A stretch of 64,000 nt of DNA from an uncultured Clostridia bacterium (GCA_945929845.1 CAMEON010000004.1:708-64707), one strand, 5' to 3'; shown: positions 1 through 64,000, counted from the stretch's first letter. The notes: generated by a model not told the origin, from the sequence alone. Made by a program: numbers and translations.

Positions 1-277
1 CCATAGCCTTCTCCAGTGCCAGACAGCATACATCCGCCACCCGCTCCATGGCAAGGAAATTCCATTCCGGGTGGGCGGCGGCCATGCCCACGGCAAAGTT
101 TCCCTTGCCGCATCCGATCTCCAGGTGTACCGGGCGGGAAGGCTCCTCCTGCCCTGTGGCCGGGAAAACAGCCGCCGGGTCATCCCCCAGCCGGGACAGG
201 AGGAGGGGATCAGACACCAGCAGTCTTGCACAGGCGGCGATCCGCTCCTCCCCGTGCTTCTTTCTTCTCATTCTCAT
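1..277 (-). CDS. trmB: tRNA (guanine-N7)-methyltransferase TrmB, 5' part; gene continues past the left edge
   Basis: Not in the ORF track because no stop lies in the window. Reverse-strand translation from ATG 277-275 gives MRMRRKKHGEERIAACARLL...RPVHLEIGCGKGNFAVGMAAAHPEWNFLAMERVADV. The MRMR start and the LEIGCGKG SAM-binding motif match TrmB as I recall the Bacillus protein. Confidence 0.75.
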   Translation of the reverse strand, partial: MRMRRKKHGEERIAACARLLVSDPLLLSRLGDDPAAVFPATGQEEPSRPVHLEIGCGKGNFAVGMAAAHPEWNFLAMERVADVCCLALEKAM

Positions 278-294
278 AGGGCGGCACCAAAGGG

Positions 295-1364
295 TCACAC
301 ATTGAAGCGGAACAGCACGATATCGCCGTCCTGCATGACATACTCCTTGCCCTCGGAGCGGATAAGCCCCGCCTCCCTGGCGGCGGCCATGGTGCCCACC
401 CGCATCAGCTCGTCAAACCCGATGACCTCTGCCCGGATGAAGCCCCGCTCAAAGTCGGAGTGGATCTTCCCGGCGGCCTGGGGAGCCTTGGTGCCCTTGG
501 TGATGGTCCAGGCACGAACCTCCTTGGGGCCGGCGGTCAGGTACTCCTGGACGATTTGGGCATTCCGGATTCCTCAATGCCCATATCCTCCAGGAATGCC
601 GCCTTGTCCTCCCCGTCCAACTGGGCGATCTCCGCCTCGATCTGGGCACAGATGGGGATGACCTGGGTGTGCTCCTGCTCGGCCAGTGCCTTGAGAGCCT
701 GGTAGTGGGGGTTGTCCTCCACCTGCCCGGCCGCCTCATCCTCCGACACATTGGCCACATAGATCACCGGCTTCAGGGTCAGAAGAGGCATATCCGAGAA
801 GGAAGCCTGCTCCTCCTCGGTCAGGTCGGCACTGCGGGCGGACTTTCCGTCCGACAGCACAGCCAGCACCTTCTCAAAGGCGGACACCTGGGTGGCGACG
901 GCCTTGTCCCCGTTGCGCAACAGCTTCTGGAGGGCGGGCAGGCGCTTCTCCACCAGCTCCATATCCGACAGGATCAGCTCCATGTTGATGGTCTCCACAT
1001 CCCGCACCGGATCCACACTGCCCTCCACATGGACGATGTTCCCATCCTCGAAGCAACGGACGATGTGCAACACAGCGTCCACCTCCCGGATGTGGGAAAG
1101 GAACTTGTTCCCCAGACCCTCTCCCTGGGAGGCACCCCGGACAAGGCCGGCAATGTCCACGAATTCAATGACAGCCGGTGTATACTTCTCCGGATGGTAC
1201 ATCTCGGCCAGCTTGTCCAGCCGCTTATCGGGTACGGGCACCATGCCTACATTGGGTTCTATGGTGCAGAAGGGGTAATTGGCGGACTCTGCGCCGCCGC
1301 CGGTCAGGGCATTAAAAAGGGTAGACTTGCCCACATTGGGCAGTCCTACGATTCCGAGCTTCAT
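295..1364 (-). pseudogene. ychF: ribosome-binding ATPase YchF with a broken reading frame (pseudogene or assembly error)
   Basis: ATG at 1364 follows AGGAGA. The product starts MKLGIVGLPNVGKSTLFNALTGGGAESANYPFCTIEPNVG (Obg-like P-loop, YchF type). This frame stops at TGA 539-537 right after ...[11 protein letters not shown]. The canonical C-terminus [38 protein letters not shown]...DIVLFRFNV* is present in another frame ending at 297-295, and that frame has its own TGA at 576-574. The two halves need a frame change between about 564 and 573. Confidence 0.75.
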
Positions 1365-1451
1365 ACGGTTTCTCCTGGTTGTTTTTTTCTTTGACTGCGT
1401 CGCTGTCCTTTTATGGACAGCCGGACGGTTCAGTTCATGATCATTCCCCTT

Positions 1452-1480
1452 ATTATAAACCATTTCACGCCTTTGCGCAA
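1452..1480 (-). promoter_or_regulatory. sigma-A-type promoter upstream of ychF (TTGCGC-17 nt-TATAAT)
   Basis: The reverse strand reads CTTGCGCAAAGGCGTGAAATGGTTTATAATAAGG. The spacer is 17 nt and a TG sits 1 nt upstream of the -10. Confidence 0.5.
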
Positions 1481-1573
1481 GAGGTTTTTCCGAATTTCCG
1501 GATAATAATGAGGAATTTCAGCTTCCATTCAGCCGGAGGGCTATGAAATTGACACATAGAGACATGTTGTATT

Positions 1574-1890
1574 GTAGTACGGCGTAACAAATTAAACTCT
1601 ATTTTCTGATAGCCGATATCAGGATAAGGCAAAAAGACCTGTCGTAGGGCGGGGGCTTGCTCCCGCCGAAAGAACAATCCCTCCGTCACGCTTCGCTGAT
1701 GTAACGCCCTTTACACAAGGGAGGTTTTTATCGGGGTCTTCTCCGGCGGGAGCAAGCCCCCGCCCTACAAGGATGCTTGGAGCAACCTCAAATTGAATCA
1801 TTACAGTGTAGTAGGGGCGACATCCGTATACGGAGCCGTATACGGATGTGGTCGCCCTATTCCATGCGGGCGAGCGCAGTTCGCCTCTAC
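1574..1890 (-). repeat. REP/BIME-like mosaic repeat cluster, locus E1
   Basis: GTAGGGCGGGGGCTTGCTCCCGCC at 1644-1667 has an exact inverted partner at 1745-1768, giving 24-nt arms around a 77-nt core. Further GTAG-headed palindromic units lie at 1811-1857 (GTAGGGGCGACATCCGTATACGG...) and 1866-1890. The terminal unit GTAGTACGGCGTAACAA is at 1574. The same modules recur at 23687, 29175 and 54703. Confidence 0.85.
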
Positions 1891-2015
1891 AAAAATTACC
1901 AGGTGGAGCGGGTTCTATATCCGCCCGGAATGAACTGTATCTCCAGAGTGCCACAGTTCAGCCGTCCTATACATACAGTTTCTCTCCGTCCTTTGGCAGG
2001 ATGGCTACGGACAGA

Positions 2016-2243
2016 CTAAATCTGCTTATGCACGCTCTTGTACTCGTCGTAGTAACGGTAGTAGGGGCAACGGCCTGTCTGCCCGGCCACGAAGGCGGCC
2101 ATTTCGTCCTCGTCAAGAGACACCTGGCAGACATAGGCATCCACATCCTCATCATAGTCGTAGAACTCACAGTCCTCACACCGGGGGGCCGGATGCGTGC
2201 CTGCCTCCTTGTGCTTTTTCTGTACATTGGCACGGTTCTCCAT
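2016..2243 (-). CDS. small Cys-rich protein (DUF6472-like by recollection)
   Basis: 75 aa with GGAAGGAGG upstream of the ATG. The pattern CEDCEFYDYDEDVDAYVCQVSLDEDEMAAF...RCPYYRYYDEYK matches my memory of a conserved small clostridial family. Confidence 0.6.
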   Translation of the reverse strand: MENRANVQKKHKEAGTHPAPRCEDCEFYDYDEDVDAYVCQVSLDEDEMAAFVAGQTGRCPYYRYYDEYKSVHKQI

Positions 2244-2319
2244 GGACAGCCTCCTTCCATTTTGTCAGTCAGCCTATTGTACCACAGGAAAAGACGCTTG
2301 TCAAGATGCCGCCGGGGAC

Positions 2320-2348
2320 TTGCCAGAGAGACGGTTTTGTGGTATAAT
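2320..2348 (+). promoter_or_regulatory. sigma-A-type promoter (TTGCCA-17 nt-TATAAT)
   Basis: TTGCCA lies at 2320-2325, the spacer is 17 nt, and TATAAT lies at 2343-2348, preceded by TGTGG. It sits 37 nt upstream of the 2385 start. Confidence 0.6.
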
Positions 2349-2384
2349 AGGATTATTCTGTCTGCTGTAAGGAGTATACATACC

Positions 2385-3512
2385 ATGAATGATAAAGAAA
2401 TATCCGAGATCCGCCGGCATTTCAGGGCGGAGAGAAGCGGCATCTCCCGCATCCGGGGATGCTATGTCAATGAGAAGCGGGAGATCATCTCCGAGCTGGA
2501 TCAGTCCCTGGGACTGATGTCCGAGACCGAGGCGGAGGAGATCCTGTCCCTTCTCAAGAAGACGCTGTCCGGCCGGGTGGGCACCAACCTGCTGGACATA
2601 GCCTTTTCCACGAGCCAGGTGGCGGAGAGCGAGGAGTACAGGCTCCTGACCCGGCTGCGGGAAACTGCCCTGAAGGATGACCAGGCGGTGCATGCCTTTT
2701 TTGCAAAGGTCATACAGAGCCTGGAGATAGAAGGGAACTACATGATCCTGCTGGCTCACGACAGCTACGATGTATTCACCTACCGGAAGGACGGACATAG
2801 GTCAGAGGATGCGGGGGAGATGTTCAACTATATCCTTTGCACGGTCTGCCCGGTGAGGATGGCCAAGCCAGCCCTGAGCTACTATGTGCGGGAGAACTGC
2901 TTCCGCCATGTGACGGCGGACTCGGTGGTGGCCCCGCCGGCGTTGGGCTTCCTTTTCCCGGCCTTTGACGACCGCTGTACCAACCTGTACGGTGCTCTGT
3001 ACTACACCCGGAGCGTGGAGGACAGCCACACGGAATTTACCGATGCCATCTTCAAGGCAGGGCCCATGCCCATGCCTGCCGCCGAGCAGAAGGCCACCTT
3101 CCACACCGTGCTGGCTGATGCCGCCGGGGAGGCGTGCAGTCTGCCGGTGGTTCGGTCTGTCCGTGCCCAGCTATGCCAGGCCATTGAGGATCACAAGGCG
3201 GCCAAGGAGACGGAGCCGCTCACGGTGGACAAGTATGCCATCCGGGATATGCTGGGCTTCTGCGGTGTCCCGGAGGAGAACATCACCCATTTTGAGCAGG
3301 CGTTCGACGCCGGATTCGGCCCAGGAGCCGCCGTCAGCCCCCACAACCTGGTGGATGTCCGCCGCTTTGAGGTCAGGACGCCGGATGTCCGCATCACCGT
3401 AAACCCGGAAAAGACAGACCTGGTGGAGACCCGCATCATCGACGGTGTCCGCTATATTCTTATTCGGGCTGACGAGGGCGCAGAGGTCAACGGGGTGGAT
3501 GTGCGGTTTTGA
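2385..3512 (+). CDS. DUF4317 family protein
   Basis: Internal start is residue 180 of ORF 1848..3512, with AAGGAG 11 nt upstream. MNDKEISEIRRHFRAERSGISRIRGCYVNEKREII... is the N-terminal signature I associate with DUF4317. The upstream part of the ORF overlaps the repeat cluster and the opposite-strand gene. Confidence 0.7.
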   Translation: MNDKEISEIRRHFRAERSGISRIRGCYVNEKREIISELDQSLGLMSETEAEEILSLLKKTLSGRVGTNLLDIAFSTSQVAESEEYRLLTRLRETALKDDQAVHAFFAKVIQSLEIEGNYMILLAHDSYDVFTYRKDGHRSEDAGEMFNYILCTVCPVRMAKPALSYYVRENCFRHVTADSVVAPPALGFLFPAFDDRCTNLYGALYYTRSVEDSHTEFTDAIFKAGPMPMPAAEQKATFHTVLADAAGEACSLPVVRSVRAQLCQAIEDHKAAKETEPLTVDKYAIRDMLGFCGVPEENITHFEQAFDAGFGPGAAVSPHNLVDVRRFEVRTPDVRITVNPEKTDLVETRIIDGVRYILIRADEGAEVNGVDVRF

Positions 3513-3584
3513 ACTGTAGAACCCGGAACGTTTTTGCAAATAAACCCACGGCACCTATTGACAATTGGGTGCCGTTGTATTATA

Positions 3585-3746
3585 AGGAACCGCTGATTTA
3601 TTCGGCGGCACATCTTCGGCACATCTTTTCCCGCCTGCTTCTTGCCGAAAAACTCGATGTACATCCAGTACATCTTGAGTTTTTCGCAATCGCAGACGAA
3701 AAAATCTGTACCGAATCTGCACCACCTCATTAAATCAGCGTTTCCA
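3585..3746 (-). mobile_element. MITE-like element, family C, copy C1
   Basis: AGGAACCGCTGATTTATTCGG...CATTAAATCAGCGTTTCCA, with TA on both flanks (3583-84 and 3747-48). It is homologous over its full length to the copies at 9021, 29273 and 48866. Confidence 0.85.
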
Positions 3747-3845
3747 TAATGATGCGGAAGTTAGCGGACGCTAACCGGAGGCTGGCCGGTTTGATGCAAG
3801 GTGAATGGTCGGCAAATACTGATTGTCAGTAAGGAGGAAAAGGTC

Positions 3846-4100
3846 ATGGTCAGGATTACGGTGGATGTGGAAGGAATGGCGTGCGGGACGTGTGAAGCAC
3901 ATGTCAACGAGGCAGTCAGGAAGGTCTTCCCGGTGAAGAAGGTCACCTCGTCCCATAGCAAAGGGAGAACGGAGATTATCACAGAGGCACCCCTTGATGA
4001 GAACCAACTGAAGGATGCGATCCAGGCGACCGGGTATCAGGTACTGGGCATCCACACGGAGCCATACCAGAAAAAAGGCTTTTCGCTGTTCAGAAAATAA
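3846..4100 (+). CDS. heavy-metal-associated (HMA) domain protein, CopZ-like
   Basis: Start is residue 16 of ORF 3801..4100, right after AAGGAGG. MVRITVDVEGMACGTCEAHVNEAV carries the GMxCxxC metal-binding motif. Confidence 0.8.
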   Translation: MVRITVDVEGMACGTCEAHVNEAVRKVFPVKKVTSSHSKGRTEIITEAPLDENQLKDAIQATGYQVLGIHTEPYQKKGFSLFRK

Positions 4101-4203
4101 CAGGGGAACATACCCTGAGACATGGATGCCCCGCATATTTCTGTGATGGCCGGTCAGCAAGCTGCTTTCACGACATAGCAGGAAGATTATTTCAATAAAT
4201 CGG

Positions 4204-4232
4204 TTGACAGGAGGGGCAATGAGAGGTATAAT
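4204..4232 (+). promoter_or_regulatory. consensus sigma-A promoter (TTGACA-17 nt-TATAAT)
   Basis: TTGACA at 4204-4209 and TATAAT at 4227-4232. The leader to ATG 4299 is about 60 nt. Confidence 0.7.
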
Positions 4233-4298
4233 AGGCAAGGGCCGGTTGGTGTGGATGTGCCGGACCAGCCTACTTTATACTGTTGATCGGGTGATGAT

Positions 4299-5081
4299 AT
4301 GACAGCATATGCTATGTATGGAATTCTGATTCCTTTCCTGGGGACTGCGTTGGGTGCCGCCTGCGTCCTATTCATGAAAAAGACCATGAGCGACCATTTG
4401 CAAAGGGCTTTGTCCGGTTTTGCGGCCGGGGTCATGGTTTCGGCCTCTGTGGGGAGCCTTCTGATCCATGCTCTGGAGCAGGCGGGAGAGATGGGAGCCT
4501 GGTCCTTCCTGCCGGCGGCGGTGGGGTTCTGGGCCGGTATTCTGTTCCTGCTCCTCATGGACCGTCTGATCCCCCACCTGCACCGGAATGCACAGCAAGC
4601 CGAGGGGCCCAGGAGCCGGTTGCAGAAGACCACCATGCTGGTGCTGGCGGTCACATTGCATAACATTCCCGAGGGGATGGCGGTGGGCGTGGTGTACGCC
4701 GGGTACCTGACAGGGAACGGCAACATTTCCGCCATGGGTGCCCTGGCACTGTCCCTGGGTATCGCCATTCAGAATTTCCCCGAGGGAGCCATCATTTCTA
4801 TGCCGCTGAAGGCGGAGGGAATGAAAAAGTCCAGGGCTTTTTTCAACGGCGTCGCCTCCGGTATCGTGGAACCTGTCGGTGCCCTGATCACCATCGCCGC
4901 CGCCGGTTTCGTGATGCCTGCACTGCCGTACCTGCTCAGCTTTGCGGCGGGTGCCATGCTGTATGTGGTGGTGGAGGATCTGATTCCGGAGATGTCTGCG
5001 GGCAGTCACTCTAATGTGGGCACCATCTTCTTCGCCGTCGGCTTCAGCCTGATGATGATCCTGGATGTGGCTCTCGGATAA
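4299..5081 (+). CDS. ZIP family metal (zinc-type) transporter, copy 1
   Basis: 260 aa and multi-pass. HNIPEGMAVG and QNFPEGAIISMPL are the ZIP/ZupT-GufA-type signatures. Confidence 0.85.
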   Translation: MTAYAMYGILIPFLGTALGAACVLFMKKTMSDHLQRALSGFAAGVMVSASVGSLLIHALEQAGEMGAWSFLPAAVGFWAGILFLLLMDRLIPHLHRNAQQAEGPRSRLQKTTMLVLAVTLHNIPEGMAVGVVYAGYLTGNGNISAMGALALSLGIAIQNFPEGAIISMPLKAEGMKKSRAFFNGVASGIVEPVGALITIAAAGFVMPALPYLLSFAAGAMLYVVVEDLIPEMSAGSHSNVGTIFFAVGFSLMMILDVALG

Positions 5082-5190
5082 CAGGGCGGAGTACCACGGG
5101 TGCGCTTTACCTGAACTGTGACCTTTTGTTTCTCCTCCGAACTTTTCACTTCGCTGGGTTGCAGAAGTGTGTCGATTTTTCTGAAAACTG

Positions 5191-5219
5191 TTGACAGCGC
5201 AAACGAATTGATGTATAAT
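5191..5219 (+). promoter_or_regulatory. consensus sigma-A promoter (TTGACA-17 nt-TATAAT)
   Basis: TTGACA at 5191-5196 and TATAAT at 5214-5219. The leader to ATG 5286 is about 60 nt. Confidence 0.7.
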
Positions 5220-5285
5220 AGTGCGCTGGAACGGGCATTTGCATCGGCATGGTCGGTTCAATTCTTTTGAAACAGGTGTTCTGAT

Positions 5286-6068
5286 ATGGATTTATACTCT
5301 TTTTCGGGAATCATGATCTCTTTCCTTGGTACGGTACTGGGAGCCTCCTGTGTCCTGTTCATGAGAAAGAATCTAAGCGACCGCTTGCAAAGGATCCTTT
5401 CCGGCTTTGCAGCTGGGGTCATGGTGGCGGCCTCCATCTGGAGCCTGCTCATTCCTTCCCTTGAACAGTCTGAGGGGATGGGGAAGTGGGCGTTCGTCCC
5501 TGCGGCAGTCGGTTTCTGGGTCGGGATCCTGTTCCTCTTGCTGATGGATCATGTGATCCCTCACCTGCACAGGAACGCCCTGCAGGCAGAAGGGCCGAAG
5601 AGCCGGCTACAGAGGGACACCATGCTGGTGCTGGCGGTCACACTTCATAATATTCCGGAAGGCATGGCTATTGGCGTGGTGTACAGCGGATATCTTTCCG
5701 GGAATGCCAACATCTCGGCTATGGGTGCGCTGGCTCTGTCCATCGGTATCGCCATTCAGAATTTCCCGGAAGGTGCCATCATATCCATGCCGCTGAAAGC
5801 GGAGGGAATGAAGAAGTCCAAGGCTTTCCTGTACGGCGTGCTGTCCGGTGTGGTGGAACCCATCAGCGCATTGCTGACCATCGCCGCTACGGGCATCGTG
5901 ACACCCATCCTGCCGTACCTGCTCAGCTTTGCCGCAGGTGCTATGCTGTATGTGGTGGTGGAGGAACTGATCCCGGAAATGTCTGCGGGTCAGCATTCCA
6001 ATCTGGGCACCATCTTCTTCGCTGTCGGCTTCAGCGTTATGATGATCCTGGAAGTTCTGTTCGGATGA
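5286..6068 (+). CDS. ZIP family metal transporter, copy 2 (tandem paralog)
   Basis: Same 260-aa length as copy 1 and collinear with it without gaps. Most positions are identical by eye, and the HNIPEGMAIG and QNFPEGAIISMPL motifs are shared. Confidence 0.85.
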   Translation: MDLYSFSGIMISFLGTVLGASCVLFMRKNLSDRLQRILSGFAAGVMVAASIWSLLIPSLEQSEGMGKWAFVPAAVGFWVGILFLLLMDHVIPHLHRNALQAEGPKSRLQRDTMLVLAVTLHNIPEGMAIGVVYSGYLSGNANISAMGALALSIGIAIQNFPEGAIISMPLKAEGMKKSKAFLYGVLSGVVEPISALLTIAATGIVTPILPYLLSFAAGAMLYVVVEELIPEMSAGQHSNLGTIFFAVGFSVMMILEVLFG

Positions 6069-6205
6069 TGTCAGGCGGATAGTAAAGTACATATAGAAGG
6101 ATCTTTGAATAATCCGGGGAAGCTTTCTTTTGAGAGTCTCCCCGGCTCACTTTTTGCCTTCCCGGGCATCACTGAATTTTATGGTGCGATCTTTTTCAAA
6201 AAGTA

Positions 6206-6234
6206 TTGCCAAACGAAAGAATTTATGGTATACT
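6206..6234 (+). promoter_or_regulatory. sigma-A-type promoter (TTGCCA-17 nt-TATACT)
   Basis: TTGCCA at 6206-6211 and TATACT at 6229-6234, preceded by TGG. It lies about 50 nt upstream of ATG 6286. Confidence 0.55.
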
Positions 6235-6285
6235 GTACCCAAATCCGGGCATATGCCCGAACTATTCCGAAAGGATTTGAAAAGT

Positions 6286-8808
6286 ATGAGTAAAGATTAT
6301 ATGACAGACGGCCTGGGCCGTTGGATCACCTTTGCCAATCCAAACGGAGGCGTTGCCTCCGAGACAAAGAACCCCTGGGAGACCCCCATCGGGGCCGCCG
6401 ACCAGTTCGCTCCCATTGTGGATAAGGAGGGCGTAGCCCTCTTTGCCCGGAGCTTTTCCGTGTCCGGCCTGAAGTCGGCCCGCATTGATGCCACCTCCCT
6501 GGGTATTTTTGACCTTTGGGTCAACGGTCGCCGGGTAGGCTCCGGCCGGGAGCGGGCGGACAGCGCACCCTTCGACGAGCTGAAGCCCGGTTGGTCGGAC
6601 TACCGCAAGCGGGTGCTGTACTACTCCTATGACCTGACCGACTACCTCCGGGAGGGGGAGAACACCCTGCTCATCGCCGTGGCACCCGGCTGGTACAATG
6701 GGCGTATTTCCCTGGGCACCTACGGGGACACCCACATCTCCCTCCTGGCCGCCATCCACCTGCTGGACGGGGCAGGGGAGCGGTCCATTTATACCGATAG
6801 CTCCTGGCAGGCCGCCTGGGGCAGTGCCATCCGGGCCGCTGACATCTGGGACGGCGAGATGTACGATGCCAACTACCCCTCCCTGGCGGCTCTGTCTCAG
6901 CCCGGCGCAGATGTGACCTGGAGCACCCCCACCGAGGAGGAGTATGACCTGTTCGTGACCCCCCACATCGGCTCCACCATCACCGTGCGTCCCAACCTGA
7001 CCCGCCGCCCCCAGACCGTGACCATCTACTGCGGCACCGAGGACAACGGCAGTGACTATGGCCGGATCCATGTGGTGGACACCCCCACCGGGGACGGCTT
7101 CACCCTGAAGAAGGGACAGTCCGCCGTGCTGGACTTCGGCCAGAACATGGTAGGCTGGCCCACCTTCACCGTGCAGGGTGCCAAGGGCACTTCCATACAG
7201 GTGCGCTTCGGCGAGATGCTCAACGACAGCGGACTGAAGTCCCGGGGCAACGACAATCCCGAGGGCTCCATCTACTCCATCAACTACCGTTCGGCCAAGG
7301 CCAAGATCTGCTATGTGCTGAGCGGCTCCGGGGAGGAGTCCTACCGCCCCACCTTTACCTTCTTCGGCTTCCGCTACTGCGAGATCCAGGCCACTGAGGA
7401 TGTGACCTTCACCTCCATGCAGGCACAGGTGGTTGGCTCTGCCAATGTGGAGCTGGGTCATATGGAGACTTCCCATAAGGATGTGAACCAGCTGATCTCC
7501 AACATTCTCTGGGGTCAGCGTGGCAACTACCTGTCCGTGCCCACCGACTGCCCTCAGCGGGATGAGCGACTGGGCTGGACCGGCGACACCCAGGCCTTCT
7601 GCGGCACCGCATCCTACAACGCCGATGTGGACGGCTTCTTCCACAAGTGGCTCCAGGATGCCCGGGACTCCCAGGCGGATTCCGGCATGTACCCGGATGT
7701 CATTCCCGCCTCCCGGGTGGTAGGATACGGTGGTGCCGCCTGGAGCGATGCAGGCATCATTGTTCCCTACACCATGTGGAAGATGTACGCCGACACCTCC
7801 ATCATCGAGGAGCATTTCGCCTCCATGGAGCGGTATATGGATTGGCTGGCTACCACCAACATGGCAGGCCCCAACCCCACCTACGGCGACTGGCTGGCCT
7901 ATGAGGGCACGGATAATCGGTACATCTCGGTAGCCTACTATGCACTGGATGCCCGCTACATGGCCGCCATGGCCCGGGCCATCGGCAAGGAGGAGCGAGC
8001 CGCCCACTATGACAAGGTGTATAAGGAGGTCAGCGAGCACTTCCGCACCGTGTACTGCGATGGGGAGGGCAACCTGAATCCGGAGTTCCGCACCCAGACC
8101 GGCTACCTGCTCGCCCTGAAGATAGACCTGCTCCTGCCGGAGAACAGACCTGCCGCCGTGGCGGCTCTGAAGCAGAAGGTGATTGACAACGGCTATAAGC
8201 TGTCCACCGGCTTTGTTGGCTCCTGCATCCTCAATGAGGTGCTGGCGGAGTTCGGCGAGAATAACCTGGCCTACTCCCTCCTGCTACAGACCGAGAACCC
8301 CTCCTGGCTGTACAGCGTACACCAGGGTGCCACCACCATTTGGGAGCGGTGGAACTCCTATACCAAGGCAACCGGATTCGGCGATGTGGGCATGAATTCC
8401 TTCAACCACTACGCCTACGGCGCCGTGCAGGAGTGGATGTACCGCCATGTCGCCGGTATCGAGACCACCGAGGAGGCACCCGGCTTTGCCCATCCTGTCC
8501 TCCAGCCCAAACCGGACACCAGAACGCTGGAGGAGATACCCGCTGGGCAGGAGAAGATCACCTGGGTCAAGGCCTCCTACCAGTCAAGAGCCGGGCTGAT
8601 TCAGTCCAGCTGGGATATGACAAACGGCTTTACCTACGAGTGCCAGGTGCCGGTAGCGGCGACGCTGTACCTGCCGGTGCTGACCGACGGAGACACCTTT
8701 ACTGTCAATGGGGAGACCCATCGCTTCGATGAGTACACCGCCTGCCCCTGCGGCCGCGCGGTGGTCATGGAGCTGAAGCCCGGTACATATACCTTCCGGC
8801 AGAACTGA
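6286..8808 (+). CDS. alpha-L-rhamnosidase (glycoside hydrolase family 78)
   Basis: Start is residue 53 of ORF 6130..8808 (MSKDYMTDG), downstream of the promoter. LSVPTDCPQRDERLGWTGDTQAF and the overall ~840-aa architecture are typical of GH78. Confidence 0.8.
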   Translation: MSKDYMTDGLGRWITFANPNGGVASETKNPWETPIGAADQFAPIVDKEGVALFARSFSVSGLKSARIDATSLGIFDLWVNGRRVGSGRERADSAPFDELKPGWSDYRKRVLYYSYDLTDYLREGENTLLIAVAPGWYNGRISLGTYGDTHISLLAAIHLLDGAGERSIYTDSSWQAAWGSAIRAADIWDGEMYDANYPSLAALSQPGADVTWSTPTEEEYDLFVTPHIGSTITVRPNLTRRPQTVTIYCGTEDNGSDYGRIHVVDTPTGDGFTLKKGQSAVLDFGQNMVGWPTFTVQGAKGTSIQVRFGEMLNDSGLKSRGNDNPEGSIYSINYRSAKAKICYVLSGSGEESYRPTFTFFGFRYCEIQATEDVTFTSMQAQVVGSANVELGHMETSHKDVNQLISNILWGQRGNYLSVPTDCPQRDERLGWTGDTQAFCGTASYNADVDGFFHKWLQDARDSQADSGMYPDVIPASRVVGYGGAAWSDAGIIVPYTMWKMYADTSIIEEHFASMERYMDWLATTNMAGPNPTYGDWLAYEGTDNRYISVAYYALDARYMAAMARAIGKEERAAHYDKVYKEVSEHFRTVYCDGEGNLNPEFRTQTGYLLALKIDLLLPENRPAAVAALKQKVIDNGYKLSTGFVGSCILNEVLAEFGENNLAYSLLLQTENPSWLYSVHQGATTIWERWNSYTKATGFGDVGMNSFNHYAYGAVQEWMYRHVAGIETTEEAPGFAHPVLQPKPDTRTLEEIPAGQEKITWVKASYQSRAGLIQSSWDMTNGFTYECQVPVAATLYLPVLTDGDTFTVNGETHRFDEYTACPCGRAVVMELKPGTYTFRQN

Positions 8809-8844
8809 TGGGTTCCCGCCACCACAAGGGATCATATAACAACA

Positions 8845-8885
8845 CCCCCGCCCGTACCATTCCGGTACCCGGCGGGGGTTTTTCG
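8845..8885 (+). terminator. rho-independent terminator (hairpin copy 1 of 3)
   Basis: CCCCCGCCCGTACCATTCCGGTACCCGGCGGGGG is followed by TTTTT. It lies 37 nt after the rhamnosidase stop. Confidence 0.8.
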
Positions 8886-8965
8886 AAGATGTCTACCGTT
8901 GATATTACCAGCGATTAGTAAATTATGCACAAAAATTAATTCAATAAATTGTAAAAAAAAGAGGA

Positions 8966-8994
8966 TTGCATAAAGTCGGATATTCGTGTATGAT
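8966..8994 (+). promoter_or_regulatory. promoter of cassette 1 (TTGCAT-17 nt-TATGAT)
   Basis: It sits in an AT-rich block that is homologous to 10301-10430. Element C2 lies between it and the RBS. Confidence 0.5.
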
Positions 8995-9020
8995 ATATAC
9001 CGAAGATGTTATTTTGCTTA

Positions 9021-9171
9021 GGGAAACGCTGATTTAATGAGGTGGTACAGATTCGGTACAGATTTTTTTGCCTGCGATTGCGAAAAACTCAAGATGTACT
9101 GGATGTACATCCAGTTTTTCGGAAAGAAGCAGGTGGGAAAAGATGTGCCGCCGAATAAATCAGCGGTTCCT
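9021..9171 (+). mobile_element. MITE-like element, family C, copy C2
   Basis: GGGAAACGCTGATTTAATGAGG...CCGAATAAATCAGCGGTTCCT, flanked by TA at 9019-20 and 9172-73. It lacks the 11-nt GAAGATGTGCC segment seen in C1 and C5. Confidence 0.85.
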
Positions 9172-9207
9172 TAAAAATTCTTGTGACAAGTCAAGGAGGG
9201 TATTCCC

Positions 9208-10257
9208 GTGAAAAAAACACCAAATTTTAGTATTGTCTTTAGTCTTACTGTCCTTCTTTTTACCGTTATGTTCACTTCCTGCGCTTCCCAATCGCCGACC
9301 ACGCCGCCGCAAGGCATAGAAGGAGCCGACGAAACAACGGCGGAAGACGCAATTCCCACTCAGGCGGAGGAGGAGAAAACCGAACCTGCCCATACGGAAG
9401 CGGAGCTGAAGGCTTCGGACGGCTGTTTTGCTACTGAGCAGTATGAGGTCACCATGGTGGATGGGGTACATTACCTGAACTATTTCAATGGAAACGAGGC
9501 CACGGAAGAGCAGAAAATAGCCTGTCAGACAGCCGGAGTCTTCTTCCCCTCCATAACGGATATGTACAATGCCATCAGACAGGGCGGGGAAGCGTTGCAG
9601 GAGGCTTCCGTGAAAGCCACCTTCCTGCATGATGCGAACGGGATCCCAGTCTGCAACCCGGATCAGTTGTACCGCCCGGTCAAGCCGATCGGAATTGGTT
9701 CGGTCAAAGAAATATGCTGGATGGGAACATACTATTCCTTTTCTTATGCAGGTGTTGAGGATCTGTGTGGGAGCGTGGATGTCATCTGTTACGATATGAG
9801 CTACTACCTGGCCACCGGGCTGGAGGGTAGAGATCCCCGAGCCTATTACCGGAATTCTTATGAAAAGATTTTTGAAAGATATCCTGGTGATAATGAGAAT
9901 GGGGCGTACAGCAGTACGGTAGTGTCCCGAGAGACCGGCACCTACGGGGGTCAGCCCTGTGAGTCTGTGACCACTACCTCTTCCCTCACCACCAACCGCT
10001 CCACCCGCCTGACTGTTCAGGACGGAGACAGGAATGTGACCATTATCATGCGGTACCTGATCGCCTGCGACCCCGCATGGCAACAGGAGAATGATCTTGA
10101 GGTATCAGACACCGTTCCCTGGGCTGTATTCATGTACTGGGATAACGGTACGGACAGCTATCAGGTGAATATATATAATATGGTGGAGTCCCCCACGCTG
10201 GAGTGGTTGCTATCCTTTGATGTGGCGGCCTACACACCCGGTGAGGTTGACGCCTAA
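9208..10257 (+). CDS. lipoprotein, function unknown
   Basis: GTG start 7 nt after AAGGAGGG. The signal peptide MKKTPNFSIVFSLTVLLFTVMFTSC ends in a lipobox Cys and is followed by a Pro/Thr/Glu-rich linker. No family recognised. Confidence 0.75.
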   Translation: MKKTPNFSIVFSLTVLLFTVMFTSCASQSPTTPPQGIEGADETTAEDAIPTQAEEEKTEPAHTEAELKASDGCFATEQYEVTMVDGVHYLNYFNGNEATEEQKIACQTAGVFFPSITDMYNAIRQGGEALQEASVKATFLHDANGIPVCNPDQLYRPVKPIGIGSVKEICWMGTYYSFSYAGVEDLCGSVDVICYDMSYYLATGLEGRDPRAYYRNSYEKIFERYPGDNENGAYSSTVVSRETGTYGGQPCESVTTTSSLTTNRSTRLTVQDGDRNVTIIMRYLIACDPAWQQENDLEVSDTVPWAVFMYWDNGTDSYQVNIYNMVESPTLEWLLSFDVAAYTPGEVDA

Positions 10258-10300
10258 AAAACAGATCCCCCGCCCGTACCGTTTCGGTACCCGGCGGGGG
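10183..10300 (+). repeat. direct repeat DR-a (last 24 codons of the lipoprotein gene plus hairpin copy 2)
   Basis: It aligns by hand with 11831-11949 at roughly nine in ten positions. The hairpin CCCCCGCCCGTACCGTTTCGGTACCCGGCGGGGG at 10267-10300 has no T-tract here. Confidence 0.85.
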
Positions 10301-10385
10301 GTTCAACATAGGTGTCTGATGTTATTTGACCCAATCTTGTATATCATGTATAAATTAGGCATGAAGAATTTGTAAAAAGTGCGAA

Positions 10386-10414
10386 TTGCATATAGTTGTA
10401 TATTTGTGTATACT
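10386..10414 (+). promoter_or_regulatory. promoter of cassette 2 (TTGCAT-17 nt-TATACT)
   Basis: Same architecture and flanking sequence as 8966-8994 (AATTGTAAAAA..G.GAATTGCATA.AGT). Confidence 0.5.
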
Positions 10415-10545
10415 ATATGTTGTAATTGTTGGTAGTTCTATGTTGGTAAATATTGACAAAAGGAAGTGATACTAATGGCCTAATGTTTTATGATTTTGAA
10501 GAAAGAATATATCATTTGAACGGTATAAAGAAATTGGAGGTTATT

Positions 10546-11820
10546 ATGAAAAAGGCTTTGACAGTCATTCTATCTATAATGCTACTCATTGAAATGGTAA
10601 ATTCCTTACAGGTCGGAACATCAGCAGAAGAGAATACCAGAACAGATGGTGATGACCTATGCGATGATAATTCTTTTTATTTTGAAACTGTTGATCGCTC
10701 TAAATATCAGTTGTCCCAAGCACAACTTGATGCACCGACAGATGAGTTGATCGATGCTATTATGGATTATCCTTATTTGGTTGATCTCTTCACAAGTAGT
10801 GATTCTTCCGTTTCGGCCTATAACAGTCTTCGTGAATCATTCAATGGCTTAGCGGAATTGGAAGAGCGTGCAGATGCTGCATCTGTTTTGTTGACTAAGT
10901 TTATTGATGCTGAAACAACCACTGTCTATGACAATCTTTTAAACTCCGTATATTTAGAGGCGTTACTGTCTCTTCCTGTTTATTTTGAAAACCTAAGCGC
11001 AATCGAAATAGCCACATATTCTCAGATATCTGAAACCAGTGCGCTCATTCCGAAGGCTGAAGCAACACAGTCTGTTACTGATACACCCAATCTTTCCGGT
11101 ACATATTCAAGTTCATCAGTAGCATTTACCGTGAATGGGTTTTCGTATACTCGTTCCAACACCAATGGATCCACCACATGTGGTAATATTGTACCATTAT
11201 ATACAGCTTTGAGCGATTATAGTAGTACGGAGAAAAAATCTATAGCTGAGGGCACTGCTTCAAAGTATGGCATTGAACTCCTAGGTTATGCTACTTCTAT
11301 GTACAACTGCCACAGTTATGCTTGGTACTACTCATCAACCTCGAATTTATCATGGGTTAGTGATATATCTCCCTATACAAGTGACAGCCATTGTACAGTT
11401 TTAAGTGCGCCAAGTGTTGGCTCGATTGCTGTGTATCTAAACAGTAGCAACCAATGTGTACATTCTGCAATTGTCACGAGTGTCGATGGCAACAATGTCA
11501 TGTGCAAGTCTAAATGGGGTTCAAATGGTCTTTTTGAACATCATATTTCGAATGTTCCTTCCGGTTATCAGTACAGTAGCACTTATGTAAAATGTGTATT
11601 TTTCAGCTATTCAAGATATCACACCTGTTCTGTTACCATTGATAATTTATCAACTCATACACGAGTGTGTAGTGTTTGTGGATGGACTTCTACTGAAGCT
11701 CATGTTGAGAATGTTAGGACAGGAAAATGCATGACTTGTGGTTTAGCTGGCCCGTTTACTGCTTGCCTTGAATCCACCCCCCAATTGCCGGAGGACGAAT
11801 GCTCACAGATTAACGAATAA
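10546..11820 (+). CDS. AT-rich secreted protein with a putative papain-like Cys/His core and a C-terminal CxxC-rich module; likely horizontally acquired
   Basis: Start is residue 32 of ORF 10453..11820, after GGAGG. The signal peptide is MKKALTVILSIMLLIEMVNSLQVGTSA. Candidate catalytic motifs are YNCHSYAWYY, then GSIAVYLNSSNQCVHSAIV, then KSKWGSNGLFEHH. The tail has CSVCG...CMTCG. No family recognised with certainty. Confidence 0.7.
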   Translation: MKKALTVILSIMLLIEMVNSLQVGTSAEENTRTDGDDLCDDNSFYFETVDRSKYQLSQAQLDAPTDELIDAIMDYPYLVDLFTSSDSSVSAYNSLRESFNGLAELEERADAASVLLTKFIDAETTTVYDNLLNSVYLEALLSLPVYFENLSAIEIATYSQISETSALIPKAEATQSVTDTPNLSGTYSSSSVAFTVNGFSYTRSNTNGSTTCGNIVPLYTALSDYSSTEKKSIAEGTASKYGIELLGYATSMYNCHSYAWYYSSTSNLSWVSDISPYTSDSHCTVLSAPSVGSIAVYLNSSNQCVHSAIVTSVDGNNVMCKSKWGSNGLFEHHISNVPSGYQYSSTYVKCVFFSYSRYHTCSVTIDNLSTHTRVCSVCGWTSTEAHVENVRTGKCMTCGLAGPFTACLESTPQLPEDECSQINE

Positions 11821-11830
11821 GTATGATTTA

Positions 11831-11949
11831 GTGGAGTACCCCACGCTGGAGTGGTTGCTGTCCTTTGATGTGGCGGCCTATACACCCGGTGAGGTTTCCG
11901 CTTAAAGAATCAAGTCCCCCGCCCGTACCATTCCGGTACCCGGCGGGGG
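11831..11949 (+). repeat. direct repeat DR-b: promoterless 24-codon remnant of a lipoprotein paralog plus hairpin copy 3
   Basis: It translates VEYPTLEWLLSFDVAAYTPGEVSA*, against VESPTLEWLLSFDVAAYTPGEVDA* at the end of 9208..10257. It has no start codon and begins 11 nt after the AT-rich gene's stop. Confidence 0.85.
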
Positions 11950-11966
11950 TGTTTTTATTTCTTTTT
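11916..11966 (+). terminator. rho-independent terminator between convergent genes (hairpin copy 3)
   Basis: CCCCCGCCCGTACCATTCCGGTACCCGGCGGGGG is followed by TGTTTTTATTTCTTTTT. The T-tract overlaps the last plsY codons on the other strand. Confidence 0.7.
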
Positions 11967-12602
11967 GTCCTTCAAGGAAAATTTGGATTCTGTACCCTTG
12001 ATGAGGCGTCCGATGTTCTTCCAGTGGCGCAGGATCATGAAGAGTACGCAAAGGGAGAACAGGAGGGGGGGAAGAAAGTTCTTCGTGGGCAGGAGCCACA
12101 GCACCACGGCACCGCAGGCCATGCCGCACATGGTGGCCAGGGACATGTACTTGACCGTGAACAGCAGAAGCAACATGACGGCGGTACCGCACAGCCCCAC
12201 CCGCCAGTCCAGGAACCAGGAGGCGGTCAGACAGACCATGAAGCCCTTGCCTCCCTTGAAGCGGTACCACACCGGGAAGGCGTTGCCCAGCATGGCGAAG
12301 CAGGCGGACAGAGACACGCCCAGTAGCCTGTCCCCGGCGAAGTGCAAGAACAGGAAGCCAAAGAGAGTGAACAGTACGGCACTCTTGGCAATATCCAGGA
12401 AGAAGACCCACCAGGCATACTTGGAACCGAAGCTACGCTTGAAATTGGTAAAGCCGGGGTTCCCACTGCCGCAGGTGCGGATGTCGGTGTGATAAATGGC
12501 TTTGGAAAGGATGATGGAAGGGTTCAACCCGGCCAGCAGGTAGCTGACCAGTGCTGTACCCGCACAGAGTGCGACCATCACTCCGGTGGAGGGTGGATTC
12601 AT
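11955..12602 (-). CDS. plsY: acyl-phosphate:glycerol-3-phosphate acyltransferase PlsY
   Basis: 215 aa, multi-pass, with the GSGNPGFTN and FKGGKG motifs. Confidence 0.85.
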   Translation of the reverse strand: MNPPSTGVMVALCAGTALVSYLLAGLNPSIILSKAIYHTDIRTCGSGNPGFTNFKRSFGSKYAWWVFFLDIAKSAVLFTLFGFLFLHFAGDRLLGVSLSACFAMLGNAFPVWYRFKGGKGFMVCLTASWFLDWRVGLCGTAVMLLLLFTVKYMSLATMCGMACGAVVLWLLPTKNFLPPLLFSLCVLFMILRHWKNIGRLIKGTESKFSLKDKKK

Positions 12603-12642
12603 AGGGCTCCTTTCTCACGGAGGGGGCTGTTGTCTGAGGCCC

Positions 12643-14376
12643 TCACTCCAGGATCAACATATAGTCATAGATCTTCTGACCGCCATCGATCATGTAGACC
12701 TCGGTCAGCGGGTGACGCTCCACAATGTAGTCACGGAGGGCACGGGCTTCCTCCTCGGGGGCTTCCACCCCGCAGATCAGGATGCAAACCTCCCGATCCT
12801 GAAAATCCAGCGCATCCACAAGACCCCGGGCGGCCTCGGAGCGGGTGTGGCCGGAGGACAGGATCTTCTTGCCGACAAAGCCAATGCTGTCCCCGGGGTG
12901 TATCTGGATGCCGTCCATGTCTGCATCCCGGACGCAGGCGGACACGGAGGCGGTGATGACGGAGGACATCACCTGGGTCAGATCCTCCACGATCTGATCG
13001 GTGTCCCCGGAGGTGGTGTCCAGCATGGAGAGGGCGGCGTACCCCTCGCCCACAGTATGGCTGTCCAGCACCCGGACATCGGCGTCTGTGTACAGGCTGG
13101 CAGCCTGCCGGGCGGCCAGGATCACATTGCTGTTGTTGGGCAGAACCAACACGGTGTCGGCGTTGACAGCCCGAAAGGCCTCCAGAAATGCCTCGGTGGA
13201 GGGGTTCATGCTCTGTCCGCCGTCCACGATGCGGTCGGCACCCATGCTCCGGAAGGTCTCCTTGATCCCCTCGCCGGAGGCGACTGCCACCACACCGAAG
13301 GGCTTGCGGGGGGAGACCTCCGGCTCACGATTCCCGGTCACGGTCTCCGCCACCACATTGTTGTGCTGGAGGGACATATTTTCAATTTTGACGGTCAGGA
13401 ATTCCCCGAACTGCTGGCAGAAGGCCAGCACCTTGTCTGGGGTCATGGTATGCACATGGAGCTTGACCACGCTGTCGGTCTTGAAGGCCACCACCGAATT
13501 GCCGATCTCCGACAGAAAGGCGGTGATGACACCGACATCAAAGGCCTCCGGGTCGCACTTGGCCCGCTGGAGGCGGAGAAGCAGCTCGGTGCAGTAGCCG
13601 AATTCCAGCACGCTGTCCACGCCGAAGGCGTCCAGATCCAGCTTCCCGTGAGGCTCTGTGGGGTTGCCGACACCGTAGGACTCCAGATCGGACACCTGAC
13701 CGCCCCGCAGGACAGCGGCCATGCCTTCAATAATATGGATGAGTCCGGCTCCGCCGGAATCCACCACGCCGGCCTCTTTCAGCACCGGCAGAAGATCCGG
13801 GGTGCGGGCCAGGGAGCGATGGGCCTCCGCCAGGAACAGCTCCAGAAATGCCAGCGGCGTGTCGGCTTTTCCGTCCAGGGCGGCCTGGGTAGCCTCCCGG
13901 ATGACGGTCAGCACGGTACCCTCGGCAGGGGTGACAACGGCGGCGTAGGCGTGGCGTACACCCTCGGCAAAGGCCTCGCCCAGGGCGGCGGCGTCTGCCT
14001 GCTCCCGACCTTCCAGCCCCTTGGCAATGCCGTCGAAGAACTGGGACAGGATGACCCCGGAATTGCCCCGGGCACCCAGCAACATCCCGCCGGCCACCCG
14101 GTGGGCCATCTCGCAGAGGGAGTGACACTCATCCCCGGTAGCACCGGCACCGCTCTCCACAGTCAGTAGCATATTGTCTCCGGTGTCTCCGTCCGGGATG
14201 GGGAATACATTCAGGTCGTTGACCTGTTGCCGGTGGCTTTGCAGGACGGCAGCCCCCGCCTGCACCATGCGGGCGAACAGGATGCCGTCTATACAGACAA
14301 CGACGGAATCCCGGTCGGTAGCCCCGCCCCCGGACATGGGCTCAGACAAAGAAACAGGTGTACTCATCGGACTCAC
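12643..14376 (-). CDS. yloV: DAK2-domain fusion protein YloV (FakA-type fatty-acid kinase subunit)
   Basis: IDGILFARMVQAGAAVLQSHRQQVNDLNVFPIPDGDTGDNM is the YloV/FakA N-terminal signature. The protein is 577 aa. Its ATG overlaps the degV stop by 4 nt. Confidence 0.8.
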   Translation of the reverse strand: MSPMSTPVSLSEPMSGGGATDRDSVVVCIDGILFARMVQAGAAVLQSHRQQVNDLNVFPIPDGDTGDNMLLTVESGAGATGDECHSLCEMAHRVAGGMLLGARGNSGVILSQFFDGIAKGLEGREQADAAALGEAFAEGVRHAYAAVVTPAEGTVLTVIREATQAALDGKADTPLAFLELFLAEAHRSLARTPDLLPVLKEAGVVDSGGAGLIHIIEGMAAVLRGGQVSDLESYGVGNPTEPHGKLDLDAFGVDSVLEFGYCTELLLRLQRAKCDPEAFDVGVITAFLSEIGNSVVAFKTDSVVKLHVHTMTPDKVLAFCQQFGEFLTVKIENMSLQHNNVVAETVTGNREPEVSPRKPFGVVAVASGEGIKETFRSMGADRIVDGGQSMNPSTEAFLEAFRAVNADTVLVLPNNSNVILAARQAASLYTDADVRVLDSHTVGEGYAALSMLDTTSGDTDQIVEDLTQVMSSVITASVSACVRDADMDGIQIHPGDSIGFVGKKILSSGHTRSEAARGLVDALDFQDREVCILICGVEAPEEEARALRDYIVERHPLTEVYMIDGGQKIYDYMLILE

Positions 14377-15260
14377 CCGCGGAAGGTGACTTCCTTACCC
14401 ATTGCCCAGATACCCACCGCATCCGGGCCGATGGATGCACCGATGATGGGACCTATGTAGGTGACGACCACATCCTTGCAGGGGATCTCCTGCTTGACCA
14501 GCGAGACCAGAACATCCACCTCGGCCTGGGAGCAGTCGGCATGGGCCACATAGACGGTCTGCTCCTCCGGGTTGAGGATCGCTTCCTTCAGGAGGGCCAC
14601 GATCTCCCGGAAGGAGGCCTGCCGTCCCTTGGCTTTCTTGATGGGAACCTGGGTGCCGTCAGCATCGGCGATCAGGATGGGCTTGATACCCATCAGGTTG
14701 CCGAAGAAGGCGGCAGAAGCCTTGACCCGGCCGCACCGGCGCAGGGCATCCAGGGAGTGAACGGTGACGAACTCATTGACATTCTTGCGGATGGCCAGGA
14801 TCCGGTCATTGACTTCCTGAGCGGACAGCCCCTCCTTGACCAACATAGCGGCCTGGATGGCCAGAAGTCCCTCACCCAGGCTGGCGTTCATGGAGTCAAC
14901 GCAGAAAATGGAGGCATCGGGGTACTTCTTCAAAAGATCCCGGGATACCACCTGGGCGGTGTTGACCGACCCGGACTGTTTGACGGCGCAGGCAATGTAC
15001 ACGATGTCGTACCCTTCCTCCAGGTACTTGGTGAAGACCGTGATGAATTCCTCCACAGGAACCTGGGTGGTGAGAATGCGGTTTCCGGCCCGCATGATCT
15101 CGTAGAATTCATGGAATTCTTCCGGCGTCCGGGTCAAAAGGGCGGGGGTGGATTCCCCGTTGTACACGGTACACATTCTGGCGTAATCAATATCGTACTT
15201 CGCCATCAGCTCTCCGTTGAGGTCGGAGCAGGAATCTGTGATGATCTTGACTTTTCTCAT
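14373..15260 (-). CDS. DegV family fatty-acid-binding protein (FakB-type)
   Basis: MRKVKIITDSCSDLNGELMAKYDIDY... is a typical DegV N-terminus, and AAGGAGG precedes the start. Confidence 0.85.
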   Translation of the reverse strand: MRKVKIITDSCSDLNGELMAKYDIDYARMCTVYNGESTPALLTRTPEEFHEFYEIMRAGNRILTTQVPVEEFITVFTKYLEEGYDIVYIACAVKQSGSVNTAQVVSRDLLKKYPDASIFCVDSMNASLGEGLLAIQAAMLVKEGLSAQEVNDRILAIRKNVNEFVTVHSLDALRRCGRVKASAAFFGNLMGIKPILIADADGTQVPIKKAKGRQASFREIVALLKEAILNPEEQTVYVAHADCSQAEVDVLVSLVKQEIPCKDVVVTYIGPIIGASIGPDAVGIWAMGKEVTFRG

Positions 15261-15372
15261 GAGCAGCCTCCTTATGCGTTGCCAATCTGTGCTTGGCAGA
15301 CGGATTCATTTTCAACGACAGTATACAACCCGAATCTAAACTGAAACGAAACCGTATGGGAGAAATCTGCGC

Positions 15373-15400
15373 AAAAAAGCCGGTACTGGCGTGTACCGGC
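15373..15400 (-). terminator. rho-independent terminator after the HprK-like gene
   Basis: The reverse strand reads GCCGGTACACGCCAGTACCGGC followed by TTTTTT. It lies 24 nt after the stop at 15424. Confidence 0.75.
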
Positions 15401-15423
15401 TTGTAAGCGGGAAAAGGGGCAGC

Positions 15424-16155
15424 TCAATGCTGTCCGGACATGGTCTCATAGGACAACCGGGCCGCCTCCTCGGATATATTGCAGGCGAGGGCATATACCG
15501 GCACCGCACCGGCGAGGCGTACCAGACTGTCCATTACGGCCGATGCTCCCTCGGCTGTCTCTGTGCGGTAGGCTTCGGCAATCAGGTGGGGGATCGCCTC
15601 CGGGAAGGACAGGCGGCGGATGCTGTTCTTCTCCCCACGGTCAAGGAGGCAGATCCCGGCCAGGGGGGCGGAGGCCGCCACATGCCAGCGTTCCTTGCCG
15701 CTCCAGGGGGTGCCATAGGCCGTGGTTCGCCCATCCTCCTCCACCCGCAAAAGGGGCTTGTCGCCGTTGAGGATCCTGGCCCGCTGGCGACCCAGGAGCT
15801 GTAACCACAGGGTGGCGTGGGTGGATTTTCCGGTACCGGACGGGGCAACAAAGGCATAGGCCCGGCCATCCGCCTCCACGGTGCAGGCGTGGAGCATGAG
15901 GATGCCCCGGGTCGCCACGGCTTGGCAGAACAGGCGGAAAACGGCGGTGCTCTCCAGCATGAAATCCGGAAAACATTCCTCTGCCCGACTGCGCTCCAGG
16001 GCGATGTTCTCCGGGGTGACGGTCAGAGTCAGCTCCGGAGGCTGGTCGGTCAGGTAGTCACGGCAGAAGCGGGGGAAGTAATCGTAGGTGTGGCGAACCA
16101 GGACAGGCACATCCGCAAAGCAACAGCGGGTCTCATAAGGGTAGGTCTCTTGCAT
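15424..16155 (-). CDS. HPr-kinase-C-terminal-like P-loop protein (HprK-related kinase family, function unknown)
   Basis: FVAPSGTGKSTHATLW is a Walker-A motif in the context I associate with HprK-like domains. The protein is 243 aa and lacks the N-terminal HprK domain. Confidence 0.55.
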   Translation of the reverse strand: MQETYPYETRCCFADVPVLVRHTYDYFPRFCRDYLTDQPPELTLTVTPENIALERSRAEECFPDFMLESTAVFRLFCQAVATRGILMLHACTVEADGRAYAFVAPSGTGKSTHATLWLQLLGRQRARILNGDKPLLRVEEDGRTTAYGTPWSGKERWHVAASAPLAGICLLDRGEKNSIRRLSFPEAIPHLIAEAYRTETAEGASAVMDSLVRLAGAVPVYALACNISEEAARLSYETMSGQH

Positions 16156-16171
16156 GCTGTGAGGCTCCTTT

Positions 16172-17311
16172 TCATAATGGTTGACGGTGAGGCAGAATCA
16201 CTGTGAAGGTGGTCACACCATTCTTACAGTCCACGGATACCTGCCCGCAGTGCAGTTCCACCACCCGGCGGACAATGGCCAAGCCGATGCCGTTGCCCTG
16301 ACTGGAGTGGGAGGTATCACCCTGGTAGAATTTCTGGAAGACCTTTTCCCGGGACTCCGGTGGGATCTCCGGGCCGGTGTTGCTGATCTCCACCACCCGG
16401 CGACCGTCACTCATACCGGTGCGGACAGTCACGCAGATCCGGCCTCCTTCCGGGGCGAATTTTATCGCATTGTCCAATAGGTTGATCCACACCTGCTTGA
16501 GCAACTCCTCATTGGCAGTTACCGTGATCTCGTCGAAATCCAAGGTCAGGTCGATATTCCTCTTTTCCATTTTCCCGTTGAGGAGCAGAACGCAGGTACG
16601 GATCTGTTCGGACAGGTTGAAGCAGGACACATCGGTCAGGATGGTCTGGCTCTCCACCTTGTTCAGGTTCAGCACATTGGTAGCCATGTTGGACAGCCGC
16701 AGGGACTCCTCTTCGATGATGTCCAGATACTCTTCCCGTTGTTCCTCCGTCAGATTTCCCCGCTTGAGCAGCTTGGTAAACCCGGCGATGGAGGCGATGG
16801 GGGCTTTGAACTCATGGGAGAAGTTGTTGATAAAATCCGACCGGAGCACCTCCGTCCGCTCCAGCTCGGCAGCCATGGTATTGAAGCTGTCGGTCAGCTC
16901 TTTGACGGTGGGGTGAGAATTGAAGGGCTTCCCGAAGTAGATGCGTGCCTTGAAATCCCCGGAGGCAAGTCGGTTCAAGGCGTTGATAAGCCGGTTGACC
17001 GGCTTCAGCGGGATGCGGCTGATCAGGAAGGTGGCACCGATACCTACCGTCAGACAGGCGGAGGCCACCAGTATGACGATCAGGGTACCGTCTGAGAAGG
17101 CTTCCTCCTGGCTGTTGATCACGCCCGTCCTGATGAGGATGAAGGTAATGGTGGTGACGACCAGAATGGTCGCCAGGATGATGAGCACCACAATGCCGGT
17201 GAAGAGCAGGGTCAAGGCCCACCGGTGGCTTTTCTGCGGTCGCAGGGTGATTCTGGGCAGGGAAAGGGAGGGCATCTTCTTCCCTGTATGTTCCACTTTC
17301 TTTTCTTTCAT
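16172..17311 (-). CDS. sensor histidine kinase (2 TM, HAMP, HisKA, HATPase)
   Basis: H-box FSHEFKAPIASIAGF, N-box LLDNAIKF, and G-box GNGIGLAIVRRVVELH. Confidence 0.9.
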   Translation of the reverse strand: MKEKKVEHTGKKMPSLSLPRITLRPQKSHRWALTLLFTGIVVLIILATILVVTTITFILIRTGVINSQEEAFSDGTLIVILVASACLTVGIGATFLISRIPLKPVNRLINALNRLASGDFKARIYFGKPFNSHPTVKELTDSFNTMAAELERTEVLRSDFINNFSHEFKAPIASIAGFTKLLKRGNLTEEQREEYLDIIEEESLRLSNMATNVLNLNKVESQTILTDVSCFNLSEQIRTCVLLLNGKMEKRNIDLTLDFDEITVTANEELLKQVWINLLDNAIKFAPEGGRICVTVRTGMSDGRRVVEISNTGPEIPPESREKVFQKFYQGDTSHSSQGNGIGLAIVRRVVELHCGQVSVDCKNGVTTFTVILPHRQPL

Positions 17312-17982
17312 ACTTTTTTTATGGCCTTATAGCCCAGATTGCGCACCGACACGATTTCAAACTCCTCCCAGCCCTCGAACCGCCGACGCAACCGCCCGAT
17401 GTGGACAGTGACTGTTTCCCAGCCGGTGTCGCTGTCTGAGCCCCATATCTCATCCATCAATTGAATGCGGGTGAAGATGCGGCCCGGGTAGGAGAGCAGC
17501 TTGAAAAGCAAAAGGAACTCCTTTTGGGGAAGCTCCTGCACCTCACCGTGGCCGGTGACGGTCATGGAGTCATAGTCCAGCACCACCTGCCCGATCTCGA
17601 TCCGCCGGTCGCTGGCGATCTTGGCCCGGCGCAACAGGGCCCTGACATGGAGGAGCAGCTCCTCCCCGTCCACCGGCTTGGTCATGTAGTCGTCTGTGCC
17701 GACCATGAAGGCCTGCTTCCGGTCGGCAGGAAGCTGCTTGGCGGAGACCATCAGGATGGGCAGATCGCTTTTGCCTTCCCGCAGGGCACGGGTAAATTCC
17801 ATCCCGTCCATGCCGGGCATCATAATGTCCAGAATGGCCAGATCAATGTGAACCCCATCCATGATGTTCAGGGCTTCCAGTCCGTTTCCGGCTGTGGACA
17901 CGGTGTAATGCTCCCCCTCCAGCAATGCCTGCATGTACCGACGGGCGTTCCTGTCATCGTCAATGACCAGAATATGGAACAT
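17308..17982 (-). CDS. OmpR/PhoB-family response regulator
   Basis: Start is residue 9 of ORF 17308..18006 (MFHILVIDDD), after GGAGGAGG. The C-terminus is a winged helix (TVHIGRLRRRF). Its stop overlaps the kinase start by 4 nt. Confidence 0.9.
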   Translation of the reverse strand: MFHILVIDDDRNARRYMQALLEGEHYTVSTAGNGLEALNIMDGVHIDLAILDIMMPGMDGMEFTRALREGKSDLPILMVSAKQLPADRKQAFMVGTDDYMTKPVDGEELLLHVRALLRRAKIASDRRIEIGQVVLDYDSMTVTGHGEVQELPQKEFLLLFKLLSYPGRIFTRIQLMDEIWGSDSDTGWETVTVHIGRLRRRFEGWEEFEIVSVRNLGYKAIKKV

Positions 17983-17999
17983 AGCCCCTCCTCCTTCGT

Positions 18000-18749
18000 T
18001 CAGCAACCGCTGTTATTGCTTTCACTTTGCTGTTTGTCTGTACCGTCACTCTCACTTTCACTGTCACTTTCACTGTAACTGTCAGCGCAACTGTTTTCCT
18101 CCTGCTTCTCCATGTTGGCTTCCAACCGCTGAGCCTCCTTGTCCCGATGCCACAGCAGGGAGAAGTGAGCCTCCGTGCCCGCCCTGATCCGCCGCAGGTT
18201 TTCCATATGCTTATAGAGGATCGCAGGGACAGCTATGGCCAGGATCAGCGCACCGATCACCTGGCCGGTCATGAACCCGTGCAGGATTGGGAAGATCACC
18301 GAGGCGGTGATGGCGGTGAAGCAGATGTAATCTGTGATGAATATCAGAAGGATCTCCAGGAGCAACATGATCAGAAAGACCCGAATGTCAAAGGAAAGGA
18401 TCACCCCACCCAGGGCGGCCAGCCCTTTTCCGCCGCGGAAGCCCATGAAGACCGGGAAAATATGCCCAAGGATGCTGGCTACCCCGGCGATCTCTCCGGC
18501 ATACACCAGCTCCGGGAACAGGAGCATGGCCAGGCGGACAGACAGCACACCCTTGGCAATATCCAGAATGGCGGAGATAATACCTACGGTTTTGCCCATC
18601 ACGATGACGGCGTTGGAGGCTCCCGCATTGCCGGAGCCTGTCTTCCGTATATCAAAGCCCCGGATCCGGGCAAACAGGTAGGCAGGATTGATGCACCCGA
18701 TGAGGTATCCCATCAGGATACAGAGGATGACGGACAACCAGACAGGCAT
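18000..18749 (-). CDS. second PlsY-family acyltransferase with an acidic Ser/Glu/Asp repeat tail
   Basis: GSGNAGASN and FRGGKG motifs. About 45 extra C-terminal residues (...SYSESDSESESDGTDKQQSESNNSGC) are encoded by AGTGA(A/C)AGTGA-type short repeats at 18040-18085. Confidence 0.8.
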   Translation of the reverse strand: MPVWLSVILCILMGYLIGCINPAYLFARIRGFDIRKTGSGNAGASNAVIVMGKTVGIISAILDIAKGVLSVRLAMLLFPELVYAGEIAGVASILGHIFPVFMGFRGGKGLAALGGVILSFDIRVFLIMLLLEILLIFITDYICFTAITASVIFPILHGFMTGQVIGALILAIAVPAILYKHMENLRRIRAGTEAHFSLLWHRDKEAQRLEANMEKQEENSCADSYSESDSESESDGTDKQQSESNNSGC

Positions 18750-18876
18750 GATGTATTTTCCTTTCTACAGAACTGTAAATGGTGAATCTATACATATTCT
18801 ACACCATTTTTGTCGGATTGTCAAGAGAAAGTGCGAATGTTGGCAGAACGGTCATGCAGGCGGAGCACAATATTTG

Positions 18877-19124
18877 CTACAGTTCAGGTGGGGGTACGGG
18901 ATGCGGTGGGGAACTTCTTGAAAGAAGTTCCCCACACCCCTCAAGAACTTTCAAAACAGGTATTGTGTATGATTCGAAGCGTTATTCTGTCATATATTTG
19001 TTGTCGTTTTTCCAAAGGAGCCAGCGTTGCTGATGCCCAAAACAGCAGAAACGCCTTCGCGGGGCCCCTCGCCCCGTTCTACGGCGGAAAAGGGAGCGCA
19101 CGGCGGGGGTAGGTGAACTGTAAC
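18877..19124 (+). repeat. family D repeat, copy D1
   Basis: It is bounded by CTACAGTTCA...TGAACTGTAAC and is collinear with the reverse complement of 37051-37300. Its internal hairpin GGGGAACTTCTTGAAAGAAGTTCCCC lies at 18908-18933. Confidence 0.85.
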
Positions 19125-19133
19125 CAATATTTG

Positions 19134-19190
19134 CTACAGTTCAACACAATTGTTTTGAAAGTTCTTGAAGGGTCGTTTCTCCCGTACCCC
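19134..19190 (-). repeat. internally deleted partial family D copy
   Basis: The reverse complement GGGGTACGGGAGAAACGACCCTTCAAGAACTTTCAAAACAATTGTGTTGAACTGTAG matches the D left arm, without its hairpin, fused to the TIR. Confidence 0.7.
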
Positions 19191-19249
19191 TTTTCGTAAA
19201 AGCAAAACAGACCGCCGCACGGGGTGCGCCGATCCGTTCTGCTGTGCGG

Positions 19250-20077
19250 TCATTTCTTTTGCTGCTTGCACCAGATCTCCATGACCAGCCCATGGGGCAG
19301 GAGCTTGGTCAGCAGTACCTGCGCACGGATATCAAAGCCGCAGACAGACACATCCTTGCCCCGTTTCATATCCTTCAGAGCCTTGTCAATGACCTCTTTG
19401 GGGTCAAAGAACCGATTGTAGTATTTGATGGTGTCGTCCAGAACAGCGTGGTCGAAGAACTCGGTTCTGACCCATCCGGGGCAGACAGCCATCACCCGGA
19501 TGTCCCGCTTCTGCTTTTTCAACTCCACATTCAAGGCCCGGGAGAAGGACAGCACGAAGGCCTTGGTGGCCCCGTACACATTGATGTAGGGCACCGGCTG
19601 GAAGGAGGACAGGGAGTCAAGCTGGTAGATACAACTGCCAGGCTCCATGTAGGGCAGGGTGTGGTAGGTCATAGCCACCAGCGCCTTGTCGTTCAGGTCG
19701 ATCATGCGGAGCTGGTCGTCCAGGGGCAGGGCGGTGAAGGCACCGAATCGTCCGAACCCGCTGGCGTTGACCAGCACCTGTACCGAAGGCTTTTCGGCAG
19801 CCAACAGTTCCCGGTAGGTATCCAGACTGGACGCAAGACCCAGATCCAGAGGCAGAGCCCGCACCGTGGCCCGCACCTGTTCCTGCAACGCCTCCAGCCG
19901 ATCCTTCCGTCTGGCGATCAGCCACAGCTCGTCGAAGGACTGCGCCCTGTCCAGAGCCAGCACGAACTCCCGACCCATGCCGGAGGAGGCACCGGTGATG
20001 ACGGCGATCCGCTTGCCACCCGGGGCTGTGTCTCGGGTGGTCTTTCCTGCGGGGACTGTATTCTGATCTGCATCCAT
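19250..20077 (-). CDS. SDR family oxidoreductase
   Basis: The ITGASSGMG cofactor motif is present, and the length of about 275 aa is typical of classical SDRs. Confidence 0.85.
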   Translation of the reverse strand: MDADQNTVPAGKTTRDTAPGGKRIAVITGASSGMGREFVLALDRAQSFDELWLIARRKDRLEALQEQVRATVRALPLDLGLASSLDTYRELLAAEKPSVQVLVNASGFGRFGAFTALPLDDQLRMIDLNDKALVAMTYHTLPYMEPGSCIYQLDSLSSFQPVPYINVYGATKAFVLSFSRALNVELKKQKRDIRVMAVCPGWVRTEFFDHAVLDDTIKYYNRFFDPKEVIDKALKDMKRGKDVSVCGFDIRAQVLLTKLLPHGLVMEIWCKQQKK

Positions 20078-20089
20078 AGGGCGGCCTCC

Positions 20090-20515
20090 TTACTTCTTGG
20101 GTTTCTTGGCCTTGTAGGGCTTGTTCAGCTTGGCTTTCTTGACACCCTTGGCCTTCTTCAGAACGATCAGTCCGGTCTTGGGCTTGTAGCCCTCTTTCTT
20201 CAGGGCCTTGAAGCGCTTCTTTTTATAATTCCGGCGAGCCTTGGCGAATTTCCCGATGATCTCCGTGTATATCTCCAGACCTGTTTTCTTGGGCGGGACA
20301 GCAGGCTTGCCTGTCTTGACACCCAGCACGGCATCCACGGCGGCGGTGGCGGCGGCATTGGCGGCCTTTTTGGACACAGGCGCGGGACTCTTTTTGATGG
20401 CCTTCCGGTACCGTTTGTCCTTCATGACCTCCCGGACCATGCGCTTGAGTACCTTTTTCTTCTCCTTTTTGGGCATACCGTCCAGAGATGCGATTTGCGC
20501 ATTGTGCTCACTCAT
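20090..20515 (-). CDS. lysine-rich, strongly basic protein of unknown function
   Basis: 141 aa, dominated by K/A/P runs (KKEKKKVLKRM..., ...KKAKGVKKAKLNKPYKAKKPKK). It lies 42 nt after the M16 gene and 12 nt before the SDR gene on the same strand. No family recognised. Confidence 0.5.
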   Translation of the reverse strand: MSEHNAQIASLDGMPKKEKKKVLKRMVREVMKDKRYRKAIKKSPAPVSKKAANAAATAAVDAVLGVKTGKPAVPPKKTGLEIYTEIIGKFAKARRNYKKKRFKALKKEGYKPKTGLIVLKKAKGVKKAKLNKPYKAKKPKK

Positions 20516-20557
20516 GACTGCTTTTCAACCTCTCTTTCCTTCAGGGAACTGCATGGC

Positions 20558-23479
20558 TTACAGCTCCCGGATGTCTTCAAACAGGCCGGACGCACGGAGG
20601 GCGTCCTGACCGCCCACGGTAGCGTTGACTCCGGCCTCCCGGCTGTTCAGCGTCCGCACCGTGGCGGCGAAGGCGGCAAAGTCCTCACCGGTGGTGTGCA
20701 GAATGGCTTCCATGTCGGCGGTCACATCGGCGGCATTCCGGCCATTCTCCCAGCGGGACAGGGCGGCTTCGCCCTTGTCCATGGGACTCTGGGGGGCGAA
20801 GTAGGGGGCCAGACTGCTGACAATGAGACTGCCCAGCTCCTCCTCCCCGGGGATATTGGCATCCAGCCAGTCAGGCAGGTTGTCATATACGGCGTAGGTG
20901 TCGGCCACCCGGGGATCCCGGTAGGAGGCCAGCGCCAGAAGACCGTAGGGCATGACCTGGGCGAAGGCTCCGTAGGCACCGCCCTTGGCTCGGATCTCGT
21001 CCCAGAAGTATCGGGTGCCAAGGTAAGCACAGACCACCCGCATCTTCGGGGAGTAGGCGGCATCGGCTTCCGCCAGACTGTACACCCGGGCGCAGTAGTT
21101 GACCTCGCCGGGGATGCTCACGCCCTTGGCGGCCTTGCCGGCCAGTGTGCGGACAGCGGGTGCCATCTGTGTACCATCCCCCAGGAACAGCCCGGCCAGG
21201 GCACCCTGCCAGGCGGCATAGGCGGCCTCGCTTCCGATGAGGAAGGCCACCGGCCTGACCGTGCGGAACAGCACGCTGCGGACACGCTCCAGTCCGGCGA
21301 TCAGGGTATCTGCCTCCCCGTCGAAACGGTCGGCCAGGGCGGTCATGCGGCGGTAGGCGGACACGCCCTTCACCTGATCCCGGATCACGCCGCAGGCGGA
21401 CAGGGAAGCCTCGGCGATACCCTCGGCGGTGGCGTGTCCCCCGCCGATCAGGCGGCTCTTGAGTCCGGCGGTGTTGGAGAAGAGACGGCGCAGGATGGTG
21501 CGGTCAAAGACAGGGGCGGCTATGTAATCGCCCAGCAGAGCCACCGCTTCTGCCAGCCGCTCCTCCGGCGCATTGACGGTCAGGCGCAGGTAGGAGGCGG
21601 TACTGTCAGCACTCAGCCCTCTGACACCCACATCAATGGAGGCATACAGTACGGCGTGCAGAGCTACCCGACGGCCGGTCAGAGTCGGCACATCCTGCCC
21701 ATCGACAGGCAGGTCAAACAGGGCATCCTTCAGGCAACGGACATAGAACAGATCCCCGGTGTCCAGCCCGGACAGGTCAAAGAGCAGGGAAGCGGCGGCA
21801 ATGCCGTTGGTGTCAGCCGGGAAGTACAGGGAGAGAAGCTCCTTGCCGTTTACCGTTATGGTATGCGTCTCCACATCCTTATATTCAGCATGGGGATCAA
21901 TATCGGCGGGGGTCAGATGAGGAATGGAGGCTTCGGCTTCGGGGGAGTCGGGGGATGTCAGGTACTCTTGGAAGGCCGCCATGTGAGCCTCCAGTGCCTC
22001 GTAGGCACCGGGGGTGGCGTGGCGTTTGTCCGATTCCTTGGCCAGCCAGGCATCCATGCGTTCCCGCTTCTCCTGGGAGACGGTGCGGGAGGGGACGCAT
22101 CGGGTCAGTGCCCAGTGGTCGCTGTGGAGAATGTACCGCCGGATCAGCTTGTCAAAATACTGCGGATCCTGGGAGAAGGCCTGGCGGAGGGCGGCCAGGT
22201 CATCCGGCGTGGCGGCCTCGCCCCGCTGGACATGGGTGCGGAACAGGAATTCCATGATGCGGAAGCCGCTATCCACGGAGAGGGCCGCCCGGCGGCAGTC
22301 GGTCTCGTGGTTATCCAGAAGGTCGGAGAGGCGGGCGGTATCCAGACCCTTGTCTACCAGGTCTGTCAGGGTGTCCGTCACCACCTGGCGGAAGGCTTCT
22401 GCCTGCTCCGGCTGGGTCTTGCTCAAGGTCAGGTATACGAAGGGCTGGCGGACGGAGCTCTCGCAGGCCATGGAGAAGTCCTGACCGATACCGGCATCCA
22501 ACACCGCCTTGGACAGGGGAGACTCGGTGGTCTCTGCCAGGTAGCGGGAGAGGATGGAGAAGGCCAGTGCTTCCTCCGTCCGGGCACCGTCGCCCAGCAC
22601 GCAGGCCAGCATCAGGTGGGTGTTGTCCGCCGTATCCTCGTTGTCCCCGACCTGGTAGTAGGCTATGCCGTCGGGGCTGACCACCGGGGATTGCAGAGGA
22701 GCCGGTTCCGGGCGGGGGTATCTGGGCGGCTCGTGGGCGGAGAGGACATCATTGATCTGAGCCAGCTCCCGGTCAAGACCCAGTCTGCCGGACAGGTAGA
22801 AGATGGCGTTATCCACACCGTAGAAGCGCCGGTATGTCTCCTGGAACTGCTCGTAGGTCAGCGTAGGGATGGCGGCAGGGTCTCCGCCGGAATTGAAGCG
22901 GATGAACAGATCCGGGTACAGCTGCTTGAGAATCTGCAAGTACATGATCTCATAGGGCTGGTTGTCGTGCCCCTGCATTTCGTTGAACACCACGCCGGAA
23001 CAACGCAGGCCGCCCTGGCCGTCCGGCTCCAGGTGCCAGGCTTCCTTCTCAAAGATCCGCCGGTCGGAGAGGAGCAGAGGGTGGAACACGGCATCCAGGT
23101 AGACCGTCATCATGTTCATGAAGTCCTGCTCATTGGTGGAAATGAAGTAGTACAGCGTCTTGTCCTCATAGGTCATGGCGTTCAGATCCACGGCCATGGA
23201 GGTCTTCATCAGGTTGACGAAAGGCTCCTTGAGGCGGTAGGACTCCGACCCATCCAGCGTGGAGTGCTCAATGATGTGGAATACGCCGGTGTCATTCTCC
23301 GGCAGGGTACGGAAGCCCACGCTGAACACCATCTGTCCGTCGTCCCGGTCTGAGTAGTACAGGGTGGCACCGGTGGCCTCGTGGGTCAGCTTCCAATAGT
23401 TGGCGTTCATGGTGGGTATCTCGTGTACTCCCTCCACCCGGAAGCCTTGAATCTTTTCTCCGATTTTCCATGCAGGCAT
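20558..23479 (-). CDS. M16 (insulinase/PreP-like) zinc metallopeptidase
   Basis: The inverted zincin motif HIIEHSTLDGS (HxxEH) lies near the N-terminus. The protein is about 970 aa. GAAGGAGG precedes the ATG. Confidence 0.85.
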   Translation of the reverse strand: MPAWKIGEKIQGFRVEGVHEIPTMNANYWKLTHEATGATLYYSDRDDGQMVFSVGFRTLPENDTGVFHIIEHSTLDGSESYRLKEPFVNLMKTSMAVDLNAMTYEDKTLYYFISTNEQDFMNMMTVYLDAVFHPLLLSDRRIFEKEAWHLEPDGQGGLRCSGVVFNEMQGHDNQPYEIMYLQILKQLYPDLFIRFNSGGDPAAIPTLTYEQFQETYRRFYGVDNAIFYLSGRLGLDRELAQINDVLSAHEPPRYPRPEPAPLQSPVVSPDGIAYYQVGDNEDTADNTHLMLACVLGDGARTEEALAFSILSRYLAETTESPLSKAVLDAGIGQDFSMACESSVRQPFVYLTLSKTQPEQAEAFRQVVTDTLTDLVDKGLDTARLSDLLDNHETDCRRAALSVDSGFRIMEFLFRTHVQRGEAATPDDLAALRQAFSQDPQYFDKLIRRYILHSDHWALTRCVPSRTVSQEKRERMDAWLAKESDKRHATPGAYEALEAHMAAFQEYLTSPDSPEAEASIPHLTPADIDPHAEYKDVETHTITVNGKELLSLYFPADTNGIAAASLLFDLSGLDTGDLFYVRCLKDALFDLPVDGQDVPTLTGRRVALHAVLYASIDVGVRGLSADSTASYLRLTVNAPEERLAEAVALLGDYIAAPVFDRTILRRLFSNTAGLKSRLIGGGHATAEGIAEASLSACGVIRDQVKGVSAYRRMTALADRFDGEADTLIAGLERVRSVLFRTVRPVAFLIGSEAAYAAWQGALAGLFLGDGTQMAPAVRTLAGKAAKGVSIPGEVNYCARVYSLAEADAAYSPKMRVVCAYLGTRYFWDEIRAKGGAYGAFAQVMPYGLLALASYRDPRVADTYAVYDNLPDWLDANIPGEEELGSLIVSSLAPYFAPQSPMDKGEAALSRWENGRNAADVTADMEAILHTTGEDFAAFAATVRTLNSREAGVNATVGGQDALRASGLFEDIREL

Positions 23480-23544
23480 GGTCAGTCCTCCTTCTGCGTT
23501 TCAAAATTACCGTATCTGTGCGTCAATGACTGGATTTTACCACA

Positions 23545-23573
23545 ATTATACCACATTCCGCGGTATATTGCAA
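23545..23573 (-). promoter_or_regulatory. sigma-A-type promoter for the M16 operon (TTGCAA-17 nt-TATAAT)
   Basis: The reverse strand reads CTTGCAATATACCGCGGAATGTGGTATAATTG. Confidence 0.6.
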
Positions 23574-23686
23574 GGGATTCCGGACATAATAATTGCAGGT
23601 TTTCCCGGAGAGATCACCGTTCGGCCAAGCGGCCTATGAACAAATCGCTTAACCGTATGCTTCATATGTGCAATACCTGGCATAAC

Positions 23687-23926
23687 GGGCGGATATGGAA
23701 TCTGCTCAAACTGTGTTCGTCTCCGTATACGGATGTCGCCCCTACTACACTGTAACGATTAAAACTTAACATTTATATTTGAGGTTGTTCCAAGCATCCT
23801 TGTAGGGCGGGGGCTTGCTCCCGCCGGAGAAGACCCCGATAAAACCTCCCTTGTGTAAAGAGCGTTACATCAGCGAAGCATGACGGAGTATCGGGAAATA
23901 AAGTTTCATTGGTTGCACCGTACTAC
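23687..23926 (+). repeat. REP/BIME-like mosaic repeat cluster, locus E2 (truncated)
   Basis: It has GGGCGGATATGGAAT..., CCGTATACGGATGTCGCCCCTAC (23723-23745), and a single GTAGGGCGGGGGCTTGCTCCCGCC at 23802-23825. The second inverted arm and about 70 nt are missing relative to E1, E3 and E4. Confidence 0.8.
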
Positions 23927-24007
23927 AATATATGTGTCATGTATTTCCCGGGGCATCAGCGAAAGCACATGTACATCCGGACGGTCAAAGGAGGAAAGGG
24001 TATCCAT

Positions 24008-25084
24008 ATGCAACAGACAGACAGTAAGCCCCTCCGCAGTGAGGCGGGGAGCATCATCCGGCCGGGCACCGAGATCATCGGGGCGGCCTCCGTGGTGGGC
24101 GGCCGGGAGCATGAAGGCCCCCTGGGGGACAGATTTGACTTTTACAATCCGAAGGATCGCTTCGGGGAGGACACCTGGGAGAAGGCGGAGTCGGAAATGC
24201 AACGGATGGCACTGTCCGCCGCCATGCACAAGGCCGGTGTCCGGGAGGAGGAGGTGGACCTGCTCTTTGCCGGGGATCTGCTCAACCAGTGCGTTGGCTC
24301 GTCCTACGGTCTGGAAGCCTACAAGATCCCCTACCTTGGTCTGTACGGAGCCTGCTCCACCTCGGCGGAGGGACTGCTGTTGGCATCAGCCATGGTGGGG
24401 GCGGGGTATGCCTCCTGTGCGGCGGCGGTGACATCCTCCCACAATGCGGCGGCGGAGCGGCAGTTCCGCACCCCGCTGGAGTACGGCGGCCAGCGTCCCC
24501 AGAGCGGCCAGTGGACGGTCACGGGAGCCGGGGCCTTCATCATCACCCCGGCCTGCTCCAAGGGTGGCTGTCCCATCTATGCCCCCGGTGTCAAGCCGCT
24601 GGCTCGGGTCAGTGCCGCCCTGCCGGGGCTTGTCCTTGACCGGGGTGTGACCGACCCCAACAACATGGGGGCGGCCATGGCTCCGGCGGCGGAGAGCACG
24701 CTGTGTCGGTTCTTTGCGGCCAGCGGCACCGGCCCGGATAACTATGACTTGATCGTTACCGGAGACCTGGGCTGGGAGGGAAGCCGGATCCTCTGCGACC
24801 TGATGGACACCCACGGCTATGACATCCGGAAGAAACACAACGACTGCGGCATGATGATCTATACAAAGAACACCCAGGACACCCACAGCGGTGGCTCCGG
24901 GTGCGGGTGCGGGGCTACCGTGCTGGCTTCTTACCTGTTGCCCAAGCTGGCGGCAGGGGAGATACACCGCCTGCTGTTCATGGCCACCGGAGCCCTGATG
25001 AGCCCGGACAGCGTCAAGCAGGGGCTGTCCATTCCCGGCGTGGCACACCTTCTGTGCCTGGAGGCACCGGGTGCGCAGGTGTGA
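24008..25084 (+). CDS. spoVAD: stage V sporulation protein AD
   Basis: Start is residue 34 of ORF 23909..25084, after AAAGGAGGAAAGG. The protein has a thiolase-like fold, and ...YLGLYGACSTSAEGLLLA... is typical of SpoVAD. Confidence 0.85.
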   Translation: MQQTDSKPLRSEAGSIIRPGTEIIGAASVVGGREHEGPLGDRFDFYNPKDRFGEDTWEKAESEMQRMALSAAMHKAGVREEEVDLLFAGDLLNQCVGSSYGLEAYKIPYLGLYGACSTSAEGLLLASAMVGAGYASCAAAVTSSHNAAAERQFRTPLEYGGQRPQSGQWTVTGAGAFIITPACSKGGCPIYAPGVKPLARVSAALPGLVLDRGVTDPNNMGAAMAPAAESTLCRFFAASGTGPDNYDLIVTGDLGWEGSRILCDLMDTHGYDIRKKHNDCGMMIYTKNTQDTHSGGSGCGCGATVLASYLLPKLAAGEIHRLLFMATGALMSPDSVKQGLSIPGVAHLLCLEAPGAQV

Positions 25085-25152
25085 GCAGTATAACCAGCTC
25101 AGAAAAATTTTGGCCCTGGTATTTTTCTATCGTTGGAAAGGAATGATCAAAT

Positions 25153-25518
25153 ATGGAGTGGCTGAAATATGTGTGGTCCTTTTTGGTGGGCGGGGCACTA
25201 TGCGTCGTTGCCCAAATCCTGATAGACAAAACCAAGCTGACCCCCGCCCGGATCCTGGTCGGGTATGTGACGGCGGGGGTGATCCTGGGGGCCATCGGCG
25301 TGTACCAGCCCCTGGTGGACTTCGCCGGGGCAGGGGCGGCCACGCCGCTGACCGGATTCGGCAACCTGATCGCCAAGGGCATCCGGAAGGCGGTGGATGA
25401 GCGGGGTCTGCTGGGTGTCCTGACCGGCGGCCTGACAGCGGCGGCAGGCGGGACAGCGGCGGCGCTGGTCTTCGGCTACCTGGCGGCACTGATCTGGCGG
25501 GGGAAGCCCAAGGGGTAA
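25153..25518 (+). CDS. spoVAE: stage V sporulation protein AE (SpoVAEB-type)
   Basis: 121 aa. MEWLKYVWSFLVGGALCVVAQILIDKTKLTPARILV...PLTGFGNLIAKG matches SpoVAE. Confidence 0.85.
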   Translation: MEWLKYVWSFLVGGALCVVAQILIDKTKLTPARILVGYVTAGVILGAIGVYQPLVDFAGAGAATPLTGFGNLIAKGIRKAVDERGLLGVLTGGLTAAAGGTAAALVFGYLAALIWRGKPKG

Positions 25519-25658
25519 GGGAACCACTGATTGATTCGGCGGCGCATCTTCGGCACATCTTTTCCCGTCTGCTTCTTGCCGAAAAAAGCGTTTTTCGCAA
25601 TCGCAGACTAAAAAAATCTGTACAGAATCTGCACCACCTCATTCAATCAGTGTTTCCC
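25519..25658 (-). mobile_element. MITE-like element, family C, copy C3 (internally deleted)
   Basis: GGGAACCACTGATTGATTCGG...CATTCAATCAGTGTTTCCC, flanked by TAA on both sides. About 28 nt of the central palindrome region is missing. Confidence 0.8.
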
Positions 25659-25662
25659 TAAG

Positions 25663-26388
25663 CTATGAGTACCTTCTGGGGGAGGATACCTTGATGCCAA
25701 AGCCCTCCCGGAGCTTGTCGATGGCGGCCTTCTCAATGCGGCTGACATAGGAGCGGGAGATGCCAAGCAGGGCGGCGATCTCCCGCTGTGTCATGGCGGG
25801 GGTGTCGCCAAGGCCAAAGCGCAGGAGAATGACCTGCTGTTCCCGGGGATCCAGACGGCTGTGGATCATGTGCATAGCCCGCTCCGCCTCCACCTTGCGG
25901 AAAATCTCCTCGGTGATGCACTCCTCCGAGCTGATGACATCCATGTATGTCAGGGGGTTGCCGTCCCTGTCCACATCTATCGTGTCGTTCAGGGACACCT
26001 CGCCGCAGGTCTTTTTCTGTGCCCGGAAGTACATAAGGATCTCGTTCTGAATACATTTGGCCCCGTAGGTGGCAAAACGGGTGCCAGCCTCCGGCTTGAA
26101 GGTGTCCACCGCCTTGCACAGACCGATGGTGCCGATGGATACCAGATCCTCCTGATTCCGGCTGGAGGCATAGTATTTGCGGACGATATGGGACACAAGC
26201 CGCAGGTTGTGGAGGATGAGCTTCTGCCGGGCCTCCTCGCGGACGGCGGGATCCGGGTGGTTCCGGGACAGGCGGAAGGCCTGCTCTTCCTCCGCACTGT
26301 CCAGGGGCGGGGGAAAATTCTGAGCCGTACCTACGCCCAGGATCAGGTGAAACAGACGGGTGATAGGGGAAAGAAGCAATCCGAACAT
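25663..26388 (-). CDS. sigK: sporulation sigma factor, pro-sigma-K type
   Basis: A short hydrophobic pro-sequence is followed by NFPPPLDSAEEE. GTRFATYGAKCIQNEILMYFR and TQREIAALLGISRSYVSRIEK resemble SigK more than SigE (ISQSYISRLEK) as I recall them. The gene is not interrupted. Confidence 0.7.
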   Translation of the reverse strand: MFGLLLSPITRLFHLILGVGTAQNFPPPLDSAEEEQAFRLSRNHPDPAVREEARQKLILHNLRLVSHIVRKYYASSRNQEDLVSIGTIGLCKAVDTFKPEAGTRFATYGAKCIQNEILMYFRAQKKTCGEVSLNDTIDVDRDGNPLTYMDVISSEECITEEIFRKVEAERAMHMIHSRLDPREQQVILLRFGLGDTPAMTQREIAALLGISRSYVSRIEKAAIDKLREGFGIKVSSPRRYS

Positions 26389-26547
26389 GATATTCCCACT
26401 CCTTTCTGATGTGACTGACAGGGCAAAAACAGCCCCATCTCAGTATATGCAGGCCGGGCTTGTTCGTTTCGGAAATTTCTCTTGCAATTCTCCTGGTTCT
26501 GTGCTATACTATAGCCATACTGATTGTATCGGCGAAGGAGATGCGGT

Positions 26548-27525
26548 ATGAAGCCTTTTGTAGAGATCCGGATGCTGGGGGAGGCCAGGAAGGCCGCCCG
26601 TCCGGCTCACCGCCTGATCATAGAGCTTTTGATCTTCCTCTTGCTCATGCTGGTGGCATCCATGGTGGAGAGCGTGGTCATTGCCCCCTGTGAGGTGGGC
26701 ATCATCCTCTCGGATGAATCCTTCCTGGAGGCAGTCGGGAGCGGAAACCTTCTGTCTCTGCCGGATGTCGTGTCGGATCTGCTGAGCCGTCTGCCGGACT
26801 GGTTCATGCTGGTGCAACTGTTCGCCACCGCCGGGATGATCGCCACGGTGCTGGTCTACTGCCTGAAAATAGAAAAGCGGAACATGGCTTCCCTGGGCCT
26901 CCACCGCCGGGGGGCGGTGGGGGAGTACTTAGTCGGCCTTGCCCTGGGGCTTGTCCTGTTCGCCGGGGCGGTGGGCATTTGCTGCCTGACCGGTCAGATG
27001 ACCCTGACCCTCCGAAGCCAGCCGCCGGTGGGTATGATCCTGTGCTTCTTTGTGGCCTACCTGGTGCAGGGCCTCAGTGAGGAACTGCTCTGCCGGGGGT
27101 ATCTGATGGTATCCCTGAGCCGTGGCTACCCCCTGTGGGCCTGCGTTCTGACCAATGCCCTGCTGTTCGCCGTCCTCCACCTGGGCAACCCCGGCATGAC
27201 CGTGCTGGCCTTCATCAACCTGACGCTTTTCGGGGTGCTGGCATCGTTGTACACCCTGCGCCGGGGCAGTCTGTGGGGCATTGCCGCCCTGCATTCCGCC
27301 TGGAACTTTGCCCAGGGGAACCTGTTTGGCCTGTCCGTCAGCGGAACCGCCGCCACACCCTCCCTCTTTGCCGCCTCCACAACCTCCGGGCGGGTGGCCA
27401 ACCTGATCCATGGCGGCAATTTTGGGCCGGAGGGCGGACTGGCGGTGACGCTGATACTGGCGGCGGCACTCCTTCTTATCCTGTGGGTGCCGACCAAGAA
27501 GTCGGAGGCGGTGGCTGTCTTGTAA
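26548..27525 (+). CDS. CPBP-family (CAAX/Abi) glutamic-type intramembrane protease
   Basis: Start is residue 9 of ORF 26524..27525, after AAGGAG. The motifs are SEELLCRGYL, LLFAVLHLGN and LHSAWNF. Confidence 0.85.
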   Translation: MKPFVEIRMLGEARKAARPAHRLIIELLIFLLLMLVASMVESVVIAPCEVGIILSDESFLEAVGSGNLLSLPDVVSDLLSRLPDWFMLVQLFATAGMIATVLVYCLKIEKRNMASLGLHRRGAVGEYLVGLALGLVLFAGAVGICCLTGQMTLTLRSQPPVGMILCFFVAYLVQGLSEELLCRGYLMVSLSRGYPLWACVLTNALLFAVLHLGNPGMTVLAFINLTLFGVLASLYTLRRGSLWGIAALHSAWNFAQGNLFGLSVSGTAATPSLFAASTTSGRVANLIHGGNFGPEGGLAVTLILAAALLLILWVPTKKSEAVAVL

Positions 27526-27600
27526 TTCCACAGCACTACCCGCTTTTTGTAGCAAAGCACCAAGAGCGATCCGGAGCCCAAAGGGAATCATCCGGTCAAA

Positions 27601-28008
27601 ATGAAAGAATTCGGAAAGGCTTCACTCATGGAACTGTCTGTATTTTTCAAAAGTGTGATGGATCAGGACGCCGCATCTATCGTGCTGTGCGACCTGAACC
27701 ATACCATTCTCTACATGAACCCTGCCGCCATCCGGAACTATGCAAAGCGGGGCGGGGAAACGCTCATCGGGCAGAGTCTTCTTGCCTGTCATAACCCTCA
27801 CTCGCAGGAGCTGATCAAAAAGACTGTCGCTTGGTTTGAAGAAAGTCCCGATCACAACCGCATCTTTGAATTTCATCACGAAAAAGACAACCGTGATGTG
27901 TACACGGTTGCCCTGCGGGACAGTACCGGACGGTTGATCGGGTACTACGAGAAGCATGAGTACCGGAATCCCGAAACGGCACAGCCATTTGATTTCGGAA
28001 GCGTCTAA
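27601..28008 (+). CDS. small PAS-domain protein
   Basis: 135 aa. SIVLCDLNHTILYMNPAAIRNYAKRGGETLIGQSLLACH is PAS-like. Residue 10 (MELSVFF) is an alternative start. Confidence 0.6.
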   Translation: MKEFGKASLMELSVFFKSVMDQDAASIVLCDLNHTILYMNPAAIRNYAKRGGETLIGQSLLACHNPHSQELIKKTVAWFEESPDHNRIFEFHHEKDNRDVYTVALRDSTGRLIGYYEKHEYRNPETAQPFDFGSV

Positions 28009-28146
28009 ATGAGATGCGCCACCTTTGGGCAGTATGAATACACTTCTTCGGTTGATTTTTCCGCTTGAAGGTTAAGACAACTTGCCGAATGATATCTGTA
28101 CTTTTTTCAAAAAGCTGATATAATTGAAGTACGATCGATCGGAAAA

Positions 28147-28944
28147 ATGAAAAGGAGAACAGAACGAAAGATGAAAACCTTAGGTGAAAGAATAGCTGAG
28201 CTTCGTAAAGAAAGGAATATGACACAGGAGGGACTGGCAAGCACGATCGGCATTTCGGCACAGGCGATTTCTAAATGGGAAAATAATGTTACCATGCCGG
28301 ATATCACACTTCTTCCTCTCATTGCGGATGTTTTCGAAGTCACGATAGATGAGCTGTTTTCGATCACATCAAAGCCGCACAAGCATCCCGTCAATATTGA
28401 AGAAATACCGTCGTTCGTCTATGATGAAACCATCATCAATATGTGGGGACGAGAATACGATGATTACGCTGAAAAGGTAAAGGAACAATTCAAAAAGAAT
28501 CCTGAACTAAGTACAGGGTTTGTTTCGGAGGAAGCGGGTGCAGTTTATGGAGAGAAAGATTTGGCTTTGGTTTATCTCCCGAGCGCAGAGGAGTCTCTTA
28601 AACTTCTGGATGACGAAAAAGCGGCAAAATTCCTACAGGTACTTTCAGATAGGAATGTAAGAATGCTACTCAAATATCAGCTCCAGCAATGTGCGCATGC
28701 ATTTACTGCCGCATCAGCATCAACCCAAACAGGAATATCGGAAACGGATGCAAAGGAAGCACTGGAGAAACTTACCGGTTACAACCTGACTTTTGCGCAG
28801 GATGTGGATGTGGGAGCGGGCGAAAAACTGCGCGTTTACCAAGTATTTGCCATATACAAAATGCCGCTTCTTGTTTATCCTCTACTCACGCTTGCAAAAA
28901 AGCTCTCGGATTTCAGAGACAGCTGGTATGGGTTCCGGGGATAG
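28147..28944 (+). CDS. XRE-family helix-turn-helix transcriptional regulator with an uncharacterised C-terminal domain
   Basis: LGERIAELRKERNMTQEGLASTIGISAQAISKWENNVTMPDITLLPLIADVF is HTH_3 type. The start could instead be residue 9 (28171). Confidence 0.8.
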   Translation: MKRRTERKMKTLGERIAELRKERNMTQEGLASTIGISAQAISKWENNVTMPDITLLPLIADVFEVTIDELFSITSKPHKHPVNIEEIPSFVYDETIINMWGREYDDYAEKVKEQFKKNPELSTGFVSEEAGAVYGEKDLALVYLPSAEESLKLLDDEKAAKFLQVLSDRNVRMLLKYQLQQCAHAFTAASASTQTGISETDAKEALEKLTGYNLTFAQDVDVGAGEKLRVYQVFAIYKMPLLVYPLLTLAKKLSDFRDSWYGFRG

Positions 28945-29000
28945 TACAGACAAAAATGAAAAGTGATCCATTCTCCCGGATGTGAACCCGGGAGATCAGG

Positions 29001-29058
29001 GTGAGTATCAGAGAAAAGTAGAGTAGCACTCTGTTTTTCTTCTGATGCTCACTTTTTG
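29001..29058 (+). terminator. rho-independent terminator after the XRE gene
   Basis: A long imperfect hairpin, GTGAGTATCAGAGAAAAG...TTTTTCTTCTGATGCTCAC, has the inner hairpin AGAGTAGCACTCT and is followed by TTTTT. Confidence 0.65.
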
Positions 29059-29174
29059 CAATATATGACGGAATCACGCTCTGAACAGCATCTGATAGAT
29101 GTTTTGAGAACGCATTCAGTTACAGTACGGGTTTAACAATCGTTGGGGTTATGTTCCGTACAGGTTTAACAACT

Positions 29175-29656
29175 GTAGGGGCGACCGCCGTATACGGATG
29201 TGGTCGCTTTGTTCAATGCGGGCGAACACAGTTCGCCCCTACTACACTGTAACGATTAAAATTTTACATTTAAGAAAACGCTGATTGAATGAGGTGGTAC
29301 AGATTCGGTGCGGATTTTTTCGTCTGCGATTGCGAAAAACTCAAGATGTACTGGATGTACATCGAATTTTTCGGCAAGAAGCAGGCGGGAAAAGATGTGC
29401 CGAAGATGGCCACCGAATAAATCAGCGGTTCCTTAAATTTGAGGTTGATCCAAGCATCCTTGTAGGGCGGGGGCTTGCTCCCGCCGGAGAAGACCCCGAT
29501 AAAAACCTCCCTTGTGTAAAGGGCGTTACATCAGCGAAGCGTGACGGAGGGATTGTTCTTTCGGCGGGAGCAAGCCCCCGCCCTACGACAGATCATTTTG
29601 CCTTATCCTGATATCGGCTATCAGGAAATAAAGTTTAACTTGTTACGCCGTACTAC
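29175..29656 (+). repeat. REP/BIME-like mosaic repeat cluster, locus E3 (carries the nested element C4)
   Basis: Units are GTAGGGGCGACCGCCGTATACGGATGTGGTCGC at 29175 and GCGGGCGAACACAGTTCGCCCCTAC at 29218-29242. The 24-nt inverted arms lie at 29462-29485 and 29563-29586. The terminal ...CGCCGTACTAC ends at 29656. Confidence 0.85.
29273..29433 (+). mobile_element. MITE-like element, family C, copy C4, inserted inside E3
   Basis: AGAAAACGCTGATTGAATGAGG...CCGAATAAATCAGCGGTTCCT, with TA at 29271-72 and 29434-35. Confidence 0.85.
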
Positions 29657-29700
29657 CATTATTGGGGTAGGTTCCATATCCTCCCGAAATGCAAAGTATT

Positions 29701-29732
29701 ACACATGAAGCATGAGGTCATGTGTTTTTTTT
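29701..29732 (+). terminator. orphan rho-independent terminator
   Basis: ACACATGA-agcatgagg-TCATGTGT is followed by TTTTTTT. There is no plus-strand CDS between it and the XRE terminator. Confidence 0.6.
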
Positions 29733-29799
29733 CATTGGCCTCCCAGCTGAGCTGTAACCGCATTCACATCCACACTCTGTGAAACTTTTCGCTTCTGCC

Positions 29800-29828
29800 T
29801 TGACAAGAGGCGAGAAAAAAGGTACAAT
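29800..29828 (+). promoter_or_regulatory. sigma-A-type promoter of the moxR operon (TTGACA-17 nt-TACAAT)
   Basis: TTGACA at 29800-29805 and TACAAT at 29823-29828. The leader contains the hairpin CCCTGCCGG...CCGGGCAGGG at 29841-29866. Confidence 0.6.
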
Positions 29829-29901
29829 ATAGGCATACATCCCTGCCGGGCGACTGCCGGGCAGGGAGAATCATGGGGGGAGATCCCGAAAAAGAGAGGG
29901 T

Positions 29902-30879
29902 ATGGGTATGGCGACGCAGATTTCTGACAAGATCACAGGGGTGTACACAAGGATCAAAGAGAATATTGGAAAGGTGATCGTCGGCAAGTCGGACACCATT
30001 GACATGCTCATCGTTTCCATGCTGTGCGGCGGCCATGTACTGCTGGAGGATGTGCCCGGCACAGGAAAGACCATGCTGATCAAGTCGCTGGCGGCCTCGG
30101 TCAGCTGTCAGTATAAGCGGATCCAGTTCACGCCGGATCTTCTGCCTTCCGACATCACCGGTGTCAACTTCTTCAACATGAAGAAGTCGGAATTTGAGTT
30201 CGTACCCGGCCCCATCTTCGCCAACATCGTGCTGGCGGATGAGATCAACCGGGCTACGCCCAAGACCCAGTCCGGGCTTCTGGAGTGCATGGAGGAGACC
30301 CAGGCCACCATTGACGGAAAGACCTTCAAGCTGGCTCAGCCCTTCATGGTCATCGCCACCCAGAACCCGGTGGAGAACATGGGCACCTTCCCCCTGCCGG
30401 AGGCCCAGCTGGACCGCTTCCTGATGAAGGGCAAGATGGAGTACCCCACCCACGGGGAAGGGGTGGACATCCTGGCCCGCTTTGACAGGGAGAGCCCCCT
30501 GGACACCCTCCAGCCGGTGGTCAGTGCCGAGGAGCTGACCGAGGCCATCCGGGAACTGCCCGGGGTGTACATCAGCCGGGAGCTGATGGGTTACATCACC
30601 TCCATCGTGGAGAAGACCCGCACCTACCCCAAGGTGCTCCTGGGCGTGTCCCCCCGTGGTGCACTGGCTCTGATGAAGGCCGCCAAGGGGTACGCCGCCA
30701 TCGCCGGGCGGAGCTATGTCATTCCGGATGATGTGAAGCGGGCCGCCCACCCGGTGCTGGATCACCGGCTTACCCTGGAGAATGCCGCCCGCATCCGCAA
30801 GAACGCCGCCTATGAGGTCATTGAGGATGTGCTGGGCATGGTCACTGTACCCACCGAGACGGTATTCGAGGACAGATAA
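29902..30879 (+). CDS. MoxR-family AAA+ ATPase
   Basis: HVLLEDVPGTGKTMLIKSLA (Walker A), VLADEINRATPKTQSGLLECMEE (Walker B/sensor), and a length of 325 aa. Confidence 0.9.
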   Translation: MGMATQISDKITGVYTRIKENIGKVIVGKSDTIDMLIVSMLCGGHVLLEDVPGTGKTMLIKSLAASVSCQYKRIQFTPDLLPSDITGVNFFNMKKSEFEFVPGPIFANIVLADEINRATPKTQSGLLECMEETQATIDGKTFKLAQPFMVIATQNPVENMGTFPLPEAQLDRFLMKGKMEYPTHGEGVDILARFDRESPLDTLQPVVSAEELTEAIRELPGVYISRELMGYITSIVEKTRTYPKVLLGVSPRGALALMKAAKGYAAIAGRSYVIPDDVKRAAHPVLDHRLTLENAARIRKNAAYEVIEDVLGMVTVPTETVFEDR

Positions 30880-30882
30880 CAG

Positions 30883-32085
30883 ATGGGACAGGTAGGTATG
30901 GATGCGTGGAGCCACCCGGCCTCCCTTGCGGCGGAGCTGTCGGCGGAGGCAGTGGCCGATGGGATCCAGCGGGTGATCACCTCCGTCTGGTTCCGGGTGA
31001 TCCTGATCCTGTTGGGTGTCCTGCTGGTGCTCTGGTTGCTCCTGCGGCTGTATGGGGCTATGCGGAGCCGGCGGCTGGGTCGGATCGTGTATGAGCGCAC
31101 CTTCTCTCAGGAGGGCGTGTATGAGGGGGAGACGGTGGAGCTGATCGAGACCGTCCGCAATACTGGGTTCTTTCCCCTGCTGGGTGTGGATATCGAGTCC
31201 TACTTCTACAATGAGCTGGAACTGGAGGAGTACCAGGCGGATCCGGGAAGCACCATGCAGTACTGCATCAGCCGATTCAACCTGTGGCCGTACATGCAGA
31301 TCCGCCGGCACCACCGCATCACAGCGAAAAAGAGGGGTCAGTACGGACTCCATGTAGCGACCATTTATAACAAAAAGAACCCCATCACCCTGGAGGCCCC
31401 GGCGGAGCTGTATGTCTACCCCCGGGCCATTCCCCTGAATCTGCCGGTGCTGGCGGTGGGACGGATGCAGGGAGAGTATGTCAGCAACCGCCCCCTGTTC
31501 ACGGATCCCTTTTCGCTGGCCGGCATCCGGGACTATCGTTTCGGCGATCCGGTGTCCCAGATCAACTTCAAGGCCTCGGCCCGTGTGCCCATGACAGGCT
31601 TTTCCTCCTCGCCCCTGAAGGTGAACGCCCGGGACTTCTGCGCCTCCCGTCGCCTGATGGTGTACATGGATTTTCACCTGCCTATGGGCAGTAAGATAGA
31701 CGGGAAGGAGTATGAGCAGCGGGCAGAGCGGGGCCTGTCCTTCTGTGCCGCCCTTTTGCGGGATGCGGTGTACGGCGGGTATCGGGTGGGCTTTGCCGCC
31801 AACTGCCGGAATATCACCGGAGAGATGTCCACTCGTTTTTCCTGCGATGGCTCCGAGGCTCACCTGACAGCCATGATGAAGGAAATGGCCCGGATGAACC
31901 CCACCGACGGGGCTTCCTTCGCTTCGCTCCTGGAGCATGACATCGCCGACTGTATGACGGACACCGAGATCATCATCGTAGCCTTTGACACCCACGAGGA
32001 GGTGCTGGACAGGATCAGCACCCTGGAGCAGTCCGGCAACTCGGTACAGCAGATCATTCTGGAGGAGGTGGAGGATGATGAGTGA
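30883..32085 (+). CDS. DUF58 domain protein (MoxR partner)
   Basis: An N-terminal TM pair is followed by AGIRDYRFGDPVSQINFKASAR, the DUF58 signature. It lies 3 nt after moxR. Confidence 0.8.
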   Translation: MGQVGMDAWSHPASLAAELSAEAVADGIQRVITSVWFRVILILLGVLLVLWLLLRLYGAMRSRRLGRIVYERTFSQEGVYEGETVELIETVRNTGFFPLLGVDIESYFYNELELEEYQADPGSTMQYCISRFNLWPYMQIRRHHRITAKKRGQYGLHVATIYNKKNPITLEAPAELYVYPRAIPLNLPVLAVGRMQGEYVSNRPLFTDPFSLAGIRDYRFGDPVSQINFKASARVPMTGFSSSPLKVNARDFCASRRLMVYMDFHLPMGSKIDGKEYEQRAERGLSFCAALLRDAVYGGYRVGFAANCRNITGEMSTRFSCDGSEAHLTAMMKEMARMNPTDGASFASLLEHDIADCMTDTEIIIVAFDTHEEVLDRISTLEQSGNSVQQIILEEVEDDE

Positions 32086-33616
32086 CAGAAGAACCACCGA
32101 GGCGGAGCGGAATGTTCGCTATACCCAGGCCTCCCAGCGGTTTGCCGCCGCCTCGGACTGGCGGGTATATCTGGAGTTGGCGGATGAGTTCCGGGCACTG
32201 GACACCTACAAGGATTCCGCCCAGAAGTATGTCCAGTGCGTCCGTGCCGCCTCCGCTCCGGCCTACCGGGAGATACAGGCCAGACTGACCGCCCCGGGGG
32301 AGAAGACAGCTACAGCCGGGGATTACCGGGAGGCGGCTCGTATCATGGGTCTGATCCAGGACTATCAGGATGCCCGGGAGCTGATGCGGGTGTATACCGT
32401 CAAGGCCAATGCCATGGTTTATGAGGAAGCCGTGGCACTGGTGTCCGATTCCCAGGCCACCTGTGAGGCGCTGGGCCGGGGGGTGGAGCTATTCAAAAGC
32501 ATCCGTGGCTTCCGCAACACCCGGGAGCTTTATGAGCGGTACGAGAAGTATTACTTTGAAAAGATGTACGCCGCCGGACTGGCTTTGATGCAGAACGGCC
32601 ATGTGTGGAGCGAGTTTGAGGAGGCCGCTGAGATTTTCGAGAAGATCTCCGCCTACTCCGATGCCGCCGACCAGGCCGCCGCCTGCCGCAAGAGGGCCAA
32701 CCGCATGAAGCCCAAGAGGCAGGTAAAGGCGGAGTCCGGCGCAGGGAAGACAAAGGACAGTGCGAACGCCAAAACGGATACAGAGACAGAGCGAATCATA
32801 AATGCCAAAACGGCAAGGACAGAAAAATCCGCCCCGAAGCGGGCGGATCCAGCCGAGAAAATGAAGACCAAGCGGGTCAAAACACCCACCGATGAGACGG
32901 TCAGCGCCGTGGCGGAGGTGTGGCGCACACTGGATAAGCGTCGCCTGGTCTTCTGCCTCCTGTGGCTGGCTGTGCTGGTGGCCTGTGTGTACGGCTCCAT
33001 CCGGGTGTCCCTGATCGCCAAAGCGGACGAGTACGGCTGGGTGGCTACCCACCTGCACACCCTGCAAACCGGATTTACCCTGGGTTCCCTGGTGTCCCTG
33101 ATCCTGGGTGTCCGCTGTTTCCTGCACATGCTCACCGCCAGTATGCGCCGCAAGCTGGCCGGAGCCGCCCTCTCCCTGGTCAGGCGGCTGACCGCCCCGG
33201 TGGTCAAGGCCCTGAACAAACTGTTGCTTTCCATCGGCATAGACCTGAGTCGCCGCAATCGTCTGGGCGGGCGGGACGAAAAGTCATTCGTCTATGGAGA
33301 TGAGGAGAAGGAGGGCAAGGCGGGGAAGAAGAGGCTGAAAAACGGAATGAAATGGGCGGAACAGCCGGACAACGCCGCCCGGGTGCGCTTCATTTTCATT
33401 GACTACATGATCCGTCGGATCCGGCAGGGCTACTTCATGCGCCGCACCATGACCCCCGCGGAGATCAGCCGGGATATGTCACTGGAGGGTGACGAGGAAG
33501 AGCTGTTCCGGGTGTACCAGATCGCCCGGTACGCCGGACGGGGGGACGCCAACCGGGAGATCTCGGATGCCACAGTCGGCAAGCTCCGGGCCATCAATCA
33601 ACGCCGCACCGGATAA
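32075..33616 (+). CDS. membrane protein with helical YKDS/YxDA-type repeats and a DUF4129-like C-terminus
   Basis: Start is residue 31 of ORF 31985..33616 (ATGATG after GGAGGAGGTGGAGG) and overlaps the DUF58 stop by 11 nt. Two TM segments are followed by ...TPAEISRDMSLEGDEEELFRVYQIARYAGRGD, which I recall as DUF4129-like. Confidence 0.6.
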   Translation: MMSDRRTTEAERNVRYTQASQRFAAASDWRVYLELADEFRALDTYKDSAQKYVQCVRAASAPAYREIQARLTAPGEKTATAGDYREAARIMGLIQDYQDARELMRVYTVKANAMVYEEAVALVSDSQATCEALGRGVELFKSIRGFRNTRELYERYEKYYFEKMYAAGLALMQNGHVWSEFEEAAEIFEKISAYSDAADQAAACRKRANRMKPKRQVKAESGAGKTKDSANAKTDTETERIINAKTARTEKSAPKRADPAEKMKTKRVKTPTDETVSAVAEVWRTLDKRRLVFCLLWLAVLVACVYGSIRVSLIAKADEYGWVATHLHTLQTGFTLGSLVSLILGVRCFLHMLTASMRRKLAGAALSLVRRLTAPVVKALNKLLLSIGIDLSRRNRLGGRDEKSFVYGDEEKEGKAGKKRLKNGMKWAEQPDNAARVRFIFIDYMIRRIRQGYFMRRTMTPAEISRDMSLEGDEEELFRVYQIARYAGRGDANREISDATVGKLRAINQRRTG

Positions 33617-33712
33617 GCACAGGCGTTGCGTACGCCGGACACGGGCGAACCGTAGAAACCGTCATGGAAAGATACGCAAGCAAAAAAGCAGAAACGGAAA
33701 GATCACACGGAT

Positions 33713-34270
33713 ATGGAACAGGAAACAGTCACGGATACACAAACGCAAACCCACGAGCATTCGCATACCCACACACATACACACAAGCACAGGCACAGAC
33801 GCAGGCGATGGCTCAAGCGGTGCCTGCGCGGGCTGGTCATTCTCGCCATCCTGTGTATGACGCTCCTTGCCATCGCCTTGACCGCCGCTTTCCTGGCCAA
33901 GGATGTATTCCTATGGCAGGGAATGTACACGGACAGCGATATGCTGGATGAGCAGACCAATGAGACCATCAAGACCCTGGCACTGGAGGCAGTGAAAGAC
34001 AGATGCTCCTCGGTCTTCACGGTGGATCAGGACGCCATATATGACGAAGACTCCATCCTGCACATCGTACAGTACGGCGGGTATGTCTACTCCGAGCGGG
34101 CAGTGTTCATCATGGTGGATCCCCACTTCATGGATACGCTGGAGCCAGGGGAGAACGGCGAATACAGCCTGGCCGTCACTGTGGCACGGCCGGAGAAGAA
34201 TACATACCGGCTCACCGTGCGCCCGGTGGACGGGACTTACAGGATCGTGTCCTTTCAGCTCAACGACTGA
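33713..34270 (+). CDS. single-pass membrane protein with a His/Thr/Arg-rich N-terminus
   Basis: MEQETVTDTQTQTHEHSHTHTHTHKHRHRRRRW is followed by a TM helix and a ~120-aa extracytoplasmic domain. The N-terminus is encoded by CA-rich low-complexity DNA. Confidence 0.6.
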   Translation: MEQETVTDTQTQTHEHSHTHTHTHKHRHRRRRWLKRCLRGLVILAILCMTLLAIALTAAFLAKDVFLWQGMYTDSDMLDEQTNETIKTLALEAVKDRCSSVFTVDQDAIYDEDSILHIVQYGGYVYSERAVFIMVDPHFMDTLEPGENGEYSLAVTVARPEKNTYRLTVRPVDGTYRIVSFQLND

Positions 34271-34293
34271 CCGGACGCCCTGCCCGCAAATGA

Positions 34294-35973
34294 TCACACC
34301 TGCCGGATGCAGGTACGGCTGTCGGAAAAGGAGCGGGTGACGGCGGCCAGGGCGGCTACAGTGTCCGAAGCCAGAAGGCCGTACTCACCGGTGCTCTCAG
34401 CGGCCCTGTCCCCGGCCATGGCGTGGAGCAGGACCCCGGCGGCGGCTACCTGACCGGCGGACAGATTCCGGCCCAGCCGATGGCGGTTCTGCACCAGCAG
34501 GGAACCAATGACCCCAGCCAGTACATCCCCACTGCCGCCCTTGGCCATGCCTGCATTCCCGGCGGCACAGATCCACACCTGACCGTCCGGGGAGGCGATG
34601 ACGGTGTGGGCATCCTTGAGAACCACCACCACACCGTAAGACCTGGCAAAGGACAGTGCCGTGCCGGGCAGGTCAGCCAGTATCTCACCCACCGCCCGGC
34701 CGCACAGCCGGGCCATTTCTGCCGGATGGGGGGTGATGACCGCCTGCCGGTGCGGGTCGGCCAGCAGGGCGCAGGCCCACAGGTCGGGGTGCCTGGAAAG
34801 CAAAGTCAGAGCATCCGCATCCAGCACAAGGGGCAGGGGCACCTCACCGGGAGCCGGGGGCGTCCGGGAGAGCAGGGTGCGCAACACGGTACAAGACGCC
34901 TCGCCAGTGCCCAGCCCGCAACCGGCCACCAGACCGTCCGGATTGGCAACAGCGGTCAGAAGGGCGGCCGGGTCGGGTGCCTCCCGGTCGTACAGGGTCA
35001 GGACGGCCTCCGGCAGGGCAGTCTGGAGGATGACCCTATTGTCGGCAGGCGTGACCACCTGAGCCAGCCCCACGCCGCAACGCAGAGCCGCCGAGGCGGA
35101 CAGGATGGCAGCTCCGGCCATTCCATAGGAACCGCACAGGAGTGCCAGGCGGCCATAGGTGCCCTTGTGGGAGCGGCGGCTCCTGGGCGGGAGGGCGACC
35201 CGGAGCATATCCTCCCCCACGAGGCAGGCCGTGGGAGCATCCGCCGGGTTTGCGTCAATCGCCGGGTCGGAGGCAGGGTGGCACACGGGGGACAGGTCGA
35301 TGCCAATGTCCGCCACCACCACCTCCCCGCAGAGCGCCGCCCCGGGGTAGAGGAGCAGACCGGGCTTGAGGGCCTGCATGGTGACCGTGACATCCGCCGG
35401 CAGAGCCGCCCCGGGCACAGCCCCGGTGTCGGTGTACACACCGGAGGGAATGTCTATGGCCAGTACCGGACGCCCGGTCTCCGCCACACGGCGGAGAAAT
35501 GCCCCCATGACCCCCTCCACCGGGCGATCCAGCCCGATACCGAACACGGCATCCACCACGGCACAACAACCGGACAAGGCATCCGTCGCCCGGTCGGGAG
35601 GCAGAACAGGGATACCTGCCTGCCGTGCCAGCGCATACTGCCGGGCGCATTCCTGACTCATGCGGTCGGTGTCCGGCAGACCCTCCGGGGTCAGCCGACC
35701 CAAGTATACCACTGTTACCGGGCGGCTTTCGCCCTGGGAACCGTCCGCAAGGAAGCGGGCGATGGCCAGCCCGTCACCACCGTTGTTCCCACTACCGCAA
35801 AGCACCAGCACAGACCCCTGGGGGAACAGGGAGGGACGGCCAAGCAGACAGGACACCGCCGCCCGAGCCGCCCGCTCCATCAGGGTGTGGGAGGGAATGT
35901 GCAGCTCCCGGATGGTGTGCTCGTCACAAAGCCGCATCTTGGCGGCAGTCAGTACGGGTAAGGATGTGTTCAT
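34294..35973 (-). CDS. nnr: bifunctional NAD(P)H-hydrate epimerase / ADP-dependent dehydratase
   Basis: Start is residue 32 of ORF 34294..36066, after AGGAGGA. LVLCGSGNNGGDGLAIARFL is the YjeF-N domain and GGSGDVLAGVIGSLL is the kinase-like C domain. Confidence 0.85.
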   Translation of the reverse strand: MNTSLPVLTAAKMRLCDEHTIRELHIPSHTLMERAARAAVSCLLGRPSLFPQGSVLVLCGSGNNGGDGLAIARFLADGSQGESRPVTVVYLGRLTPEGLPDTDRMSQECARQYALARQAGIPVLPPDRATDALSGCCAVVDAVFGIGLDRPVEGVMGAFLRRVAETGRPVLAIDIPSGVYTDTGAVPGAALPADVTVTMQALKPGLLLYPGAALCGEVVVADIGIDLSPVCHPASDPAIDANPADAPTACLVGEDMLRVALPPRSRRSHKGTYGRLALLCGSYGMAGAAILSASAALRCGVGLAQVVTPADNRVILQTALPEAVLTLYDREAPDPAALLTAVANPDGLVAGCGLGTGEASCTVLRTLLSRTPPAPGEVPLPLVLDADALTLLSRHPDLWACALLADPHRQAVITPHPAEMARLCGRAVGEILADLPGTALSFARSYGVVVVLKDAHTVIASPDGQVWICAAGNAGMAKGGSGDVLAGVIGSLLVQNRHRLGRNLSAGQVAAAGVLLHAMAGDRAAESTGEYGLLASDTVAALAAVTRSFSDSRTCIRQV

Positions 35974-36101
35974 GTGAAGGATATCCTCCTGAAACAGTGT
36001 TCTAAAAGGTATACAATGGCTGTGAAAGTCTTTGAAAGGGTCTGTACTCTCCGTAACCCCGGCCACTTCAAAAGAAAACTTTCATTCGGCCAAAAAAGGT
36101 C

Positions 36102-36130
36102 TTGACAAATGCCCGGAGTTGGTATATAAT
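36102..36130 (+). promoter_or_regulatory. consensus sigma-A promoter for tRNA-Gly (TTGACA-17 nt-TATAAT)
   Basis: TTGACA at 36102-36107 and TATAAT at 36125-36130, 19 nt before the mature tRNA 5' end. Confidence 0.7.
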
Positions 36131-36149
36131 AAGGGTGTCGAGCAGGTAA

Positions 36150-36223
36150 GCGGGCATAGTCTAATGGCAAAACTCCAGCTTCCCAAGCTGGTTATGCGGG
36201 TTCGATTCCCGTTGCTCGCTCCA
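36150..36223 (+). tRNA. tRNA-Gly (anticodon CCC), CCA encoded
   Basis: Hand folding gives acceptor GCGGGCA/TGCTCGC (one G-U pair), anticodon arm CCAGC-TTCCCAA-GCTGG, T arm GCGGG-TTCGATT-CCCGT, discriminator T, then CCA. The D stem GTCT/AAAC has one C-A mismatch. Confidence 0.9.
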
Positions 36224-36256
36224 GAAAAACCCAGGTTTACCCTGGGTTTTTGCTTT
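36224..36256. terminator. bidirectional terminator between tRNA-Gly and bioY
   Basis: AAAAACCCAGG-tttac-CCTGGGTTTTT has an A-tract on the left and a T-tract on the right. Confidence 0.8.
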
Positions 36257-36277
36257 TTCGCCGCATGAGCGGTCGCA

Positions 36278-36856
36278 TCAGCGGCTGGCGAAATGATCCT
36301 TCACCAGGCGGACACTGCGGCCAATAGCCACAGCGGCCACGCACTTGAACAGGTCGAAGGGGATGAAGGGGAACACGCAGGCGGACAGAGCGGGAACCAC
36401 AGCCATGTCCATCACGGCGCAGAACTGAATGGTACCGCCAATGTAGCAAACGGCCACACCGATGATGCAGGCGACAATCTCCCACACATAGCCCCACACC
36501 TTGTGCTGGCTGGCCTTGGGGAAAGCCATACGGAGCAGACCCACCAGAGGTGCTACCAGGATGTAGGACCACAGGTAGCCGCCGGTGGGGCCGACCAGCA
36601 CCTGGAAGCCGCCATGCCATCCGCTGAACACAGGCACGCCAACAGCACCCAGAACCAGGTAGAGGGCCACGGACTGGACACTGTCCCGGGGGTCAAGCAC
36701 AACGCCTGCCAGCAGGACGGCAAAGAGTCCCAGGGAGATGGGCACCGTGCCGATGGGCACGGACATAGGTGCCAGCACGCAGATCAGGGCGGCAAAAATG
36801 GCGTTGAATACCATTTGCCGCAGGAGGCGGTGCTTGGAACGGACAGCAGTACTCAT
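36278..36856 (-). CDS. bioY: biotin transporter BioY
   Basis: Start is residue 33 of ORF 36278..36952. The GPTGGYLWSY and FPFIPFDLFK motifs are present. Confidence 0.85.
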   Translation of the reverse strand: MSTAVRSKHRLLRQMVFNAIFAALICVLAPMSVPIGTVPISLGLFAVLLAGVVLDPRDSVQSVALYLVLGAVGVPVFSGWHGGFQVLVGPTGGYLWSYILVAPLVGLLRMAFPKASQHKVWGYVWEIVACIIGVAVCYIGGTIQFCAVMDMAVVPALSACVFPFIPFDLFKCVAAVAIGRSVRLVKDHFASR

Positions 36857-37050
36857 GGGTGTAGGATTCCTTTCTGTTTTGCAATCGTGCAGACTTTGGT
36901 CTGACAAGAAAAATTCCCCTATAGTATAACATAAAAGGGAGTGATTGTGCAACAGCCTTTTACGACAAAATTACAGGCTCTGTCAGCGCATCAAACGGTG
37001 AAATTGCCGGGCTTGACATCCGTAACTCCATTTACGGACTGAACTGTACA

Positions 37051-37300
37051 TTACAGTTCACCTACTTCCCAAGAGGACGCTCCCTTTTCCTCCTTAGAGC
37101 GGGGCGAGGGGTCCCCGCGAAGGCGTTTCATCTGTTTTGGGCAACAGTTATGCTGTCTCCCCTGGAACAATGAATGACAAAAATAACATCAAACAACGCA
37201 TCGAACATAAATATATACACATTTTGAAAGTTCTTGGGGGTCTGGGGGCTTCTTTCAAGAAGCCCCCAGGCGTTCTCCCGTACCCCACCTGAACTGTAAC
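37051..37300 (-). repeat. family D repeat, copy D2
   Basis: TTACAGTTCACCTAC...CCACCTGAACTGTAAC. The reverse complement is collinear with D1. The internal hairpin GGGGGCTTCTTTCAAGAAGCCCCC lies at 37244-37267. Confidence 0.85.
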
Positions 37301-37339
37301 ACTGTACCGGAACAGTTATAAAAAATCAGTCAGAAACCG

Positions 37340-37368
37340 TTGAAAAAAGGCGAAAAGTATGGTATAAT
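37340..37368 (+). promoter_or_regulatory. sigma-A-type promoter (TTGAAA-17 nt-TATAAT)
   Basis: TTGAAA at 37340-37345 and TATAAT at 37363-37368, preceded by TGG. Confidence 0.6.
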
Positions 37369-37405
37369 GAGCGGTGTTGTAAGAGAAGGAAGGACGGTAT
37401 CTACC

Positions 37406-38926
37406 ATGGAGTACAAAGAATCACAGCCGGCCTGCGGCTTGAAGCCGGGGTTTTCCAACGAGAAGTACATTCAGCTTCAGTCTGAAAGGATCCGCCGCCG
37501 TATCGGGGAATTTGGCGGCAAGCTATATATGGAGTTCGGCGGCAAGCTGTTTGATGACTACCATGCATCCAGGGTACTGCCCGGCTTCCATCCGGACAGC
37601 AAGCTGAAGATGCTCTGTGCCCTGCGGGATCAGGCGGAGATCGTCATTGCCATCAACGCCGCCGATATCGAGAGCAGGAAGTACCGGGAGGATCTGGGTA
37701 TCACCTACGACCGGGAGGTCATGCGCCTCATCGACGCCTTCCGCCGGGAGGGGCTGTATGTAGGGTCGGTGGTGATGACACGGTACAATGGCCAGCACGC
37801 CGCCGACGCCTTCAAAAAGGCCATGGAATCCCAGGGGGTGCAGGTGTACTGTCACTACCCCATTGCCAATTACCCGGAGGATGTCAACGCCATCGTCAGC
37901 GAGGAGGGCTTCGGCCGGAACGAGTATATCCAGACCACCCGCTCCCTCATCGTGGTCACTGCCCCCGGCCCCGGCAGTGGCAAGATGGCGACCTGCCTGT
38001 CCCAGCTCTACCACGAGAATAAGCGGGGCATCAAGGCGGGGTACGCCAAGTTTGAGACCTTCCCCATCTGGAACCTGCCCCTGAAGCACCCGGTGAACCT
38101 GGCTTATGAAGCCGCCACCGCCGACCTGGCCGATGTGAATATGGTAGACCCTTACCACCTGGCCGCCTATCAGCAGGTGGCTGTCAACTACAACCGGGAT
38201 GTGGAGATCTTCCGGGTGCTGGACGCCATGATGACGCGCATCTTCGGTGCCTGCCCCTACAAGAGCCCCACGGATATGGGGGTCAACATGGCGGGCTTCG
38301 CCATCTACGACGATGAGGCCGTGTGTGAGGCCGCCCGCCAGGAGATCATCCGCCGGTACTTCAAGGCCGCCTGTGCCCAGTGCCGGAACAACGGAGAGTC
38401 CGGGGAGGTGCGCAAGATACAGCTACTCATGGAGGAGGCCGGCATCATCGAGGCCGACCGGACGGTGGTGCCCGCCGCCCGCCGGGTGGCTGAAAGGACC
38501 GGCCGCCCTGCCACTGCCATCCGCCTGCCGGACGGCCATGTGGTGACCGGCAAGACCACCGACCTGCTGGGTGCCTCCTCCGCCGCTCTGCTCAATGCGC
38601 TGAAGTACATTGCAAACATTGACGACAGCATTGACCTGATCTCCCGGGAGGTCATAGAGCCCATCATGCACCTGAAGACAGAGCATCTGGGCAGCAGAAA
38701 CCCCCGGATGCACACGGACGAATTGCTCATTGCCCTGTCCATCTGCGCCGTCACTGACCCCCACGCCGCACAGGCGATGGAGTCGCTGGGGGGTCTGCGG
38801 GGCAGTGAGGTCCATTCCACGGTCATCCTGGCTCACGCTGACGAAAAGCAGTTCGGCAAGCTGGGAGCCTATGTCACCTGCGACCCGGTGTTTGAGGAGA
38901 AGAGCCTGTACCACGGTCGGGAGTGA
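37406..38926 (+). CDS. DUF1846 (UPF0371) family protein
   Basis: Start is residue 23 of ORF 37340..38926. GFSNEKYIQLQSERIRRRIGEFGGKLYMEFGGKLFDDYHASRVLPGFHPD is the family signature as I recall it. Confidence 0.8.
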   Translation: MEYKESQPACGLKPGFSNEKYIQLQSERIRRRIGEFGGKLYMEFGGKLFDDYHASRVLPGFHPDSKLKMLCALRDQAEIVIAINAADIESRKYREDLGITYDREVMRLIDAFRREGLYVGSVVMTRYNGQHAADAFKKAMESQGVQVYCHYPIANYPEDVNAIVSEEGFGRNEYIQTTRSLIVVTAPGPGSGKMATCLSQLYHENKRGIKAGYAKFETFPIWNLPLKHPVNLAYEAATADLADVNMVDPYHLAAYQQVAVNYNRDVEIFRVLDAMMTRIFGACPYKSPTDMGVNMAGFAIYDDEAVCEAARQEIIRRYFKAACAQCRNNGESGEVRKIQLLMEEAGIIEADRTVVPAARRVAERTGRPATAIRLPDGHVVTGKTTDLLGASSAALLNALKYIANIDDSIDLISREVIEPIMHLKTEHLGSRNPRMHTDELLIALSICAVTDPHAAQAMESLGGLRGSEVHSTVILAHADEKQFGKLGAYVTCDPVFEEKSLYHGRE

Positions 38927-38983
38927 TATACTCATGTATGTGTAGGTCAAAAGATACTATTCCGCAATATTCTGCAATGATGT

Positions 38984-39013
38984 GGCAGGGGCTTCCTGAT
39001 GAGAGCCCCTGCC
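38984..39013. terminator. GC-rich hairpin between convergent genes (possible bidirectional terminator)
   Basis: GGCAGGGGCT-tcctgatgag-AGCCCCTGCC. Neither side has a clear U-tract. Confidence 0.45.
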
Positions 39014-39056
39014 ATGACACTTTCCATAGCATCGTACGCCTGCGCCGCCCGTAGGA

Positions 39057-40703
39057 TCATTCACCGTCTTCTTGGTTGCGGTGGGCGAGGTAATCCTCCA
39101 CTTCGCTCTTGATGACAGTGACTTTAGGGCCGTAGACCACCTGCACGCCGTCGCCCTTGCGGATCACACCCAAAGCCCCCGAGGACTTGAGCATGTCCTC
39201 CTTCACAAGAGACGGGTCGGCGACTGTCACACGCAGGCGTGTGGCGCAGCTGTCCAGATTGCGGATATTGGACTGCCCGCCCAGGCCATCCACGATCAGC
39301 GTGGCTGTGGCATCGGCAGAAGGCGGCGTGGCCGGGGAGGAAGCGGCCTGCTGCTTCTTTTGGTTATAGTCGGCTCGGGTGTAGAGCCTGACTTCTTCCT
39401 CGTCCTGCTCACGGCCGGGCGTGATATAATTGAATTTGACGATCAACAGCCGGAAGATCAGATAGTAGACGATAAAGTAGATCACGCCGACCCAGAGAAT
39501 GTTTACCCAGTTGGTCTTGGCGTTGCCTTGCAGGATGCCGAAAAGCGTCAGGTCAATGATGCCGCCTGAAAAGGTCATGCCGACACCCACCTTCAGGATG
39601 TGCATGAGCATATAGGAAAGTCCCGCCAGGACGCAATGGATCACATAGAGCAGGGGAGCGACAAACAGGAAGGTGAACTCCAGCGGCTCTGTAATGCCGG
39701 TCACGATGGAGGTCAGTGCCGCACCGAGCAGAAGGCCGCCGGCTACCTTTTTCTTGCCGGGCTTTGCCGTATGATACATGGCAAGTGCCGCACCGGGCAG
39801 TCCGAAGATCATGAAGGGGAATTTCCCTGTCATGAACCGCATGGCGGAAATGTCAAAAACTTTGGTGGAGGGGGAGGCCAGCTCTGCAAAGAAAATGTTC
39901 TGGGCACCGTACACGGTGACACCGTCGATCACGGCACTGCCGCCAAGTCCCGTCTGCCAGAAGGGCATATAAAAGACATGGTGAAGGCCGAAGGGGATCA
40001 GCGCCCGTTCGATGATACCGTAGATCAGCGTTCCGCCATATCCGGAACGGGTGACGAGGGATCCCAATGCGTAGATCCCGTTTTGCAGAACCGGCCAGAC
40101 AAAGTACATCAATACCCCGACCAGCATATAGCTCACACCGGAAATAATGGGAACAAAGCGCACGCCGCCGAAAAAGGAGATCACACTGGGCAGTTTGATC
40201 CTGTAAAAGCGGTTGTGCAGGAAGGCGACGCCCAGCCCCACGATGATGCCGCCGAAGACCCCCATCTCCAGCGACTGAATGCCGACCACATTGCCTATGG
40301 TCCCTTCCAGCATCTCTCCCTCCAACTTTCCCGTCAGGGAGAGCAGGGAGGAAATGGTGGCGTGCATGATGAAGAAGGAGATGGCGGCGGAGAGAACAGC
40401 CGTGGCCTTTTCCTTTTCCGCCATGCCCAGCGCAACGCCCATGGCAAAGATAATGGGTAGATTGGAAAAAATGATATTCCCGGCGGCGCTCATCACCGAC
40501 AGGACAGCATGCAGGAAGGTACCCTCTCCCAATAACCATTCCAGACCGTAGGTGGTTATGGTGGTGGTGTTGGTAAAGGAGGATCCGATGCCAAGCAACA
40601 GACCGGCAATGGGCAGAAGGGCTATGGGCAGCATGAAGGAACGCCCGATGCGTTGCAGAAGGCTGAAGACAACTCCCGATTTCTTTTGTTTGATCTCTTC
40701 CAT
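39057..40703 (-). CDS. PTS glucose-family EIICB component
   Basis: Start is residue 36 of ORF 39057..40808 (MEEIKQKKSG). The EIIC N-terminus is LQRIGRSFMLPIALLPIAGLLLGIG. The C-terminal EIIB domain has NLDSCATRLRVTV. Confidence 0.85.
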   Translation of the reverse strand: MEEIKQKKSGVVFSLLQRIGRSFMLPIALLPIAGLLLGIGSSFTNTTTITTYGLEWLLGEGTFLHAVLSVMSAAGNIIFSNLPIIFAMGVALGMAEKEKATAVLSAAISFFIMHATISSLLSLTGKLEGEMLEGTIGNVVGIQSLEMGVFGGIIVGLGVAFLHNRFYRIKLPSVISFFGGVRFVPIISGVSYMLVGVLMYFVWPVLQNGIYALGSLVTRSGYGGTLIYGIIERALIPFGLHHVFYMPFWQTGLGGSAVIDGVTVYGAQNIFFAELASPSTKVFDISAMRFMTGKFPFMIFGLPGAALAMYHTAKPGKKKVAGGLLLGAALTSIVTGITEPLEFTFLFVAPLLYVIHCVLAGLSYMLMHILKVGVGMTFSGGIIDLTLFGILQGNAKTNWVNILWVGVIYFIVYYLIFRLLIVKFNYITPGREQDEEEVRLYTRADYNQKKQQAASSPATPPSADATATLIVDGLGGQSNIRNLDSCATRLRVTVADPSLVKEDMLKSSGALGVIRKGDGVQVVYGPKVTVIKSEVEDYLAHRNQEDGE

Positions 40704-40803
40704 CTCAATGACTCCGTTCTTTTTTTCATGCGGTATCATTCCGTATTTTGTACAGAACTTCATGGGGATATACACCGCAAATGTTCCCGGCAAATTTTGT
40801 GGG

Positions 40804-40841
40804 CGCAAAAAACCGGAGAAGAAACGGGTTCTTCTCCGGTT
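40804..40841 (-). terminator. rho-independent terminator between the CHAP gene and the PTS gene
   Basis: A 13-bp stem, AACCGGAGAAGAA/TTCTTCTCCGGTT, with a 5-nt loop is followed by TTTTTT on the reverse strand. Confidence 0.7.
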
Positions 40842-40923
40842 ACTATTTCGGTCTGAATATGCTGTTGTGTTTCACACTCGAAAAATATGTTGTTATCAAG
40901 GGACGGTTACATACCCGCAAACC

Positions 40924-42447
40924 TCACTCATCCCGCCGCCTCTTCCGCAACAGGGCCAGGGCAGGGAGCAGGAGCAGAGCCGGGGATCCCAGCCCCAGAG
41001 CGGTGGTACAGCCGCCGCTGGAGGATGACTTTTCCGTTGCGCTCTCCCCGGAATCCGTATCTTTGGCGGTGGGGGCGGTCGTCTCCGGTTGCGTTTCAGG
41101 CTGGGTCTCCGGCGGTATCTCGGTGTAGACGGCGTTGACCACCACATCCCCGGTGGTCAGAGTGAACGGCTCCCATGCGCCGGTGTAGCCCTCCTTTTCG
41201 GGAACGGCCGGCGGGGTCACAGTGGGGGCATCCGTGGTGTAGGTGCGGGTGTCTACGGTGATGCCGTCCGCCTGGAAGGTCACGGTGTAGGACAGGGCCG
41301 TGTAGACAGCCTTGACGGTGATGTCACCGGTGGCCGTCCCCAGGGTAAAGTTCTCCCACGCACCGATGTAGCCTTCTTTCTCGGGTACTGCCGGGACAGT
41401 GCTGGGGTTCTCATCCCCCGCAGTAAACAGTACCTCCTCAACAAGCTGTCCGTCCGCTACAAAGGACAGGGTGTACATGGGGGTCAGCAGGCAGAGGTAC
41501 TGGGGCTCCATGTACCCGACGGTCTCCACGCCGTCCACAGAGACCAGCACCTTGGCACGGGTGCCCTTCTTCTCGGTCTCCACAAGATCAAGGAGCTTCA
41601 CCGTGCCGCCCAGGACGGTGTTGGTCAGCCGGGTGTTGTTTTCTGCTTCCGTGGTGATACGAACCATGGCGGAGGTGATGACATAGGTTCCCCGGGGCAT
41701 TCCTTCGGTGTAGGCGTAGTCCAGGGTAGCCTCGGAGCCTTCCTCGTAGGGCGGGGTACCATAACCGATGATGCAGGGGTCATTCAGCGCATAGCAACGG
41801 ATGCCCACTTCGTTGTTGCTGTTGCCCTCGATGGTGTAGATCTTGTCTTCGGTTGTATACAGCACATAGCCGATATGGCCGGAGGTGGTGTTGTTGGCAT
41901 CCCAGTTGAAGAAGATCATGTCGGCAGGCTGGGGGTCGTAGGAGCCCTTGTAGGCGGCGGAGTCCTCAAACATACCGTTGGCCTTGAGCCACTCCACCCA
42001 CTTCCAACAGCCGATCTCCCCATAGCAGTAGTCAATGTGGGCCTGATTCAGTACCCAGTTGACAAAACAGGCGCACCATTCATAGCTGTTGTTGTTGTAA
42101 TTGGGGACAATGAGCCGGGCATACTCTATGTAGTTCCCGCTGCCGCTCCGGTTGGTACCGCTGAATTCCTCCGGGGAATTTCCCTCATGGTAGCCCAGCT
42201 GGGATACGGCGATCCGCAGGACATTGTTCCGTTGATTCTCCGTCAGGGACAGGGAGTGGAAATTCTGGTACCACACCGATGTCATATACGCATCGGAGAA
42301 GGTGTAATCCGGGTCGTTGGTGACCCAGTTCCGTATCTTCACACCGTTGCCGGAGGGCTCCAGTGCCTGAATGGACACCGTGGCCGGCACAGCCAGCATA
42401 AGGACGGACAGGAGGACTGCGATCAGCTTCTGCATAGTGGAGCGCAT
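40924..42447 (-). CDS. secreted CHAP-domain cell-surface protein with two Listeria-Bacteroides-type repeats and a Cys-containing C-terminal anchor signal
   Basis: Start is residue 15 of ORF 40924..42489, after AAGAGG. The signal peptide is ...LLSVLMLAVPATVSIQA. The CHAP motifs are EWCACFVNWV, SGHIGYVLY and TIEGNSNN. The repeat PAVPEKEGY(I/T)GAWE.FTL occurs twice. The tail is SSSSGGCTTALGLGSPALLLLPALALLRKRRRDE, with no LPXTG. Confidence 0.8.
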   Translation of the reverse strand: MRSTMQKLIAVLLSVLMLAVPATVSIQALEPSGNGVKIRNWVTNDPDYTFSDAYMTSVWYQNFHSLSLTENQRNNVLRIAVSQLGYHEGNSPEEFSGTNRSGSGNYIEYARLIVPNYNNNSYEWCACFVNWVLNQAHIDYCYGEIGCWKWVEWLKANGMFEDSAAYKGSYDPQPADMIFFNWDANNTTSGHIGYVLYTTEDKIYTIEGNSNNEVGIRCYALNDPCIIGYGTPPYEEGSEATLDYAYTEGMPRGTYVITSAMVRITTEAENNTRLTNTVLGGTVKLLDLVETEKKGTRAKVLVSVDGVETVGYMEPQYLCLLTPMYTLSFVADGQLVEEVLFTAGDENPSTVPAVPEKEGYIGAWENFTLGTATGDITVKAVYTALSYTVTFQADGITVDTRTYTTDAPTVTPPAVPEKEGYTGAWEPFTLTTGDVVVNAVYTEIPPETQPETQPETTAPTAKDTDSGESATEKSSSSGGCTTALGLGSPALLLLPALALLRKRRRDE

Positions 42448-42639
42448 GACGAAACCTCTTTCAGTTGTGTATTTCCCGGACTCTCGCACCTTCGAGCGAA
42501 ACGACGGGCCCCTTGGGGGTACCCTATTATAACATGAAAGGTTGAATTTGTAAAGACTGTTTTTTGCTTTTCTGGCAGATTTATCACTGGAAAATCAGGA
42601 AAATAGTTACAGACTGCCGCCTCTCCATATCCCGGTTTC

Positions 42640-43152
42640 TCAAAGCTGGCGCTCCCCCCACATATGCTCATGGAGCTGTCCCTCGGTTTGCAGGCCGTCG
42701 AAGTCGTACTGCCGCAGGACCTCATACACGGCGACAGCCACGGAGTTGGACAGGTTGAGGGAGCGCAGATGATCCCGCATGGGGATGCGCAGGCAGGTGT
42801 CCGGGTGGGCAAGGAGCAATTCCTCCGGCAGTCCCCGGGTCTCCTTACCGAACATCAGGTATACTTCCTCCGGGTAATCCACATCCGTGTGACGACGGCG
42901 ACCCTTGGTGGTGAAGAAGTAGACGGCGGCTCCGGGGTGTCTGGCGAAGAAGTCCTCCAGACCATCATAGTAGGAGACATTGAGCTTGTCCCAGTAATCC
43001 AGCCCGGCCCGCTTCATCTTCCGGTCATCAATGGGGAAGCCCAGGGGGCGGATCAGGTGGAGGGAGGCACCGGTGGCGGCGCAGGTGCGGGCGATGTTCC
43101 CGGTGTTCTGGGGAATCTCCGGCTCATGGAGAACGATATGGATATGCGGCAT
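42640..43152 (-). CDS. trmL: tRNA (cytidine/uridine-2'-O)-methyltransferase TrmL (SpoU family)
   Basis: Start is residue 25 of ORF 42640..43224. The product begins MPHIHIVLHEPEIPQNTGNIARTCAATGASLHLIRPLGF. Confidence 0.85.
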   Translation of the reverse strand: MPHIHIVLHEPEIPQNTGNIARTCAATGASLHLIRPLGFPIDDRKMKRAGLDYWDKLNVSYYDGLEDFFARHPGAAVYFFTTKGRRRHTDVDYPEEVYLMFGKETRGLPEELLLAHPDTCLRIPMRDHLRSLNLSNSVAVAVYEVLRQYDFDGLQTEGQLHEHMWGERQL

Positions 43153-43359
43153 GGTGTATCCTTTCCCGGATGCGACGGGCATCCTGATGGCTTCCATTAT
43201 AGTACAAAAGGGAACAAATTGCAAGTATTATCTGAAAATTTACAATTAGGTGCCGGTTCCGTATAAAATTTGTAGTATAATAGAATAGATAGCCGGATGA
43301 GACCGGCCAATGACCCATATCCGTCCCGCCCGGGACGGTCCAAGAAAGGAATCCTGTGC

Positions 43360-46125
<2,766 letters not shown>

Positions 46126-46135
46126 GAAGCGGCAG

Positions 46136-46165
46136 GTCTGAAATAAACTTTTGCTTATTTCAGAC
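46136..46165 (+). terminator. hairpin after secA (weak terminator candidate)
   Basis: GTCTGAAATAA-acttttgc-TTATTTCAGAC forms an 11-bp stem. There is no U-tract. Confidence 0.35.
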
Positions 46166-46193
46166 AGATATTCAGAAAGGACTGGTCACACAT

Positions 46194-46922
46194 ATGGGCT
46201 TCGGACTCATGCTCTGCGGATACTTCATACTCACCTTCATGTCCTTTGGCATGGGGGAGTATGGCTTCGCCGCCTACATCATCGGCGGGGCGGTCAGCAT
46301 GATGGCGGCCGGTAAGCTGTACGAGTATAAGCACCGCTTCGCCCTGTGCGTCGGTACCTCCATAGCCTACATGGTGCTGGGGGTGTATGATGCCGTTGGC
46401 TGTCTGGACACCCTGTTGCTGTGGGAATTGCCCCTGTTCGGCAAGGCGGTCTCCGGGGTGATGGACATCCTGCGCTTTGCCCTGGAGCTGGGTCATACCC
46501 TGTGCCTTCTGTGGGCGGTCATGGAGCTTTCCACCGCCGCAGGGGTGGAGAAAATCCGTGGGGGGGCTATGCGCAATGCCATTCTGACCGGCGTCTGGGC
46601 AGTGGGACAGGTGGTGCTGGTGCTGTTTCCGGCGGTGGCCGCATTTGAAGACCAGACCATAACCAAAATTTTCGTGCTGTTCCAACTCATCTTATACCTG
46701 CTCAATACCTGGCTGCTGTTCCGTGCCTACCAGCTGATCTGCCCGGAGGGGGAGGAGACCGGCAGGGACAGGAAGCCGTCCCGCTTCGGCTTTGTCAATG
46801 CCATCCGGAATAAGCTGGATGAGAAGGCGGAGCGGGCCATGACGGAGACCATGGAGTATCAGGCACAGAAGGCTGCCCAAAAGGACAGGAAGAATCAGAA
46901 GAAAAAGCAGAACCGCCGTTGA
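46194..46922 (+). CDS. multi-pass membrane protein with a basic C-terminal tail, unknown function
   Basis: 242 aa and about 6 hydrophobic segments. It starts MGFGLMLCGYFIL and ends in a K/Q-rich tail. No family recognised. Confidence 0.6.
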   Translation: MGFGLMLCGYFILTFMSFGMGEYGFAAYIIGGAVSMMAAGKLYEYKHRFALCVGTSIAYMVLGVYDAVGCLDTLLLWELPLFGKAVSGVMDILRFALELGHTLCLLWAVMELSTAAGVEKIRGGAMRNAILTGVWAVGQVVLVLFPAVAAFEDQTITKIFVLFQLILYLLNTWLLFRAYQLICPEGEETGRDRKPSRFGFVNAIRNKLDEKAERAMTETMEYQAQKAAQKDRKNQKKKQNRR

Positions 46923-46948
46923 AAAAGCCGGAGAAAGGGGACGGAGTC

Positions 46949-48448
46949 ATGACATGGGCGAATGGTGAAGGGAGAAGACAGGAAACGGGAGCGTATGCCC
47001 TGACTGAAGACGCACAGCCGGGGATGACAGGCGTGAAGGGGAAGAAAAGGCACTGTATGGGTCTGGGCTTTTTGGTGGCCGGTGCGTTCTTCCTGATGGA
47101 TCCCTTTGTCAGCGTCTTTGATTTCCTGCCGGATGTCATCGGCTACCTGCTGATCATACACGGCCTTACCCGGCTGGCGGATCTGGACAGCCGGATGGAG
47201 GAGGCCCGGGGACAGTTCCGGAAGCTGGCCTTGCTGGCAGGCGTGCGGCTCCTGACGATCCCCTTCATTTTCGGATTGTCCTCTCCCTCGGAACAGGGGG
47301 TGGAGCTTCTCCTGTTCTCCTTCGGCCTGGCGGTGCTGGACAGCATCGTGCTGGTTTCCGCCTGGCGTACCCTTGCGGCCGGGTTCCACTCCCTGGCGTA
47401 CCGGTATGACGGTACAGTGCCCCTTACATCTGCGCCCCGGGGCACAAAGAGCATCACGGAGCGGTTGCTGACCCGGACACTGCTGTTCATGCTTGTAAAG
47501 GAAGTGCTTGCCGTACTTCCCGAGCTGACCGTGCTGACCAATCAGGCAGGCGGTGCCGAGGCTGGTCAGAAGTGGAGCCACCTGTACGATTACATCACGC
47601 TGATGCGGGAGGTCTCTGCCGCCATCGTGCTGATCCTGGGGATCCTATGGCTGGTGTCCGTATGCCTGTATGCCCGCCGTCTGTGTGCCGATACAGTGCT
47701 CTTTGACCACCTTGCGGTGGCGTATCAGGAGACGGTGCGCACCAAGCCGGGGCTGTTTACCCAGCGCGGGATCTCCCGGGCTATGATCGTCATGGGGGTC
47801 GGCCTTGCCCTGACCGTGGATTTCTACGCCGACGGTATCAACTGCCTGCCGGATGCCCTGGCCGGGGTGTGTCTGATCTTATCTCTGCTCATGCTCCGAC
47901 GCTATGTCTCGTCCGCAGGCCCCTGCCTTGTGGGGCTTACCCTGTTCATTCCGGTCAGCCTGGCCGCCGGAGCCTGGCAGTCTTACTGCCTCAATGACCT
48001 GGCGGTCAGCGGTGGCGAGGAGTACACCCTGCTTGAGAATGCGGCCCGCCTGCCCCGGGATCCGGAGGCCTTCCGCTCCTTCTGCCTGATGTGCGTGGCT
48101 CTGCTTCTGTCTCAACTGATCCTCTCCGGGGTGCTGTACGGGCTGTACCGTGCCCTGTGCCGGGTGGTGGACAGGTACACCGGTCTGTATGTGTCTACTT
48201 CCTCTGAGGCGGAGGTGGAGGCTCTGCATACCTCCATGAAAAAGCGGCTCCTTGGATTGACGGTGTACGGCGTGGTCTGTTCCCTTTTCTCGGTGGTGTA
48301 CATGGCCACCCTGCCGATGGCCGGGGGTACGCCGATGGAGGCCTTCGGGGTGCTGGATATTGGCCTGCATATCCTCTTTGCCGTGCTGTTCTTCCGAGAG
48401 GTGGGGCGGATACGGGAGCAGATGGAGTACCGCTTCCTTTTGTCATGA
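46949..48448 (+). CDS. multi-pass membrane protein, unknown function
   Basis: The ORF-track start at 46919 is a TTG overlapping the upstream stop. I prefer ATG 46949, after AAGGGGA. The first hydrophobic block, MGLGFLVAGAFFLMD, resembles the start of the preceding gene. No family recognised. Confidence 0.6.
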   Translation: MTWANGEGRRQETGAYALTEDAQPGMTGVKGKKRHCMGLGFLVAGAFFLMDPFVSVFDFLPDVIGYLLIIHGLTRLADLDSRMEEARGQFRKLALLAGVRLLTIPFIFGLSSPSEQGVELLLFSFGLAVLDSIVLVSAWRTLAAGFHSLAYRYDGTVPLTSAPRGTKSITERLLTRTLLFMLVKEVLAVLPELTVLTNQAGGAEAGQKWSHLYDYITLMREVSAAIVLILGILWLVSVCLYARRLCADTVLFDHLAVAYQETVRTKPGLFTQRGISRAMIVMGVGLALTVDFYADGINCLPDALAGVCLILSLLMLRRYVSSAGPCLVGLTLFIPVSLAAGAWQSYCLNDLAVSGGEEYTLLENAARLPRDPEAFRSFCLMCVALLLSQLILSGVLYGLYRALCRVVDRYTGLYVSTSSEAEVEALHTSMKKRLLGLTVYGVVCSLFSVVYMATLPMAGGTPMEAFGVLDIGLHILFAVLFFREVGRIREQMEYRFLLS

Positions 48449-48537
48449 GGGAAATTTCCGCATTTTGCATAGAGTGACCTCATCCGGGTGATACTGTTTG
48501 TGGGCAGGGCTGTGGCCCTGCCGCTTACCGCATACTT

Positions 48538-48726
48538 GTGAATGTAAAGAAAAGGATGGTCACTGAAATGCAGAACCAGCAGAATCAGAACAGAAACAAC
48601 CAGAATCAGAACCAGCAGAAGCAGAATCAGAATCAGCAGAACCAGAATCAGCAGGATCAACAGAACCAGAACAGAAACAACCAGAACCAGAGCAGACAGC
48701 AGCAGAGACAGTCCGAGGAGGACTGA
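48538..48726 (+). CDS. possible Gln/Asn-repeat microprotein (start uncertain)
   Basis: 62-aa ORF with the sequence ...MQNQQNQNRNNQNQNQQKQNQNQQNQNQQDQQNQNRNNQNQSRQQQRQSEED, built from CAGAAY units. Candidate ATGs are at 48556 and 48568. The RBS is weak. Coding status is uncertain. Confidence 0.35.
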   Translation: MNVKKRMVTEMQNQQNQNRNNQNQNQQKQNQNQQNQNQQDQQNQNRNNQNQSRQQQRQSEED

Positions 48727-48865
48727 CCCCGCCGTATAGCCGGGTTGCCGTGTGACCGAATCCTCCGGCACGGCTTGCCGTAGGGAAAGCGGTCACGGGT
48801 AAAAAGGGCTGGTGCACTCCGGTGCGCCAGCCTCTGCCTCTGACAGAGGGAAAGATCACATTTTA

Positions 48866-49027
48866 GGGAAACACTGACTTAATGAGGTGGTACAGATTCG
48901 GTACAGATTTTTTCGTCTGCGATTGCGAAAAACTCAAGATGTACTGGATGTACATCGAGTTTTTCGGCAAGAAGCAGGCGGGAAAAGATGTGCCGAAGAT
49001 GTGCCGCCGAATAAATCAGCGGTTCCC
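48866..49027 (+). mobile_element. MITE-like element, family C, copy C5
   Basis: GGGAAACACTGACTTAATGAGG...CCGAATAAATCAGCGGTTCCC, with TA at 48864-65 and 49028-29. It ends 34-46 nt upstream of the pcrA start. Confidence 0.85.
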
Positions 49028-49072
49028 TAGACAGATACAACAGACGAATACCAGAAAGGAATGGCCATACAT

Positions 49073-51544
49073 ATGACAGACAGTACAGCAACGGCGACAG
49101 ACAGCGCAGTGAAACAACGCTACTTGGCGGCCAAGCGGGCTCTGTTTGACAGAGCTTACAGCCGTCTCAATCAAAAACAGCGGGAGGCGGTGTATACCAC
49201 CAAAGGCCCTCTCCTGGTGCTGGCCGGGGCAGGGAGTGGGAAGACCACGGTGCTGGTTCAGCGGATCGCCCACATCATCAAGTACGGGGATGCCTACCAT
49301 TCGGAGAAGGTGCCCGCCGGGCTTGACATGGCTCATGTGACCCAGCTGGAAGCGGCGGTCAGCCTGAGCCCGGAGGAGGTAGAGCAGATCCTGCCGGAAT
49401 TCATCTGTGACCCCTGCCCGCCGTACCGGATGTTGGCCATCACCTTTACCAACAAGGCGGCCAACCAGATCAAGAGCCGCCTGGCCAGCCAGTTCAGCGA
49501 CGAGACCATTGCCAAGGACATATGGAGCGGCACCTTCCATTCGGTGTGTATGCGGATCCTGCGCCGGGATGGGGAGAGGATCGGATACGCCCCCAATTTC
49601 ACCATTTATGACGACGACGACAGGAAAAAGATCCTGTCCCAGATCATCAAGCAGATGGAGATGGACAAGCTGATCAAGGTCAGGGAAGTGATGAACATCA
49701 TTAGCCGGGAGAAGGATAAGCTCCACACCCCGGAGGACACCCTGCGCACAGCCGGGGTGGATTACCGCCTGACCACGGTGGCCAAGGTGTATCAGGCGTA
49801 CACCGAGGAGCTGCGCCGCTCCAACGCCCTGGATTTTGACGACATCATCATGCAGACCGTGCACCTCTTCCGGACTTGCCCGGAGGTGCTGTCCTACTAC
49901 CAGCGGAAGTTCCGCTATGTGTGCATTGACGAGTATCAGGACACCAACGAGGCCCAGTTCGCCCTGGCCTCCCTGCTCTCCGGCGGCAGTGGGAACCTGA
50001 TGGTGGTGGGAGACGATGACCAGAGCATATACAGGTTTCGGGGAGCCACCATTGAGAACATCCTGCACTTTGACGAGAATTTCAAGGATGCCACCGTCAT
50101 CAAGCTGGAGCAGAATTACCGCTCCACCAAGACCATTCTGGACGCCGCCAACGGCGTCATCGCCCACAACCAGGGCCGCCGGGGGAAGACGCTGTGGACA
50201 GCCGGGGAAGCCGGAGACAAGATCGTCCTGCGCACCGCAGAGGATCAGACAGCGGAGGCTCGCTCCATTGTGGACACCATCAACCGCTGTATGAGCGGGG
50301 AGAGCACCCGGGCGGACGGCAGTCGGTGGCAGTACCGGGATTTTGCCGTGCTCTACCGTGCCAACTCCCAGTCCAGCTCCATTGAGCGTGCCTTTGCCAA
50401 AAGTGCCGTTCCCTACCGGATGCTGGGCGGCACCCGGTTCAATGACCGCAAGGAGATCCGGGATGCCGTGGCTTACCTGCAACTGATCCACAACCACAAC
50501 GACCGGGAACGCCTGCTCCGCATCATCAACGAACCCCGGCGGAAGATCGGCGACAAGACCCTGGACGCAGTCAATACCATTGCGGCTGAGACCGGGCGAT
50601 CCCTGTTCGAGGTCATGGATCACGCCGATACCTACCCGGCACTGGGACGGTCTGTGGCGGCCCTCAAGGGCTTCACCAACCTGATCCATGAGCTGACCCG
50701 CATCGCACAGACCCAGAGCCTGCCGGAGCTGTTCGATGCCGTCATGACCAAATCCGGCTACATGCTCATGCTGTTGGAGGGCGGCGAGCCGGAAAGGGAG
50801 CGGATCGAAAACCTGTACGAGCTGAAATCCAACATCACAGAGTATGCCGAGAAGGATCCGGAGCCTTCGCTGGGCGGCTTCCTGGAGGAGAACGCCCTGG
50901 TGGCGGAGGTGGACAAGTACGACGAGACCGCTGACGCCGTGGTGCTGATGACGGTGCACAGTGCCAAGGGGCTGGAGTTCCCGGTGGTGTTCCTGCCGGG
51001 CATGGAGGAGAATATCTTTCCCAGCTGGCAGACCGTGGAGCGGGGCAATGCGGATGACATGGAGGAGGAGCGCCGCCTGGCCTATGTGGCTCTGACCCGG
51101 GCCAAGGAGCGGGTGTACATCATCCACACCAAGACCCGGATGCTGAACGGACAGACCATCGTCAACCCGCCGCTCTCCTGCTTCGTGGAGGAGATCCCCA
51201 CCGAGCTGATCCAGGAGGAGGATCTGACGCAAGAAACGCCCGAGCGTCCGGCTCCGCAGACAAGCTGGCGGAACCCCTACGGGGACTACCCCCGCAGACC
51301 CCGCAAACCCCAGCATACGGATCGCCTGACCGTAGGCCGCCCCACCCCCGCTGTCAACACAGACGAGCGGGCCACCATGCAGACCCTGCGCCCCGGCGAC
51401 CGGGTGAGGCACATCACCTTTGGAGAAGGAGAGATCCTGTCCGCCAAGCCGATGGGAAGCGATATTCTCTTTGAGGTCATGTTTGACACCGCCGGAACCA
51501 AAAAGCTCATGGGTACATACGCCAAGCTGAAACGGGTGGAGTGA
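49073..51544 (+). CDS. pcrA: ATP-dependent DNA helicase PcrA (UvrD family)
   Basis: LNQKQREAVYTTKGPLLVLAGAGSGKTTVLVQRIAHII is present, plus the later helicase motifs. ATG 49073 is better spaced from AAAGGA than ATG 49061. Confidence 0.9.
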   Translation: MTDSTATATDSAVKQRYLAAKRALFDRAYSRLNQKQREAVYTTKGPLLVLAGAGSGKTTVLVQRIAHIIKYGDAYHSEKVPAGLDMAHVTQLEAAVSLSPEEVEQILPEFICDPCPPYRMLAITFTNKAANQIKSRLASQFSDETIAKDIWSGTFHSVCMRILRRDGERIGYAPNFTIYDDDDRKKILSQIIKQMEMDKLIKVREVMNIISREKDKLHTPEDTLRTAGVDYRLTTVAKVYQAYTEELRRSNALDFDDIIMQTVHLFRTCPEVLSYYQRKFRYVCIDEYQDTNEAQFALASLLSGGSGNLMVVGDDDQSIYRFRGATIENILHFDENFKDATVIKLEQNYRSTKTILDAANGVIAHNQGRRGKTLWTAGEAGDKIVLRTAEDQTAEARSIVDTINRCMSGESTRADGSRWQYRDFAVLYRANSQSSSIERAFAKSAVPYRMLGGTRFNDRKEIRDAVAYLQLIHNHNDRERLLRIINEPRRKIGDKTLDAVNTIAAETGRSLFEVMDHADTYPALGRSVAALKGFTNLIHELTRIAQTQSLPELFDAVMTKSGYMLMLLEGGEPERERIENLYELKSNITEYAEKDPEPSLGGFLEENALVAEVDKYDETADAVVLMTVHSAKGLEFPVVFLPGMEENIFPSWQTVERGNADDMEEERRLAYVALTRAKERVYIIHTKTRMLNGQTIVNPPLSCFVEEIPTELIQEEDLTQETPERPAPQTSWRNPYGDYPRRPRKPQHTDRLTVGRPTPAVNTDERATMQTLRPGDRVRHITFGEGEILSAKPMGSDILFEVMFDTAGTKKLMGTYAKLKRVE

Positions 51545-51600
51545 ACAGATGGTAGCCGGTAGCCGGTAGCCGGTAATTGATAACCGGACAGTTGGACATA

Positions 51601-51650
51601 AAAAGGTTCATCGCATGAATGTACAGTGACATCCATGGGATGAACCTTTT
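51601..51650. terminator. bidirectional terminator between pcrA and the acyltransferase gene
   Basis: AAAAGGTTCATC...GATGAACCTTTT has 12-bp arms and a 26-nt loop, with A/T tracts inside the arms. Confidence 0.6.
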
Positions 51651-51653
51651 CCT

Positions 51654-52733
51654 TTAATGGGCGTACTTCAGGAAGCGGAAGGGGCGGTGCCGCTCCAGCA
51701 GGGTGAAGACACCGTACGCCGCAAGGCAGACAGCCAGCGTGATCAGAACGGTCACAGCCCGGTGCCAGTCTTCACCCGCTGGGAACAGGCGGCGGAGCAG
51801 AGCGTCCACCACCGTGATCACAGAGGCGTGAAGACAGAAGATCACGGTACTCAGCCGCCGGAGCGTCCCGGTCAGGCGGGGGCCGGACATACAGGCCGGC
51901 CACGGCATATCCCGGAGCAGGGGGAAGGACAGGGCGCACAGCGGTACCAGGCTGACATAGAAATTCCGTGCCGCGGCCCCGCCGATGCTGTCCACCAGGT
52001 ACTTTTCTCCCACGAGAAGCCCCACGCACAGCCCGGTGAGTATCAGACGGACGACCAGCCGTCCGACCGGGCGGGAGCCGGGGGCTTTTTTGGCTCTCCC
52101 GGCCAGCCAGCGCCCCAGCGCCACCCAGAAAAGGGCTTCCGGAAAGCTGTTGGCAAAGGTGCCGAAGATGGACAGATACCCCTGGTACAGCCGGATCAGC
52201 CAGCCACAGTCGGCGATCAGGCCGTAGTAATTATGGAAGAGACAGCAGAGCAGGTAAGCGGGCAGGGTGAGCAGGAGCACCGCCCAGGCAGGTAGCCTGA
52301 CAGAGAGCAGGTACACAATGACCATCCCCAGACAGAGGGCGGACAGGAACCAAGAGGAGCGGAAGGTGCTCCCGAACAGCAGATCCCGGATCAGGTGCCA
52401 CACCCCCGTACCCACCCCGGCACTCAGGTAATCCCGGATGGCCAGGGTGAGGGGCAGGAGCAGGATGAACCAGAACAGGTACAGCCGCCCGGAGCGCAGA
52501 AGAAATTTGCCCAGTGCCGCCCGGCGTTCCTTCCCGTCCAACTGCCCGGCTCGGCTCCAGAAAAAGTAGGAGGACATGACAAAGAACAGCGGGACGGCGC
52601 ACCACAGGATGACAGGCGGCTCCCCCTGCCACAGGTCAGCATGGATGCAGACAATGGCAAGGGACAGGATCAGCTTCAGCCAATCCAGGGAGGCGTATGT
52701 TTTGGCTTCCCCCGCATCGGTTGCACGGGGCAT
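51654..52733 (-). CDS. acyltransferase family 3 membrane protein
   Basis: Start is residue 39 of ORF 51654..52847, after AAAGGAGG. YASLDWLKLILSLAIVCIH and about 10 TM segments are typical of acyltransferase_3. Confidence 0.7.
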   Translation of the reverse strand: MPRATDAGEAKTYASLDWLKLILSLAIVCIHADLWQGEPPVILWCAVPLFFVMSSYFFWSRAGQLDGKERRAALGKFLLRSGRLYLFWFILLLPLTLAIRDYLSAGVGTGVWHLIRDLLFGSTFRSSWFLSALCLGMVIVYLLSVRLPAWAVLLLTLPAYLLCCLFHNYYGLIADCGWLIRLYQGYLSIFGTFANSFPEALFWVALGRWLAGRAKKAPGSRPVGRLVVRLILTGLCVGLLVGEKYLVDSIGGAAARNFYVSLVPLCALSFPLLRDMPWPACMSGPRLTGTLRRLSTVIFCLHASVITVVDALLRRLFPAGEDWHRAVTVLITLAVCLAAYGVFTLLERHRPFRFLKYAH

Positions 52734-52789
52734 GGGTACCTCCTTTCCCGTCACGGTGACGAGGGGGTATTGACATTGAAGGCGTACTT

Positions 52790-53407
52790 TCACGCTTTCC
52801 TGACCGGAACAGGCTTCCTCTGCCGCGCGCCAGCCCACAACAAACACAGCGTGCCGGAGAAAACAGCCGGGATCAGCAAGTACACATACTTGGCACCGGT
52901 GTACACCTTTTCAAGGAAGGGAAATAGGGCAAACAGGTTGATGCCATCGCCTGGAAGCCATCCGAACAGGTCGAAGTACCGCCATTGCATATACTCACAC
53001 GAAGGAAAGCGCAGGCGGATCAGTTCGGGCGAGGCAACCAGGAGAATCGCCCAGTAGACAACGGAGAGCAACGCACACAGACTCATCACCCCGTACAGAA
53101 TGCGGAACAGCCGGGGCTTTTGCTCCTTCCGGTAGGCAAAGGCGGTGCAGATCAGGGACAGTGCCGCCATTCCCACAAACAGAAGGATCAGGGGGAGAAA
53201 CGGGGCAAGGGACGGCCAGATCAGCGAGGGGTCAACCGCCAGGTAGTACCCGCCCTCGTCGGAGACCATCAATACACAGGAGCAGGCTTTTACCGTATCG
53301 AATAACAGCTTCCCGTAAGAATAGCCGAAAAGCAGGCAGAACGCCGACAGGGCGGTGGACAGCACCCGATGGATGCGCCGCAAGCGGTGTCCCTCCAGTA
53401 CCAGCAT
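52790..53407 (-). CDS. membrane protein, unknown function
   Basis: 205 aa and about 5 TM segments. It starts 4 nt after the oxidoreductase stop on the same strand. Confidence 0.55.
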   Translation of the reverse strand: MLVLEGHRLRRIHRVLSTALSAFCLLFGYSYGKLLFDTVKACSCVLMVSDEGGYYLAVDPSLIWPSLAPFLPLILLFVGMAALSLICTAFAYRKEQKPRLFRILYGVMSLCALLSVVYWAILLVASPELIRLRFPSCEYMQWRYFDLFGWLPGDGINLFALFPFLEKVYTGAKYVYLLIPAVFSGTLCLLWAGARQRKPVPVRKA

Positions 53408-53411
53408 ATGC

Positions 53412-54500
53412 TTACCAGTCCAGGCTGACCTCGGCGTGAGCGTCCGAGGAGTCGTAGATGGCCTGCATCATGCGGGCGGTGATGATGACCTTGTCGATGT
53501 GGGAGGGCAAAACCTCGCCGGTGCGGACACAGCGGACGAAGGAGTCGATCTCATTCTGGAACATATTGACGCTCTCGAACTGGGGGGTGTCCTGCCACAG
53601 CTTGCCGTCCTTCACACCGTAGATGGTGAAGTTGCCGCCATACTGGAGGCGGATACCGGCCTTGTCGCCCAGGAAATCAATGTAAGTCTCGCTGACACCG
53701 ATGTTCTGCGCCCAGGCACCGTTGAGGCTGATGGTGGGGCCGTACACGCCGGGGGCGGTCTGGGTGCGCACCAGCCCGGTCACGCTGTCGTCCACATCGT
53801 AGGTGCCGTTCAGATCCTTGGTGTTCTCCGACCACATACCCTCATATACATAGTTGGGCATATCCACACCCAGCTTACAGTAGGCCTGTCCGGACACCGT
53901 GACCGGCTTGGGATCCCCGGTACAGTACATGACGATGTCCAGGTAGTGGACGCCCCAGTCAATGAGGGCACCGCCCCCGGCGATCTCCTTGGTGGTGAAG
54001 GCACCGCCAAGCCCGGGAATGGCGCGGTGCGCACGGAAGGACACATACACATGGTACACCTCACCCAGCGCACCGGCGGCGATCAGGTCATGGATCTTAT
54101 TGACAGCCGTGTTGAAACGGTTGACCACACCGATGTTGAGCACCTTGCCGGTCTCGTGCTGAACCTTCTGCATCTCCCGTGCCTCGGCATAGGTGCGGGC
54201 AGCCGGCTTTTCGCACAGCACATGCTTGCCAGCCCGCAGGGCATCCATGGCAATGATGGGGTGCATCTTGTTGGGGGTGCAGACCGACACTGCCTCTACC
54301 TCCGGGTCATTGATGACCTGGTGATAGTCCGTGACGGCCACGCCGCACCCGTACTTGTTCACGGCCTCCTCGGCCCGCTCCGGGATGATGTCGCAGAAAT
54401 ACTTGATGACCACATCCGGGTTGTTCATGTAGCTGGGAATATGGGCGGCATTGGCGATACAGCCACAACCGATGACGCCGACAGTAACCTTCTTATCCAT
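53412..54500 (-). CDS. Gfo/Idh/MocA family oxidoreductase
   Basis: Start is residue 45 of ORF 53412..54632, after AAGGAG. The product reads MDKKVTVGVIGCGCIANAAHIPSY...LRAGKHVLCEKP. Confidence 0.85.
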   Translation of the reverse strand: MDKKVTVGVIGCGCIANAAHIPSYMNNPDVVIKYFCDIIPERAEEAVNKYGCGVAVTDYHQVINDPEVEAVSVCTPNKMHPIIAMDALRAGKHVLCEKPAARTYAEAREMQKVQHETGKVLNIGVVNRFNTAVNKIHDLIAAGALGEVYHVYVSFRAHRAIPGLGGAFTTKEIAGGGALIDWGVHYLDIVMYCTGDPKPVTVSGQAYCKLGVDMPNYVYEGMWSENTKDLNGTYDVDDSVTGLVRTQTAPGVYGPTISLNGAWAQNIGVSETYIDFLGDKAGIRLQYGGNFTIYGVKDGKLWQDTPQFESVNMFQNEIDSFVRCVRTGEVLPSHIDKVIITARMMQAIYDSSDAHAEVSLDW

Positions 54501-54551
54501 ACAGAAAAGACGCTCCTTATGTATCAGAATATGCCCCTGGGGGCTACCACC

Positions 54552-54580
54552 ATTATATAATATCTTCTCCGGAAAGTCAA
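54552..54580 (-). promoter_or_regulatory. sigma-A-type promoter (TTGACT-17 nt-TATAAT)
   Basis: The reverse strand reads CCTTGACTTTCCGGAGAAGATATTATATAATGG. Confidence 0.6.
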
Positions 54581-54702
54581 GGCAAAAGTAGATTTTTTCG
54601 GGAAAAAGGGGTGGGGCTGGGTTACAGTTCATCTAGGGGCTTGTGAAAAAATCGCATAACCTCATCTCTCATATATGTATATATATATAATGTTTTTATT
54701 TC

Positions 54703-54947
54703 GGGCGGATATGGAATCCGCCCCTACTACTAGAAGTTGATCCAAGCATCCTTGTAGGGCGGGGGCTTGCTCCCGCCGGAGAAGACCCCGATAAAAACCT
54801 CCCTTGTGTAAAGGGCGTTACATCAGCGAAGCGTGACGGAGGGATTGTTCTTTCGGCGGGAGCAAGCCCCCGCCCTACGACAGATCATTTTGCCTTATCC
54901 TGATATCGGCTATCAGGAAATAAAGTTTAATTGTTACGCCGTACTAC
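54703..54947 (+). repeat. REP/BIME-like mosaic repeat cluster, locus E4
   Basis: GGGCGGATATGGAATCCGCCCCTAC lies at 54703-54727. The 24-nt inverted arms lie at 54754-54777 and 54855-54878. The terminal ...CGCCGTACTAC ends at 54947. Confidence 0.85.
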
Positions 54948-55034
54948 GGAGTTACGGGAATGCCCCTAAAAAATACGGAGAGCCATTTCCCATCCACATC
55001 CTTCCAAGTTAAATATACGAACTCACCTTTTTTC

Positions 55035-55060
55035 GTAGGGGCGGATTCCATATCCGCCCG
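55035..55060 (+). repeat. isolated GTAG-headed palindromic unit
   Basis: GTAGGGGCGGATTCCATATCCGCCC is the exact inverted partner of 54703-54727, so the two bracket about 300 bp including E4. Confidence 0.8.
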
Positions 55061-55341
55061 CAGCGTGACGCAAAAGGCATGGTGTTTAAATGGTTATTCT
55101 ATGGCCAGGCACCTGAACAGTAACGGGCTGGCGAACTGTAATTACCGTATTTTTCAAAAAATCACAACAAATGTGCGAAACCCCCTTGACAAAGAGAAAC
55201 GATTATGATAGTATATTACTACATTGGTAGTGTAGTGCGACTTGCGCACCATGCAACTGAACCTTTATATGTCAGAAAATACAAAAAAACGGTCCGATAC
55301 CTATCGAATGTGACGAAAAGGAAATTATTATGAAATGGGTG

Positions 55342-55370
55342 TTTACAAATAATACAAATAATGTTATAAT
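55342..55370 (+). promoter_or_regulatory. sigma-A-type promoter for the lipoprotein cluster (TTTACA-17 nt-TATAAT)
   Basis: TTTACA at 55342-47 and TATAAT at 55365-70. A second candidate, TTGACA-17-TAGTAT, lies about 150 nt further upstream. Confidence 0.55.
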
Positions 55371-55414
55371 ACTTGTGGATCGAAAGATTACACAATAATT
55401 TAGGAGGCATATTC

Positions 55415-56233
55415 ATGAAGTATTTAAGAATCGTTGTTATGTGTTTGATTTGTGCCCTGTTTTGCAGTGTCTTTCTGTCCTGCACCCCGACTCAGAATTC
55501 AAACGCCCCTTCCACGGCGAAGGATGTGTTGGATGGGGAACGCAGTATTTCCCAATCCCATGATTTGAGCGAGATCGCATACATATGGCGGATGAGCAAA
55601 TCTTTCGCCCGGACATCCATAGTTGTCCCCCCCTCCATGAGCATTGGAACAGAAGTACAAAATCCGGCTCTGATCTACTATGAGAATCCGAATCATGTTA
55701 ACTGGCAGTATGAGTATCCCGTCATGGATTCAGACAGTTATTGGTTTTTCCAGTACAGCTATATGCTATGGTCTGACTGCCGGGTGGGCGTGTATCGTAC
55801 CAGCTTCAGCGAAAGCGAAAACCATGGAGAAACGGGGGAGGATGTGTACTATGTCCACCTGATCTTTGAGAAAAAGGCCCCCATCAGCACGGAGGAATGT
55901 CTGCCGGAGACATGGTGGTATTTTACCGGAAAGTACATCTACACCTCTGAAACCTCCGCCACCGCCGACACCTCCCTCCTGAAACCCGGTGCTTCGGTGC
56001 GCTCCCTCTTGGACAGCTTCCCGGAGCTGGGGCTGTACTGCAAGGTGGACGGACGGTTCCCCTTCACGGTCAGTGGCGATGTGTACGCCGGCCCCGCCGT
56101 GCTCATGGTCAACGAGGGCTTCTTCCTCATCACCACCGAGCTGTCAGCGGACGGCACGGATGTGCTGATCAAGGAGGTCACAAAGCAGGACACGCTGACT
56201 TACCAAGACCTGTGCGCCTTGTTTGGCGCATGA
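55415..56233 (+). CDS. lipoprotein A, unknown function
   Basis: Start is residue 15 of ORF 55373..56233, after AGGAGG. The signal peptide MKYLRIVVMCLICALFCSVFLSC has a lipobox. The C-terminal ~100 aa are nearly identical to those of the next gene. Confidence 0.75.
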   Translation: MKYLRIVVMCLICALFCSVFLSCTPTQNSNAPSTAKDVLDGERSISQSHDLSEIAYIWRMSKSFARTSIVVPPSMSIGTEVQNPALIYYENPNHVNWQYEYPVMDSDSYWFFQYSYMLWSDCRVGVYRTSFSESENHGETGEDVYYVHLIFEKKAPISTEECLPETWWYFTGKYIYTSETSATADTSLLKPGASVRSLLDSFPELGLYCKVDGRFPFTVSGDVYAGPAVLMVNEGFFLITTELSADGTDVLIKEVTKQDTLTYQDLCALFGA

Positions 56234-56258
56234 CCGCACAACGAGAGGAGAAAACGAT

Positions 56259-57035
56259 ATGAGGACAATGCAAAAGATTGCTATCCTGTTACTGCTCGCC
56301 CTTTCTTTGCTGGCTGTGAATGCCTGCCAGTGGGGCACAGTGCCTAGTCAGGAGAGCGGGACGATGACCGAAAATGTGAATCCGGAGACGGAGGCACAAA
56401 CCACACGCAGTCAGATGATTTTGGATGCGCAGAATCAGGCGGAAGTGATGGATGAACTGACGGTGCCAACGCTTGTATTTATGTACTCTCTGACTGCGCA
56501 TATGGATCAGCCTGTATATATACCGCAAATGTCTCGCCACCAGCCCTTGTGTAAGCCCAAAGGATGGGATTCATACATGATGGACGAGGAGCATACTGTT
56601 TGCGTGCTACAGACGAAGGATGCGGAAGGTAAGGCCTACAACCTGCACCTGATATACGGCCCCAACAACCCGAACGATCCGTTGTCTCCGTACGCCACAG
56701 AGAATGAGGATGAGAACTGGGTACTTTCCGGAAAGTATCTATTCACCTCCTCCGTCTCCGCCACCGCCGACACAACGCTTCTGAAGCCAGGCGTCTCGGT
56801 GCGCTCTCTCTTGGACAGCTTCCCGGAGCTGGGGCTATACTGCAAGGTGGATGACCGGTTCCCCTTCCAGGTCAGCGGTGATGTGTACGCCGGCCCCGCC
56901 GTGCTCATGGTCAACGAGGGCTTCTTCCTCATCACCACCGAACTGTCGGAGGACGGCACGGATGTGCTGATCAAGGAGGTCACGAAGCAGGACACGCTGA
57001 CTTACCAAGACCTGTGTGGGCTGTACGGCTCGTAA
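56259..57035 (+). CDS. lipoprotein B (paralog of A)
   Basis: Start is residue 13 of ORF 56223..57035, after GAGAGGAG. The signal peptide MRTMQKIAILLLLALSLLAVNAC has a lipobox. The N-terminal half is divergent and the C-terminal domain is conserved. Confidence 0.75.
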   Translation: MRTMQKIAILLLLALSLLAVNACQWGTVPSQESGTMTENVNPETEAQTTRSQMILDAQNQAEVMDELTVPTLVFMYSLTAHMDQPVYIPQMSRHQPLCKPKGWDSYMMDEEHTVCVLQTKDAEGKAYNLHLIYGPNNPNDPLSPYATENEDENWVLSGKYLFTSSVSATADTTLLKPGVSVRSLLDSFPELGLYCKVDDRFPFQVSGDVYAGPAVLMVNEGFFLITTELSEDGTDVLIKEVTKQDTLTYQDLCGLYGS

Positions 57036-57121
57036 GATGGGCAGGACACTATCCGGTTCTGCCGGGCATGAGCGGCGAGCGCATATTCATGCGTGCATGA
57101 TCTGAATCAGGAGGTTGCGAG

Positions 57122-58087
57122 ATGAGGATAAAGAAAATCCGTTTTGGTTGTTGCGCCCTTGGCATACTTCTTCTGCTTTCCTTTATGGCCGGATGCACAC
57201 AGTCTGCACCGTCGGAATCAGAAACCCCAGTGCAGGAGATGGATGTGCCGGATTCTGTGAAATGGTACCACTATATGGAACAGTTCTCAGTACTTTTCCC
57301 CCGGGTTCCGGACGGCTTCTTGCAGGCCGGCCTCGCCACCTATGAGAATGTTCCCCTGAGCCGGATGACCGTGCATCCGTATGAACAGGTCTTCTGCACG
57401 GATGAACGGGCAAATTCCCTATACGGCCTGACCGGTGTGTCCATGGTCATGGATCTGCCGAAGCTGACCGACCGCTGGCCAGTGGAACGGCTGGAAATGC
57501 TGGACGAGGACCATATCTGCGTCACCTACGCTTTTTCCGATGAGAATACCGACATCGGGCGGTTTTACCTGTACGGTATCTTCACACGCTCTGTTCACGG
57601 CATGACCCCGGACGGCACGGCAGAATACGAAGACTGGAGCATGAAGTACAACGAAAGGTACTATTGCTCAAAGAGCCTGTCCTATCAGGATTATCAGGGC
57701 ATTCAGGCAGGCGATCCACTGGAAGCGGTGGCGCAGATCGACCCAACCGTTTATATTGAACAGCAGGAAAATACCTCGGAATATTACAGATTTGATACCG
57801 GTTCGGTCATCAAATGGACTCCCCCGGATCAAGACACCATCATAAGGGGTACGCCCAAGGAGGGTAGCCCGGGAGAGTTGGTACGGAGTTTCCGGTCATA
57901 TCGCCTGCTGACAGACGGAGTGCTGGTCATTTCCTTCCGTGCGGACTGCATCCGTTACAACGCAGAAGGAGAAAATGATTTTGGAGACTTCCAGGTGGTT
58001 CAAACCACCTTCTATCCGTACGGTTCGGAGGAGGCACCTGCCTATGCCGCCGTCCTGTCCTGCCGGGAAAAGCCCACACTTCCGTAA
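57122..58087 (+). CDS. lipoprotein C, unknown function
   Basis: AGGAGG precedes the start. The signal peptide MRIKKIRFGCCALGILLLLSFMAGC has a lipobox. Confidence 0.75.
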   Translation: MRIKKIRFGCCALGILLLLSFMAGCTQSAPSESETPVQEMDVPDSVKWYHYMEQFSVLFPRVPDGFLQAGLATYENVPLSRMTVHPYEQVFCTDERANSLYGLTGVSMVMDLPKLTDRWPVERLEMLDEDHICVTYAFSDENTDIGRFYLYGIFTRSVHGMTPDGTAEYEDWSMKYNERYYCSKSLSYQDYQGIQAGDPLEAVAQIDPTVYIEQQENTSEYYRFDTGSVIKWTPPDQDTIIRGTPKEGSPGELVRSFRSYRLLTDGVLVISFRADCIRYNAEGENDFGDFQVVQTTFYPYGSEEAPAYAAVLSCREKPTLP

Positions 58088-58343
58088 CATGCAGGACATG
58101 ACTGCGGGCGTTGAACTTCAGCCATAACCGATCATTCCCCCCGCTGTCCCGGAAACGGAACGGCGGGGGCTTTCTGTCCCGCCCGGTCTGCGCCTGGGGC
58201 TGGTAGAATAACTTCACATTCGCTTGAAGAATGTTTACAATCTGTTGGTTGTATTTGGACGGTATTTGCGGTATGATATAAGGAGAGAGTCCGGCCTGAT
58301 GCCAAAAACGATGGATGCCGTGAGAAAGGAGACCCGTGACTGT

Positions 58344-59306
58344 ATGTTCGGTTATGTGAGAACCTGGCCCCCGGAGCTACGGGGGCGGGAGCAGGAATAC
58401 TATAGGGGCGTGTACTGCGGGCTTTGCCGTGCCCAGGGCAAGTGTACCGGTACCTGCTCACGGGCCATGCTGAATTATGATATGACCTTCATGGCACTGG
58501 TGCGCCTGGCTCTGACCGGAGAGACCCCTGTCTTTACCCGGCGGCGTTGCGTGGTGCATCCTGTCCATTGGCGGGTCATGGCAGAGCCGAATGCCTCGCT
58601 GACCATGACAGCCCTTTGCAGTGCCCTCCTGACCTACCATAAGGTAGCCGATGACAAGGCGGACGAGACTGGCCTTCGCTTTATCCGGGCGGAGGCGGTC
58701 ACGCCCGTGGTAGCCGGGGCACGCCGCCGGGCTATGAGGCGGATGGCGGACGGACAGAAGCCGCAGGGTGAGGGAATCACACCGGACGGGACGGCGTTGG
58801 ATAAACTGGTCGCCGATTGTATGAAGGCACTGGCCGAGACCGAGAGCAAACGGCCCCCGTCGGTGGATCAGCCCGCCGAGCTGTTCGGGGTGATGATGGG
58901 GGATATGCTTGCCTTCGGGCTGGAGGGAGATGCCGCTCGGTTGGCTCGGGACATCGGCCGTCACACAGGCAGGTGGGTGTACATCCTGGACGCCGCCGAC
59001 GACTACGAGGAGGATGTCCGCCGGAAGCGGTATAACCCCTATGTCTGCCTGTACGGGGAGGGAATGACTACCCTGCCGGAGGAGAGGAAACAGGAGATAC
59101 GGACGGCCCTCATCGGGGAGCTGGTGGAAATAGAGGCCGCTTTTGACCTGATGGAGATCCCCGACCGGAACCTGGACGGCGTGTTGCGGAACATCCTGTA
59201 CGAGGGGATGCCCCGGGTGGCAGACCGTGTCCTGTGGGGGGAGCCGGAAAAGCATGACCCGTCCGGGGCGGGTGAACCGTCCGGTGGGAAAACCTCCGGT
59301 GCGTGA
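58344..59306 (+). CDS. DUF5685 family protein
   Basis: Start is residue 41 of ORF 58224..59306, after AAAGGAGA. MFGYVRTWPPELRGREQEYYRGVYCGLCRAQGKCTGTCSRAMLNYDMTF matches my recollection of DUF5685. Confidence 0.7.
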   Translation: MFGYVRTWPPELRGREQEYYRGVYCGLCRAQGKCTGTCSRAMLNYDMTFMALVRLALTGETPVFTRRRCVVHPVHWRVMAEPNASLTMTALCSALLTYHKVADDKADETGLRFIRAEAVTPVVAGARRRAMRRMADGQKPQGEGITPDGTALDKLVADCMKALAETESKRPPSVDQPAELFGVMMGDMLAFGLEGDAARLARDIGRHTGRWVYILDAADDYEEDVRRKRYNPYVCLYGEGMTTLPEERKQEIRTALIGELVEIEAAFDLMEIPDRNLDGVLRNILYEGMPRVADRVLWGEPEKHDPSGAGEPSGGKTSGA

Positions 59307-59339
59307 AGTGAAATTGCCAAGGAAAGGTATGGAACATAT

Positions 59340-60008
59340 ATGAAGGATCCGTATCAGGTGTTGGGCGTGTCCCCAACGGCTACCGATGAGGAGATCAAGG
59401 CCGCCTACCGGAATCTGGCCCGGAAGTACCATCCGGACAAGTACCGTGACAGCGACCTGGCCGACATGGCCGAGGAGAAGATGAAGGAGATCAACCAAGC
59501 CTACGACGAGATCAAGAAGATGCGGGCCGGTGGAGCGACGGGGAACCGGGGGCAGGGAAGTGCCGGCTATGGCTACGCCGGACAGAGCGGCGGCTATTCC
59601 CAGGGCTACACCGGGGAGGACTGGCAGAAGTACGCAAACGGCGGCTACTCCGGCCCGGAGGTGTACTACTGCGTCCGCCAGTTGATCAACGCCGGACGGA
59701 TACGGGAGGCCGAGGCGGTTCTCCAGGCTGTCGCCGAGGGAGACCGTGGCGCAGAATGGAATTTCCTCATGGGATGCGTGGCTCTGCGCCGCAGGTACTA
59801 TGTGGATGCCCAGCAGTTTTTTGATACTGCCTGCGGCATGGATCCGGGGAATCAGGAGTACCGGGCCGCCCAGGCACGCCTGCGGGAGAGAACCGGGAGC
59901 TTCGGTGGAGCCGGTGTCACGGACAACGATGGCTGCTCCCCCTGCTCTCTCTGCATGGGGTTGGCTTGCCTGGATTGTTGCTGTGATATGCGGCACGGCC
60001 ACTGCTGA
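59340..60008 (+). CDS. J-domain protein with a Cys-cluster C-terminus
   Basis: [33 protein letters not shown] contains the HPD motif. The last 25 aa, [25 protein letters not shown], contain 9 Cys. Confidence 0.85.
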
Positions 60009-60019
60009 CGGAGGCACCC

Positions 60020-60709
60020 ATGGAACCGAACAGAAAGGGGGAAATCCCCCCGACCCGCCGGTCGCCGGAGGGGGATAACCACAACTCGCCGGACAACTCC
60101 CCCGCCGCCGGGCGACAGACTCCGGGGGGAGGGAGACGGAGCCGCCGCTCCCATACCACCTACCGCATGGCTGTTTCGGCCATATTCTGCGCCCTGGGCG
60201 TGGTGGTGCTGGGGTTGGGAGCCTTGGTGGAGGTCATCGACATGACCGCCGCCGCCCTGGCCGCCCTGTTGTTTCTGCCCATCCTGTACCGCTACGGCAA
60301 TGGGTACGCCCTGCTTTGCTGGGGGGTGACGGCGATCCTTGGCGTGATGCTCATGCCCCAGAACCTGGCCTCCTGGCTGTACCTCTGCCTGTTGGGCTAC
60401 TACCCGGTGCTGAAACAGCGGCTGGATCGTCTGCCCCGGCTTCTGGCCGTCCTCTCCAAGCTGGCCCTGGTGCTGGTGGCGCTGGGCTTCTACCTGTTGC
60501 TGTTCTGGCTGATCATGATGAACGGGGAGGGAACCCTTGCGGAGATCTTTGTCACCGGCTTTGGCGAGGGGGAGGGAAGCACCTGGATGGCCTGGATCCT
60601 TGTGGGGCTCTGTATCATGACCTTCTTCATATTCGACCTGCTGATAGACAAGCTGTCTGTCCTGTACCGCCTCCGGTGGCGCAAGCGGGTGGAAAAGTGG
60701 CTGAAATAA
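60020..60709 (+). CDS. membrane protein with a disordered basic N-terminus, unknown function
   Basis: GGAGG lies 6 nt upstream. The first ~50 aa are Pro/Arg/Gly-rich and are followed by about 5 TM segments. Confidence 0.6.
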   Translation: MEPNRKGEIPPTRRSPEGDNHNSPDNSPAAGRQTPGGGRRSRRSHTTYRMAVSAIFCALGVVVLGLGALVEVIDMTAAALAALLFLPILYRYGNGYALLCWGVTAILGVMLMPQNLASWLYLCLLGYYPVLKQRLDRLPRLLAVLSKLALVLVALGFYLLLFWLIMMNGEGTLAEIFVTGFGEGEGSTWMAWILVGLCIMTFFIFDLLIDKLSVLYRLRWRKRVEKWLK

Positions 60710-60716
60710 AAAAGGA

Positions 60717-60750
60717 ACCGTGCGGAAACTGTCTCCCGCACGGTCTTTTT
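60717..60750. terminator. bidirectional terminator between the membrane gene and cotJC
   Basis: ACCGTGCGG-aaactgtctc-CCGCACGGT has AAAAA on the left and TTTTT on the right. Confidence 0.75.
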
Positions 60751-60754
60751 CCTG

Positions 60755-61399
60755 TCAGTTCCTGTGTTCCCTGGCTTCTGCTGCCCAGGCTTCCTTGTCC
60801 TCCATGTTGTCAAAGGCCGGGTTATAGGCATAGAAATTCCGGCCATCCATCCCGTCCTGGGTGATGCGCAGGGCATCGGCGAAACGCTGGTAGTGTACGA
60901 TCTCCCGCTCCCGCAGGAAGCGGATGGGATCACGCACATCCGGGTCATCGCACAACCGCAGGATGTTGTCATAGGTCAGGCGTGCCTTCTGCTCGGCCGC
61001 CATATCCTCATGCAGATCAGCCAGCGGGTCGCCCTTGACACCGATATACTTCATGTCGTAGGGGACGCCGGAGGCCGCAATGGGGTACACGGCGGTGGTG
61101 TGATCCACAAAGTAGTTGGCATACGGCCCCTCGGCGATCTCATGCGCCTTCAGACACCGGGTGAGCTGGTATACGATGGCAGAAACCATCTCCACATGAG
61201 CCAGCTCCTCAGTCCCAATGTCCGTAAGAAGACCTGTCACTCTCTTGTCCGGCATGGTGTACCGTTGGTTCAGGTAGCGCATGGATGCGCCGATCTCTCC
61301 GTCCGGGCCGCCCAGCTGGGAGATGATGATCTGAGCCATATGGGGATTCGGATTCTTGATCTTCACCGGATACTGGAGTTTCTTTTCATAAACCCACAT
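60755..61399 (-). CDS. cotJC: manganese-catalase-family spore coat protein CotJC
   Basis: MWVYEKKLQYPVKIKNPNPHMAQIIISQLGGPDGEIGASMRYLNQRY...GTEELAHVEMV is typical of CotJC. Confidence 0.9.
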   Translation of the reverse strand: MWVYEKKLQYPVKIKNPNPHMAQIIISQLGGPDGEIGASMRYLNQRYTMPDKRVTGLLTDIGTEELAHVEMVSAIVYQLTRCLKAHEIAEGPYANYFVDHTTAVYPIAASGVPYDMKYIGVKGDPLADLHEDMAAEQKARLTYDNILRLCDDPDVRDPIRFLREREIVHYQRFADALRITQDGMDGRNFYAYNPAFDNMEDKEAWAAEAREHRN

Positions 61400-61411
61400 A
61401 TCGCTTCCTCC

Positions 61412-62230
61412 TTACTTGTTGGCCCGGATGTCCCAGGGGTACGGCTCGTTGACCCAATCCCACTGGGTGCAGCTCCTGTTCCCACGGAAGGTCAGGGGGC
61501 CGATCTCTGCTTCATACTTTTCTGCGGCGACCCGGCGCTGTTCCAGCAGACGGTGGTACAGCTCCAGGGCCTGGCAGTCATCACAGTAGGCATCCAGGTA
61601 CAGGGTCACTTCAAACAGGGCGAAGTCCAGTGCCTGTATGGTGTCCAGCAAGGACTCCCCGTTGCAACCCTCCTGTTCTCTGCCACAACCACAGCTTCTT
61701 TCCCTTGCGGAACGGCCGTTGTCGTTGTCTCTGCCACAGCCACAGCTTCTCTCGCTTGCGGAACGGTCATTGTCATCATAGCTGTTGCCGTTTCGTCCGG
61801 CGCAACAGTTACCCAGCCCCGTCCGGGGCATACCATATCCATTGAGACAGCAGGCACCAAAGCGGGATACCGATCCTACGCCGCCGGTCGGCCCCATCCG
61901 GCCCACCCCATTGGGGAAGCCATACACCGGGCCACGGTTGCGGTCGTTGTCTCGGCCACTGTTGCATCCGCATCTGCGGTTTTCGGAGTGCTCTCCCTCC
62001 CGGCTGTTGCCGCATCTGTTATCCCGGCATTGTCTCATGCTACAGTCGTCTCTGCCCCTGCGGTCATCGCCGTCTCTCCGAACCTGTCCGTACCTGTTTT
62101 CCATGTCACTCCGGTTCCGGTCTGCATAGCGCAAACGGTCAGTGTCCTCACGGCGAGCGGTGTTGCGATCCGTGTCGGATCCGTCCAGGAGCTGTCCGTT
62201 ACAGCTCCGTCTCACAGTTTCATCAAGCAT
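61412..62230 (-). CDS. cotJB: spore coat protein CotJB with a ~195-aa Arg/Asp/Asn/Gly/Cys-rich N-terminal extension
   Basis: The C-terminal 80 aa, LLDTIQALDFALFEVTLYLDAYCDDCQALELYHRLLEQRRVAAEKYEAEIGPLTF, form the CotJB domain. I place the start at residue 35 of ORF 61412..62332, 20 nt after the cotJA stop. Confidence 0.7.
   Translation of the reverse strand: MLDETVRRSCNGQLLDGSDTDRNTARREDTDRLRYADRNRSDMENRYGQVRRDGDDRRGRDDCSMRQCRDNRCGNSREGEHSENRRCGCNSGRDNDRNRGPVYGFPNGVGRMGPTGGVGSVSRFGACCLNGYGMPRTGLGNCCAGRNGNSYDDNDRSASERSCGCGRDNDNGRSARERSCGCGREQEGCNGESLLDTIQALDFALFEVTLYLDAYCDDCQALELYHRLLEQRRVAAEKYEAEIGPLTFRGNRSCTQWDWVNEPYPWDIRANK
61680..61779. repeat. tandem ~50-bp repeat inside the cotJB extension
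   Basis: CTGCCACAACCACAGCTTCTTTCCCTTGCGGAACGGCCGTTGTCGTTGTCT is followed by CTGCCACAGCCACAGCTTCTCTCGCTTGCGGAACGGTCATTGTCATCAT. They encode ...RSCGCGRDND... twice. Confidence 0.8.
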
Positions 62231-62252
62231 AACTGTATCACCTCTGCCTTTC

Positions 62253-62588
62253 TCAGCGGCTTCTGTTGCCACAGCCGCAACCACAGCCACTGCGCCCACG
62301 CCGTTCCTCGCCGCACCGGGAGCCACAGCCACCGGTGTTCCGTCCGCCGTATGCCGCCTCTAGGGGCAGATCCAGCTCACAGAACATAGTCCCCCGGTGC
62401 AGTGCTGTCCGGGGGTCGTACAGTCCACGGAAGCTCTGCATGGGAGCGTATGCCATGGCGAGAGGATACTCATATATTCCCCAGTGTTCCCGCTGGCACG
62501 CCTGGGGGCAGGGCTGGTGACATCCGCAGGAACCGTCATTCTGCGATTCTCTGGCGGCGTACATCAGACCGCCTTGTCTGTTTTCCAT
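62253..62588 (-). CDS. cotJA: spore coat-associated protein CotJA with a Gly/Cys/Arg-rich tail
   Basis: PLAMAYAPMQSFRGLYDPRTALHRGTMFCELDLP is the CotJA core. AAAGGAGGAACAA precedes the ATG. The tail reads GGCGSRCGEERRGRSGCGCGCGNRSR. Confidence 0.8.
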   Translation of the reverse strand: MENRQGGLMYAARESQNDGSCGCHQPCPQACQREHWGIYEYPLAMAYAPMQSFRGLYDPRTALHRGTMFCELDLPLEAAYGGRNTGGCGSRCGEERRGRSGCGCGCGNRSR

Positions 62589-62865
62589 CGTTGTTCCTCC
62601 TTTGTTTGGTTTGTGTGCCCGGGCGGGGGATGGTCTGACTGACCTTCAGAAAGACAGTCAGTCAGATGTGCGACCCCCGACCCGGCCCCCGCACCGGGGT
62701 GGAATGACCCCGGCACGGGTCACTGACAGTATATGTCGGATGCTGTCGGCAGGTGTCGAAACGCTGATCCTTTGCGGAAACAGTACCGTATATGCATGTG
62801 CATCTGTTTTGAAAGCTCCCCCAGGCGTTCTCCCGTATCTCTTACCCGGAAATAGGCGAAAAACA

Positions 62866-62894
62866 TTGACATCCAAGCGTTTTCATGTTATAAT
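62866..62894 (+). promoter_or_regulatory. consensus sigma-A promoter (TTGACA-17 nt-TATAAT)
   Basis: TTGACA at 62866-71 and TATAAT at 62889-94. This excludes the in-frame ATG at 62893 as a start. Confidence 0.7.
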
Positions 62895-62919
62895 GGAGAA
62901 AACCGATGGGGGAGATGCC

Positions 62920-63888
62920 ATGAAGAAGGATCTGCGGCCAGATATCTGGTCTGTCATAGCCGCCTACGGGCGCATCATCATACACCGCCACCAGAGTCCG
63001 GATGGAGATGCCATCGGGGCGCAAGTGGGCCTGAAACACATCATACAAGAGAATTACCCCGACAAGGAGGTGTACACGGTGGGCGACCCTGCCGGGCGGT
63101 ACGCCTTCATGGACGACGCTGTCATGGATGACATTCCGGACAGCCGGTATGAGGGGGCACTGGCTGTCATCCTGGACACGGGCTCTGCCGCCCTGATCAG
63201 CGACACAAGGTACACCCTGGCCGCCGATACCCTTCGCATTGACCATCACCTGTTCTGCGGGCCCATTGCCAGGGTGGAGGTGGTGGAGACGGGGTACGAA
63301 AGCTGTTGTGGCCTTATCACGGCGCTGGCCGTGGAGGCGGGCTTGAGGATCCCGCCGCTGGCCGCCAAGTCACTGTTCACCGGCATCGTCACAGATTCCG
63401 GCCGGTTCCGCTACGATTCCGTGACGCCGGAGACCTTCCGGCTGGCCGCCTGCCTGCTGGAGCAATCCTTCAACCCCGGGGATATATACCGCAACCTGTA
63501 CAGCGATGACCTGGACGCTGTGAAGGCCCGAGCCGCCTTCGTGCAAAAGATCAAACTGACCACCCACGGCGTGGCCTACATCTACACCACCAAAGAGGAA
63601 ATGGCCGCCCTGGGCATGAGCACCTTTGCGGTGTCCCGTGGCATGGTCAACACCATGGCGGACATCCGGGGGGTGAACATCTGGGTCAACTTCACCGAGA
63701 CGGAGGACGGGGTGCTGTGCGAGTTGCGTTCCGGGACATGCAACATCAACCCGGTGGCCGTCCGGTATGGCGGCGGGGGGCACCCCAAGGCCAGCGGGGC
63801 TACAGTGAAGGACAGAGACACGGCTATGGCCATGCTGAATGACCTGGATGCCCTGTCCGGGCAGGCCAGTCCTAAGAAAGGGAAATAG
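62920..63888 (+). CDS. DHH-family phosphoesterase (NrnA-like)
   Basis: Start is residue 107 of ORF 62602..63888. The product reads IIIHRHQSPDGDAIGAQVGL (DHH motif I region), ...AVILDTGSA..., ...RIDHH.... Confidence 0.8.
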   Translation: MKKDLRPDIWSVIAAYGRIIIHRHQSPDGDAIGAQVGLKHIIQENYPDKEVYTVGDPAGRYAFMDDAVMDDIPDSRYEGALAVILDTGSAALISDTRYTLAADTLRIDHHLFCGPIARVEVVETGYESCCGLITALAVEAGLRIPPLAAKSLFTGIVTDSGRFRYDSVTPETFRLAACLLEQSFNPGDIYRNLYSDDLDAVKARAAFVQKIKLTTHGVAYIYTTKEEMAALGMSTFAVSRGMVNTMADIRGVNIWVNFTETEDGVLCELRSGTCNINPVAVRYGGGGHPKASGATVKDRDTAMAMLNDLDALSGQASPKKGK

Positions 63889-63895
63889 GTAAGTC

Positions 63896-64000
63896 ATGAA
63901 TCAGGAAATTAAGGAACAGATATTGCAGAAGATCAAGGATTACCACCGCATCATCCTGTCCAGACACATCCGTCCGGACGGGGATGCCGTTGGCTCGACG
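63896..64000 (+). CDS. second DHH-family phosphoesterase, 5' fragment running off the right edge
   Basis: Not in the ORF track. The ATG at 63896 gives MNQEIKEQILQKIKDYHRIILSRHIRPDGDAVGST, the same N-terminal DHH motif as the preceding gene. Confidence 0.7.
   Translation, partial: MNQEIKEQILQKIKDYHRIILSRHIRPDGDAVGST

Follow-up and report, generated by a model that had tools for sequence, protein, structure and literature searches.

Fold, motifs and context show DUF5685 to be a highly divergent representative of the class-I isoprenoid-synthase fold, and the linkage of its gene to one for a protein with a cysteine-rich C-terminal tail is near-absolute. In the 64,000-nt stretch of DNA from an uncultured Clostridia bacterium analysed here (the window), these two genes form a tight triad with a third, for a small membrane protein; the triad, already pointed out in a preliminary description of the same DNA, is not a chance arrangement, recurring in about 130 independent loci. 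We tentatively favour a role in which the enzyme, drawing on a prenyl diphosphate, modifies the cysteine tail and so tethers a DnaK co-chaperone to the membrane. The literature that we searched has no description of the triad; 'DUF5685' occurs in it only as a name in the domain list of one paper, and 'PF18937' is absent from it.

All three open reading frames were confirmed on the + strand (Table 1), separated by gaps of 33 nt (59307-59339) and 11 nt (60009-60019), exactly as first described. The invariance of the N-terminal MFGY in homologues fixes the start codon of the DUF5685 gene at ATG 58344, and a GGAGG lies 6 nt 5' of the ATG at 60020, the start of the membrane-protein gene. A sigma-70-like match upstream is a candidate promoter only, 0.8 such sites (about one) being expected by chance in the region; the 3' boundary of the operon is a hairpin with a T-run. 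A search of Rfam (E up to 1) turned up neither a riboswitch nor any other known RNA around the operon, and at 16 related loci the matches were tRNAs and one Gut-1 RNA only. In our best explanation, the three genes form one operon for a membrane-associated module.

Table 1 Features of the triad locus, in coordinates of the window
Feature	Position	Strand	Basis
Candidate sigma-70-like promoter TTCACA-17-TACAAT, 5' of operon	58213..58241	+	10/12 consensus positions
DUF5685 gene, P0001, 320 aa, predicted class-I isoprenoid-synthase-fold enzyme	58344..59306	+	PF18937 1e-59, AF2, Foldseek
Codons C25, C28 ... C69, H72: conserved CCCH cluster	58416..58559	+	Conservation in 60 diverse sequences
First Asp-rich motif, D103-D-K-A-D107 (DDxxD), C-terminal end of helix 84-107	58650..58664	+	Invariant D103/D107
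Second Asp-rich motif, D216-A-A-D-D220-Y-E-E-D224, end of helix 195-219	58989..59015	+	Invariant D216/D220/D224
J-domain / Gly-Tyr linker / TPR-like / Cys-tail protein, P0002, 222 aa	59340..60008	+	PF00226 3e-18, weak TPR
HPD tripeptide, residues 31-33 of J-domain, Hsp70-stimulating motif	59430..59438	+	Sequence
Cys-rich C-terminal tail, 8 Cys in 25 residues	59931..60005	+	Sequence
Small polytopic membrane protein, P0003, 229 aa, ECF S-component-like	60020..60709	+	AF2, Foldseek, hhalign
GC-rich hairpin between A-run and T-run, bidirectional intrinsic terminator	60716..60745	.	Common to operon and convergent cotJC

Fold and invariant residues of DUF5685

P0001, the DUF5685 protein of the window, is a full-length match to Pfam PF18937 with 202.6 bits against a gathering score of 26.7 bits (E=1e-59; residues 1-291, profile positions 1-268 of 272), and a whole-genome search returned the same single copy. 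The family comprises 3,697 clusters at 50% identity and is present in 50 of the 401 genomes of a phylum sample, about one in eight.

The AF2 model of DUF5685 (pLDDT 93, pTM 0.90) fits the class-I terpenoid synthase fold, the all-alpha bundle of prenyl diphosphate synthases and terpene cyclases, and its best 50 Foldseek matches in the PDB were all trans-prenyl diphosphate synthases, heterodimeric hexaprenyl and heptaprenyl synthases included, MoeN5 or Ord1 (prob 1.00, TM 0.41-0.55, E only 2e-3 to 2e-2); the isoprenoid-synthase-like fold guessed at in the preliminary description is thus supported, if weakly (TM about 0.5). The Asp-rich motifs on which that guess had drawn, ADDKAD at residues 102-107 and DDYEED at 219-224, are present in P0001 and conserved in homologues: D103, D107, D216, D220 and D224 are invariant across 60 sequences down to 30% identity, and E167 and N231 are likewise invariant family-wide. 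In the model, both motifs are predicted to end helices, as expected of the isoprenoid synthase superfamily, in which two such metal-binding motifs sit at C-terminal helix ends and face the cavity. The second has the pattern DxxxDxxxD, not DDxxD, and the third residue before D216 is an invariant Tyr (Tyr213).

In comparisons by profile, a PDB sequence-profile search with DUF5685 returned noise only (E at least 0.11) and global hhalign against local IspA-type synthases failed; in local mode the alignment to IspA-like synthases was colinear, placing the motifs on FARM and SARM, with D216/D220 on D1/D5 of the SARM, and was not significant alone (P=0.028). PF00348 picks out a single canonical synthase in each relative genome and in none of them DUF5685, which also lacks IPP-binding signatures and so falls outside the trans-isoprenyl diphosphate synthases. 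The Foldseek E-values, the silence of PF00348 and the hhalign result all count against prenylation. Since both of its metal- and diphosphate-binding Asp-rich motifs are kept, DUF5685 would most likely bind a prenyl diphosphate such as FPP or GGPP with Mg2+. It has none of the IPP-site signatures by which chain-elongating synthases are known, which suggests a transferase whose acceptor is not IPP.

Near its N-terminus, P0001 carries C25, C28, C34 and C38, which the preliminary description had read as one CxxC...CxxxC cluster; the first pair holds across the family, but C34 and C38 ('CTGTC') are conserved within the genus only. The family-wide set in 60 diverse sequences is C25, C28 and C69, which are invariant, with H72 in at least 90%. 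C25/C28/C69/H72 likely form a site, putatively for Zn or a 3-Cys Fe-S cluster, that ties helix 1 to the beta-hairpin of the AF2 model (strands E64-68 and E76-80).

The cysteine-rich tail as constant partner

The adjacent gene product, P0002, has a canonical J-domain with its HPD and then a Gly/Tyr-rich linker, both correctly recognised before, followed by weak TPR matches (residues 111-186) and the Cys tail. Its sequence matches in the PDB are J-domains (down to 1e-12) and cover the J-domain region only; NCBIfam DnaJ equivalogs likewise match over the J-domain only, far below their cut-offs. Having a J-domain with HPD and no DnaJ G/F, CxxCxGxG zinc-finger or client-binding domains, P0002 is a class C J-domain protein. 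The HPD tripeptide recurs in 118 of 127 homologues encoded next to DUF5685.

The tail had been described as a cluster of nine cysteines; the 25 residues quoted contain eight. Across the family it follows the consensus C-x2-C-x2-C-x4-C-x-D-C-C-C-E-C-x-G-G-D-L-I-x-C-C, with a median of 10 Cys in the last 30 residues (127 homologues), and partner tails have 5-12 Cys and no conserved Trp. The rigid Cys/Asp/Glu/Gly spacing of the tail and its CxxCxxC...C start resemble a metal- or Fe-S-binding mini-domain more closely than a site of lipidation, which counts against prenylation. Selenocysteine was considered for the tail and rejected: the in-frame TGA in the tail matches of three genomes is a plain tandem stop, TGATGA, after ...CCPFC.

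The tail-protein gene adjoins DUF5685 in 132 of 138 loci; the linkage to a Cys-tailed J-protein and membrane protein noticed in the window alone proves conserved. Neither outcome that the preliminary description had named as refuting it, a model lacking the fold together with non-conserved Asp motifs or a missing linkage of the two genes, was observed. Co-occurrence is strict. All 7 DUF5685-negative genomes among 41 relatives also lack the tail protein; in the 401-genome phylum sample the full-length tail protein occurs in 37 genomes, all of them among the 50 DUF5685-positive ones (0 of 351 negatives). The constant partner of DUF5685 is the tail, not the J-domain: J-less proteins with TPR and tail are encoded in L160, L166 and L153-L157, and in L024 and L162/L176 the DUF5685 protein itself continues directly into a Cys-rich tail. 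A fused tail would imply single-turnover self-modification, which counts against prenylation. Genes in triad loci overlap or are often translationally coupled; such frequent coupling suggests a stoichiometric complex, and this too counts against prenylation.

Some loci place DUF5685 next to other genes. The L162/L176 operon encodes DUF5685-Cys-tail, a 161-aa protein, a polyprenyl synthase (PF00348, 3e-49) and an A24-like membrane peptidase. In 8 genomes of two families, DUF5685 is convergent with genes for Hsp70, a J-like protein, Hsp70, a polyprenyl synthase and a membrane protein; the synthase matches a local IspA-type HMM in all 8 (1e-34 to 1e-42) and, in its L161 copy, PF00348 (4e-42). Such divergent loci, where DUF5685 neighbours a genuine polyprenyl synthase and two Hsp70 paralogues, are newly found here. 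Loci of this Hsp70 type have no Cys-rich tail, which counts against prenylation, and the tail is therefore not a universal substrate; canonical loci, that of the window included, have no synthase partner nearby. A reading as a defence system was dropped, no protein of the canonical or the Hsp70-type module having a PADLOC match.

Possible roles of the module

In the mechanism that we tentatively favour, DUF5685 would bind FPP or GGPP with Mg2+ through its class-I isoprenoid fold and act on a non-IPP acceptor. That acceptor would be the Cys-rich C-terminal tail of the protein encoded by the adjacent gene, one or more of whose thiols would be S-prenylated; the lipidated tail would then keep the TPR/J-domain protein membrane-bound, at or within the third protein, the one resembling an ECF S component, where the HPD J-domain would recruit and activate DnaK. 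We count in its support the fold and Asp motifs, the obligate partnership, the constancy of the tail, the isoprenoid context and precedent, which together leave modification of the tail plausible and still short of probable. The precedent is that trans-IDS-like enzymes prenylate peptides encoded next door (PMC13290415, PMC10853753). Under this hypothesis, the fused DUF5685-Cys tails and the loci with a dedicated polyprenyl synthase would be indirect support. A bolder claim, which we hold with rather more doubt, is that gut Clostridia and some other anaerobes have an endogenous protein cysteine-prenylation system in which the class-I isoprenoid-fold DUF5685, unrelated to eukaryotic CaaX prenyltransferases, lipidates the cysteine string of a dedicated J-protein to give a lipid-anchored Hsp70 co-chaperone docked at an S-component-like protein, a convergent counterpart of farnesylated Ydj1 and cysteine-string protein. 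The literature searched contains nothing on bacterial Cys-prenylated J-proteins.

Nearly as likely as tail modification, and itself quite possibly wrong, is a role in which DUF5685 acts as an isoprenoid enzyme on a small-molecule or membrane lipid substrate, and the TPR/J protein serves it as a dedicated co-chaperone or as an assembly factor; the tail would not be lipidated and would bind Zn or Fe-S, or bridge to the CCCH site of DUF5685, with the S-component-like protein supplying or holding the substrate. The plant OR protein, whose DnaJ-like Cys-rich zinc finger stabilises phytoene synthase, and HscB/HscA with IscU would be functional analogues. The strict Cys/acidic spacing of the tail and its ferredoxin-like CxxCxxC-x4-C start fit such a role, as do the anaerobic hosts, the invariant C25/C28/C69(/H72) site, the complex suggested by overlapping or translationally coupled genes, and the resemblance of the third protein to a substrate-capture S component; in the divergent loci, moreover, Hsp70, J-like protein and polyprenyl synthase are kept with no Cys tail, and the chaperone link outlives the tail. 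What it does not account for is that the tail is the most constant partner, that J-domains are lost and that tails are fused to the enzyme; the Pfam search gave the P0002 tail no match to any metal-binding family, and the tail is unlike the DnaJ CxxCxGxG zinc finger.

The third protein of the triad, P0003, resembles an ECF-transporter S component, a weak similarity newly found here: in its AF2 model (pLDDT 87), about six TM helices follow a disordered, long basic N-terminus, and TmRibU is the sole meaningful fold match in the PDB (Foldseek E 0.03-0.12, TMt 0.46-0.56); hhalign against an S component encoded in the same window gave P=5e-4 (prob 32%). Like ECF S components (RibU, PF12822), P0003 is a six-helix membrane protein of similar size with an AxxxA motif in TM1 (A54-x3-A58), which in S components has a docking role, and the host genome has one EcfT and several S components. 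Unlike them, it has that N-terminus, lies below every Pfam threshold and is encoded away from ecfA and ecfT; PF12822 matches 2 of 36 homologues, weakly (up to 2e-4), and among 47 homologues we found no Pfam family and no name. Where there is at least 750 nt of room, acidic tails have the membrane gene in 80 of 91 cases and the remaining tails in 7 of 16, a loose trend only.

Clearly less probable than the two roles above is a salvage pathway, in which P0003 and the shared EcfAA'T module would import a small molecule, DUF5685 would prenylate or convert it and the J-protein would act as regulator or membrane tether. The RibU match, the TM1 motif and the EcfT and S components of the genome would suit it. 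Against it, the S-component similarity is weak, several lineages with DUF5685 and the tail protein lack the membrane gene or have it elsewhere (on another contig in some genomes), there is no riboswitch upstream in Rfam and the Cys tail is left without a role.

It is more improbable still that DUF5685 has no catalytic activity and serves as a scaffold that binds lipid or prenyl groups, or as a regulatory subunit, in the way that heteromeric prenyl diphosphate synthases have small subunits without catalysis of their own. The heterodimeric synthases among its fold matches and the real polyprenyl synthase that it adjoins in divergent loci would suit this; against it, the five aspartates, E167 and N231 are invariant across the family, and canonical loci offer no synthase as partner. 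Non-catalytic prenyl-synthase subunits have generally lost their Asp-rich motifs.

A sporulation module that sends the J-protein to the forespore membrane, which the preliminary description had tied to the neighbouring cotJ operon, is very improbable and already largely refuted by the phyletic pattern: cotJC/B/A does lie directly downstream and convergent in the window, and most hosts are endospore formers (SpoIVA in 47 of 50 DUF5685-positive genomes), but across 80 loci linkage to cotJ is not conserved (the recurrent neighbours, where any, are gmk, yicC, a remA-like gene and rpoZ, and other neighbourhoods differ again), SpoIVA is found in 327 of the 401 genomes (82%) regardless, with no enrichment of DUF5685, 280 SpoIVA-positive genomes lack DUF5685 and three positives lack SpoIVA, DUF5685 is present in the non-sporulating control Thermotoga maritima and absent from Bacillus subtilis, and the sole promoter match is of sigma-70 type.

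The triad is kept in many gut Clostridia and may be an undescribed lipid-modification or anchoring of a bacterial chaperone. Should DUF5685 prenylate the tail, the peptide prenyltransferases of the prenyl-synthase fold would gain their first Cys-directed enzyme and bacteria their first endogenous lipid-anchored J-protein system, bearing on the recruitment of DnaK to membranes in anaerobes, and protein lipidation would have a new biocatalyst; should the tail instead bind metal, P0002 would be a new Hsp70 co-chaperone, one dedicated to an isoprenoid enzyme. The strict co-occurrence of DUF5685 and tail makes a clean, testable two-protein system under either reading, and the link to dedicated polyprenyl synthases and Hsp70 paralogues found here is likewise testable under both.

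Comparison with known systems

The best structural matches of DUF5685 are the FPPS, GGPPS and octaprenyl-/hexaprenyl-PP synthases of PF00348 (TM 0.41-0.55). Like these trans-isoprenyl diphosphate synthases, it has a DDxxD that ends a long helix, basic residues after this first motif and a second Asp motif about 113 residues on; unlike them, it shares only 9-15% identity, has no PF00348 match, no IPP-site motif (GKxxR-type) and no FQ before the SARM, and its second motif is DxxxDxxxD.

With ComQ/ComX, PalQ/PalX, the ChrPC P domain and Ord1, the last of which is among its fold matches, DUF5685 has in common the class-I isoprenoid-synthase fold and two Asp-rich motifs. As in ComQ/PalQ-type systems, the enzyme gene directly adjoins that of the presumed acceptor (132 of 138 DUF5685 loci), and some loci also have a linked prenyl-diphosphate supply gene. 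The characterised trans-IDS-like peptide prenyltransferases are all Trp-directed, acting only on Trp of short peptides, and have a conserved Gln directly before the SARM (PMC13290415). In DUF5685 the invariant Tyr213 replaces the Gln that defines Trp recognition in ComQ, PalQ and ChrPC, which counts against prenylation; the candidate acceptor, unlike the Trp-acceptor peptides, is the Cys-rich tail of a 220-aa J-protein. DUF5685 also differs from ComQ/PalQ-type enzymes in its extra CCCH hairpin and in having no detectable sequence membership (PF00348 silent, no PDB sequence match).

J-domains fused to a specialised targeting module, as in P0002, are known from HscB with HscA/IscU, DjlB/DjlC with HscC, and DjlA, and the divergent DUF5685 loci bring their own Hsp70 paralogues, like dedicated class-C J-protein systems. 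Outside the J-domain, the HscB match of P0002 is weak and below cut-off; unlike P0002, HscB, DjlA and DjlB/DjlC have no Cys string and no pairing with an isoprenoid-fold enzyme.

Lipid-anchored J-proteins of eukaryotes include the palmitoylated DNAJC5 (cysteine-string protein) and Ydj1/DNAJA with its farnesylated CaaX; the enzymes that lipidate them, DHHC and alpha/beta FTase, have folds unrelated to that of DUF5685. P0002 resembles both in its N-terminal HPD J-domain and Cys-rich or Cys-terminal segment, the lipid anchor being a feature of the eukaryotic proteins, and the family consensus tail ends in -CC, as do Rab geranylgeranylation motifs. Homology to DNAJC5 and Ydj1 is limited to the J-domain: the DNAJC5 match (4e-8) covers residues 5-56 only, which places P0002 outside the DNAJC5 family, and the Cys string is C-terminal in P0002 and central in DNAJC5, the P0002 tail having fixed acidic and Gly positions. 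ComQ/ComX, PalQ/PalX, Ydj1/DNAJA and DNAJC5 would be analogues of the DUF5685 module by function, not by homology.

Conserved pairing of DUF5685 with a Cys-rich tail

In the window, the gene of the DUF5685 protein (P0001) is followed by those of a J-domain protein (P0002) and a small membrane protein (P0003); the ORF coordinates bear out the gaps of 33 and 11 nt read in the preliminary description. NCBIfam returned no family for P0001, and Rfam no match around this triad of genes. PDB sequence matches of P0002 were confined to its J-domain (HPD at residues 31-33), after which a Gly/Tyr-rich linker and a region with weak TPR matches (111-186) lead to a 25-residue tail holding eight Cys, not the nine first counted.

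Features of the triad and of a divergent operon (window coordinates unless a locus is named)
Feature	Position	Strand	Remarks
sigma-70-like candidate site TTCACA-17-TACAAT	58213-58241		upstream of P0001 gene; one such match expected by chance
P0001 gene	58344-59306	+	320 aa; full-length Pfam DUF5685 (PF18937, E=1e-59)
P0002 gene	59340-60008	+	222 aa; canonical J-domain (PF00226, 3e-18)
GGAGG	6 nt before ATG 60020		P0003 gene
P0003 gene	60020-60709	+	229 aa; no family assigned
GC-rich hairpin between an A run and a T run	60716-60745		between triad and convergent cotJC-cotJB-cotJA
Overlapping four-gene operon	L176:8553-11485 (G195)

A J/tail gene lies directly after DUF5685 in 28 of the 29 loci from the window's order, a tail gene adjoins it in 26/28 loci of a phylum-wide draw, and the order DUF5685, J protein, membrane protein was found in essentially every locus with room among 80 from named Clostridia assemblies (labelled Oscillospiraceae, Ruminococcus, Lachnospiraceae, Merdimmobilis hominis and Tepidibacter formicigenes). 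The proposed linkage thus held, with adjacency in 132/138 loci overall; four of the other six lack room, one has its tail gene 4 kb off and one has no tail gene. The one clear exception to adjacency is L028 (G031:C157), where DUF5685 occupies 26573-27391 (+) and the opposite strand bears the TPR/Cys-tail and membrane genes at a distance of ~4.4 kb (21508-22194). Most acidic-tail loci have the membrane gene adjoining; in some lineages it is missing or elsewhere. Among 41 relatives, all seven DUF5685-negative genomes also lack a TPR-plus-tail protein; a TPR-plus-tail profile (A3) run on a phylum sample of 401 genomes gave a bimodal result, with full-length matches (E <=1.6e-18) in 37 genomes, every one DUF5685-positive, and in 0/351 DUF5685-negative genomes, the weak matches spanning the TPR part only. 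These counts show a conserved operon-like module with obligate co-occurrence of DUF5685 and a Cys-rich tail, the linkage of the two genes being close to obligate.

The tail follows the consensus C-x2-C-x2-C-x4-C-x-D-C-C-C-E-C-x-G-G-D-L-I-x-C-C, with a more hydrophobic variant, LCxGLCxxxLCCxFC, in some lineages. Tail-gene homologues adjoining DUF5685 have a median of 10 Cys in their last 30 residues and an HPD in 118/127 cases; the HPD is missing at L153 and L155-L157, and at L160 and L166 a 123-aa TPR-plus-tail protein without J-domain still precedes the membrane protein. Six loci from hosts of the window's genus (L009, L010, L014, L022, L023 and L097) carry, between the DUF5685 and J genes, extra TPR-plus-tail paralogues of 157-228 aa without J-domain, each with its own, still denser Cys/Asp tail (for example ...CCDCDGDGSCCDGPDGCCDCCDCSDGCN). 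DUF5685 is itself fused to a Cys-rich tail at L024, in the window's genus, and at L162/L176 (376 aa, 18 Cys). Because the J-domain can be lost and the tail can fuse to DUF5685, the constant pairing is that of the DUF5685 domain with the Cys-rich tail. At L137 (889-897), and likewise in genomes G331 and G422, the J-tail gene ends in ...CCPFC followed by TGATGA, through which the genome search translated as if matching the consensus terminal -CC; the TGATGA looks like a plain tandem stop, with the next ribosome-binding site ~10 nt and start ~23 nt on, and selenocysteine seems unlikely here.

A tie to sporulation, suggested earlier from the neighbouring cotJ operon, was rejected: cotJ is not recurrent near DUF5685 in the 80 loci, SpoIVA is not enriched and Thermotoga maritima is positive. 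Only gmk (15), yicC (11), a remA-like gene (9) and rpoZ (5) recur outside the triad in that set, and in a close relative the downstream genes are nadE and ksgA in place of cotJ. SpoIVA occurs in 327 and DUF5685 in 50 of the 401 genomes; SpoIVA was found in 47/50 DUF5685-positive genomes, no enrichment against the 82% background, and is absent from G084, G185 and G255, which have DUF5685. Among 14 control genomes, DUF5685 was present only in T. maritima, which does not sporulate; Bacillus subtilis lacks it. The cotJ adjacency in the window is incidental. The cotJB ORF there (61412-62332, -; 306 aa) has a long Arg/Asp/Asn/Gly/Cys-rich low-complexity N-terminal extension and is overlapped by that of cotJA (62253-62588, -); at 55373-57035 (+), two lipoprotein-like paralogues in tandem have a near-identical ~100-aa C-terminal module (...TSSVSATADTTLLKPGVSVRSLLDSFPELGLYCKVD...) and differ in their N-terminal halves.

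Modelled folds of DUF5685 and the membrane protein

The DUF5685 family comprises 3,697 clusters at E <=1e-3 (HMMER against 1.84 billion representatives). Across 60 sequences, down to 30% identity, G3, Y24, C25, G26, C28, L43, D46, C69, D103, D107, E167, D216, D220, D224 and N231 are invariant, and H72, D175, Y213 and P232 at least 90% conserved. The two Asp-rich motifs noted previously are real family features because their aspartates are invariant in this set; the first is D103-D-x-x-D107 and the second D216-x3-D220-x3-D224 rather than DDYEED as such. The reported N-terminal CxxC...CxxxC cluster survives in its first half, C25/C28, whereas C34 and C38 (the 'CTGTC' stretch) are specific to the genus; C25, C28, C69 and H72 together look like a CCCH metal site.

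An AlphaFold2 model of P0001 from the family alignment (pLDDT 93, pTM 0.90) is an all-alpha bundle with a single beta-hairpin (64-80) bearing C69 and H72; helices 84-107 and 195-219 each have one of the Asp motifs at their C-terminal end. The isoprenoid-synthase-like fold that had been surmised was recovered by Foldseek: its best 50 PDB matches are all prenyl-synthase-type, comprising trans-prenyl diphosphate synthases (including GGPPS, FPPS, octaprenyl-, hexaprenyl- and heptaprenyl-PP synthases) and the non-canonical prenyltransferases MoeN5 and Ord1, at probability 1.00, TM 0.41-0.55 and identity 9-15%, with E just 2e-3 to 2e-2. The model thus combines a fold like that of isoprenoid synthases with Asp motifs that are invariant in the family.

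Sequence methods miss this similarity: the DUF5685 profile found nothing in the PDB, and in relatives' genomes PF00348 matched one canonical synthase each and never DUF5685. Alignment to 20 local IspA-type synthases by hhalign was not significant (P=0.028); its top path sets D103DxxD107 on the first Asp-rich motif of isoprenoid synthases (FARM) and D216/D220 on D1/D5 of the second (SARM). Tyr213 replaces the FQ/Gln before the SARM, and IPP-site signatures are absent; DUF5685, if an enzyme, is not of the chain-elongating kind. In the window's own assembly (93% complete) PF00348 detected no polyprenyl synthase, against exactly one in each of 12/12 sampled same-genus genomes; its absence is probably an assembly gap.

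Neither Pfam nor NCBIfam gave P0003 a family, and none of its 47 database homologues has a name or a Pfam domain. In its AlphaFold2 model (pLDDT 87) a basic, disordered N-terminus precedes about six transmembrane helices, and TmRibU, the riboflavin S component of a Thermotoga ECF transporter, was the only meaningful PDB match (E 0.03-0.12, TMt 0.46-0.56, probability 0.97-1.0), the rest being noise. PF12822 weakly matched 2/36 homologues (2e-4). The family profile gave colinear hhalign alignments with single S components of the genome, the best (P=5e-4, probability 32%) with a weak S-component candidate at ~36326-36820 (-) of the window (PF12822, 28 bits, below cut-off). TM1 bears A54-x3-A58, AxxxA being an S-component docking motif, and the genome has one EcfT. 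An S-component-like fold is probable for P0003.

Divergent loci and candidate roles

At L162/L176, the operon of overlapping genes encodes the DUF5685-Cys-tail fusion, a 161-aa protein, a polyprenyl synthase (PF00348, 3e-49) and a Peptidase_A24-like membrane protein (2.9e-6); by eye, L176 is flanked by hypF-like sequence on one side and hypE/hypD-like on the other. A second layout occurs in eight genomes of two other families of the phylum and three genera (L168-L175, in G442, G441, G394, G440, G348, G300, G420 and G324), including all DUF5685 loci sampled in family f85. Here two Hsp70 paralogues (511 aa; PF00012, 1e-140; and 510 aa) flank, on one strand, a 220-239-aa protein whose end is an HPD J-like segment that Pfam does not confirm; the second paralogue is followed on that strand by a polyprenyl synthase and then a membrane protein. 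A divergent DUF5685 and a protein of 157-217 aa are convergent with this set. The synthase ends in ...ESWFWxP and matches PF00348 (4e-42, L161 copy) and a local IspA-type HMM (1e-34 to 1e-42, 8/8). PADLOC defence models matched no protein of either type of locus. These two contexts independently link DUF5685 with a dedicated supply of prenyl diphosphate and with the Hsp70 system; its recurrent links are to Hsp70/J and, in divergent loci, also to polyprenyl synthases.

We tentatively propose, as a possibility short of even, that DUF5685 prenylates the tail: it would bind Mg2+ and a prenyl diphosphate and move the prenyl group onto tail thiols, and the modified tail would anchor the J-domain at the membrane beside P0003. 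The main rival, which we consider almost as likely, is a tail acting as a Zn or Fe-S module, with the J/TPR protein serving the enzyme as a dedicated co-chaperone; the fixed Cys/Asp/Glu spacing of the tail, the translational coupling of the genes and the absence of the Cys-rich tail from the Hsp70-type loci (eight genomes) argue for it.

The searched literature held no functional description of the DUF5685 module; new here are the 401-genome co-occurrence, the likeness of the third protein to S components, the link to polyprenyl synthases and the rejection of a sporulation tie. For the proposed prenylation by DUF5685, the enzyme-type precedents are ComQ, PalQ and ChrPC, which are Trp-specific and have a Gln in common (PMC13290415, PMC10853753); DUF5685 differs from them in lacking that shared Gln.
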